A stretch of DNA of 64,000 nt from Carpediemonas membranifera BICM (taxonomy: Eukaryota > Protista > Fornicata), in contig JAHDYR010000043.1 of the NCBI GenBank assembly GCA_019828565.1, positions 1-64,000 on the forward strand, given 5' to 3'. This document shows, in pieces, positions 1-64,000 of this stretch. A model generated the notes under the pieces. It was not told the DNA's origin. It searched no databases and worked only from the letters and a program-made list of their open reading frames with translations. A program made the translations under genes and the position numbers. How positions within the stretch are numbered: position 1 is the stretch's first letter; every line of letters starts with the position of its first letter.

Positions 1-11935: not shown

Positions 11936-14785
11936 GGTGGGCAGGCGGAGGCCGTTATCGGAGAAATCGAGGCCGAGCCGGAGTGAGTTGTACTTCTCAG
12001 GGTCTAGGAGAAGAATTCTCGCAATCGCCGGCGTCAGGACGTTGGACTCGAAGTTTCGTATGGTCTCACGGTGTTGGGCTGGATCGACAGATCTCATCAA
12101 AAATGAAAGCTTCGGCAGAATACACGAACGGATAAGATTCAGAGCAACGGACGTCCCATCCGTTCCAATGTCTTCAACCATCGACACCACACTAAGCAAC
12201 ATCTGTTTCTGCTCGTCTAGCTTCGTCATGAGCTGCATCCGTTCCGCTTCGATGCCGCCAATGGGATTTCCCACGATTACTCCAGTTGGCGAGCACGTAA
12301 CGCGAACAGTACGTGCATTCTGCGGCGCGGATGCACAAATCCACTGGCATTTAGCCGGTTTCATTGTTACGCCAATTTGTCGGAAAGCTTCACAAGCTCC
12401 ATCGAAAAAGCCCTGGATGGCGCCGCTAGTCGTCCCCGGGGGGCAATCCATGTGACGTCGTCCTGGTAGGCAACCCACTCGCCGCCCCATTTCGTCTTCA
12501 GCGTGTCGATGATTGGCCGCATGGCCAGCGTGAACAGAATGGGGGACAGTGGGTCTCCTTGAGCGATGCCCTCTTGGGACTCGACGACGCGGCCGGACGG
12601 CAGAACCAGCCTTCCATTGCCATATACGGCGTCAAAGTACGGGATCGCAACAGGGCAGGCCGCGGCGGCTGTGGACCTCAACAGTTTGCGGGGCATGGTG
12701 CCGTACGCATTGCTGAGATCAACGGCGCAGATGCTTTGGCCACGGGAATACGCTTCTTGCAGGCGCAGACCCATAACTTCTGTGCCGCACGACTCACCCC
12801 GCCCGTACTGGTCATCGAGGAGAGGGTCATCCGCGAGGGACGCGGTAACCGCCTTGGCTAGTAGCTTGGCTGCTACTCGACGAAGGGCCTCTCCCATGGC
12901 GATGGGCCGGACCTCGTCGGGTTTGCCAGGCTTGGGCAGTGGGACGAGGCGGGAGTGGGCCAGAACGTTTGTGTACGGGACGCCTTCGGCCACATCGACA
13001 AGTAGTGGCTTCAGGGCAAGGGCGAAGGCTTCTGGCTTGTGTCTAGCGGCGAGCTTCAAGTGGAGGAAGCTCATGCCCGACGGACCGGGAGCCGAGTCGG
13101 CCGGAAGACTGCTCAGGACATCGATGATGTCCCGAGTTTCGAACTCTACCGAGGTGAGCGGGGCGAGGGGATGGCGGATTGGGAGGTCATCAAGACTGCC
13201 TTGGAAGGGGTCAGCTTGCATCCGAACCATCTTCTCCTCTGCTTCGGCTGGGGTCATCTGCAGTTCTTCCGAGACCAGGGCACTCATGGACTTGCTGTAG
13301 TACCCTCGTCTGGCGTGCTGGTAGGCGAGTCGGCTTCTCGACGTGCTTCCCACCTGATTATGGCGGGTCCTCCGGGGGCGAAGTGCTGTTTGTGGGTGCA
13401 GCATCACGTCGATGAGACGATCGCGCTTGTCCTCATCTCTGGCTGCCGCGCAGGCGGTGACCTTTCCGATGAGGGCACGGACATAACCCTTGGTTCCCCT
13501 CCGCGTCGGTCGGCTGCGGCCGATGCGAGCCACGTCGGCGGGGTCTGGAAGGAACCCAAGAGGTCTTGTAGGCGCTCGGGTCTGCCTATTGTTGGTGGCC
13601 TGTGTTGCAGGGTGCGCCAATATAGCAGGGAGCGGCAGCCCCAGAGCGATGTGCGCTGCGGCCGCGACACGGCGTGAGCCATGTTTGGCCACAATCCCGT
13701 TCGACGGGAACCGGCGCGAGAAGTGGGGGGGCAGGGTTAGGCCGCCTGCGGCACGCAGGAGACACGTCTCAATCTCGATGGCTTGCGCCTTCGTGAGGTG
13801 CCTCCTGCGCTCCGTCCCCATGGCTCGCTCGAGCGCGGGGGGCGAGAGAAGCGTCTGGCGGACTGTGTCGGCATCACGCCAGAGCTCTTCCCGCAGGTCC
13901 GGGTGGATGGAGTCCCGTAGGTCACGAGCGAAGGCTGCGATTGCCTGGTTCACTCGGACCGTTGGTACGTCCATCCCCCGGTGGTTGGTGTCAGCCACGC
14001 TTTGGCCGCCAGGCATGGGAGCGGGTGCTCCGTTATGTCTAGGCTGGACATTCGTGGGCCGACTGGTCTCCTCGCTGTCGGTAGGTCTAGGCACGATGCC
14101 TGTCTCCTGTGACTGGGCGGGGGTGGGTGGTCCTGAGCCGAGAGGTGGACTTATCGGGGGTATAAGCTCCGCGATCATCATCTCCTCCCTCTCGATCTGC
14201 GTTCCTGATGTTTGGTGGGCTGACGCAACGGGTCCGTTGTCAATCTCATCGATGGTGGAGAGCCGTGGGCATCCCGCCGCCCGTAGTTGCTCTAGTAGAG
14301 CCCTGCGGCGGCCTAGGGATAGTGTATGGTCACGGCCCTCTGTGTCTATACGGATTCGCGAGTCCATTCGGTGCATCAGGAATTGGACGGGATGCGGCGG
14401 TAGGTTCCTGATCAACTGGATTGAGCTTAGTACTTGGTGTAATCTCTGCTTGAAGTCTCGGTTTGAGGGCCTCTGGATCACTGGGAAGAGCGGACTCACA
14501 GTGGCAATGAGTTCTTCGGAAACTCTCTTGGTGAAGCGCTCGGGACGTCCTCTATCTTGAATGAACAGCTTTTTCACAAGCTCTACATCGTTAAAGAGGC
14601 GGCGGACTTTCTGGTACGAGGACCAGTGTTCGGCAAAGAGAGATTTTGGTACATGCTTACCAAACAGAATGCGCACGGCGTCGAAGATCTGGGAAACAGG
14701 ATCTTCGAGCTGGATAGTTCCTTCAGTCCCGCTCAGAAGCCGCTCCACGACTTCTTTGCTGACAAAGACTGAGACTACCATCGCC
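11936..14785 (-). mobile_element. CRE-clade non-LTR retrotransposon, copy 1 (3'-truncated, lacks the RLE domain)
   Basis: RT motifs SAPGPSG, RPIAMGE, DLSNAYG, GIAQGDPLSP, AYQDD. Near-identical to the copies at 19182-28716. ATG at 14781. Confidence 0.92.
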
Positions 14786-14829
14786 GGCGTACCGTCGTAG
14801 ACGTAGACACAGTGCATACATCCCTGGAA

Positions 14830-15369
14830 ATGGCTGACGACGAGCAAGACGCAGCCAGTAAGCTCCTCCAACTCGAGGAGCTCGTCAAGACTCAGGCTGA
14901 GACAATTGCAAGCCTTGTTGAGTCTGTTGAGGACGTTCGGACCAATGCCGAGGACACTCGAAAGCCTTCTAAGATCCCGGCCGTCACAAAGGAATTCTCG
15001 CACCTGCGTGCTATTCACGCCGAGATCAAGACCGTTCTTGCTGACCCCGCAACCACGTCTATTGAGACCATAGCAACCAAAGTGAACATCATTATCGAGC
15101 GCCGCCTTGAGTTCCTCCGTGTCCTCGACGACGCCGGGGAGGACGCCGCACGCTACTTCCAAGTTACAGCTGCAACCGAGAACAACCCGCGAGAATTCAT
15201 CAAGCTAGCCGCGAAAGCGAAGAAAGCCGCTCCGCCCCAGAGCTTCCGCCATCGCCAGCAGATCCGTAAGCCTTTCTCGCGCAACAGGTACTTCCAGCGC
15301 TCCCCACAGCGCCACTTCACAGCTTCGAACGCCTCGGGCAACCGCAATGCGGCCCCGGGGCAGCAATAA
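14830..15369 (+). CDS. gag-like ORF1 of YR element 1
   Basis: Coiled-coil N-terminus, basic C-terminus, and position upstream of pol. Confidence 0.75.
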   Translation: MADDEQDAASKLLQLEELVKTQAETIASLVESVEDVRTNAEDTRKPSKIPAVTKEFSHLRAIHAEIKTVLADPATTSIETIATKVNIIIERRLEFLRVLDDAGEDAARYFQVTAATENNPREFIKLAAKAKKAAPPQSFRHRQQIRKPFSRNRYFQRSPQRHFTASNASGNRNAAPGQQ

Positions 15370-15386
15370 GCGGCCAAGAAGAGGTT

Positions 15387-18300
15387 ATGCCCACCTCGAA
15401 GACAATAAAAGGCACTATCTACGTTTACGAGCACTATGAGACGAGAAGAAGCAAGAAAGCAAGTACAAGAGCAAGAGACATCAACAGACAAGCAACCGAT
15501 CAAAGCTGCGCAGTCACGCAAGTCGTACGACGCTCCGCCCGACTCTTGCCCGGTGTCCCGGGCACAGGTGGTGGGCTCGATGAGCCGCGCCTGGAGGGAG
15601 TGGGAGGCCTTGGGGGCCAGCAAGGAGGTCGTGAGCACACTGAGAGACGGGGTGAAGGTAGCCCCGGCAACGCCCAACGCCCCGAGAGCGAACGGGAGGG
15701 AAGGCCCAATAAGCGAGATGCTGAAGGAGCTAGTGAACATTCAAGCTTTAGAGGTAGCAACGGCGAGCAACATATCCCCGGTCTTCCTGATTCCGAAGAA
15801 ACCATCGGATTGGAGACTCATACACGACCTCCGGCCGGTCAACTTTTTCCAACAGGTCCGCAAGTTTCGGTTGAAGGGGTTGATGGAGGTGGCGGCCAAT
15901 CTGGCACAGGGGGCATGGTTGACGAGCGTCGACCTGAAGTCCGGCTACTACCAGGTGCTCATGGCGGAGGAGGCCAAGGAGTACCTGGGGATTACCCACG
16001 AAGGAACAACATATCGGTGGAGAGCCCTGCCCTTCGGCCTCAACACAGCACCAGAGGCATTCCAGAGGGTCACCGCCCAGGCGGCAAAGATTATTCGAAG
16101 AGAGTTTGGCGTGCAGGTGTTCGTATACCTAGACGACCTGCTGTTCGCAGACCACTCACGCGCATCACTCGCGGAGAAGATGCCAGGCATACTCGCGCTG
16201 ATGAGAAGACTCGGCATGGTAATCTCGCAGGAGAAGTCTGTTGCTGTGCCAACGCAGGAGCTCGAGTACCTCGGGGTGGTGATCAACTCAGCAGAGGGAT
16301 GCATGTACCTGACAGAGAGAAAGGCCACAGACATGATCAGCTTGATCGACAGACTGCAGAAGGAGAGACGGTTCCTAGTCAAGGACCTCCAAGCCCTCAT
16401 CGGGAAGCTGCTGTTCGCACGGTTCGCCGTGGGAGCTCGGGCCCTGCCCAGGCTACGCGAGCTTCAATGTGCGGCGGCCTCACTCGCAGGAAAGTTACGG
16501 GGCACGAAGAAGGACATCCCACAGGAAGCGAGGACAGACCTGCGGTGGTGGGCGAGAACACTGAGGAGAGACCCGCACTGGTGCTTTCTCACGAACGGGA
16601 GAGAGATTCGGATCGAGACGGACGCGAGCGACCATGCTTACGGTGGCGCCATCTGGACAGAGTTCGGGACCGACTCGTTTCAGGACACGTTCGACCAGAC
16701 ATTCGTAGGCAAATCAATCAACTGCAAGGAGGCGAAGGCCATGGACATAGCGCTGCGCCGCTGGGAGCGGAGGATAGCCGGCAGGGACGTCTTATTAGTC
16801 GGCGACAACACGTCAGCACTGGCCTGGATCGGGAAGAGCAGTACAAAGGCACCGGCCCACATGCGACGAGAGGTGAAGGAGCTCCACGACTTCTTACACG
16901 CGATCGGGGCGAGGGTGCGAACAAAGCACGTCCCGGGTCTGCTCAACACCACAGCGGACGACCTCTCGAGATTCAAGAAGCTCGACTGGGCGATGCCGGC
17001 ATCACTAGCGGCGAGGGCAGCAGAGCAGTGGGGCACAACCGACAGATCGCTGTTCGCAACACGAACTTTCCTGCCAGAGGACTTGGGCTATGTAGAAGAC
17101 GCCTTCACGGCGGACTGGACCGAGTGCAGGTCAATCGCAGTCCCACCAGTTGCGCTCTTACCCCGCGTGACCGCCAGATTGAGAGAGATATGGCAACAGT
17201 CAGAGGTCACCCCAGCCCAGCAGCCCAGGGGAGTGGTAGTAATCGCACCGCAGAGAGGCACCAACGTGGACCTGGACCTGAACCGGATGTCCCAGGACAA
17301 AATCGAAGTCACGCTGCCGGCACACTGGTGGACCGGCACAGAGATAGAGAACTTGTTCGCCGGGAAGGATCGTATCCCTTTCGTGGCTTACTGGGTGCCG
17401 GTGAGGTCGACATTGGCACAGCTTTGTCCGCCCCATGGGTGATGGCAAGACACAGGGCCATGCGAGCCGCAGGTCAGACCCCAGAGAGAGGCCACCTCTC
17501 GTGTCAATGGACACGCGAGCCAAGAGTCAAGAGTAGTCAAATAGAGGCCCAGCTCACGAATAACCCCCTCCTCATGGACAAGGAAGTATCTACCAGGCAG
17601 CGCATCGCCGCAGAGACAGCCAAATTCACGTTTTTCCGATCATCAGTCCGGCATGACCCCGACTGTGACTCTGACTGTGACTCTGACTGTGACTTACCTC
17701 AGGACGACCCTGCCCCGACGGCCAGGGACACGGCACAGGCGACGCTGGACCGAGCAAGGCAGGAACTCACAGACCGCGAGTGGTTGCACGAGTTCGCCGA
17801 GCTCCTTGACGCCATTGAGCCGGCAGACACACTGATGTTGTATCTATTTTCCGAAATCCCCTTCGTCGCCAGAGACACATTCATCACGAAGGAGGCGAAC
17901 ATCAGAATGGGACTGGAGGCACTGGGCGAGAGCGCTGAGACGACAAGGTTGCATCGGGCCCTGACCAGGGCAGGTGCGAGGCTAGCAGGCCGATGCGAGC
18001 TAACGCCCGGACGTAAGACTGGGAAGGCTTGGCCAATCAGGCGTGAGACGCTGGAGGCTGCGGCTAGGTCAGCCGGGGCACACGCGACCCCGCCCCTCAC
18101 TCAGGCAATTGCCTTTGGCCTGGTGACGTTTGCGACAGTGTCGCGAGCAGGCGAGATCCGGGCACTCAAGACAGAGGATGTGAGGCACGGCGGAGCAGAC
18201 GGCGCGCTGGAGATTACGATACGACACACAAAGACAAGGGATGAAGCGACGCTGAAGTTGGTTCCCTCAGCCGACGACCAGCTGCGGTCACCAGCCTGGT

Positions 18301-18620
18301 GGCTCGCCATGCACATGAGTAACCTACCAGATGAAGGCCCCTTGTGGCGTTCGTACACCCATAGCCAGGCAACACTACGAGAGAGCCGGTCCGCGTTGAA
18401 GGGGGCGCAGGAGCCGTGGGCGCGATTCGAAATGATGATGGACCTCGAGGAAGTATTCAAGGCCACCGGACATTCCTTCCGCCGCGGCGCCGCAGTACAT
18501 CTGGTTGAATCTGGAACTCCAATGGAAGTGGTGCAAGCCTTGGGGGGATGGCGGGCGCAAGACTCAGTACAAACGTACATCAGTGAAGCAATACGACTGT
18601 CCAGAAGCGCATGGAGCTGA
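15387..18620 (+). CDS. Tyrosine recombinase of YR element 1, in a 1077-aa ORF overlapping all of pol
   Basis: SRAGE (R), HTKT (K), HSFRRG (HxxR), GGW and TYI (Y) catalytic residues in the C-terminal ~350 aa. Confidence 0.9.
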   Translation: MPTSKTIKGTIYVYEHYETRRSKKASTRARDINRQATDQSCAVTQVVRRSARLLPGVPGTGGGLDEPRLEGVGGLGGQQGGREHTERRGEGSPGNAQRPESEREGRPNKRDAEGASEHSSFRGSNGEQHIPGLPDSEETIGLETHTRPPAGQLFPTGPQVSVEGVDGGGGQSGTGGMVDERRPEVRLLPGAHGGGGQGVPGDYPRRNNISVESPALRPQHSTRGIPEGHRPGGKDYSKRVWRAGVRIPRRPAVRRPLTRITRGEDARHTRADEKTRHGNLAGEVCCCANAGARVPRGGDQLSRGMHVPDREKGHRHDQLDRQTAEGETVPSQGPPSPHREAAVRTVRRGSSGPAQATRASMCGGLTRRKVTGHEEGHPTGSEDRPAVVGENTEERPALVLSHERERDSDRDGRERPCLRWRHLDRVRDRLVSGHVRPDIRRQINQLQGGEGHGHSAAPLGAEDSRQGRLISRRQHVSTGLDREEQYKGTGPHATRGEGAPRLLTRDRGEGANKARPGSAQHHSGRPLEIQEARLGDAGITSGEGSRAVGHNRQIAVRNTNFPARGLGLCRRRLHGGLDRVQVNRSPTSCALTPRDRQIERDMATVRGHPSPAAQGSGSNRTAERHQRGPGPEPDVPGQNRSHAAGTLVDRHRDRELVRREGSYPFRGLLGAGEVDIGTALSAPWVMARHRAMRAAGQTPERGHLSCQWTREPRVKSSQIEAQLTNNPLLMDKEVSTRQRIAAETAKFTFFRSSVRHDPDCDSDCDSDCDLPQDDPAPTARDTAQATLDRARQELTDREWLHEFAELLDAIEPADTLMLYLFSEIPFVARDTFITKEANIRMGLEALGESAETTRLHRALTRAGARLAGRCELTPGRKTGKAWPIRRETLEAAARSAGAHATPPLTQAIAFGLVTFATVSRAGEIRALKTEDVRHGGADGALEITIRHTKTRDEATLKLVPSADDQLRSPAWWLAMHMSNLPDEGPLWRSYTHSQATLRESRSALKGAQEPWARFEMMMDLEEVFKATGHSFRRGAAVHLVESGTPMEVVQALGGWRAQDSVQTYISEAIRLSRSAWS
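15436..17442 (+). CDS. RT-RNase H-degenerate methyltransferase of YR element 1
   Basis: SPVFLIPKK, HDLR, DLKSGYYQ, LPFG, VYLDD; RNase H TDAS / E / DNT / ADDLSR; MT-like LFAT..DAFTADW..VPP. Confidence 0.95.
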   Translation: MRREEARKQVQEQETSTDKQPIKAAQSRKSYDAPPDSCPVSRAQVVGSMSRAWREWEALGASKEVVSTLRDGVKVAPATPNAPRANGREGPISEMLKELVNIQALEVATASNISPVFLIPKKPSDWRLIHDLRPVNFFQQVRKFRLKGLMEVAANLAQGAWLTSVDLKSGYYQVLMAEEAKEYLGITHEGTTYRWRALPFGLNTAPEAFQRVTAQAAKIIRREFGVQVFVYLDDLLFADHSRASLAEKMPGILALMRRLGMVISQEKSVAVPTQELEYLGVVINSAEGCMYLTERKATDMISLIDRLQKERRFLVKDLQALIGKLLFARFAVGARALPRLRELQCAAASLAGKLRGTKKDIPQEARTDLRWWARTLRRDPHWCFLTNGREIRIETDASDHAYGGAIWTEFGTDSFQDTFDQTFVGKSINCKEAKAMDIALRRWERRIAGRDVLLVGDNTSALAWIGKSSTKAPAHMRREVKELHDFLHAIGARVRTKHVPGLLNTTADDLSRFKKLDWAMPASLAARAAEQWGTTDRSLFATRTFLPEDLGYVEDAFTADWTECRSIAVPPVALLPRVTARLREIWQQSEVTPAQQPRGVVVIAPQRGTNVDLDLNRMSQDKIEVTLPAHWWTGTEIENLFAGKDRIPFVAYWVPVRSTLAQLCPPHG

Positions 18621-19181
18621 GCTAACTGTAGATAGAAGATATAGAAGATAAGAAGAGCACAATGTGTACAAATGAGTGTTAAAATAAGAACAGAAGCGAA
18701 GACAGAGACCAAAGAACCATTATGCCCAGTTGCAAAGTCAAGGTCATGGTGAAAAAACTAACGTCAGAAGAGGAGGGGCGGACGACCATATAGGGTCTAT
18801 AGAACTCGGTAAGGGGTGTCTCAATTATATTTATTTGATGGCGGGATACATCAATTGGAGACTTCGACTGTTGTCGACTAACAGTCGGCGTACCGTCGTA
18901 GACGTAGACACAGTGCGCCTTGGGGCGCGGTCCACAAGGGTCCGAGTGGGGTGCCGATCACCTGGACCCAAACCCAAAAGATTCGGGAGAATCTTCTAGA
19001 TTCGTGGAAAATATTCGGCTGGTGACCTGGGACGTTTAAGCCAATTTAACCAAGGGGGAAAACCTCCCCTGTTCGGCACATCCCTGGAAATGGCTGACGA
19101 CGAGCAAGACGCTCAGCCTGATCCAGGAGTATAAATTTGATCTAATCAATTGGAGACTTCGACTGTTGTCGACTAACAGTC

Positions 19182-22100
19182 GTTTAATAGGTCGAAAACC
19201 TCCTTTCACGCTGCGTCCAGAGACGTTCGCGCCTGTATTCCCGCGCCTGTGTCGACTTAGATGTGTCACCTGTGGGCATCCCTTGTTCGGCTCCTCCGGC
19301 TGCTCCCGCAGCCTCGTCGCCGGCCCCCTCGGCCTTTCCACACGCGAGATGAGATTCCAGCACAAATTATTCCCGCAGCCAGTCCTGCGCTGTGGCCCGC
19401 TCGAACTGCGTGACGTAATCCGAGTAGATCTGGACGTTGCCGTTCCAGATGCAGCGCATCACTTCCTGCTCCAGGAAGCGGCCGGCCCCCACACTCAGGC
19501 CGACCATCTTACACAATCTCACACACCAGGACTCGCCCTGGTCATCACTGCACGCTTCGCCAGTGATCTCGCAGGCGGCCGTCAGTAGCTCGGCTGACCA
19601 GTTGTGGTACTGCGCGGACTTGTCTGACTCGGCGTTGGCCTGATCCTTCGAGATCACCACGTCGATGATGATGGGCTCGTTGGCGACCCTGCCCGTGGGA
19701 GAGCGACGCAGCGGGACATAGACGTCGGCGCGAGCGTTACTCTGGTAGGCTGGGTCGGCCGAGTAGCCGCGGGTGCGACTGTTCAAGGCGAACTCCTTGC
19801 GGGCAAGCACGTCGTTACTCCACAGGAAGGAGCGCACGCAGTCACGAACTAGGTCATGACGCATGGTCCTGGCACCCTCCAGGAGCTTAGGACAGGACAA
19901 CGTGTGCTGCCACGACACATTCGAGTTACCGCAGAGCGGGCAGCGGACGGTTGAGTCCGTCTCGAACGGTGGTGCGCCGAGGTGTGACCTCACCATGGTG
20001 GTGAAAAGGTCGCCACGGATCGGCGTCGCATAGGAGAGGGGGACAGGGCGGCTTCGGCCGCGAGAATCGGGGTCACCGGGGTCGACTCCACGATCGGGGC
20101 GACGGCTGCTGCATGGGCGCGAGAGATTTTTGTTAGGGTGCGCTGAAGGCCAGTCACGGGCTTGCCGTAGAGCTGGTCCATCCCACGAGGCCAGTCGATG
20201 GAGGTGTCGTTGGCGGCGAAGGTTGATTCGTCGGGGGTTCTGTCCCAGCCCACATCGTGCAGTTGGGCGGTTGCGGCTAGGTAAGCTGCGTCCCAGGTCA
20301 TGCTCGGGGTGGGCAGGCGGAGGCCGTTATCGGAGAAATCGAGGCCGAGCCGGAGTGAGTTGTACTTCTCAGGGTCTAGGAGAAGAATTCTCGCAATCGC
20401 CGGCGTCAGGACGTTGGACTCGAAGTTTCGTATGGTCTCACGGTGTTGGGCTGGATCGACAGATCTCATGAAAAATGAAAGCTTCGGCAGAATACACGAA
20501 CGGATAAGATTCAGAGCAACGGACGTCCCATCCGTTCCAATGTCTTCAACCATCGACACCACACTAAGCAACATCTGTTTCTGCTCGTCTAGCTTCGTCA
20601 TGAGCTGCATCCGTTCCGCTTCGATGCCGCCAATGGGAATTCCCACGATTACTCCAGTTGGCGAGCACGTAACGCGAACAGTACGTGCATTCTGCGGCGC
20701 GGATGCACAAATCCACTGGCATTTAGCCGGTTTCATTGTTACGCCAATTTGTCGGAAAGCTTCACAAGCTCCATCGAAAAAGCCCTGGATGGCGCCGCTA
20801 GTCGTCCCCGGGGGGCAATCCATGTGACGTCGTCCTGGTAGGCAACCCACTCGCCGCCCCATTTCGTCTTCAGCGTGTCGATGATTGGCCGCATGGCCAG
20901 CGTGAAGAGAATGGGGGACAGTGGGTCTCCTTGAGCGATGCCCTCTAGGGACTCGACGACGCGGCCGGACGGCAGAACCAGCCTTCCATTGCCATATACG
21001 GCGTCAAAGTACGGGATCGCAACAGGGCAGGCCGCGGCGGCTGTGGACCTCAACAGTTTGCGGGGCATGGTGCCGTACGCATTGCTGAGATCAACGGCGC
21101 AGATGCTTTGGCCACGGGAATACGCTTCTTGCAGGCGCAGACCCATAACTTCTGTGCCGCACGACTCACCCCGCCCGTACTGGTCATCGAGGAGAGGGTC
21201 ATCCGCGAGGGACGCGGTAACCGCCTTGGCTAGTAGCTTGGCTGCTACTCGACGAAGGGCCTCTCCCATGGCGATGGGCCGGACCTCGTCGGGTTTGCCA
21301 GGCTTGGGCAGTGGGACGAGGCGGGAGTGGGCCAGAACGTTTGTGTACGGGACGCCTTCGGCCACATCGACAAGTAGTGGCTTCAGGGCAAGGGCGAAGG
21401 CTTCTGGCTTGTGTCTAGCGGCGAGCTTCAAGTGGAGGAAGCTCATGCCCGACGGACCGGGAGCCGAGTCGGCCGGAAGACTGCTCAGGACATCGATGAT
21501 GTCCCGAGTTTCGAACTCTACCGAGGTGAGCGGGGCGAGGGGATGGCGGATTGGGAGGTCATCAAGACTGCCTTGGAAGGGGTCAGCTTGCATCCGAACC
21601 ATCTTCTCCTCTGCTTCGGCTGGGGTCATCTGCAGTTCTTCCGAGACCAGGGCACTCATGGACTTGCTGTAGTACCCTCGTCTGGCGTGCTGGTAGGCGA
21701 GTCGGCTTCTCGACGTGCTTCCCACCTGATTATGGCGGGTCCTCCGGGGGCGAAGTGCTGTTTGTGGGTGCAGCATCACGTCGATGAGACGATCGCGCTT
21801 GTCCTCATCTCTGGCTGCCGCGCAGGCGGTGACCTTTCCGATGAGGGCACGGACATAACCCTTGGTTCCCCTCCGCGTCGGTCGGCTGCGGCCGATGCGA
21901 GCCACGTCGGCGGGGTCTGGAAGGAACCCAAGAGGTCTTGTAGGCGCTCGGGTCTGCCTATTGTTGGTGGCCTGTGTTGCAGGGTGCGCCAATATAGCAG
22001 GGAGCGGCAGCCCCAGAGCGATGTGCGCTGCGGCCGCGACACGGCGTGAGCCATGTTTGGCCACAATCCCGTTCGACGGGAACCGGCGCGAGAAGTGGGG

Positions 22101-23158
22101 GGGCAGGGTTAGGCCGCCTGCGGCACGCAGGAGACACGTCTCAATCTCGATGGCTTGCGCCTTCGTGAGGTGCCTCCTGCGCTCCGTCCCCATGGCTCGC
22201 TCGAGCGCGGGGGGCGAGAGAAGCGTCTGGCGGACTGTGTCGGCATCACGCCAGAGCTCTTCCCGCAGGTCCGGGTGGATGGCGTCCCGTAGGTCACGAG
22301 CGAAGGCTGCGATTGCCTGGTTCACTCGGACCGTTGGTACGTCCATCCCCCGGTGGTTGGTGTCAGCCACGCTTTGGCCGCCAGGCATGGGAGCGGGTGC
22401 TCCGTTATGTCTAGGCTGGACATTCGTGGGCCGACTGGTCTCCCTCGCTGTCGGTAGGTCTAGGCACGATGCCTGTCTCCTGTGACTGGGCGGGGGTGGG
22501 TGGTCCTGAGCCGAGAGGTGGACTTATCGGGGGTATAAGCTCCGCGATCATCATCTCCTCCCTCTCGATCTGCGTTCCTGATGTTTGGTGGGCTGACGCA
22601 ACGGGTCCGTTGTCAATCTCATCGATGGTGGAGAGCCGTGGGCATCCCGCCGCCCGTAGTTGCTCTAGTAGAGCCCTGCGGCGGCCTAGGGATAGCGTAT
22701 GGTCACGGCCCTCTGTGTCTATACGGATTCGCGAGTCCATTCGGTGCATCAGGAATTGGACGGGATGCGGCGGTAGGTTCCTGATCAACTGGATTGAGCT
22801 TAGTACTTGGTGTAATCTCTGCTTGAAGTCTCGGTTTGAGGGCCTCTGGATCACTGGGAAGAGCGGACTCACAGTGGCAATGAGTTCTTCGGAGACTCTC
22901 TTGGTGAAGCGCTCGGGACGTCCTCTATCTTGAATGAACAGCTTTTTCACAAGCTCTACATCGTTAAAGAGGCGGCGGACTTTCTGGTACGAGGACCAGT
23001 GTTCGGCAAAGAGAGATTTTGGTACATGCTTACCAAACAGAATGCGCACGGCGTCGAAGATCTGGGAAACAGGATCTTCGAGCTGGATAGTTCCTTCAGT
23101 CCCGCTCAGAAGCCGCTCCACGACTTCTTTGCTGACAAAGACTGAGACTACCATCGCC
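19182..23158 (-). mobile_element. CRE-clade element, copy 2 (full length, 3977 bp; ORF 23154-19367 with homopolymer frameshifts)
   Basis: RT plus the CCHC knuckle CPLC..QHTLSC and restriction-like endonuclease motifs RHD..KE..RAD..IDV..K. The 5' UTR is only GGCG. Confidence 0.95.
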
Positions 23159-26100
23159 GTTTAATAGGTCGAAAACCTCCTTTCACGCTGCGTCCAGAGA
23201 CGTTCGCGCCTGTATTCCCGCGCCTGTGTCGACTTAGATGTGTCACCTGTGGGCATCCCTTGTTCGGCTCCTCCGGCTGCTCCCGCAGCCTCGTCGCCGG
23301 CCCCCTCGGCCTCTCCACACGCGAGATGAGATTCCAGCACAAATTATTCCCGCAGCCAGTCCTGCGCTGTGGCCCGCTCGAACTGCGTGACGTAATCCGA
23401 GTAGATCTGGACGTTGCCGTTCCAGATGCAGCGCATCACTTCCTGCTCCAGGAAGCGGCCGGCCCCCACACTCAGGCCGACCATCTTACACAATCTCACA
23501 CACCAGGACTCGCCCTGGTCATCACTGCACGCTTCGCCAGTGATCTCGCAGGCGGCCGTCAGTAGCTCGGCTGACCAGTTGTGGTACTGCGCGGACTTGT
23601 CTGACTCGGCGTTGGCCTGATCCTTCGAGATCACCACGTCGATGATGATGGGCTCGTTGGCGACCCTGCCCGTGGGAGAGCGACGCAGCGGGACATAGAC
23701 GTCGGCGCGAGCGTTACTCTGGTAGGCTGGGTCGGCCGAGTAGCCGCGGGTGCGACTGTTCAAGGCGAACTCCTTGCGGGCAAGCACGTCGTTACTCCAC
23801 AGGAAGGAGCGCACGCAGTCACGAACTAGGTCATGACGCATGGTCCTGGCACCCTCCAGGAGCTTAGGACAGGACAACGTGTGCTGCCACGACACATTCG
23901 AGTTACCGCAGAGCGGGCAGCGGACGGTTGAGTCCGTCTCGAACGGTGGTGCGCCGAGGTGTGACCTCACCATGGTGGTGAAAAGGTCGCCACGGATCGG
24001 CGTCGCATAGGAGAGGGGGACAGGGCGGCTTCGGCCGCGAGAATCGGGGTCACCGGGGTCGACTCCACGATCGGGGCGACGGCTGCTGCATGGGCGCGAG
24101 AGATTTTTGTTAGGGTGCGCTGAAGGCCAGTCACGGGCTTGCCGTAGAGCTGGTCCATCCCACGAGGCCAGTCGATGGAGGTGTCGTTGGCGGCGAAGGT
24201 TGATTCGTCGGGGTTCTGTCCCAGCCCACATCGTGCAGTTGGGCGGTTGCGGCTAGGTAAGCTGCGTCCCAGGTCATGCTCGGGGTGGGCAGGCGGAGGC
24301 CGTTATCGGAGAAATCGAGGCCGAGCCGGAGTGAGTTGTACTTCTCAGGGTCTAGGAGAAGAATTCTCGCAATCGCCGGCGTCAGGACGTTGGACTCGAA
24401 GTTTCGTATGGTCTCACGGTGTTGGGCTGGATCGACAGATCTCATCAAAAATGAAAGCTTCGGCAGAATACACGAACGGATAAGATTCAGAGCAACGGAC
24501 GTCCCATCCGTTCCAATGTCTTCAACCATCGACACCACACTAAGCAACATCTGTTTCTGCTCGTCTAGCTTCGTCATGAGCTGCATCCGTTCCGCTTCGA
24601 TGCCGCCAATGGGAATTCCCACGATTACTCCAGTTGGCGAGCACGTAACGCGAACAGTACGTGCATTCTGCGGCGCGGATGCACAAATCCACTGGCATTT
24701 AGCCGGTTTCATTGTTACGCCAATTTGTCGGAAAGCTTCACAAGCTCCATCGAAAAAGCCCTGGATGGCGCCGCTAGTCGTCCCCGGGGGGGCAATCCAT
24801 GTGACGTCGTCCTGGTAGGCAACCCACTCGCCGCCCCATTTCGTCTTCAGCGTGTCGATGATTGGCCGCATGGCCAGCGTGAACAGAATGGGGGACAGTG
24901 GGTCTCCTTGAGCGATGCCCTCTAGGGACTCGACGACGCGGCCGGACGGCAGAACCAGCCTTCCATTGCCATATACGGCGTCAAAGTACGGGATCGCAAC
25001 AGGGCAGGCCGCGGCGGCTGTGGACCTCAACAATTTGCGGGGCATGGTGCCGTACGCATTGCTGAGATCAACGGCGCAGATGCTTTGGCCACGGGAATAC
25101 GCTTCTTGCAGGCGCAGACCCATAACTTCTGTGCCGCACGACTCACCCCGCCCGTACTGGTCATCGAGGAGAGGGTCATCCGCGAGGGACGCGGTAACCG
25201 CCTTGGCTAGTAGCTTGGCTGCTACTCGACGAAGGGCCTCTCCCATGGCGATGGGCCGGACCTCGTCGGGTTTGCCAGGCTTGGGCAGTGGGACGAGGCG
25301 GGAGTGGGCCAGAACGTTTGTGTACGGGACGCCTTCGGCCACATCGACAAGTAGTGGCTTCAGGGCAAGGGCGAAGGCTTCTGGCTTGTGTCTAGCGGCG
25401 AGCTTCAAGTGGAGGAAGCTCATGCCCGACGGACCGGGAGCCGAGTCGGCCGGAAGACTGCTCAGGACATCGATGATGTCCCGAGTTTCGAACTCTACCG
25501 AGGTGAGCGGGGCGAGGGGATGGCGGATTGGGAGGTCATCAAGACTGCCTTGGAAGGGGTCAGCTTGCATCCGAACCATCTTCTCCTCTGCTTCGGCTGG
25601 GGTCATCTGCAGTTCTTCCGAGACCAGGGCACTCATGGACTTGCTGTAGTACCCTCGTCTGGCGTGCTGGTAGGCGAGTCGGCTTCTCGACGTGCTTCCC
25701 ACCTGATTATGGCGGGTCCTCCGGGGGCGAAGTGCTGTTTGTGGGTGCAGCATCACGTCGATGAGACGATCGCGCTTGTCCTCATCTCTGGCTGCCGCGC
25801 AGGCGGTGACCTTTCCGATGAGGGCACGGACATAACCCTTGGTTCCCCTCCGCGTCGGTCGGCTGCGGCCGATGCGAGCCACGTCGGCGGGGTCTGGAAG
25901 GAACCCAAGAGGTCTTGTAGGCGCTCGGGTCTGCCTATTGTTGGTGGCCTGTGTTGCAGGGTGCGCCAATATAGCAGGGAGCGGCAGCCCCAGAGCGATG
26001 TGCGCTGCGGCCGCGACACGGCGTGAGCCATGTTTGGCCACAATACCGTTCGACGGGAACCGGCGCGAGAAGTGGGGGGCAGGGTTAGGCCGCCTGCGGC

Positions 26101-27133
26101 ACGCAGGAGACACGTCTCAATCTCGATGGCTTGCGCCTTCGTGAGGTGCCTCCTGCGCTCCGTCCCCATGGCTCGCTCGAGCGCGGGGGGCGAGAGAAGC
26201 GTCTGGCGGACTGTGTCGGCATCACGCCAGAGCTCTTCCCGCAGGTCCGGGTGGATGGCGTCCCGTAGGTCACGAGCGAAGGCTGCGATTGCCTGGTTCA
26301 CTCGGACCGTTGGTACGTCCATCCCCCGGTGGTTGGTGTCAGCCACGCTTTGGCCGCCAGGCATGGGAGCGGGTGCTCCGTTATGTCTAGGCTGGACATT
26401 CGTGGGCCGACTGGTCTCCTCGCTGTCGGTAGGTCTAGGCACGATGCCTGTCTCCTGTGACTGGGCGGGGGTGGGTGGTCCTGAGCCGAGAGGTGGACTT
26501 ATCGGGGGTATAAGCTCCGCGATCATCATCTCCTCCCTCTCGATCTGCGTTCCTGATGTTTGGTGGGCTGACGCAACGGGTCCGTTGTCAATCTCATCGA
26601 TGGTGGAGAGCCGTGGGCATCCCGCCGCCCGTAGTTGCTCTAGTAGAGCCCTGCGGCGGCCTAGGGATAGCGTATGGTCACGGCCCTCTGTGTCTATACG
26701 GATTCGCGAGTCCATTCGGTGCATCAGGAATTGGACGGGATGCGGCGGTAGGTTCCTGATCAACTGGATTGAGCTTAGTACTTGGTGTAATCTCTGCTTG
26801 AAGTCTCGGTTTGAGGGCCTCTGGATCACTGGGAAGAGCGGACTCACAGTGGCAATGAGTTCTTCGGAAACTCTCTTGGTGAAGCGCTCGGGACGTCCTC
26901 TATCTTGAATGAACAGCTTTTTCACAAGCTCTACATCGTTAAAGAGGCGGCGGACTTTCTGGTACGAGGACCAGTGTTCGGCAAAGAGAGATTTTGGTAC
27001 ATGCTTACCAAACAGAATGCGCACGGCGTCGAAGATCTGGGAAACAGGATCTTCGAGCTGGATAGTTCCTTCAGTCCCGCTCAGAAGCCGCTCCACGACT
27101 TCTTTGCTGACAAAGACTGAGACTACCATCGCC
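23159..27133 (-). mobile_element. CRE-clade element, copy 3 (full length, 3975 bp; ORF 27129-23344)
   Basis: Head-to-tail with copies 2 and 4; junction ccatcgcc|gtttaatagg. Confidence 0.95.
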
Positions 27134-28716
27134 GTTTAATAGGTCGAAAACCTCCTTTCACGCTGCGTCCAGAGACGTTCGCGCCTGTATTCCCGCGCCT
27201 GTGTCGACTTAGATGTGTCACCTGTGGGCATCCCTTGTTCGGCTCCTCCGGCTGCTCCCGCAGCCTCGTCGCCGGCCCCCTCGGCCTTTCCACACGCGAG
27301 ATGAGATTCCAGCACAAATTATTCCCGCAGCCAGTCCTGCGCTGTGGCCCGCTCGAACTGCGTGACGTAATCCGAGTAGATCTGGACGTTGCCGTTCCAG
27401 ATGCAGCGCATCACTTCCTGCTCCAGGAAGCGGCCGGCCCCCACACTCAGGCCGACCATCTTACACAATCTCACACACCAGGACTCGCCCTGGTCATCAC
27501 TGCACGCTTCGCCAGTGATCTCGCAGGCGGCCGTCAGTAGCTCGGCTGACCAGTTGTGGTACTGCGCGGACTTGTCTGACTCGGCGTTGGCCTGATCCTT
27601 CGAGATCACCACGTCGATGATGATGGGCTCGTTGGCGACCCTGCCCGTGGGAGAGCGACGCAGCGGGACATAGACGTCGGCGCGAGCGTTACTCTGGTAG
27701 GCTGGGTCGGCCGAGTAGCCGCGGGTGCGACTGTTCAAGGCGAACTCCTTGCGGGCAAGCACGTCGTTACTCCACAGGAAGGAGCGCACGCAGTCACGAA
27801 CTAGGTCATGACGCATGGTCCTGGCACCCTCCAGGAGCTTAGGACAGGACAACGTGTGCTGCCACGACACATTCGAGTTACCGCAGAGCGGGCAGCGGAC
27901 GGTTGAGTCCGTCTCGAACGGTGGTGCGCCGAGGTGTGACCTCACCATGGTGGTGAAAAGGTCGCCACGGATCGGCGTCGCATAGGAGAGGGGGGACAGG
28001 GCGGCTTCGGCCGCGAGAATCGGGGTCACCGGGGTCGACTCCACGATCGGGGCGACGGCTGCTGCATGGGCGCGAGAGATTTTTGTTAGGGTGCGCTGAA
28101 GGCCAGTCACGGGCTTGCCGTAGAGCTGGTCCATCCCACGAGGCCAGTCGATGGAGGTGTCGTTGGCGGCGAAGGTTGATTCGTCGGGGGTTCTGTCCCA
28201 GCCCACATCGTGCAGTTGGGCGGTTGCGGCTAGGTAAGCTGCGTCCCAGGTCATGCTCGGGGTGGGCAGGCGGAGGCCGTTATCGGAGAAATCGAGGCCG
28301 AGCCGGAGTGAGTTGTACTTCTCAGGGTCTAGGAGAAGAATTCTCGCAATCGCCGGCGTCAGGACGTTGGACTCGAAGTTTCGTATGGTCTCACGGTGTT
28401 GGGCTGGATCGACAGATCTCATCAAAAATGAAAGCTTCGGCAGAATACACGAACGGATAAGATTCAGAGCAACGGACGTCCCATCCGTTCCAATGTCTTC
28501 AACCATCGACACCACACTAAGCAACATCTGTTTCTGCTCGTCTAGCTTCGTCATGAGCTGCATCCGTTTCGCTTCGATGCCGCCAATGGGAATTCCCACG
28601 ATTACTCCAGTTGGCGAGCACGTAACGCGAACAATACGTGCATTCTGCGGTGCGGATGCACAAATCCACTGGCATTTAGCCGGTTTCATTGTTACGCCAA
28701 TTTGTCGGAAAGCTTC
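27134..28716 (-). mobile_element. CRE-clade element, copy 4 (5'-truncated)
   Basis: Intact C-terminal CCHC and RLE frame (ORF 27319-28758), ending at a LINE fragment. Confidence 0.92.
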
Positions 28717-28717
28717 G

Positions 28718-28784
28718 AAGACAACGGGAAACAAGCTCAGTCCGGGGTCAGAATCCAAGCACCATAAATTTCTTTCTTTCTTTC
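28718..28784 (+). mobile_element. 67-bp 3' end of the APE LINE with (CTTT)n tail
   Basis: Identical to the LINE terminus at about 44412-44478. Confidence 0.9.
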
Positions 28785-28813
28785 AAGTACTACCTCGATC
28801 TCGCCCCGCGAAG

Positions 28814-29127
28814 CTGGCGCTACATCGTCAGTAAGGTTACCTCGGGTAACGGGCCCGGAGCGGAGGGCGATGTGATAGCCTCACTCCGGGCAAAAGGTGT
28901 TTCGCCGGTCAGGCGAGTCACGCAGTTTATGCGGACAGAATGGCGCAAAGTTCGGATCCGCCGGATCCGACGGCACGGTACCAGTTACGACTGGTATACT
29001 CCCTCTCCCTCGGTAAGCGGAGAGGACTTCGCGTTTAACTTACACTAGCTTCCTCGTTAACATTGTGTAAATTAAGCGCCCCCCCGTTGGTTAATGAAAA
29101 GAATGTCATGAGGCTAGGATAGCTAGC
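28814..29127 (+). mobile_element. Solo A-spacer-B remnant of the YR element 5 family
   Basis: 28814-28975 matches the 5' end of element 5 (51032-51193). It is followed by a hairpin-rich spacer and a CCCCGTTGG...gctaggatagctagc B-type repeat. Confidence 0.75.
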
Positions 29128-29129
29128 CT

Positions 29130-32100
29130 CTGGCGTTACATCGCGCTGACAGGTTACCTCGGGTAACGGGCCGTGAGCGGAGGGCAATGAGATCGCCTCG
29201 CTCCGGCATGGTGATGCGCCGACCAGGCGAGCCGCGCAGTTTATGCGGGCAGAATGGTAGAAAATTCGGAACATCCAGATCCGACGGCAACGAGGCTCAA
29301 TAACCTAGAAGCCTCAATCGCTACCATCTCGCAACAGCTTGCAAAGCTTAATCCGCCTCCTCCGCCGCCCGAGACCGAGCCGCCGAAGGAATCCCAAATT
29401 GATTTCTTCCCTGAACAAGATGAAGCGGATATTGACCAAACACTGGCAGAGATGGATGCATACGGCGAGCTTCCGACAAAGAGACCACTTAAGGCGGAAG
29501 CAAAGTGGCTTCGCCGCGTGATGGTGATCGTCAACGCCCTCGACGACGAGCCGCTCAAAGCAAGACTCCTGGTGGAACTCCAAGCACGCCGTATCCTTCT
29601 GGACCTCAAGGACGACAACTGGTCGGACGCAACCTGCGAACTGTTTCTCAGTTCAACACGTCCCAGACCAAAACCCCCCGTGCCATCTCCTACTGCGCAG
29701 CCAAAGCCAGAGCCAAGGGTAAGAGAAAGGACCAGCCCCAGAACAACGGGGGGTTTCACAAGAAGCACAAGAAGTAGCCCTTGCCACAGATGTTCAGTTC
29801 CCGTCAATGAACAAAAAGTGGCCGGTGTGGGCAAGACTCGGTGCCTCCCCCGAGGTAGTAAGCTGGCTGCGGGATGGCGTCCCTATCCACCTCACCTCTG
29901 CGCCCCCTCCACCAGAACCGCAAAGGCGAGTGGACCCCCGCATACTCCCGAAGATCGAAGAGCTAGTCGCCAAGGGCGTCCTCTCCCCGTGCCCGATAGA
30001 CGAACTGCGTCACAGCGCACCCCTGTTCGCGGTGTCGAAGGGCAAAGACGATGTCCGCCCCGTGCACGACCTCCGAGCCCTGAACGAGTTGACAGCAGAG
30101 CTGAGGGTGTTTCGTCTGTTCGGCATCAGACGGGCGGTCCGCAATCTGCACAAGAACGACTACATGATCAAGATAGACCTAGCATCGGGATACCACCAAC
30201 TTGGCGTCGCCTCGCGAGACTCCCCCTCCTAGGCGTGGTCCTACCGGACGGCCGCGCAATCAGGTACAACACACTCGGCTTCGGATGGACAGCGGCGCCG
30301 TACGTGTTCCAGAGCACGACCACACAGCTTGCAAAGATCATCGCACACAGGTTCGGGGTGACCATCGCGGTCTATCTCGACGACTTCTTAGTGTCCCATG
30401 CCTCCCCATCGTACCTAGCTTCGGTCACCCCGCAGATCATCGACCTCATGCTATCGCTGGGGGCGATACCGGGCCTCAACAAGTGCGTCCTCACGCCGAC
30501 CTAGCAGGTAGACTACCTAGGTGTCCACATAGACACCGCAAGCGAGTCCCTAAGAATCTCAAAAGACAAGGCCGAGACCTACACGGCCACGATCGATAGC
30601 CAAGGCCCTCCGGGTCGGGTCCATCACAGCTTCAGACTGGCAGAAGCTCCTAGGCCGTCTGTCATTCTTCGCAGGGACCACACAGTTCGCCCGCCTCGCA
30701 CTCAGACCACTCCAGGCCACCCCTACAACGGAGACCGTCCACCTCTCCAGCCAAATCCGCAGGCAGCTGGCGGCGTGGCAAGTCCTCCTCCGCGATCGCC
30801 CACCCAAGAGGTTCGCCGAAACAAGAGCGGACTGGGAAATACGCGATACGCTCCAGATTTCTGTCACCTCAGACGCATCAACGTCCGGCTGGGGAGCATG
30901 CCTGTTCAATGGGGAGAAGGGAGCGGCATCACAGGGTGCCTTCCCCCCTCATCTCAAGGGGGAACACATTGGCGTCAAGGAGCTCTTCGCGATCGCTCAG
31001 GCGATCAATCTCGTGCCCCAGCAGGAGTCACGCTCCTCTCTCACAGTCTTTGCCGACAACTCAGCTGCCATCAACTGGGTAAACAGACGGGGATCGCCGA
31101 ACCTCCCCCAGCCGCACACCAGATCCTACAGGACATCTACAACACGGCAGAAACCAAGCGCCTCGACGTCCACTGCTTCCATATTGCCGGACACCTGAAC
31201 GTCCAGGCGGACAGGCTCTCCAGGTTCGCCAAGCTCGACTGGTCGTCACCCCGAGAAGTCTTGGAAACCATCATGCGCAAGTGGGGGCCGGTCGAGATCG
31301 ACGTCACAGCACGCCCCGACAAGGTTCTGGCCTTACCAGGCTTTGCAGAAATAGCCTGGTCAATCCACGACAACGGCTTCCAGATGGACTGGAGGGGAGT
31401 CAGGATTTATATAGCTCCTCCTATAGCCCTTCTTGGAGTGACGTGTCGTCGCCTCCAGACAATACGCGCCTCGACCCAGACTGGGAACCCTCGACACTGG
31501 AGATCAGCGGCGATAGTCCTGTGCCCGGACCTCAACTCGCCCGAGGTCCGAGCCATCAAACGTTTGACACCCCTCAAGTTGTACCTCAGATTCCAGGCGA
31601 AACACCTCCTGCAGTCCGAGCTAGCCTGGACAGCGACAGACAAGGGCAAGATCCGCTTCGTGGCGCTTATCCTGAGGACCCGTTCCAAGCCCTCCTCGCT
31701 GACGACCGACTATCACATTTCAGAAACGAATCGTCGCGCCGCACAGCAGCGGGCTGGGTCGCCAAATTCCTCCAATCCCGCAACGCGAGCCACTCACACG
31801 CGCAACAGCTCAAAGAGTTCCTTCTGACCGAGGGTACCACGTCGGGCCCACAGTCGATACACAGGAAAGGCTACTGGATTTGCGAGGCCGCCCCACTCGT
31901 GTCTGACTGGCGCCCCCCGACCGCTGCCAAGCAGATAATCGCCGCCGCCCGGAACGTCGCCTCTGTAGAAGGCCTGACCGGGGGTGCGAAGCCTGTCACG
32001 TCCGCGAGAGTCCGCAAGGTCATAGACAGACATCGGAAGTCACCCCAAGCCTTCCAGGCCGCCCTCTTTTCTGCTCTCTGCTTTATCACCGTGAGTAGAG

Positions 32101-32807
32101 GCGCAGAGATCTTTGGGCTCAGACGAAGAGACGTCGAGTTCGACGCTGATGGCAATGCCCTCCTTCTGTTCGCGAGAACTAAGACTGCCACAGGCGTCCG
32201 CAAGCTGGTACCAAACCAATCGTGGGCCCGCTTTAACCCAGCAAGGGCCCTGAAGGCATGGGTCCCCACGGCAACGCGCCGCGACGACGACCTCATCTGG
32301 CGGGCGATCACCTCAACCGGTGGTATTTCACTATCGAAGCCGCTACCGGCGTCAACCCTTCGCCACTGGATCCACCAGGCGTACGGCACCGACATTTCGT
32401 GGCACTCATTCCGCAAGGGCGCCACCACGGAGTTGGCGGTAGCCCACACGAGTACCGAAGTCCTCCTGTCCATGGGGACGTGGGCCTCCACGAAAAGCAT
32501 GCTGAGATATATGGGCAACGGGGTCCGCACACACCCGGGGGTCCAGGGACACCTGGCCTCCATCCTTCTCCAACCACCACTTTAAATCTCTGACGGGAGC
32601 TATTGGCTGGGAGAGCTAGGTAGGGTGGGGCTGACACGCGTTACAACGGCAGATGTAAGCCACAACAGACATTCTTTGACGCGGTCTCTCGAGGAGACGG
32701 TCGGTTTGGGCTCGCAAGCGTGCCTGCAAGCCATTCCACTATGCTCGTTGCCGGTGGGATATCCCCGTTGGGTAGAGCAAGTATGTCTAGAGGCTAGGAC
32801 AGCTAGC
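29130..32807 (+). mobile_element. YR retrotransposon 2 (gag ~29254-29777, pol 29807-31827 with frameshifts and a stop, YR to 32585); ends at B1
   Basis: AVYLDD, RNase H, MT-like WGPVEIDVTA..DW..YIAPP, YR SRGAE / HSFRKG / GTW / RY; B1 at 32763-32807. Confidence 0.9.
31281..32585 (+). CDS. Tyrosine recombinase of YR element 2
   Basis: R-K-HxxR-W-Y motifs present. Confidence 0.88.
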   Translation: MGAGRDRRHSTPRQGSGLTRLCRNSLVNPRQRLPDGLEGSQDLYSSSYSPSWSDVSSPPDNTRLDPDWEPSTLEISGDSPVPGPQLARGPSHQTFDTPQVVPQIPGETPPAVRASLDSDRQGQDPLRGAYPEDPFQALLADDRLSHFRNESSRRTAAGWVAKFLQSRNASHSHAQQLKEFLLTEGTTSGPQSIHRKGYWICEAAPLVSDWRPPTAAKQIIAAARNVASVEGLTGGAKPVTSARVRKVIDRHRKSPQAFQAALFSALCFITVSRGAEIFGLRRRDVEFDADGNALLLFARTKTATGVRKLVPNQSWARFNPARALKAWVPTATRRDDDLIWRAITSTGGISLSKPLPASTLRHWIHQAYGTDISWHSFRKGATTELAVAHTSTEVLLSMGTWASTKSMLRYMGNGVRTHPGVQGHLASILLQPPL

Positions 32808-35800
32808 GGGGTTCTACACAGAACCGTGGGCGCCTGGGGTGTCGATGCCTCGGGCAGTTTATGTCAGTCGTGGCGCAGAAATTTGGATTTCGACACGCGA
32901 GCGCGATGTCAACGCAACCGCCTCCAGATGAGAGAATTATGTCTCTTGAGACTAGAATGGAGCAATTGAGCGAGGAAAACAAGGAAACTAACAACCTGTT
33001 ACGACTAGCACTCCAGCGAATGGAAGATTCGGACAAGGCTCAGAAGAAGCATCCTGTTTCCATCAGAACTAGGAACCTACCTTCCAGATTCGGCCTCAGA
33101 GATGAGGCGGAGTTCTTATACGACACTTTGGAGGATATCCAAGAAGGCCGCATCTTGCGGACATGGATCAACTGCAACTCTCGCTAGCGGCGCGCATCAG
33201 ATACCTCCGTCTCAAGGATGACAACTGGGACGAAGGCACTCCAACGAGGTTCCAGTCAAAGATCCGCACCCTCATCACCTCGGAGTCGGGCATCATCTCG
33301 CAGAATGCCATCGAAGAGGCGGCAGCCGCCGCCATGGCAAAGGGTAGACGCCGTTCTTTTCGTCCAGCCGACAAGGACAAGCGGGCGCGAGCCCATTAAC
33401 AATATCAACTACCAAGACTGTACATACTATACATACCATGAACGCGAGATGGAACACATGGCGCCGCTTCGGCGCAGCAGAGAGAGTAGTCACCTGGCTG
33501 AGGGAGGGAGTCCCCATAGAGCTCACAGCGCGGCCGCCACCACCGGCCCCACAACGGCGCTTAGAGCCGCGACTCCCCGAAAATCAGACAGATGGTCCGG
33601 CAGGGCGTCATCGCTCCGACCCCCATGAGACGCCTGTCACACAGCGCAACCTTGTTCTCGGTTCCCAAGGGGGACGACATACGGCCGTGTCACGACCTGC
33701 GTCAACTCAACAGAGTAACGAGAGAGCGCCGCTCATTCCGCCTCTTCGGCTTGAAGAGAGCGATCAACATCCTCTCCAAACAGTATTGGATGGTGAGCGT
33801 GGACCTTACGGCGGGGTACAACCAGGTCGAGGTGAGAGAGGAGGACAGACGCCTGCCGGACGGGTCAGCATTCCAGTACAATCGTCTGGGGTTTGGCTGG
33901 AGAGCAGCGCCATACTTTTTTCAGGCAATAACGTCGCAGCTGGCCAAGATCGTAGCGATGAGGTTCAAGATCAAGATCCTGGTCTACCTGGACGACTTCC
34001 TACTGGCCCATCACAACAGAGACGAACTGCTCCGCATGATACCGGAGATACAGAAGGTCTTCGCTGCCCTGGGAGCAACAGTCAACGAGAGGAAGACCGA
34101 TTGGATCCCACGACAGGTTCTCACCTATCTGGGCATCACCCTCAACACCACCGCAATGACTGTGAGACTCCCAAAGGACAAGGCCCAGAAATACGCAGCC
34201 TTCTTGAGCGATGCGACGCGCTCCTCCTCCAAGCCCAACGACGAGGAGACGTGGGCCAAGGTGCTCGGGCAACTCTCCTTCTTCGCGGCGACCGCTCATG
34301 GCTGGAGTCTCAAGCTACGCTACCTACAACAGGGGAGCCTGGACCAGCTCCGGCAGAACAACAGCCTAATCAAAGAGTGGCTGGAGGTCCTCCGAACCAG
34401 GCCCCGCAGATCGTTCGCGGAGATGCGGGCCCTCTGGGGAGCTTCACCCAGTATAGACCTGGCAATCGCGACAGACGCCTCGCAACGAGGGTGGGGAGCG
34501 GTGTGGTTCCAGGACGAGGAAGGCCACACGCGCGACAAGGGAACCTTCCCGGATCACCTTCAAGAGCTCACATCAACGTCAAGGAGCTTTACGCGGTGGT
34601 GGAGGGTGTTCGCCTTATCAACTCCTCCTCCAAGCAGCGAGAATTAAGGGTATACACCGACAACACGGCAACGCGGGCGTGGGTGAACAAGGCTGGCTCC
34701 ACGCGGGCACCCCGTCAGGCACTCGCCCTCCTCAACGAGCTGCAGGTGCTGGCAGACCACAAGAACCTAGTGGTCCACGCAGTCCATACCCCGGGCAAGG
34801 CCAACGTGATAGCAGACAGCCTATCGAGGCAGGAGATTCAGCCGGACGTAGCCTTCACTCCCCCGCACATCATAGAGCAGATCACCCTTTCATGGGGCCC
34901 TGTACAACACCTCTGGGAGGCCTCCGACATGGAACACCAGTGGGTCGGCCGGGTCCTTTTGGTCCCGACTACGTCTATACTTGGTCTCCTAACGCGCAAG
35001 CTGAATGCGACTCAGACAGCGACTCGGACTTCATCCCATCCGAGGGCGATGACTTCAGCGATATTCCTCCTCATACCGAACCTGCAGTCCCCGGAAGTAC
35101 GAGTGCTCCGGTCCTGGGCGAGCCACACACTCCCGTTCTCAGTGCCACTGAACCAGCTAGAACCAAGGAGGGAGGAGCTCTCCTGGATGGCACGACAGGA
35201 CACTGTCAGACTGCTGGCCCTCTGTCTCCCGACGACGCTCACGCATACCTCCTAGCCTCCAACCGCCTGGCCCACTTGCAACCATCAGGGGCCGCTACGG
35301 CAGCGGGGTGGGTAGCAAGGTTCCTTAGGGAGCGGGATGAGTCACAATCGCCAGCCTCCCAGTTACGTTCCTTCCTCCAGTCGGAGGCAGAACACTGTGG
35401 CCCAGAGAACGTCTCGAGAAAGGGGTTCTACATAGCGGAGCTCGCTCCGATGGTCTCTACGTGGGTACGCCCGGCAGAAATCATGCGAGTGGTCCGTGGA
35501 GTGGCCAAGACGGCCTCCACGGCGGGTCTGACCGGTGGCTCAAGGGCAATCTCCAAGCCAGAGATGCGCTACCTCATCAGTATCCGGCTCAGAGACGCCG
35601 CGTCGTTCCAGCTAGCACTGTTCGGCACACTGGCCTACCTCACAGTCTCTCGAGGCAGAGAGATCTTCGACCTAAGAGTCAAGGATGTCACCTTTCAGCC
35701 AGACAAGTCGGTCTTGCTGTTCTTCGCACACACAAAGACTGATAGGGCCGTTCGGAAAGCCGTAGCTTACGTAACCATCGATGGATTTAACCCGGCGCGG

Positions 35801-36288
35801 GCCTTGCATTCCTGGCAGTCCACCAATGATTTCAGCAAAGTGGAAACACTTCGATCATGGATGGACAAGGACCAACAGGCCTGGCCTATATGGATAGGGC
35901 AGTGCCCCATGGAGCTCAGAAGGAGCGGCCTTGGCCTCCTGTCTGGACATTCAAGGGTTGCCATCAGGGCATACCGCTGGGCGCGAGTGGGAGCTCCACG
36001 CCCATACCAAGGAATCAAAGTGTCTTCATGGAACGTATGTTTACAAGGAAAAGGAAAACAACCGTCGAGGGCCGGTGCTAGCACCGGCGGCTACATGGTT
36101 TTGTCAAGACCACAAGGAAGGAAGGGCAGCACAAAAGGGAAACAGGGGCCGTCGATAGAGGCTAAAAGGAGACTACGAACAAAGCAACAACCACTACACA
36201 GAAAGGCCCGGCTACTCAGAAAAGGGCGACGCATTTTTAGGACCGCGCCTTTTTGAAAGAATGGCCTATATAGTACGGAGCATGGACA

Positions 36289-39200
36289 ATGGGAGAAACT
36301 GGAAGGCCTGGACGGAGACCTCACCCGGATATGTACATGTGGCCCGACTTTCGGACCCAAAAATTCCGACCCAGTTTATGGACTAGAAAAAGGGGAGAAA
36401 TTTTGCACTCAACAATGCAGGTAGAAATACCGACAAGGATCAGGGATTCCACGCAGAAGCAGTGGGAGGACATCAGGGAACTACTGGACAGCTTCCTCGC
36501 TGAAAGGAACGATTCAAGGACTCTACTTCTTCGTAGAACAGGCAAGTTTACAGGAAAGTCGCTCAATGCGAACTCCAAAGGACGCAAGGAAGTAATCATG
36601 AACGCCAGACGCATCCTCTTCGCAACCGGCGTCACTGACAACAAGGACATCATTCTCAGAAACCCATGCGGCATCCACGGCCTCCGAGACCTTTTCTACA
36701 TGCTCACAGAGGCGCTCAACCCCAGAGACGAGGAAGCTAAGGACATGGCACAGGCACTGGAGCCCAAGACGCTGAAAGCGGGCTTCACTGGCATGGCAAG
36801 ATGGCCATCTGAGAAGGACATCGAGACGGCGATCCTCAAGCCGAAGGAAGATGGGCCCATCGAATGGAATGGAGACAGGGACAGCGTCAAGAAGGCCGAA
36901 GGGTCGTTCATACTGGTATCAGGGGCTCATGGAGACGAGGCCGTAGAAGGCGTGCCTTACGACAAGGTATGGGATCCGGCAAACCAAGGCCCGGTCACCA
37001 GAGTGGCCTACGAGCAAGAGGACGGCAAGTACAGGGTCATCCTAGAGCTAAGCGACACGTCAGCATGGTCCATCAGCCGCTTCATGGAGGAGGCCAGGGA
37101 CATCCTCAGGCTTCAGGCACCGGAGGCCCCGGCCATATGGCAGGCAGCATGGAACAAGTCAGGGATCTACCTGAAGGGCAGAACCAATATCCTGGGCGAA
37201 GGGGAGGAGACCCCCCTTAGCAACGAGCCGCCGTTCCGGAAGGTGAGGCTGGAAGTGCTCAAGGCCACCTCGGTCCGCAGCAATAGGGACGAACATGCCG
37301 ATCTGGACAGGTCGTCCGCTAGCACGGTCATCGACGGAGACGAGGAGCAACATGTCAAGGACAAGGAGGAACGACGCCAGCAGGCCACCATGCCCGGCAG
37401 GAGAAGCCTCGACGACAGCCTCCTGGAAGTGAACAAGAACATGGCCGGGGCCAACCAAGGCAAGATCGACCAGGACGAGGAGGTCGACTCAAACAAGGAC
37501 AGCAGCCAGCCGCCGAGGATGCCTAGAAAGGACAAGGAGAAACGACTGGTGATCGGAGCCATCGACTTCGAGTGCGCAGACCCTGGCGTCAAGAAGGCAG
37601 GGATCCCTGCCATCCCGGTTGAGGGCGGGATCGTACTCTTTGACCTCAGCACTGGGGACATTCTTGGACACGGGCATGGCCTGTATTACCAGGACATACC
37701 GGCAGCAAGCATGGACCAAGCGAGGTACACGGCATGGGCAGTGACGGGGCTGCCGCCGGCCACCTTCGTGGAGGTCGGGACGGGGCGGCCGCCGATCGAG
37801 TATGAGAAGCACATACATACTTTCAGGGACTGGGCCAACCGCCTGGCGGCTCAGCTGGCAAGGATCGAAAGGTCGGAGGGTTGGAAGATAATCATGTATG
37901 CAAAGGGGGTGGAGATGGAAAGCTTCCTCCTCACGAACCCCACAAATGGACTGGAGCAAGGAACCAGGGAATTCTTCCAAGCTAGGCTGGTGGACGAGAA
38001 GAAGCTACCAGAGATCCTGGAGAACAACGGCAAGGAGGAGGCTGGCCAAAACCTCAGGGACAACCTCGACAAGGCCAACTACCTGGAAGCAGTAACAACA
38101 TGGTCAAATGGATGGCAGAACAGGAGCGAGCCCAAGGGAGTCTGTCCGTACCACAGACACACCGCGGGTTGCTACCACTGTGGGTTGGCGGATACAGTAG
38201 TCTTCACAGCCAGGATCAGGGCCCTATGCAAGGAGAGGATGAGCACCCCAGACGTCTACCACTACATGGGTAAGGCACTCGACAAGACCATGGAAGCAGT
38301 CGGGAAGGCGGAGCCGGGCATGGATATCATGGGAGGCCCGGAATTCGCGACAAGGAGGGACACCTTTGAGATCTTCGGCACGTACCCGATCGGGGACGCA
38401 AGGGACGTCAGCAGGGAAGTCGGCGACAGGATCCTCGTAGTCCCGGACAACGGACACCGCTTCGGCATCGGCTTCGGGTTCGGGGAGGTTCTGTTGGGCA
38501 TGAAGGGCATCTTACTGGCCCCCCTCACAACCATGGACAACGAAGGTGTACTGGAGAGAAGCCCGCTATGGACCATCATGGAAAGAGCCACGGCTAACCA
38601 GCTCCGCATGGTACGCGTCAGGAAGGGCCTAGGGGCAGCAAGGGAGGAGGACATCATAACCATGGCCATGCTATACGATTGGTGGCCCTCGAAGGAGGCT
38701 ACGGCTCATCAAGGAGTCTGGGGCTGCGACGACCTAGCAGAGAGCCTCAGGGACTATGAGAAGGTCATAGTCAACGTCAAGGCCCCCAGGAACAGGGGTA
38801 GGATCACCCTAGGGGCGAGCTTCATCCCGAGAGACTGGGGCATGGTCAGGGTCAGCGAGGCTGGGACCATCCTAAGCCGTATGCGCAAGGAAGGGGCCAG
38901 ACTAGTCTCGGCAGCTATCCCGGACGAGCCCAGAGCCAACACAGTCAATGTCCCAGGCATCACGTATGTCCCCACCATCGACGGAAAGTCCGAACAGCCA
39001 TACCAAAGTAGGTTCTTCGACAACGGCCTGGAGGAAAAGGCGAGGCGGATTAGCACCAGGATGGTGGGCAGGCACTTCGGCCAGGACGCGGATCAAGGAC
39101 ATCACGACCAGCATGGAGACAGGGAAGAGGACAGAAGGGTAGGACACGGAGCCGGCGGTAGAGCTGGTGTCAGAGCTGACGACAGAACCGGCGACAGAGC

Positions 39201-39315
39201 TGGTAACATGAACAGGACCTCGGATCTTAACCACGGAGGAGACGACAGGGAGAGACAAGGACAACACGGGAACGCAGATGAGAGGCTCGTTCAGCGGGAA
39301 CACCTGGGCCGGTAG
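36289..39315 (+). CDS. LINE ORF1 (1008 aa) with a Maelstrom/DEDDh-like nuclease domain (~37546-38230); ORF 39278-39793 is probably its frameshifted C-terminus
   Basis: AIDFECA..IPVEGG..TGLPP..AKGVEME..CPYH..HCGLAD. Confidence 0.8.
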   Translation: MGETGRPGRRPHPDMYMWPDFRTQKFRPSLWTRKRGEILHSTMQVEIPTRIRDSTQKQWEDIRELLDSFLAERNDSRTLLLRRTGKFTGKSLNANSKGRKEVIMNARRILFATGVTDNKDIILRNPCGIHGLRDLFYMLTEALNPRDEEAKDMAQALEPKTLKAGFTGMARWPSEKDIETAILKPKEDGPIEWNGDRDSVKKAEGSFILVSGAHGDEAVEGVPYDKVWDPANQGPVTRVAYEQEDGKYRVILELSDTSAWSISRFMEEARDILRLQAPEAPAIWQAAWNKSGIYLKGRTNILGEGEETPLSNEPPFRKVRLEVLKATSVRSNRDEHADLDRSSASTVIDGDEEQHVKDKEERRQQATMPGRRSLDDSLLEVNKNMAGANQGKIDQDEEVDSNKDSSQPPRMPRKDKEKRLVIGAIDFECADPGVKKAGIPAIPVEGGIVLFDLSTGDILGHGHGLYYQDIPAASMDQARYTAWAVTGLPPATFVEVGTGRPPIEYEKHIHTFRDWANRLAAQLARIERSEGWKIIMYAKGVEMESFLLTNPTNGLEQGTREFFQARLVDEKKLPEILENNGKEEAGQNLRDNLDKANYLEAVTTWSNGWQNRSEPKGVCPYHRHTAGCYHCGLADTVVFTARIRALCKERMSTPDVYHYMGKALDKTMEAVGKAEPGMDIMGGPEFATRRDTFEIFGTYPIGDARDVSREVGDRILVVPDNGHRFGIGFGFGEVLLGMKGILLAPLTTMDNEGVLERSPLWTIMERATANQLRMVRVRKGLGAAREEDIITMAMLYDWWPSKEATAHQGVWGCDDLAESLRDYEKVIVNVKAPRNRGRITLGASFIPRDWGMVRVSEAGTILSRMRKEGARLVSAAIPDEPRANTVNVPGITYVPTIDGKSEQPYQSRFFDNGLEEKARRISTRMVGRHFGQDADQGHHDQHGDREEDRRVGHGAGGRAGVRADDRTGDRAGNMNRTSDLNHGGDDRERQGQHGNADERLVQREHLGR

Positions 39316-40125
39316 AGGCTCAGAGGGAGGCATGGACAACAGCAAGGATCACTCTTCCTCCACGACGCTCAAGCGCAAGGAGGGCAGCACGAGTAGGATC
39401 ATGGACTCGGACAGCGGAAAGAGAAGCAGGCACGAAGAGGACACGGACTGGGAGTCTGGAAGCAGACAGGCAACCGGCATGGACTCGGAGAAGCTGCGGC
39501 TCCGAAAGCAGTTGGCAGAGGCGCAACAAGAGATCTCAGCGCTCAAGGCTGCCCGACTCATGCAAGAGCAAGGCCACGGTAGGTTGGTGCTCTCCGGCGC
39601 CGCGACTAAGCCCAGCAAGGAGAAGCCCACGATCCCCCGGCACAAGCACAAGAAGGCTAAGAAGACCAAGGAGATCTCACCCATGGACCTGATGACCCAG
39701 TTCATCATGGTAATGCAGAGTCTACAAGGACAACAAGTGAGTCAGGCCGAGGACAGCTGCAGAGGCAGTGGGGAGTCCACGGAGGAGGAGTAAGGACATG
39801 GTAAAGCAGTATTCTTTCAAGGAACAAGCAACATTTTCTTTATAATTCACAAGCCCTGGCTCCCACCCAGGGCCCGGCATTAGCTGAAATGCACTGCCGG
39901 TAGGCTGTAGCGGCAGCCAAAGGGGGGGTCACGTCATATCGTCCCCCTCCTAAGTACCCTGCCCGAAGAATGGAAGGTCACCAGGAGGTAACAAGGTTGG
40001 CCTGACAAGGGTCACCGAGACCGGCATCTAGGCCCCTTGTTAGGACAAGGATAGCAGGAGAGGAGCGGGAAGCTGGGGCTCCCAAATTCTGGGAATTCGC
40101 AGGATAAGGAAACAGGACAAAGGCA

Positions 40126-43100
40126 ATGGTAACCTACAAGATACTTAGTCTGAACACAGAGGGACACATAGGAAGAGGAAAGGACTTCACGGCGTCTATG
40201 GCAACGGCGATTCAGCTAAGGTTGAAGGACATAGAGGCAGTACTCATACAAGAGACATGGAGAACGGCGAATACGAGGGTTCATTGCTTCATGGACCTTG
40301 ACTACGCACTAGCAGGGAGGGAGACGGAAGAGGACCTGGTCTTAGCCAACGAAAAACGAAAGGCGGATGTCAAAAGTCAGCACCGCATCAACCGACAACT
40401 AGGCATAGCAGGCAATGACGAACCTGCGCCAAGATGGAAGGGAACAAGGGAAGGCATCGGCACGATAGTGAGCCCACACGCAACTGCAAAGTGGGACATC
40501 GGCATATCGGACAGCCTATCGGGAAGAGTGCAAGCCAGCATAATGAGAACCGGCAGGGACATACTAGTCATCAACGTGTATGGCCCCCCATCCGGCCACA
40601 GCAAGCAGGAGAAGGATGGATTCAGGGACACTATACAGAAGATCATGGACATGAAAGGGAGCATGGAGGCCATAATTATGGGAGACTGGAACATCGACCC
40701 AGGCCATGGAAAGATCCACCCGGTGGAAGGATATGATGGAGAAGCACAGGCTCAAAGCCATCATACCCAAGTCTGGGACGCTCACATCAGGAACATCAAC
40801 CCCGGACTTTGCAGTGACAACACCAGGAATCCAGGGGGCGGAGATTGAGGTGGTAGAGTCTCAGAAGGTCGGGGTATGGGGCTCAGCACACAATGGAATC
40901 ACACTAGCATGGAAGGAACAACGGTACTATGGCAGAAGAGGGCGAGACGTGGCTCTGGCCATACCCGAGGTGCACACCTGGCCCATGAAAAAGAAGAAGG
41001 GGCCAGTCACAGTCTCAAAGCTGAACAGGATCAAGAGCTCGGACCAATGGGAAGAGACTATAAGAGCATGCATGGGCGACCCAGTGAACAACAGGGGAGC
41101 AAAGGCAAGGGACAAAGTGTTCGGGAACGGAGTGTGGAGCGAACTCCAGCGAACCCCATGGACAGAAATAGGCAACAGGACCAGGAAGGAAAGGATGAAA
41201 GAGGAGCTGGAGAAATACTGGGGAGAGCGCAGGGCCAAATGGGTGGCCGACCTCAGCAGAAGTGCAAAAGGGGGGTATAGGGCCTCAAGGGCCTCAGTGG
41301 AAGCTGCCATCAGAAGGTGGTGGTGTGATAACCAATACAAGGGAATGCCGGAGAGCCTCCTCAAGGACGGAGTGATAACCACGGACAAGGCGGCCATCAG
41401 CGAGATCCTCTTGCAACAGTATGCTAGAGTCAGCAGAGGCAGGGAACCCACCTGGAAGACATGGAGGGGCAGGGACGGAAATGAGTTCAAGGAAAGCGAG
41501 GTCAAAGCCGCAATCAAAAGGATCAGGAGGGACACCGCACCAGGGCCTGACCTCACATCTGGAGACATGCTGAGAGAGCTGGATGAGAAAGGCCTTAGGG
41601 AAGTGACGAGGCTCATCAACAGGGTCTACAGGGAGGGCGACGTACCCAAAGCATGGAAGTATGCCACAGTGTCGGCCATACACAAGACAGGGAAGCCAAG
41701 GGTCAAGCCGGAATCATATAGACCAATATCCTTGACACCACTGCTGTACAGGGTCTATGGTAGATTGCTCAAGATACGTCTGGAAGCAGCAACGAAAAGG
41801 TTCATACCAAGAGAACAGGCTGGTTTCCAGTCAGACAGGGACGTCATCCAGCAGATACAGTACATTGTGCAGCGGCACCAGGAGGGGGTGAGACCACGTC
41901 AATCTTTCTGGACATCGAGAAGGCATATGACACGGTACCAAGGGACATTCTCATGGATAAGCTACAGGGTATGGGGGTGGAGGAGCACTTGATCAGGGCA
42001 ATTCAAGGCACAATAAAGGAAACCTGGATATCAGTCAAGGGGGCAAAGGCATGGGAAAGAACCAACAGGGGAGTTAAGCAAGGGTGCGTCCTGGCACCGA
42101 CACTGTTTGTGCTGTTCATAGCTAACTGGCCCCACCTGGCCAGAAAGAAAATCAAGGGAGAACGGTACGACATCAGAGAACCGCCAAGGACCACGAGCCA
42201 CCTCAGCGACCGACTACCGGCAGCACTTACCATGTTTGTGGATGACACTGCGGTCACAGGGAGCAAACCGGAGCATAGCCAGATGGTCGCCAACATAATG
42301 GTAGACATAATCAGAGAGCATGAAATGAGGGTGAACGTCCAGAAGAATGTAATGATTAGCGTGGACAGAACAGCCCTAGTCAGGATCGAGGGGGTAACAC
42401 TACTGCCAGAGAAGGAGGCGAGATACCTGGGATTATGGATCGCAAGTGGGAAGGACCCTATGTCGGCCTGCATAAGGCGGAAACAGGAGCAGAGCGAAAG
42501 GTACAAGAGACTGGTGAGATGGGCAGGGTGGACCAGGGCAAACATGCCAGCACTAGCGAGCAGGCTACTACTGGAAATATATATATGGCCCAGGATCCTC
42601 TTCGGAGTCGAGGTGTGGGGGAACGCACCGGGAGGTAGAAGGATCTGGAATGACTGGCAGGGAATCATGGCAGGAACAGGACCGGGAGGGGGCGCAGCCA
42701 TGAGGCTGATGAATGGATGGGTGGACCTCCAGGCACACATGGAATGGCTGGCAGTCAAAAGGATAGTCAACTACAGGGACCAGGATATACCAGTCAGAAA
42801 CAGAGAATGGGGGCGAGGCACGGTTATGTGGGAAGCTAGGGAGAGAGTGCAGCATCTACTGGAGGGCACCAGAGAGGGAGCCCCCAAACCAGCGCTACTG
42901 GATTATGGCATGGAAACGATCAGGAGGGGGTGGATGAAGCGGTGCAAAAGCCGTACGGCACTAGGACTAATGGAAATCATGGGGACAAGGAAATTAAGCA
43001 AGTGTCTGCAAGGTAAGCCTACGGTAGACCGAAAGGCTGGGAAGGGGCAAAGCAGGGCGGAATGGAAGAGAATTGTATCCATTGCAGCCAATGTCAGCCC

Positions 43101-43566
43101 ATCCCCATCGTCGGCAGAGAGAGGGGAGGGCCCTATGAGAGCCATCACAGAGCTGGCCCAAGGCGCTGACCTAAAGAGAGAAATTAGCAGACTATGCCCC
43201 CTATGCTCGGAGGAGTCGGAGGTGAGCCTATTCTACAGGATCATTAGGGAAAAGCCAGGACCAGCAAGGAAGCAGGAAATGATCAGGGAGTGGGCAGAGG
43301 GCCAGAGGCTAGGATCGGCAGCGCACATAATCTGTGAATGCCCGGCAGTAGACAGGGGAGATGCTTGGACAAAGCTGTGGACAGCAGCGAAGCACAAAAC
43401 TAAGGACTTGGAAGTAAGGCAGGGCCCCCAGGGCGAATGGTACCAGGAAAGACCCATCCTAGAATTACAGCAACTAATAATATGGGGCTCGGAGGACATT
43501 TGGGAAGGCCTCACGGCAGGACTACGGGAACTGGCAAAGGTTTACAACAGCTTCAAGGTGGAATAG
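40126..43566 (+). CDS. LINE ORF2: AP endonuclease-RT-CCHC (frameshifts at ~40702 and ~41886)
   Basis: APE: SLNTEG, IQETW, INVYGP, GDWN, TPDF, SAH. RT: APGPD, YRPISL, QAGF, DIEKAYD, GVKQG, FVDD, YLG. Knuckle: CPLC...HIICEC. Confidence 0.93.
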
Positions 43567-44936
43567 AAGCATGTCATGAACCCCTGACTCCAGGACCGGG
43601 AAGGGATGGACAAGGAATCAGCCATGGACCACCCTCGCTGGGTGCTAAGCTCCTGGGATCAGTGAGGAAAGGCCCCACGTATCCCGGTAGCCAGGAACCA
43701 AAGCAAGGGAAGGAACGACTGCAAGGAAATAACAGGAAGGACAGACCAGAAATAAGAAAGAAAGGACATGCAACAAGGACAGAGCAAGGATAAGGTCAAG
43801 GAAATCCATATTCATATGGTTGCACCACTCGTTGGGACCCCAAGGAAACTGCAGGGACTGGCCACGGGGGTCGGAGGGGCAAGGTGCCCCTGCCGCCCTT
43901 GTTAACGACATGGGAAACCAGGGACATGTAGTGCAAGCGAAATGTTGTAAGGGGTAACAGGACAACCAGGCCCAGCGCCTGGGGGTACACCACCCATGCC
44001 CTGACCCACGCCACCTAACCAGGGTAGACAGCATGGACTTAGTCACTTTCCCCGCCTTCGGGTAGGCTTCCTAACAGAGTCGAGGGGGCATGGAATTGGG
44101 GAACCGGACAGACGAGAGGGTGCCGTGGCTGAACGGCTCTACAAGGACTGCAGGGAAGCAAGGAGTGTCATAGTCAAGGTCCTGCAGGACGATCCTGCCT
44201 GTCAATGCCCCGAGGACAGACCCCCAGGCTCCCCGGATAGTTGCCGGACTTTCAGGGAGACAGGAAAGCATATTTGCACGGAGATGGCCGCAGGGCCTCT
44301 GGGGCGATTGGAATCGGCTTTCCGCGGAGACAGTAGCACCGAAAGCCCAAGGCAAACGCTGCTGACCAGTTTGCCACGGGAAATAGGCAGTACCCCGGGG
44401 CACTCAGCTCCAAGACAACGGGAAACAAGCTCAGTCCGGGGTCAGAATCCAAGCACCATAAATTTCTTTCTTTCTTTCCCTTGCATTCCTGGATAGTCGG
44501 CCTCGGCCTCAAGCCCGAACATCGGCTGTGGCGCAGGGTGAAGAGCACGAGCTCCCTAAGCGTCAAGAGAGACGCTTCAATTGACTACTTAAGACAACAG
44601 ACACAGAACATATTCGGCCCGAAGACAGGGCTACACTCCTTCCGGAAGGGTGGGGCTTCCGAGCTGGCGTTGGGTGGAACGCCGCTCGAGGCGCTGCTTG
44701 CACTTGGTACCTGGAGGAGAGTGGAATCGATGAGAGCCTATATTGGCCCAGCCATCAGGACCAACACCGGATTCGCGGGGGAGTTGACGAAGAGCCTCCT
44801 CCGCCAGTAAACATCTTGCGTTCCAGCAAGAACCTCCGAGGCGGTAATGGATTCCGCTGGGGGTATGCCTGCCCGAGGTCAGACAGGACGTGACTGGGCA
44901 GAGAGCACCTATTACGGCAGTTGCGGTATAACCGTT

Positions 44937-47900
44937 GGGTAGTACCCCAGCTCATTGTCGCAAGGGCGACGGGACGTGGGCGAGGCCGGCAATCGCCGGA
45001 TGCCCGCGTCATTGGTCAAGATTGGTCGGCGCAGTTTATGCGGCCAGATGACGAACGATTCGCAGCCGGTGGCTGCGACGGCCGAGGAAGTGGCAGAACT
45101 GCGTACCACGGTGCAGGAGATGCAGAAAGCTCAGGAGAGATCCACCAAGATCCTCGAGAGGATGGCCGCCGCAAGCGCCGAATCTGAAGCGGATTTCCAC
45201 GAGGAACTGGCGTTTGAAGAAGATGAACAAGACCCCATCATGGCTTCCCTTTCATACATTGAGGCCATGACCGAGCTGCCGAAGAAGCGCCCTCTTCTGG
45301 AGGAGGCGAAGTTCCTTCGGAAGGTTCAAACGATCCTCACCTCTTCTACAGACACGAAACTCCTCAAGCGTCTTTCCCCCCTCCTCTCCGCCCGGCGTAG
45401 AGCTCTGATGATGAAGGATGAAGATTACAACGACGTCACAGTCACCTACTTTCAGAACCAGGTATGGAAGGCCATCGCGGACAAAGGAACCCTCGACGAG
45501 TCCCAGATCGAGTCCTTCGAGCTCAAGTCTAAGATTCACGGAGCCAAGCGAAAGGGCGACAAGTTTCAGCCTCCGGGAGGCGGGGGCCGAGGCGGCAGCT
45601 CTCGCGGTCGCAACCGGCAGTCAAACTAACCGAGAACCACCTCTTCCCATCGATAACTGGCGACGTGTGGCGACTCTGGGAGCGCTTCGGCGCCTCAGAG
45701 CACGTCGTCAGCCTACTCAGAGACGGCGTTCCAATATCACTGACCGCGCCTCCGTCGGCGGCCGCAGAAAGAAAGAAAGAAATTTATGGTGCTTGGATTC
45801 TGACCCCGGACTGAGCTTGTTTCCCGTTGTCTTGGAGCTGAGTGCCCCGGGGTACTGCCTATTTCCCGTGGCAAACTGGTCAGCAGCGTTTGCCTTGGGC
45901 TTTCGGTGCTACTGTCTCCGCGGAAAGCCGATTCCAATCGCCCCAGAGGCCCTGCGGCCATCTCCGTGCAAATATGCTTTCCTGTCTCCCTGAAAGTCCG
46001 GCAACTATCCGGGGAGCCTGGGGGTCTGTCCTCGGGGCATTGACAGGCAGGATCGTCCTGCAGAACCTTGACTATGACACTCCTTGCTTCCCTGCAGTCC
46101 TTGTAGAGCCGTTCAGCCACGGCACCCTCTCGTCTGTCCGGTTCCCCAATTCCATGCCCCCTCGACTCTGTTAAGAAGCCTACCCGAAGGCGGGGAAAGT
46201 GACTAAGTCCATGCTGTCTACCCCGGTTAGGTGGCGTGGGTCAGGGCATGGGTGGTGTACCCCCAGGCGCTGGGCCTGGTTGTCCTGTTACCCCTTACAA
46301 CATTTCGCTTGCACTACATGTCCTTGGTTTCCCATGTCGTTAACAAGGGCGGCAGGGGCACCTGTGCCCCTCCGACCCCCGTGGCCAGTCCCTGCAGTTT
46401 CCTTGGGGTCCCAACGAGTGGTGCAACCATATGAATATGGATTTCCTTGACCTTGTCCTTGCTCTGTCCTTGTCGCATGTCCTTTCTTCCATAATTCTGA
46501 TCTGTCCTTCCCTGTTCTTTCCTTGCAATCGTTCCTTCCCTTGCTTTGGTTCCTGGCTAACGGGATACGTGGGGCCTTTTCTCACTGATCCCCGGAGCTT
46601 TGCGCCCAGCGAGGGTGGTCCATGGCTGCTTCCTTGTCCATCCCTTCCCGGTCCTGGAGTCAGGGGTTCATGACATGCTTCTATTCCACCTTGAAGCTGT
46701 TGTAAACCTTTGCCAGTTCCCGTAGTCCTGCCGTGAGGCCTTCCCAAATGTCCTCCGAGCCCCATATTATTAGTTGCTGTAATTCTAGGATGGGTCTTTC
46801 CTGGTACCATTCGCCCTGGGGGCCCTGCCTTACTTCCAAGTCCTTAGTTTTGTGCTTCGCTGCTGTCCACAGCTTTGTCCAAGCTTCTCCCCTGTCTACT
46901 GCCGGGCATTCACAGATTATGTGCGCTGCCGATCCTAGCCTCTGGCCCTCTGCCCACTCCCTGATCATTTCCTGCTTCCTTGCTGGTCCTGGCTTTTTCC
47001 CTAATGATCCTGTAGAACAGGCTCACCTCCGACTCCTCCGAGCATAGGGGGCATAGTCTGCTAATTTCTCTCTTTAGGTCAGCGCCTTGGGCCAGCTCTG
47101 TGATGGCTCTCATAGGGCCCTCCCCTCTCTCTGCCGACGATGGGGATGGGCTGACATTGGCTGCAATGGATACAATTCTCTTCCATTCCGCCCTGCTTTG
47201 CCCCTTCCCAGCCTTTCGGTCTACCGTAGGCTTACCTTGCAGACACTTGCTTAATTTCCTTGTCCCCATGATTTCCATTAGTCCTAGTGCCGTACGGCTT
47301 TTGCACCGCTTCATCCACCCCCTCCTGATCGTTTCCATGCCATAATCCAGTAGCGCTGGTTTGGGGGCTCCCTCTCTGGTGCCCTCCAGTAGATGCTGCA
47401 CTCTCTCCCTAGCTTCCCACATAACCGTGCCTCGCCCCCATTCTCTGTTTCTGACTGGTATATCCTGGTCCCTGTAGTTGACTATCCTTTTGACTGCCAG
47501 CCATTCCATGTGTGCCTGGAGGTCCACCCATCCATTCATCAGCCTCATGGCTGCGCCCCCTCCCGGTCCTGTTCCTGCCATGATTCCCTGCCAGTCATTC
47601 CAGATCCTTCTACCTCCCGGTGCGTTCCCCCACACCTCGACTCCGAAGAGGATCCTGGGCCATATATATATTTCCAGTAGTAGCCTGCTCGCTAGTGCTG
47701 GCATGTTTGCCCTGGTCCACCCTGCCCATCTCACCAGTCTCTTGTACCTTTCGCTCTGCTCCTGTTTCCGCCTTATGCAGGCCGACATAGGGTCCTTCCC
47801 ACTTGCGATCCATAATCCCAGGTATCTCGCCTCTCGGCGGCCGCACCACAGACGCGACTGGACCCACGTGTTCGGGCCAAGCTCCAACAGCTGTTGAACG

Positions 47901-50900
47901 AGGGCATTCTCCGCAGAACGACCCTGCAGTCCCTCCGCCATTCGGCCCCGATCTTCCCTGTTTCGAAAGGCTCGGACGACATCCGAGTAATACACGACCT
48001 CCGAGAACTCAACACCGTGACGGAGGAGACCCGAGTCTTCCGCCTCTTCGGCATCAAACGTGCTTTGGCGACGCTCACGGCCGGGGACTGGATGACGAAG
48101 ATCGACCTCCGCTCGGGGTACTCTCAAGTCCCAGTCAGGGAGCAGGACAGGACACTTCTGGGCGTGGTCACTCCGGAGGGCGAGGCATTCTGCTACACTG
48201 GACTCCCCTTCGGTTGAACCGCGGCTCCGTTCTACTTTCAGACAATAACCATCCAGGCCGCAAAGATCATCGCCAGGCGCCTCCAGATCCACGTTTGCGT
48301 GTATCTAGACGACTTCCTCCTATCGTCTGCGCGCAAGGAGCACCTGGCATGGGCAACACACGAGGCCCTCGAGCTCATGCGCTCCCTCGGCCTCATTCCG
48401 GGGCTGGACAAGTGTATTCTTCAGCCTACACGCTGCTTGGAGTACCTCGGCCTCCTCATCAATACGGAAAACACTTCAGTGCGCCTTTCCAGCGACAAGG
48501 CGCGCAAGTATCAGCAGACGTTGATATCCGCGTTGGAGAGCGACTCCATCAGCGCCGTCGACTACTCCAAGATCCTAGGGCGTCTCTCCTTCTTCGCTTC
48601 CGCAGCGCATGCAGCACAGCTCAAGCTGCGGCCGTTGCAAGCAAGACAGCCGAGAGGCAGAGTACCTTTGGATGCAGCCCTCAAGCAAGAGCTCGCCCAG
48701 TGGGTCTCACTGCTGCAGCAGCGCCCAGCCAAGTCATTTATCGAGCTCAGGGCCCTCTGGGACATGACAGGCTCCCTGGAGATGACAGTGGCGTCCGACG
48801 CATCCAGCTTCGGCTGGGGGCCAGAGTATACCTCGGAGAGAACAACAGATCGGCGCATGGGCACTTCCCCCCGCACATAGTGAACGCCCACATCTGCACA
48901 AAGGAGCTTTTCGCAGTCGTTCGGGGCATCGAACTCATCTCTCCACAGCCGCAGGTGCGCACCCTGACATTTTTCTGCGACAACTCGGCCGTAGTCTCGT
49001 GGGTCAACAAGGGCGGATCGACAAGAGCAGACCAGACAGTCATGAGCCTACTCCACGAGCTGCAACAACACCTCGACAGCAGAAACCTCGTGGCTCGATG
49101 TCTTCACATCGCAGGACACCTCAACGTGGAGCCGGACAGGCTGAGCCGGTTCATGAAGCTCGAGTGGTCGACCCCGCGTTCAGTCCTCGAGCGAATCCAG
49201 CGCAACTGGGGACCAGTGCAGGTCGACGCGACCGCCGCTCCCACTCGCCGCTTGGCCCTCCCAGGATTCGCTCAGCACGGATGGACTCTCGCAGAACACG
49301 GCCTGTCTCGGGACTGGACGGGGATGAGAGTCTTCGCAGCTCCTCCAGTAGCGATGATTCCAGCGACATATCTGCATATTCGGACGATTCGGTCGCCGAC
49401 CCAGACTGGATCCCCTCAGACGTGGAGGTCAGCTGCGATAATAGTGACTCCGGACATCCCGTCACCAGAACTCCGCCGCTTGCTAGCCCTCTCATCAGTT
49501 CCCAAGATGTACTTCAGAGTGAACCAAGATCTTCTGTCGGACTCCGAGCTGTCGCGGCTGGCCGAGAGGGGCAGGATAAGGCTCATCGCGATGATCATCA
49601 GGACTTCGAGTTCCTCCTCCACCACGACAGGCTCTCACATCTGAGCCTAGAGGCGTCACGCAGGGCAGTCGCGGGCTACCTCGTCAAGTTCAACGCGTCG
49701 AGAGACACCACGCTATCACACGCGGCGCAGCTCAGGCAGCACCTCATGAGCGAAGCCAAGACCTCGGGGCCCGACACGATCGGCAAGAAGGGACACTGGA
49801 TTTGCAAAGCGGCCCCACTGATCTGCGACTGGACCCCCCGCAGGACAGCAGCGAGATCATCCGATCAGTCCGCAACGTAGCATCCACCACCAGACTGACT
49901 GGCGGGGCTCGACCGGTGACGAGCGACATAATCCGGTCGGGTTTCCGACGTTGGAAACAAGATCCGAAGACGTTCCAGGCGGTCTTGTTCGCCGCACTCT
50001 GCTTCCAAACTGTCAGCCGCGGCAAGGAAATCTTCACTCTGACGAGGGGAGACGTGACGTTCAGCCCAGAGGGCGACGCGACGCTGTTCATGGCACGCAC
50101 CAAGACTACCACAGCGGTGAAGAAGCTCGTGGTCAACGCCACCTTTGACTCATTCAACATCGCGAAGGCGCTCCAGCTTTGGGTCAACTTGGCCACGAAG
50201 CGCGACACGGATTCACTATGGAGGAAGGTCAACGGAGACACGATCAGCAAGACAGAGGGGCTGTCAGAAGGCGCAATGAGGCGCTGGATCGCAGCAGTGT
50301 TTGGCGACTCCGTCACTTGGCACAGCTTCAGAAAGGGCGCGGCGACCGAGCTCGCCGTCGCCGGCACTCCTGAGCACGTGCTGATGGCACTGGGGAACTG
50401 GCGCTCCGCGAAGAGCCTGCTGGCGTACACCGGCAATGGCATCCGCCAGCACCCCGCGGTCCAGAGAGACATCGCCAGGTCTCTTTTGGGCAAGCCACTG
50501 TAAACATTCGATGGGATGTTTATGGTGCAGGCTGTTGCGACCTCACGGGAGGTGACAGCTAGGAGTTAATGATATCTCCTCGGCCGGCGGGACAACCCCG
50601 TTGGATCTACGGAGTGTAGAGGGTCAGGTGGCCCGCGAGTCGGGCGGGTAGTACCCCAGCTCATTGTCGCAAGGGCGACGGGACGTGGGCGAGGCCGGCA
50701 ATCGCCGGATGCCCGCGTCATTGGTCAAGATTGGTCGGCGCAGTTTATGCGGCCAGATGACGAACGATTCGCAGCCGGTGGCTGTAAGAACGCGCTCGGG
50801 AGAGCGTCCCTCGTCGGTACGCGAGGGAAACCCAAGACTTACTTAGGAGCCGAAGGCGCGTAAGTCTTCGAATATTGACGCGGCGAAACAGGGGTTTCTT

Positions 50901-51001
50901 GCGTAAATATTCTTTCCCCCGTTGGATCTACGGAGTGTAGAGGGTCAGGTGGCCCGTTGGATCTACGGAGTGTAGAGGGTCAGGTGGCCCGCGAGTCGGG
51001 C
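44937..51001 (+). mobile_element. YR retrotransposon 4, complete A1..B1A2..B2 structure, pol interrupted by a LINE fragment
   Basis: A1 44937-45075; B1 50596-50645; A2 50646-50784; B2 50917-51001 (with a 35-bp internal tandem duplication). gag 45048-45629, pol to 49644, YR to 50503. Confidence 0.93.
45767..47833 (-). mobile_element. 5'-truncated LINE copy with a 12-bp TSD
   Basis: TSD tcggcggccgca at 45755-45766 and 47834-47845; (GAAA)n tail on the + strand. Confidence 0.95.
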
Positions 51002-51031
51002 TGGAATGATTGTGTTATCTAGCCAGCAAGC

Positions 51032-52084
51032 CTGGCGCTACATCGTCAGTAAGGTTACCTCGGGTAACGGGCCCGGAGCGGAGGGCGATGCGATAGCCTC
51101 ACTCCGGGCAAAAGGTGTTTCGCCGGTCAGGCGAGTCACGCAGTTTATGCGGACAGAATGGCGCAAGGTTCGGATCCGCCGGATCCGACGGCAACACGCT
51201 TAGATAAGCTAGAAGCTTCAATCAATTCCATGTCCGAAGCCCTGAACAGGCTTGCTCCTCCGCCTCCGCCAGAGAAAGAACCTGACGACGAAATGCTCGA
51301 AAGTTCCACCGTTGCTAGGTTCAATACCTCCGAATCGTTGGAGGAGGACACGATGGAGGACATAGATGCAACTCTGGCAGAGATGGACACCTTCTCGGAG
51401 TTACCAAGCAAGAGACCTCTCAAGGCAGAAGCGAAGTGGCTTCAACGCGTTGTCGTGATCAATAGTGCTCTCCCAGATTCCGCGACGAAACAACGTCTTC
51501 TTCTCGAACTACAGGCTCGTAGAATGGTCCTAGACCTCAAAGATGATAACTGGTCCGATGCCACGACCGAGCTGTTTCAGGACCTCTTCAACAGCACAGA
51601 AAGCAAGAGCAGCCGCACCATCGCTTACTGCGCAGCGAAGGCCCGCTCTAAGGGCAGGCGTAAGGACACCAACGGTAACATGGGGGGTTTCACAAGAAGA
51701 AGAGAACATAACAACCTCTGTTCATCAATTCCCGTCGATGAACGCGAGGTGGTGGTTATGGGAAAGGCTCGGCGCCTCGGACGAGGTGGTCGGCTGGCTC
51801 CGTCACGGCGTACCTATCAAGCTAACAGGCACTCCCCCGCCACCCACGCCACAACGGCGCCTGGACCCACGGCTCACCCCAAAGCTCGACGAGATGGTCC
51901 GACTTGGCGTGATCTCACCCTGTACCAGCGGGCAACTCCGGCACAGTGCCCCGCTCTTCGCGGTTGCAAAGGGCGAGCACGATGTCCGCCCGGTACACGA
52001 CCTACGCGACCTCAACGCAATCACTGCGGAGACGCGGGTCTTCCGGCTCTTCGGCCTAAAACGAGCAGTGCGCAACCTCGTCGA
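51032..52084 (+). mobile_element. YR retrotransposon 5 (gag from 51158, pol from 51738), 3'-truncated
   Basis: gag closely related to that of element 2; RT N-terminus HSAPLFAV..HDLR. Confidence 0.85.
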
Positions 52085-52199
52085 GGCGGGCAGTGTTCCG
52101 CGCATTGAGCGGCACGTCGTAGAGCCTGAGTGGTTGGTTCCTCAGCTCACGGATCCCTCCCTCGATTAAGTGATCGTTGCTGTTCTGCGTCATATCGAG

Positions 52200-52235
52200 C
52201 CTTACCTTACCTTGCCTTACCTTACCTTAGCTTAC
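52200..52235 (+). repeat. (CCTTA)n microsatellite, about 6-7 units
   Basis: ccttaccttaccttgccttaccttaccttagcttac at the junction of two broken elements. Confidence 0.85.
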
Positions 52236-54136
52236 GGGCCCTGCCCGTGTTAAACCTTGGCGGTTGACCCACGACTTCGCCGCGGTGTTGTCTGTGAACA
52301 CCGTTAGATTGGCGTTGCCCCTCTGCGCAGGCACCATCAGGACTCCCTGCCAGATTGCGTACAGCTCCTTCACGCATATGTTGGAATCCTGAACATCCCG
52401 AGGGAAGTGTCCTTGCGCTGTTCGTGACGCGGCCCCTTGGTATAGCGATGCGCCCCAGCCCTGGCCTGATGCGTCTGTCGCAACCGTGACCTGCAGATCT
52501 CCCTGCATGCCCCAAAGGCTCCTTAGCTCTGCGAATGGCCTGGAGGGTCGCTGCCGCAGGACCTCGTCCCAGGGTTCGAGAAGCGCCCTTAGCTCTGTTG
52601 TGACTGTGATGTAATCCGAGGGCTTCACCGCCTGAAGAGGACGAAGCCTCAGCAGGGCGGCGTGGGCTGTGGAGGAGAAGAAGGCCAGCTTGCCTAGTAG
52701 ATTGGCCCAGTCTCTCGCGCGTAGTCTGCCCTGGACCAGGGCCTCCTGAAGGTGCTGCCTGTAATGAGCGCTCTTGTCCTCTGATAGCCTCATGGAGTCT
52801 GTCGAAGTGTCTAGTACGACCCCAAGATACTCGATCGACCTTGTCGGGGTCAGCTGTGACTTCTTCAGGCTCGGGATGACTCCTAGCGACGCCATGAGCT
52901 CGATCACCCCCTGCGTCGCACGTGCTAGAACGTCCTTGGACTTGTGGGTGAGCAAGAAGTCGTCCAGGTATACCGACACTTGTACGCCGAACCGTCGGGC
53001 TATGATCTTTGCCAGTTGTACCGTCACGCTCTGAAAGAAGAACGGGGCGGCCTGCCATCCGAAGCTGAGACCTCTGTAGTAGTAAGCTTTGCCCTCTGGT
53101 GTGACGACACCCAGGAGCTTCGCGTCCTCCGGAACGACCCCTAATTGGTGTTAGCCCGACCGTAGATCTATCTTTGTCATGTAAGCGTTGTGTGTGAGTG
53201 TGCTGAGGGCCCGCTTGAGGCCGAATAGTCGGAATGTGCGTGCCTCCGATGAAACAGCATTGAGCTGGCGAAGGTCGTGCACGACACGGATGTTCTCTGC
53301 GCCCTTGGCGACACAGAACAGTGGGGCGGAGTGACGCAGGTCCTGGAGCGTGCACTCCTCTAGAACTCCCTCCTGTAGCATCTCTGCGATCTTGTCGTTG
53401 ATCCTCGGGTCCATGGTACGTTGTGGTTGTGGTGGCGGTGGCGGCTGAGTGACGGAGATGGGTACGCCGTGGTGCAAAAGGTCTACAACCTCCTGGCTTG
53501 CACCAAAGCGCTCCCAAAGCTCCCATTTGGCATTCATTGATGGAAATTTTTGTCTTAATCTCTCTTGTTCTTCTTGTTCTTGCCGCCACCCTGGCCCCTC
53601 TGGTAGCTGGGCGGGCCTGGAAAAAAGTCTCCTTCGACATTGCTGTAGTTTTCGTCCTTCATCTTCAGGATCCTGCGGCGAGCCTGAAGTTCAAGATCAA
53701 TCCTCTTCCTGTCCTTCTTATCCATCCTAGAAGCCTGCAGCATGGCGGAAATTCTCCGAACGAACATCGCCTCCTCTCTTAGCGGGCCCTTTGAAGGAAG
53801 ATCTGCCAGTCCGTCGATGTACCGGATAGTAGCGTCAAAGTTCTCGTCCTCTTCATCCTCAACCTCTTCGTTCTTCTTTTCCTCTGCTTCCTCGTGCTCG
53901 CTAGCAAGATCGAAGATCGGGGACTCGTTCTCCCTTTCTCTTCCTTTTGCAGCAGCCAACTGGCTGACAGTTCCAGCTAGCTTCTCAATCTGCTCTTTTA
54001 GTCCCGCGAAATCCGATGCCGTCGGCGGAGCCGAAGTTTCTACCATTCTGCCTGCTTAAAGTGCACCCGCACAACGATTGATCGTCTCTTGCGGATGGCG
54101 TCACCCAAGGTGACATTAGAGCTGATGTAGCCCCAT
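52232..54136 (-). mobile_element. YR retrotransposon M (minus strand; gag 54046-53555, pol from 53537), truncated in RNase H
   Basis: SVYLDD, TDAS, DNTAA; A-type 5' leader related to those of elements 2 and 5. Confidence 0.88.
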
Positions 54137-54229
54137 GACCGATACCCCCGTCACATGACGCTACACGGCCCTGAGACCCCCCAGAACCCAAGTACTACCT
54201 CGATCTCGCCCCGCGAAGCCTCGACTGCT

Positions 54230-57200
54230 GAGTACCACTCGAGCCCATTGGCACTCGGGGTGCTGAGACGCCCGAGAGGGCGCACGGAAACGTGCAGTTT
54301 ATGGCATCAGAATTTCGAATGCCCGAAGGCACATCGGGCACGTCCGCAGAACCTCCTGTATCCCAGGAAGAGTTCCGAAAGTTTACCAACAACGTAACTG
54401 CCACATTGGAGTTCATGAAAACGAAGATGGAGAACATCGAGGAAAGATCCATCCAGAGGGAGGTAGAACAAGAAGAGTACGAGCTAGAAACCGATGAGCA
54501 AGCAACCCAGGGAACCTTCCAAGGCCTTCCGTCCTTCTTGTTCGATTTGGAGCTCCCCAAGAGGTACGGGCCCCGCGACGAAGCCAAGTTCCTACGCGAG
54601 ATCATGCGTCTCCTGACGACCGCGGACCCGCACTCACTCGACGTGAACGATCTACTGCTCCGTCTCCTGAGCCGGTTCAAGGTCCTTCTCCTCAAGGACG
54701 ACTACGACGACAACGTCTGTGACTACGCCACTGCAGCCCTGCGAGCCACGCCCCCGAAGTCTGAGATGGAGATCGAGACGATCCTCGCTAAGGCCAAGAC
54801 TAAGGGCAAGCGTAAGCGTCGGAATTTTCAGGAGCAGGGCTCCAGCAGCGTCGGCCGCCGGGCCCGCTCCTAATATTCCCATCAACCCGTTCGCGATGGC
54901 GGGTGTGGGAACAATTCAGGGTAGCTCCAGCAGTAGTAGCGCGGGTACGAGACGGAATCCCCGTCGAGATCACAGCGCCTCCACCACCGGCAGCCCCACA
55001 GAAAGAAAGAAAGAAAGAAATTTATGGTGCTTGGATTCTGACCCCGGACTGAGCTTGTTTCCCGTTGTCTTGGAGCTGAGTGCCCCGGGGTACTGCCTAT
55101 TTCCCGTGGCAAACTGGTCAGCAGCGTTTGCCTTGGGCTTTCGGTGCTACTGTCTCCGCGGAAAGCCGATTCCAATCGCCCCAGAGGCCCTGCGGCCATC
55201 TCCGTGCAAATATGCTTTCCTGTCTCCCTGAAAGTCCGGCAACTATCCGGGGAGCCTGGGGGTCTGTCCTCGGGGCATTGACAGGCAGGATCGTCCTGCA
55301 GAACCTTGACTATGACACTCCTTGCTTCCCTGCAGTCCTTGTAGAGCCGTTCAGCCACGGCACCCTCTCGTCTGTCCGGTTCCCCAATTCCATGCCCCCT
55401 CGACTCTGTTAAGAAGCCTACCCGAAGGCGGGGAAAGTGACTAAGTCCATGCTGTCTACCCCGGTTAGGTGGCGTGGGTCAGCGGCAGCCCCAGGCACTA
55501 GGCCTGGTTGTCCTGTTACCCCTTACAACATTTCGCTTGCACTACATGTCCTTGGTTTCCCATGTCGTTAACAAGGGCGGCAGGGGCACCTGTGCCCCTC
55601 CGACCCCCGTGGCCAGTCCCTGCAGTTTCCTTGGGGTCCCAACGAGTGGTGCAACCATATGAATATGGATTTCCTTGACCTTATCCTTGCTCTGTCCTTG
55701 TTGCATGTCCTTTCTTTCTTATTTCTGATCTGTCCTTCCCTGTTCTTTTCCTTGCAGTCGTTCCTTCCCTTGCTTTGGTTCCTGGCTACCGGGATACGTG
55801 GGGCCTTTCCTCACTGATCCCAGGAGCTTAGCACCAGCGAGGGTGGTCCATGGCTGATTCCTTGTCCATCCCTTCCCGGTCCTGGAGTCAGGGGTTCATG
55901 ACATGCTTCTATTCCACCTTGAAGCTGTTGTAAACCTTTGCCAGTTCCCGTAGTCCTGCCGTGAGGCCTTCCCAAATGTCCTCCGAGCCCCATATTATTA
56001 GTTGCTGTAATTCTAGGATGGGTCTTTCCTGGTACCATTCGCCCTGGGGGCCCTGCCTTACTTCCAAGTCCTTAGTTTTGTGCTTCGCTGCTGTCCACAG
56101 CTTTGTCCAAGCTTCTCCCCTGTCTACTGCCGGGCATTCACAGATTATGTGCGCTGCCGATCCTAGCCTCTGGCCCTCTGCCCACTCCCCTGATCATTTC
56201 CTGCTTCCTTGCTGGTCCTGGCTTTTCCCTAATGATCCTGTAGAACAGGCTCACCTCCGACTCCTCCGAGCATAGGGGGCATAGTCTGCTAATTTCTCTC
56301 TTCAGGTCAGCGCCTTGGGCCAGCTCTGTGATGGCTCTCATAGGGCCCTCCCCTCTCTCTGCCGACGATGGGGATGGGCTGACATTGGCTGCAATGGATA
56401 CAATTCTCTTCCATTCCGCCCTGCTTTGCCCCTTCCCAGCCTTTCGGTCTACCGTAGGCTTACCTTGCAGACACTTGCTTAATTTCCTTGTCCCCATGAT
56501 TTCCATTAGTCCTAGTCCGGCAGCCCCACAGAGGACCATCGACCCGAGGATACTTCCGAAGCTCGAATCAATGACACAACAAGGAATCATCGAGCCGACG
56601 CCCCTCAGTCAGCTCAAGCACAGCGCCCCGCTGTTTGCTGTCCCCAAGGGGGAAGACATAAGAGTGATCCACGACCTGAGGCGGCTGAACACGGTCACAC
56701 GCGAACGCCGCTCCTTCCGTCTGTTCGGCATACGTCGTGCCATCAACACACTCTCCAGCCAGGCCTGGATGGCCAAGATAGACCTAAGATCCGGCTACTC
56801 ACAGCTGGCCATCAGAGACTCGGACAAACCGCTCCTGGGCATCGCTCTGCCCGACGGTCGGGCGTTCCAATACCGCACGCTAGGCTTCGGTTGGACCGCC
56901 GCGCCTTATTTCTTCCAGTCCGCTATGGTCCAGGTAGCAAAGGTCATCGCCCTCCGCCACAAGGTAATCGTCAACGTCTACCTCGACGACTTCTTACTGT
57001 CAGCCGACAGCAGAGACCACCTCAGCAAGGAAATACCCAAGATCATCAAGACGATGGAGGCACTGGGCCTCATCCCGTCGCTGGAGAAGTGCATCTTAAC
57101 ACCGTGCCAGTGCATAGAATTCCTTGGCCTGCTCCTGAACACCACGTCCAACACCATCCGTCTCCCCGCCGACAAGGCCAAGAGGTACGCAGAGGCCCTA

Positions 57201-59538
57201 TCAGAAGCACTCGTCAAGAAGCGCATCCGCGCGAAAGACTGGGCGAAGATCGTAGGCAAGCTCTCCTTCTTCGCCACCTCTGCAAGACGGGCTACCCTGA
57301 AGCTCCGCACGCTCCCTTCTGCCACGGAGAACTGGGTCGACATCCACCCCTACACAGCAGACCTCAAGGAGTGGCTGCAGCTCCTGGCCGTCCGACCAAC
57401 CCGCTCCTTCGCCGAGTTGAAGAACCTATGGTCTCAGGACCAGCAACTAGAGCTGATTATTTCCACAGATGCGTCGGGCACAGGCTGGGGAGCCCAGTGG
57501 ACCAACACGTCCGCGAACTCCCACGGTTCTTTCAAGGGCGCACTGGCGGAACAATCTATCAACGTGAAGGAGCTCGCCGCAGTCCTCTTTGGCTCACGCA
57601 TCATACCAGCACAGGACTCAGAGCGCAATCTCACGGTCTTCTCAGACAACAGCTCGTGCGTCGCCTGGATCAACAAGGAGGGCAGCTCAAAGGCCCCCCG
57701 ATGGCGCTACAGACACTCAGGATACTCTACAAGGAGATGGAACGCAAGAAGCTCCTCATACACGCTCGACACACCCCAGGCCACCTCAATCTCGCCGCAG
57801 ACCGACTGTCACGCGGGTTGTCCACCCCACCCCACGTGCTGGAGACAATTCTCGAGACTTGGGGCCCCGTCGACGTGGACGCTACAGCACACCCAGACCG
57901 CACTCTACGCCTCCCAGGGTTTACCATCGAACACTGGCCGGACGGCCTGTTCAGGGACTGGCGCGGACACCGCGTTTATGCCGCGCCACACCCGTCCCCG
58001 ATGACCTTGGGACGGACATGGCAGACCCTCCTACCGATCTTAACGACCCCGACTACATCCCCTCCGAACTCGTGGACCTCAGCATGCTTCCTCGTCGTGC
58101 CAGACATTACGAGCCCCGAACTCCAACAACTCAAGGCGCACGCGACATGCAAGATTCCCTTCTCAGTACCGAAAGACGACTTCGCATCAGAGGACCAACA
58201 ACTCCTAGACCGTCTCTCCAGGCCAAACGGGACCATCCGCTTCATAGCTCTCGCCTTCAGGACACGTTCTCCAGAATCCTGCAGCACCCAATACTGTCTC
58301 ACATGCGCCGAGACGAGTCCAAGCGCTCAGTAGCCGGATGGATTACAGCATTCCTTGAGTACCGCGACCCACACGAGGACGACACCGATGAGTACCGAGC
58401 CTTCCTGGAGGACGAGGCCGAGTATAATGCACCAGCCACGGTCGATCGAAAGGGATACTGGATCGAGAAGGCCGCCCCACTCTTTTCCGACTGGACCCCC
58501 AGCACCTACTGTCCACAAATCAGAAGAGGCATAGCAGACAACGCCAACACCACCGGCATGACAGGCGGGTCAGCCCCAGTCACAAGGGAGGACATGATCA
58601 GGGCCATCAAGTCCAGGAACAGCGACATCGCGACGTACCAAGCGACACTATTCGCCGCGATTGCTTACCTGACCGTGAGCCGCGGAGCTGAAATCTTCAA
58701 CCTGACGAGCGCTGACATCGTGTTCAAGGCAAACGGGGACGCCCAGCTGCTCCTTGGTCGCACAAAGACGCTTGCAAAGGTCACTAAGTCACTACCCAAC
58801 ACCCTACTAGGCCCATTCAACCCAGCGCTGGCCCTGAAGAGATGGGTACGAGGCTTGAACCTTCCACCGGACGCCTGCATCTGGCGCGCGATCACATCCT
58901 CATCGAAGGTCAGCCGTAAGACCCCGTGCACAATGCGACGTATGCGAGAGGAGCTACGCACAGTCTTCCACGACAACAGGATTGGCCTACACAGCTTCCG
59001 CAAGGGAGCGGCTTCCGAACTGGCACTAGCAGGCACACCGATAGAGACCTTACTCCAACTCGGAACCTGGGCTAACGGCAACTCTCTCCGGCCTTACATC
59101 GGGGAGGCTATCCGCAACCACCCTCGTCAAACCCGACAAACTGCAAACACCCTGTTCCCATTCTAACACCATAAACCATCGCACCGGAGGCCGTCAAGGA
59201 GACGCCCGGTCCAGCCGAAAGCAGCAAGGAGCTGCTGGCACTTGAGGCAGGCATGGAGCCGCCATACTCCACTGTAATTACTCTACTTACCTCAGATCTG
59301 CGGACGGTGTTCCCCTTTGGGAGTATGAGTTAGGTGGCTAGCCTAGTCTAGCGAGTACCACTCGAGCCCATTGGCACCCGGGGTGCTGAGACGCCCGAGA
59401 GGGCGCACGGAAACGTGCAGTTTATGGCATCAGAATTTCGAATGCCCGAAGGCACATCGGGCCTAAAGGAGCCCGAGAAGAATAAATCCTTTACCCCCCC
59501 CTTTGGGAGTATGAGTTAGGTGGCTAGCCTAGTCTAGC
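54230..59538 (+). mobile_element. YR retrotransposon 6, complete repeats, pol interrupted by a LINE fragment
   Basis: A1 54230-54339; B1 59312-59352; A2 59353-59462; B2 59498-59538. gag to 54873, pol to 58333, YR to 59166 (HSFRKG, GTW, PY). Confidence 0.93.
55003..56516 (-). mobile_element. 5'-truncated LINE copy with a 14-16-bp TSD
   Basis: TSD ccggcagccccaca(ga) at 54987-55002 and 56517-56532. Confidence 0.95.
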
Positions 59539-59567
59539 ACCCTCAATCTCAAGATCTAGTAAAAGGA

Positions 59568-59641
59568 TGCCCCCAGTGAGGCTCGAACTCACGACCTATA
59601 GCTTATGAGACTATCGCTCGTACCGACTGAGCTATAGGGGC
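59568..59641 (-). tRNA. trnM: tRNA-Met (CAT), elongator type, no encoded CCA
   Basis: Full cloverleaf: GCCCCTA/TGGGGGC-A acceptor, GCTC/GAGC D-stem, ATAGT-CTCATAA-GCTAT anticodon arm, GTGAG-TTCGAGC-CTCAC T-arm. A TTTT terminator follows. Confidence 0.95.
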
Positions 59642-60181
59642 TTTTGAGACGTCAGCTCCGGCGTGAGATAATGGAGCATGGGCGATGGATCTGCCTGATT
59701 CGATTTATTCGAGCCGAACGAATCGGGATCGAATCAATTACGGCCAGATGGCTGAAGAAACCGAGAACAACACCGGGGACCGCACGCCTGAAGCAGAGAA
59801 GATCCCAGATCCGCAGAAGCGCATCAACGAACTAACAGGCGAGTTATTGACGCTTCGAGATTTAATGTCGCTGGAGTGGCGCCACCCGGACTCACTAGCC
59901 ATGCGTAACGAGTCCGAATGGCTGCAGATGCTCTACAGGGACATCGTCCTCCACCCGAGCTGGACAACCGAGACGATCAAGCTTCAGCTAATGCTCCGTC
60001 ATGAGCTTCTCCTCATTAAGGACATCAATGGCTTTCACTACGCCGACGCAGTCAAGGACTACGTCAGAGCCCGACGTTCCAGGATCCGTGATTCCGAGAG
60101 CCTCACCGTCCTCATCGCAGAGGCCCGCTCCAGTGCCAGAGTCGCCCCCAAGAGCGATAAGCGCCCCAGAAAAAACTAATT

Positions 60182-62140
60182 GTGCAAGACCATCAATCAA
60201 CCGAACCACCACTCCCCACAACCCGTCGAGCGGGTTCTCTCCGCCACTCAGTGGCCGCGTGGCGGCGCTTGGGAGCGCCATCCGACGTGGTCTCTTGGGT
60301 TGGCGACGGCATACCCATCGAACTGACACAACAACCGAGCAATCCTCGAATATTCCATCTCCCAGAGAAGGACTTAGCCAAGCTCGATCCGCTGGTGCGC
60401 GAAATGCTCTCATCGGGTGCCATACACCGCGTCTCATCACCACCGAAGCTCACATGTCCTCTCTTTCCAGTCCCGAAGGGTACAGACAAATGGAGAGCAG
60501 TCCACAACCTCATACCGCTCAACAAGGTCTCCAAAGAGCGCCGTACGTTCCGCTTGTTCGGTGCCAAGAGAGCAGTTTTAAGCCTTGCGCCAGGAGACAT
60601 GATGATGTCGCTAGATCTCCATGCAGGCTACCACCACGTGTCCATTCACCCATCATCGCAGTCCCTCCTAGGCTTTATTCACCGCGGCGTCCACTATCAG
60701 TTCACAGTCCTCCCATTCGGATGGTCCGCGGCGCCATTCTACTTCCAGAAGATCATGATTACCGTAGCGAAGATTATCAAGCGCCATTGCCGCGGTGTAG
60801 GAGTTGCCGTCTATCTGGACGACCTTCTATTCTTCGGGAAGAAGAAGGCCCTTCTGCGCGAGCGCCAGCGCCTCCTGGACATCATGAATCAGCTAGGCTT
60901 TATCATCAACCACGACAAGTCAGTCCTAGAGCCCACCACAGTCCTGACATACCTCGGCATGCGCATCGACTCAGCTGCTCGGGTCATTTCCCTAGACTCG
61001 AAGAAGCGCAGCAGATACCGCCAATTGGTCGAGAGTGCGCTGATAGAAGGCAATATGAGCAACAAGAGGTGGCAATCCCTCATCGGGAAGCTATCCTTCG
61101 CATCTCTGTGCTTCCCCGACGGCCGCGCATGGCTGAGACCTCTTCAGACAGCCACCGAGACGGAGAAAGGCTTTACGAAAGCCGTCCTCAAGGCCCTATC
61201 GTACTGGAAGCAACTGCTGAGCAGCGAAGATCATCCTCCCCGCTCCTTCGACTCCCTGATCAGCATGTGGGGCGCAAGCCCGGCAATCGACATCCACATC
61301 CAGTCGGACGCCTCAGAAAAGGGCTTAGCTGCCATTATCAGGGACGGCTGCAAGCAGACGATCGTATCCTCCTCCGTCTCCCCCAACAGCCCGCTCCAGA
61401 ACGAGTCCATTGCGGTGAAAGAGTTCTTTGCGGCGACGAACGCCGTGGAGACGCTCCTTCCACATCTAACGGACAGGGAGATCACCGTATTCATCGACAA
61501 CAGCAACGCCTGCGCCTGGTTGAACAAGCAGGGATCAACGCGAGCCCCGCCGATGATCCAGGACGCTTGTCTCACCCTCTTTTCCCGCTTGGCCGCCTGC
61601 CAGATCACACTGAGAGCCCAGCACGTCAGCGGGCACCTCAATGTCTCCGCAGATGCTCTGTCGAGATACCAGCGACTGGAATGGCGGACACCACGAGGGA
61701 TCCTCGCTGCCATACTGGAGGAGTGGGGCCCTCTCGAGGTCGACGTGACTGGTGGGAGGGACAAGGAGTTACTACTTCCCGGCTTCGTCGAGCGTTCGCT
61801 CACGCTGGCCGAGAGCGGCATGAGCTCGGAGTGGCGCAGCAAGAGAGTCTTCGCAGCACCACCATACGCCCTTCTTCCAGCCGTAGCCAACCGACTGGCC
61901 CTCATTCGCGCCTCACCAGCCTCACATCCGAGGCATACCAAGTCTGCAGTGGTCGTGGTGATGCCCGACGTCCAGTCCGAGGCGGTACGCCGCATCAAGG
62001 GCCTCTCCCCCTTCAAGAGAACGTTCAGGGTCTACGCGGAGGACATGAAGGACTCAGAGCTCCAGAACATCCTCGTGGGGGAAAAGCCGCGGCTCCTCGC
62101 CGTCTTCGTGCCGACGACGCCGCTTTCAACGCAGTACTAG
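60182..62140 (+). CDS. RT-RNase H-MT-like protein of YR element 7 (no ATG start)
   Basis: AVYLDD, SDAS, DNSNA, ADALSR, WGPLEVDVTG..EW..FAAPPY. Confidence 0.92.
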   Translation: MQDHQSTEPPLPTTRRAGSLRHSVAAWRRLGAPSDVVSWVGDGIPIELTQQPSNPRIFHLPEKDLAKLDPLVREMLSSGAIHRVSSPPKLTCPLFPVPKGTDKWRAVHNLIPLNKVSKERRTFRLFGAKRAVLSLAPGDMMMSLDLHAGYHHVSIHPSSQSLLGFIHRGVHYQFTVLPFGWSAAPFYFQKIMITVAKIIKRHCRGVGVAVYLDDLLFFGKKKALLRERQRLLDIMNQLGFIINHDKSVLEPTTVLTYLGMRIDSAARVISLDSKKRSRYRQLVESALIEGNMSNKRWQSLIGKLSFASLCFPDGRAWLRPLQTATETEKGFTKAVLKALSYWKQLLSSEDHPPRSFDSLISMWGASPAIDIHIQSDASEKGLAAIIRDGCKQTIVSSSVSPNSPLQNESIAVKEFFAATNAVETLLPHLTDREITVFIDNSNACAWLNKQGSTRAPPMIQDACLTLFSRLAACQITLRAQHVSGHLNVSADALSRYQRLEWRTPRGILAAILEEWGPLEVDVTGGRDKELLLPGFVERSLTLAESGMSSEWRSKRVFAAPPYALLPAVANRLALIRASPASHPRHTKSAVVVVMPDVQSEAVRRIKGLSPFKRTFRVYAEDMKDSELQNILVGEKPRLLAVFVPTTPLSTQY

Positions 62141-63317
62141 GTCTAGACGAGCTCAAAGGCTACGTGGCAACGACCAGGCGTGACACGGCGGGTGTCGTCT
62201 CCCAGTTCCTGACCTTCCGAGAGGCCAACCCGGCATCGGACCGCGACACATTCCTGGCGTGGCTCGCTCGCGAGGCTGAGCTAGTAGGCCCAGACCGTCT
62301 GGCGCACCGGGGCTCGCTGGTGGTAAGGTTTGCACCCCTGGTATCAACGTGGGCACCCCCAGCTGCTCAAAAGGCATTCATCACCGAAGCGAAGCGCGCT
62401 ACAGTCCCCAGGCCGCAACGCAAGGTCCCAGTGCGGGCTGCACGCATCCACCGCCTGATCCCCAAACTCGCCGGCCGCGACGAGGAGTTCCACCAAGCCT
62501 TCTTATTCGGCGTCGTTGCCTACGCAACAATGTCGAGGCGCAGTGAGATCCTACCCCTCACTCCTCGGGATATCAGGGTGAAAGCAGGACTCGGCGTCTC
62601 TATCACCATCGACTCCACCAAGACAGGGCTTCGCGCAGTTAAGAAGTTCATCCCGTGGGTCGAAGGCGCGCTCAATCCGGCAGGGATGCTCATGGCTCAC
62701 CTGCAGCGCTGGTGCCAGGACAGAGACGCCACCATCTGGAAGTCCCCCAACCTCGATGGGTCGAGGCTGGACCGAGGGCCGTTGCCCCCGCTATGCTCCA
62801 AGACAAGCTGAAGCAGGTCTTTGGAGACCCAGTTGGATCCCATAGCTTCCGTCGCGGGGCCGCAGCGGACGCTGTACTTCGCGGAATGCCCACTCCAGTG
62901 GTCATGGCCCTCGGTACTTGGAAGTCCGAGAGTTCCCTCCAGAGCTACATCGCCGAAGCGGTGCGGCTCGACCAGGAGACAGCTGTGACGAGGTGCGAAT
63001 GGTTCGCGCACCTCGAATAGCAGTCGTCTCCTTCCTTTACTCGTACGGGTACGAGTGGTCCATAAAGATTGAATGGTCACCATCGGGATGGTGTAGGCGT
63101 GCGGGCGGGAAGCCCCAGGAGAATTCATAAGTGAATGTGAGTGTCTGCCTAGTCAGACGAGACGTCAGCTCCGGCGTGAGATAATGGAGCATGGGCGATG
63201 GATCTGCCTGATTCGATTTATTCGAGCCGAACGAATCGGGATCGAATCAATTACGGCCAGATGGCTGAAGAAACCGAGAACAACACCGGGGACCGCAAAT
63301 CGCAAAATCCCGAAAGC

Positions 63318-63394
63318 GCTCCAGCCGTAGCTCAGATGGTTAGGCCCCCAGCCTGAGAGACGGAGGGTCGCGGGTTCGATTCCAGTTGGGGTCA
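63318..63394 (+). ncRNA. tRNA-derived sequence with intact Pol III A and B boxes inside YR element 7
   Basis: TAGCTCAGATGG (63328-63339) and GGTTCGATTCC (63373-63383) at tRNA spacing; the stems are degenerate. Confidence 0.7.
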
Positions 63395-63669
63395 GACATT
63401 CCACAAGCTCAGTGGAAACAAAACAAAAGGAGCAATAACGCGAGACGTACTCAGGTCCGGCGAGTTAACAGGACGTTGAGGGAAGAGCCGAAGCCAAAGT
63501 GGGCTAGGCAATGAAGCCATGGAACCCGTGACCCAGGGGTCCTCTTGACACCACGACGTTTTACAGTCCGCGGGACCGCGGGCACAGGGAACATTACGCG
63601 ACGAATCATGTAAATGTTCCGCCCCCCAGGAGAATTCATAAGTGAATGTGAGTGTCTGCCTAGTCAGAC

Positions 63670-64000
63670 GGCAAGGCCAGCGGAGCCAAAACTTCGGCGC
63701 GAGAGGTCGAGGATGATTCGATACGATCTCAAAGACGGGATCGTGCGTCTCATAAGGGCGGTTCAGTTGTTCAAGAGCGAACTGAAACAGATGGGAGACG
63801 CCGCCCAAGAGATCGCAGAGCTCAAAGCCACCGTTCAACAGCTTCAAGACGCATTTACTGCCGGCGGCAACGTCCGAGAGACAGTAGATCTGCTTCGGCA
63901 AGAGACCACCATGACTTGGAAGCGTCCTGCTTCATCCACTATGCGCGAAGAGGCGGAGTTCCTCGAGGAGATCTACCGCAGCTTCAAGTTCAATCGAATC
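63670..64000 (+). mobile_element. Start of YR retrotransposon 8 (gag from 63791, runs off the window)
   Basis: Coiled-coil N-terminus and MTWKRPASSTMREEAEFL, similar to element 7 gag LEWRHPDSLAMRNESEWL. Confidence 0.7.

Follow-up and report, generated by a model that had tools for sequence, protein, structure and literature searches.

ORF1 of a Carpediemonas LINE clade very probably carries a Maelstrom-type DEDDh exonuclease domain

Maelstrom (MAEL) is familiar as a transposon-silencing protein of the host, and a locus of Carpediemonas membranifera BICM raises the question of whether a domain of this family can belong to a transposon itself. Inspection of the letters alone had suggested that ORF1 of a LINE in the window (the whole stretch of 64,000 nucleotides that was analysed) carries a Maelstrom-like DEDDh nuclease domain together with an E/C/H/C zinc site. 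Predicted fold, profile homology and residue conservation all bear this out, and the domain is very probably a DEDDh domain of the MAEL family and an integral part of the LINE. The best explanation as a whole, to which we give a probability of about 0.8, is that it is an old MAEL-type exonuclease of the LINE, a vertically inherited and selectively maintained part of a LINE clade. In the literature searched, no MAEL or DEDDh domain has been reported in ORF1 of any retrotransposon.

The LINE element and its open reading frames

A perfect 14-bp target-site duplication (TSD) flanks the window copy, a C. membranifera LINE whose ends are set by the TSD and by full-length copies. The element and its reading frames are as follows:

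35802-35815, + strand: 5' TSD, CCTTGCATTCCTGG, the same 14-mer occurring again at 44479-44492
35816-44478, + strand: LINE element of about 8.66 kb with a (TTTC)n-like tail at its 3' end
36289-39315, + strand: ORF1 as read in the window copy, 1008 aa (ORF list)
39278-39793, + strand: continuation of ORF1 after a frameshift, a helical, coiled-coil-like tail (confident long predicted helix)
40126-43566, + strand: ORF2, in three frames in the window copy (ORF list and Pfam)
44479-44492, + strand: 3' TSD, a perfect 14-bp match to 35802-35815

At least six full-length copies share 99% identity, the 99%-identical full-length copies aligning to query positions 217-8879 of window 35600-44600, and many further copies are truncated at the 5' end; the perfect TSDs and near-identical copies described in the sequence-only reading were thus both recovered. 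The TSD, the 5'-truncated copies and an ORF2 encoding an AP-type endonuclease (Exo_endo_phos, approximately 40219-40758) and a reverse transcriptase (RVT_1, approximately 41681-42441) place the element among the non-LTR retrotransposons (LINEs). The window copy is damaged, with one frameshift in ORF1, where an extra A at 39257 (+1) cuts the frame short, and two in ORF2 (40705 and 41883). Intact ORF1 comprises 1167 aa from the ATG, loci L037 and L038 keeping an open frame of 1172 codons, and an intact ORF2 of 1153 aa with RVT_1 at 1.7e-32 is present at L036. Indels of 1 bp, such as G5 versus G6 at 41883, are scattered among the copies, which indicates that repeat regions are imperfectly assembled. 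The stretch was not found in any RNA run searched, and two runs (Logan contigs) contain fragments that agree with the majority form of the LINE family. Pfam assigned no family to the host ORF interrupted by the LINE (34679-35815 and 44481-44807), a candidate tyrosine recombinase that Pfam does not support.

Regarding its layout, ORF1 would consist of a poorly conserved N-terminal region, the MAEL domain and a C-terminal region with the helical tail, and the MAEL segment is the best-conserved part. Pfam searches with the whole ORF1 and its three parts gave no Maelstrom or exonuclease match, only sub-threshold Aegerolysin and SnAC, and detected no RRM or zinc knuckle elsewhere in ORF1, while an ESM Atlas feature search with the N- and C-terminal regions returned no usable match. 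The AF2 model of the C-terminal 508 aa (pLDDT 39.7) contains only one long confident helix and is otherwise unassignable in fold; the Pfam matches of ORF1 homologues in the assembly PPCM01 (GCA_002919055.1) are of coiled-coil type. In ORF2, RNase H was not detectable by Pfam in either LINE lineage, and PF00075 is present in most of the nearest outside relatives of ORF2. No MAEL ORF lies upstream of the nearest of these outside relatives (P0019, locus L077).

Motifs, predicted fold and relationship to Maelstrom proteins

Residues of the domain are numbered from ORF1 aa 405 (residue 1), which starts at window position 37501. The domain and its motif residues are:

37543-38229, + strand: probable MAEL-type DEDDh exonuclease domain, from predicted beta1 to the last core helix (fold, homology and conservation)
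37564-37572, + strand: ExoI motif D-F-E within AIDFECA, with D22 (37564-37566) and E24 (37570-37572), invariant, on predicted beta1 (strand 15-27)
37621-37623, + strand: E41 in IPVEGG, putative zinc ligand, invariant, on predicted beta2 (strand 38-48)
37918-37920, + strand: E140 in AKGVEME, the ExoII acidic residue, Glu for Asp, invariant, at the N-terminal end of the helix following beta4
37993-37995, + strand: D165, an invariant Asp closing predicted beta5 (alignments and model)
38143-38193, + strand: C215-P-Y-H218-x7-H226-C227-G-L-A-D231, invariant, comprising the putative zinc ligands C, H and C and the ExoIII motif H-x4-D

Translation of 37450-38330 places all five motifs picked out earlier from the letters, including TGLPP with its G83, exactly where they had been located and in the one frame of 36289-39315. 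The catalytic and zinc residues are unchanged across six Carpediemonas subfamilies sharing 32-51% identity, and an alignment of 13 sequences that takes in two Pfam-positive Maelstrom proteins (identities 19-51%) has 13 invariant columns, among them DxE, E41, E140, C-x2-H and H-C-x3-D. The catalytic pentad D22, E24, E140, H226 and D231 is invariant in all 13, in keeping with the earlier description of the domain as catalytically complete, though Glu replaces Asp at ExoII (D-E-E-h-D), as it also does in the amoebozoan MAEL proteins P0016 and P0018. The ECHC tetrad (E41, C215, H218 and C227) is present at the level of sequence; the spacing C-x2-H-x8-C is that of Bombyx C290/H293/C302, D231 takes the position of Bombyx R306, and the Bombyx zinc ligand E137 lies on beta2 (PMC4408791). 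An insertion of about 34 residues (70-103) bears a conserved GLPPATFV motif. Since these residues are invariant both in diverged subfamilies and in Pfam-positive MAEL, and the profile comparison described below reaches E 1.6e-13, the motif conservation, judged by alignment, is far beyond chance.

The AF2 model of ORF1 residues 405-665 (pLDDT 71.6, pTM 0.74) has a DnaQ/DEDDh exonuclease fold with the element order beta1-beta2-beta3-alpha-beta4-alpha-beta5-alpha, and pLDDT falls below 50 in the putative zinc-site loop 219-225 and in the insertion 70-103. Matches from Foldseek, VIA-align and the ESM Atlas are all DEDDh exonucleases, as is every top structural match in the PDB, BFVD and the Atlas, with Z>=8 for 270 PDB chains and top Z scores of 10-11. 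The RNase H-like/DEDDh fold expected from the motifs is therefore predicted, and the MAEL chains 5af0, 9nhc and 4ybg (Z 10.2-10.6) give the longest alignments (180-192 residues). Z scores of about 10 are likewise obtained against 3'hExo, RNase T, Orn and ERI2, and because the scores tie, the modelled structure by itself does not separate MAEL from other DEDDh families.

The Pfam Maelstrom HMM (PF13017) is dominated by metazoan sequences. It gave no match to the domain at E<=10 and none to the six-frame genome at E<=1; this genome search came back empty in every control genome too and is therefore uninformative on a host MAEL gene. Searches of PDB chains by sequence and by profile, solved MAEL and arenavirus nucleoprotein (NP) among them, gave chance matches only (E >0.5). 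A profile of six LINE domains retrieved only 16 proteins from 1.84 billion representatives, and the non-LINE proteins among them are exclusively Pfam-positive MAEL. One of these, P0016 of Rhizamoeba, was found at E 4.2e-4 and scores 69.1 bits on PF13017 (E 5.7e-19, cut-off 22); hhalign of the subfamily profile against it gave 98% probability, E 1.6e-13 and 29% identity over 185 columns. A second MAEL member, P0018 (PF13017 at 5e-11), aligned more weakly (56%, E 1e-4), and homologue searches with the domain and with P0016 returned Carpediemonas proteins and one further MAEL protein only. The comparison with the Pfam family that had been proposed as a check thus gave a divided answer: PF13017 itself is silent, and the relationship is found through the Pfam-positive P0016.

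Protist MAEL proteins (Entamoeba histolytica EHI_192630 and Rhizamoeba P0016) share with the LINE domain the DEDD-type fold and the ECHC tetrad, and each motif has its counterpart (IDFE, P-x-E-x-G, AKG-x3-E and C-x-[YF]-H-x7-HCALAD). They are, however, stand-alone proteins of 270-350 aa, whereas the LINE domain sits in an ORF1 of 1167 aa or in a MAEL-APE-RT polyprotein, contains the insertion with GLPPATFV and scores under the Pfam detection limit. Metazoan Maelstrom (Bombyx 5af0/9nhc, Drosophila 4ybg) shares fold, zinc-ligand positions and the C-x2-H-x8-C spacing at about 10% sequence identity, but this host anti-transposon piRNA factor has lost DEDD and is fused to an HMG box, while the LINE domain keeps the catalytic residues.

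Age and distribution of the domain

The MAEL domain occurs at more than 155 loci of the Carpediemonas genome, in at least six subfamilies, and the 261-aa domain is free of stops at 99-100% identity in 24 loci. It lies in the same ORF of every full-length copy, and a search of other genomes recovered it in LINEs of PPCM01, where nine contigs contain it and a homologous ORF2 follows downstream wherever the contig extends far enough. A second, single-ORF LINE clade in Carpediemonas (L080 and L081) has MAEL, APE and RT fused in one ORF (hhalign 99.9%). Pairwise MAEL identity follows ORF2 identity (r = 0.89). When metagenome and viral contigs were scanned with a degenerate DNA pattern encoding C-x-[YF]-H-x7-HC[AG]L[AG]D, 37 metagenome loci matched, with the whole domain in the nine PPCM01 contigs only; the remaining loci are chance matches to the short motif, and viral contigs gave zero matches.

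As PPCM01 and a second clade share the domain and its divergence tracks that of ORF2, its acquisition is old rather than recent. The capture put forward when the locus was first read is not a recent one, given the presence of the domain in at least six diverged two-ORF subfamilies, the single-ORF clade and PPCM01.

Proposed activity, alternatives and meaning

ORF1 would thus carry a protist-type MAEL domain, with a DnaQ-like DEDDh 3'-5' exonuclease fold that a zinc site of the Maelstrom/arenavirus NP type (E/C/H/C) would stabilise and in which the residues assigned to metal binding and to the general base (D22, E24, E140, H226 and D231) are retained. On its residues, the domain is probably catalytically active. 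By analogy with active Entamoeba MAEL, it would most likely work as a Mg2+/Mn2+-dependent 3'-5' exoribonuclease, since lineages of otherwise only 25-50% identity all keep the complete catalytic set unchanged; EhMael, which combines DEDD with ECHC, has Mg/Mn-dependent exoribonuclease activity (PMC4408791).

Regarding its role, the domain could be a cis-acting enzyme of the LINE ribonucleoprotein. Candidate targets would be the 3' terminus of the template RNA or the RNA half of the RNA:cDNA hybrid, and the domain would so provide a nuclease function absent from the ORF2 of the clade. This suggestion is tentative and is drawn from domain architecture, namely an ORF2 without detectable RNase H where most outside relatives have PF00075, and the APE-RT fusion of the sister clade. 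Partial precedents are found in other retroelements. The SGNH esterase of ORF1 in CR1/L2/RTEX elements is an ORF1 enzyme, but of the esterase class, and the RNase H of I/Tad/Ingi-type ORF2 is an RNase H-fold accessory nuclease, but endonucleolytic and located after the RT. Bdelloid rotifer Juno/Vesta LTR and Athena Penelope-like elements also bear an exonuclease of the DnaQ superfamily in ORF3, in which the catalytic motif has become DEED and some copies show a Cys-His-Cys motif (PMC5408684). That protein is an RNase D-like DEDDy enzyme in a separate 3' ORF of animal LTR and Penelope-like elements, whereas the present domain belongs to the DEDDh/MAEL branch and occupies ORF1, a gag-like position, of a metamonad non-LTR element.

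A role in counter-defence is unlikely, with the ORF1 exonuclease degrading element-derived double-stranded or small RNAs and so blunting host RNA interference. Genes for two Piwi-domain proteins and an RdRP are present in the host, which makes an RNAi pathway probable there, and a LINE family with this many loci is highly successful. The C-terminal exonuclease of arenavirus NP (Lassa 3r3l, Z 7.9; LCMV 4o6h, Z 8.3), which destroys immunostimulatory dsRNA, shares the fold, DEDDh and ECHC, including H-C-x3-D (PMC7968707), has the highest identity among the structural matches (17%) and is likewise an exonuclease on the RNA-binding protein of a selfish RNA-based replicator. It differs in the spacing from C-x2-H to H-C, in its fused nucleocapsid core and in serving evasion of dsRNA sensing, and the LINE domain falls outside the NP family, with no NP sequence match, no NP core and no occurrence in viral contigs. 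The APE-RT fusion in the sister clade, moreover, suits a role in the retrotransposition complex at least equally well.

Somewhat less probable again is an inert module that only binds single-stranded RNA and serves the packaging or chaperone role of ORF1p. Metazoan MAEL is an ssRNA binder that lacks exonuclease activity (PMC4408791), some domain of ORF1 must bind RNA given that no RRM or zinc knuckle was detected elsewhere in it, and the ExoII position is Glu. Metazoan MAEL, however, has lost DEDD, whereas the five catalytic positions of the LINE domain are invariant in the 13 aligned sequences, which at 19-51% identity is hard to account for in a non-catalytic protein. Glu likewise serves as a metal ligand at ExoII, and DEDDy ORFs of retroelements include a reported DEED variant (PMC5408684).

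It is very improbable that the domain belongs outside the MAEL lineage, as a generic DEDDh exonuclease resembling ERI1, Orn or RNase T whose Cys/His cluster is convergent. The silence of the Pfam Maelstrom HMM would fit this reading, as would the fact that 3'hExo, RNase T, Orn, ERI2 and DinG-exo reach Z scores equal to or slightly above those of MAEL. Against it, the search of 1.84 billion representatives brought back no non-LINE proteins other than Pfam-positive MAEL, the hhalign match comes with motif-by-motif agreement that includes HCALAD, the ECHC spacing is the same as in Bombyx MAEL, and the ECHC finger has been described for MAEL and arenavirus NP only (PMC7968707). An artefact in which a LINE copy happens to enclose a piece of a host gene or a chimera of annotation or assembly, to which the scattered 1-bp indels might point, is effectively refuted by the position of the domain inside a TSD-bounded element and in the same ORF of all full-length copies, by the diverged subfamilies and by its occurrence in the second assembly, PPCM01.

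On the preferred reading, that of an old MAEL-type exonuclease of the LINE, a transposon has the catalytically complete form of MAEL as a conserved, ancestral component of its own ORF1, with fusion to APE-RT in a sister clade, and a new enzymatic class joins the short list of LINE ORF1 domains. The element would offer a system for studying a 3'-5' exoribonuclease in target-primed reverse transcription, including template-end processing, substitution for RNase H and evasion of RNAi. To our knowledge, the MAEL domain has been followed no further back than to unexplained 'protist MAEL nucleases', and the direction of transfer among host MAEL, retroelements and arenavirus NP becomes testable by phylogeny. 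It is a speculative and rather improbable further step that the MAEL/ECHC exonuclease is primarily a module of retroelements and viruses that served an ancient LINE lineage as its ORF1 nuclease, and that from this enzyme the Maelstrom of the piRNA pathway, and perhaps arenavirus NP too, descends; if so, the anti-transposon protein Maelstrom would itself have been domesticated from a transposon. Entamoeba and other protists are reported to have 'lineage-specific expansions' of MAEL genes, and under that same proposal these expansions could partly be transposon copies.

The element and its insertion site

Carpediemonas membranifera is a free-living metamonad. A DNA search of its own genome identified window 35816-44478 as a single repeat unit, with six or more full-length copies at 99% identity and many others that are 5'-truncated or internally deleted. 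As the unit carries a perfect flanking 14-bp duplication and a (TTTC)n-like tail at its 3' end, it is a LINE with a target-site duplication, and both the perfect duplication and the near-identical copies proposed in the sequence-only reading were thus recovered.

Features of the LINE and its surroundings (window positions)
35802-35815 and 44479-44492: perfect 14-bp target-site duplication, CCTTGCATTCCTGG, flanking the LINE
36289-39315: ORF1, 1008 aa (ORF list)
40126-43566: three overlapping ORFs downstream of ORF1, with an AP-type endonuclease and a reverse transcriptase (Pfam)
33592-34644: reverse transcriptase gene of the interrupted retroelement (RVT_1, 2.1e-21)

The LINE is inserted in the ORF of another retroelement, which lies downstream of the reverse transcriptase gene of that element and resumes beyond the target-site duplication (33592-35815 and 44493-44810); Pfam gave no confirmation of a recombinase in this interrupted ORF. 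About 1.3 kb downstream of the LINE, part of its 3' end is repeated in inverted orientation, as indicated by the same ORF translations occurring on opposite strands of 44071-44496 and 45737-46174 (44125-44496 forward with 45737-46120 reverse, and 44071-44403 reverse with 45842-46174 forward).

Fold and family of the ORF1 domain

Translation placed all motifs of the proposed Maelstrom (MAEL)-like domain where they had been claimed, with residues numbered from window 37501 (ORF1 aa 405).

Motifs of the LINE domain and, where aligned by hhalign, of the Rhizamoeba protein P0016
AIDFECA, D22 at 37564 and E24 at 37570; LINE AIDFECAD, P0016 GIDFEVAD
IPVEGG, E41 at 37621; LINE IPVEGGI, P0016 LPCEIGI
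TGLPP, G83
AKGVEME, E140 at 37918; LINE YAKGVEME, P0016 FAKGPTME
C215-PY-H218-x7-H226-C227-GLA-D231, 38143-38193
LINE CPYHRHTAGCYHCGLAD, P0016 CKYHKHMNPIYHCALAD

In the alignment of six subfamily representatives (A1), the invariant residues include D22, F23, E24, E41, G42, H59, the PPATFV motif, A134, K135, G136, E140, D165, C215, P216, Y217 and H218 and, near the C-terminal end, H226, C227, L229, A230 and D231. The extended alignment of 13 sequences (A2), comprising the six Carpediemonas subfamilies, four proteins of a second assembly (PPCM01), the divergent P0014 and the Pfam-positive MAEL proteins P0016 and P0018, retained D22, E24, E41, G83, A134, E140, D165, C215, H218, H226, C227, L229 and D231; beyond the putative catalytic pentad and zinc tetrad there is little in this set. 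At ExoII the residue is Glu (D-E-E-h-D), a departure from the textbook motif that P0016 and P0018 also have.

AlphaFold2 on A1 (pLDDT 71.6, pTM 0.74) predicted the order beta1-beta2-beta3-alpha-beta4-alpha-beta5-alpha, with D22 and E24 on beta1, E41 on beta2, E140 where the helix after beta4 begins, D165 where beta5 ends, and H226 and D231 where the last core helix begins, a layout that in the model is canonical DEDDh. In the PDB, Foldseek matched only DEDDh exonucleases (Orn, ExoI, QIP, 3'hExo, TREX1, ERI2), the best query TM being 0.46 for Drosophila MAEL (4ybg), and searches of BFVD and the ESM Atlas returned DEDDh-type exonucleases exclusively. VIA-align, which is independent of Foldseek, searched 48,161 chains and gave Z 10.6 for 3'hExo, Z 10.4 for Bombyx MAEL in the SIWI complex (180 aligned), Z 10.2 for 4ybg (192 aligned), Z 9.6 for 5af0, and Z 8.3 and 7.9 for the nucleoproteins (NP) of LCMV and Lassa virus (17% identity); a second fold run agreed (270 chains at Z>=8; MAEL 5af0_C Z 10.6). 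The predicted DEDDh exonuclease fold can be regarded as settled, and Z scores alone do not separate MAEL from other DEDDh families.

Assignment to the MAEL family therefore rests on sequence. The Pfam test of the domain proposed earlier failed, with no Maelstrom or exonuclease match. PF13017 had no match in the six-frame genome and no solved chain was matched by sequence or profile. When the A1 profile was run exhaustively with HMMER against 1.84 billion representatives, 16 proteins were found in all, most from Carpediemonas, a set from PPCM01 (GCA_002919055.1), and P0016 from a Rhizamoeba saxonica transcriptome, which scores 69.1 bits (E 5.7e-19; cut-off 22) on Pfam Maelstrom. A1 aligned with P0016 at 98% probability (E 1.6e-13, 29% identity, 185 columns); the alignment with P0018 (PF13017 at 5e-11) was weaker (56%, E 1e-4).

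MAEL is defined by a DEDD-nuclease fold with structural zinc (Chen et al., PMC4408791), both motif sets being common to Lassa NP, and the ECHC finger has been described only in MAEL and arenavirus NP (PMC7968707). The zinc ligands of Bombyx MAEL are E137 (beta2), C290, H293 and C302 (PMC4408791), and their C-x2-H-x8-C spacing recurs in the LINE domain, with D231 where R306 replaces the last catalytic Asp in Bombyx. Thus fold, homology to P0016 and invariant residues uphold a Maelstrom-like DEDDh domain with a probable E/C/H/C zinc site.

Residues 70-103 (37708-37809) form a stretch of about 34 residues with pLDDT < 50. Among LINE-specific motifs the one with the strongest conservation, G-[LC]-PPATFV-[DE]-[VI]-x-TG, lies here, and G83 is aligned to the Gly of HGI in P0016 and P0018. 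The stretch may be an insertion that binds a substrate or a partner.

Distribution of the domain and state of the copies

More than 155 loci of the Carpediemonas genome carry the MAEL-type domain, in subfamilies at roughly 100, 52, 47, 35 and 31% identity. Across nine full ORF1 sequences it is the best-conserved segment, with a mean top-residue frequency of 0.5-0.6 vs 0.2-0.4 elsewhere. The search for the same ORF1 outside this genome found the full domain on nine PPCM01 contigs, in ORF1 proteins of 1129-1250 aa followed, where contigs are long enough, by an APE-RT ORF2 homologous to that of Carpediemonas (26% identity, 900 aa, E 2e-88). A further Carpediemonas LINE clade, represented by dozens of loci that are 40-50% identical to P0014, has one open frame of 1706-1748 codons in the order N-terminal region, MAEL, APE, RT.

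Copies of the single-ORF clade
L080:876-5993 (G000:C9)
L081:1369-6612 (G000:C6)

Its MAEL part matched A2 at 99.9% (E 6.9e-32), with no catalytic or zinc residue lost (VVDFEG, YPVEAG, AKDPRLEN, CPYH-x7-HCALSD). Among six lineages, pairwise identity of the domain correlates with ORF2 identity (r = 0.89, 15 non-independent pairs). Together with the subfamilies, the PPCM01 LINEs and the single-ORF clade, this indicates that the domain was already present in the ancestor from which a diversified LINE clade descends, rather than captured recently by the young family to which the window copy belongs.

The C-terminal part of ORF1 (L037:2685-4208, aa about 660-1167) has motifs common to Carpediemonas and PPCM01 (G-x-ILV, RFG-x-G-x-G, KGILL, ANVKAP, FIPRDWG), no Pfam match, and an AlphaFold model confident only for one long helix.

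Compared with the majority of nine aligned copies, the one in the window has about 55 substitutions and a few indels, none of them in the MAEL segment. An extra A at 39257 truncates its ORF1 to 1008 aa, compared with an open frame of 1172 codons at loci L037 and L038, and its ORF2 is broken by a 2-bp deletion after 40705 and by a G5 run at 41883 (G6 in L036), the latter present in five of six full-length copies. In each of the six that were examined, at least one of the two ORFs is interrupted. Single-base indels are scattered across copies and may be real or assembly errors in repeats. Fragments matching the majority form occur in two public runs (Logan contigs), and the stretch is absent from every run on record as RNA.

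A second, 5'-truncated copy with a different 3' flank (L083, G000:C44:67400-72300, reverse strand) has the same two ORF2 frameshifts, so the frameshifted lineage seems to have been copied, which could reflect trans-mobilisation or a tolerated or programmed frameshift. Internal-deletion derivatives (L037, L039) recur with common breakpoints (element positions about 5583 to 7530, or 5575 to 7896), lack most of the RT and keep ORF1, which is fully open in L037 (1172 codons); they look like amplified ORF1-only, non-autonomous elements.

Internal-deletion derivatives
G000:C1:773277-779990
G000:C9:127959-134675
G000:C27:64182-70507
G000:C54:248551-254894

Possible role and novelty

For a domain with demonstrated fold, MAEL homology, invariant catalytic and zinc residues and integration in ORF1 or a polyprotein, residue conservation and the Entamoeba MAEL protein, an active Mg/Mn-dependent exoribonuclease with both motif sets (PMC4408791), suggest an active metal-dependent 3'-5' exoribonuclease. 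From its architecture it may act inside the retrotransposition complex, since no RNase H was detectable in ORF2 of either lineage, most of the nearest outside ORF2 relatives have PF00075, and MAEL is fused to APE-RT in the sister clade.

The main alternative is that the nuclease serves in counter-defence against RNAi. Arenavirus NP, its closest analogue among viruses, degrades dsRNA, and the host probably has an RNAi pathway, given its two Piwi-domain genes and its RdRP.

RNAi-related genes of Carpediemonas
G000:C7:87108-88037: Piwi-domain (Argonaute-family) protein
G000:C65:23790-24737: Piwi-domain (Argonaute-family) protein
G000:C6:763156-764388: RdRP-domain protein

Animal MAEL has lost precisely those residues that are invariant in the LINE domain, which makes an inert RNA-binding role like that of animal Maelstrom less likely.

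Full-text searches of the literature turned up no LINE ORF1 or other transposon with a reported MAEL or DEDDh domain, and transposons are not discussed in the paper on the Carpediemonas genome. The closest parallel comes from bdelloid rotifers, whose LTR and Penelope-like elements carry RNase D-like DEDDy ORF3s; the paper on them stated that DEDDy exonucleases were previously unreported in retrotransposons and mentioned Maelstrom by analogy only (PMC5408684). The domain family and the element class are each known, and we rate their combination as new, with evolutionary implications.
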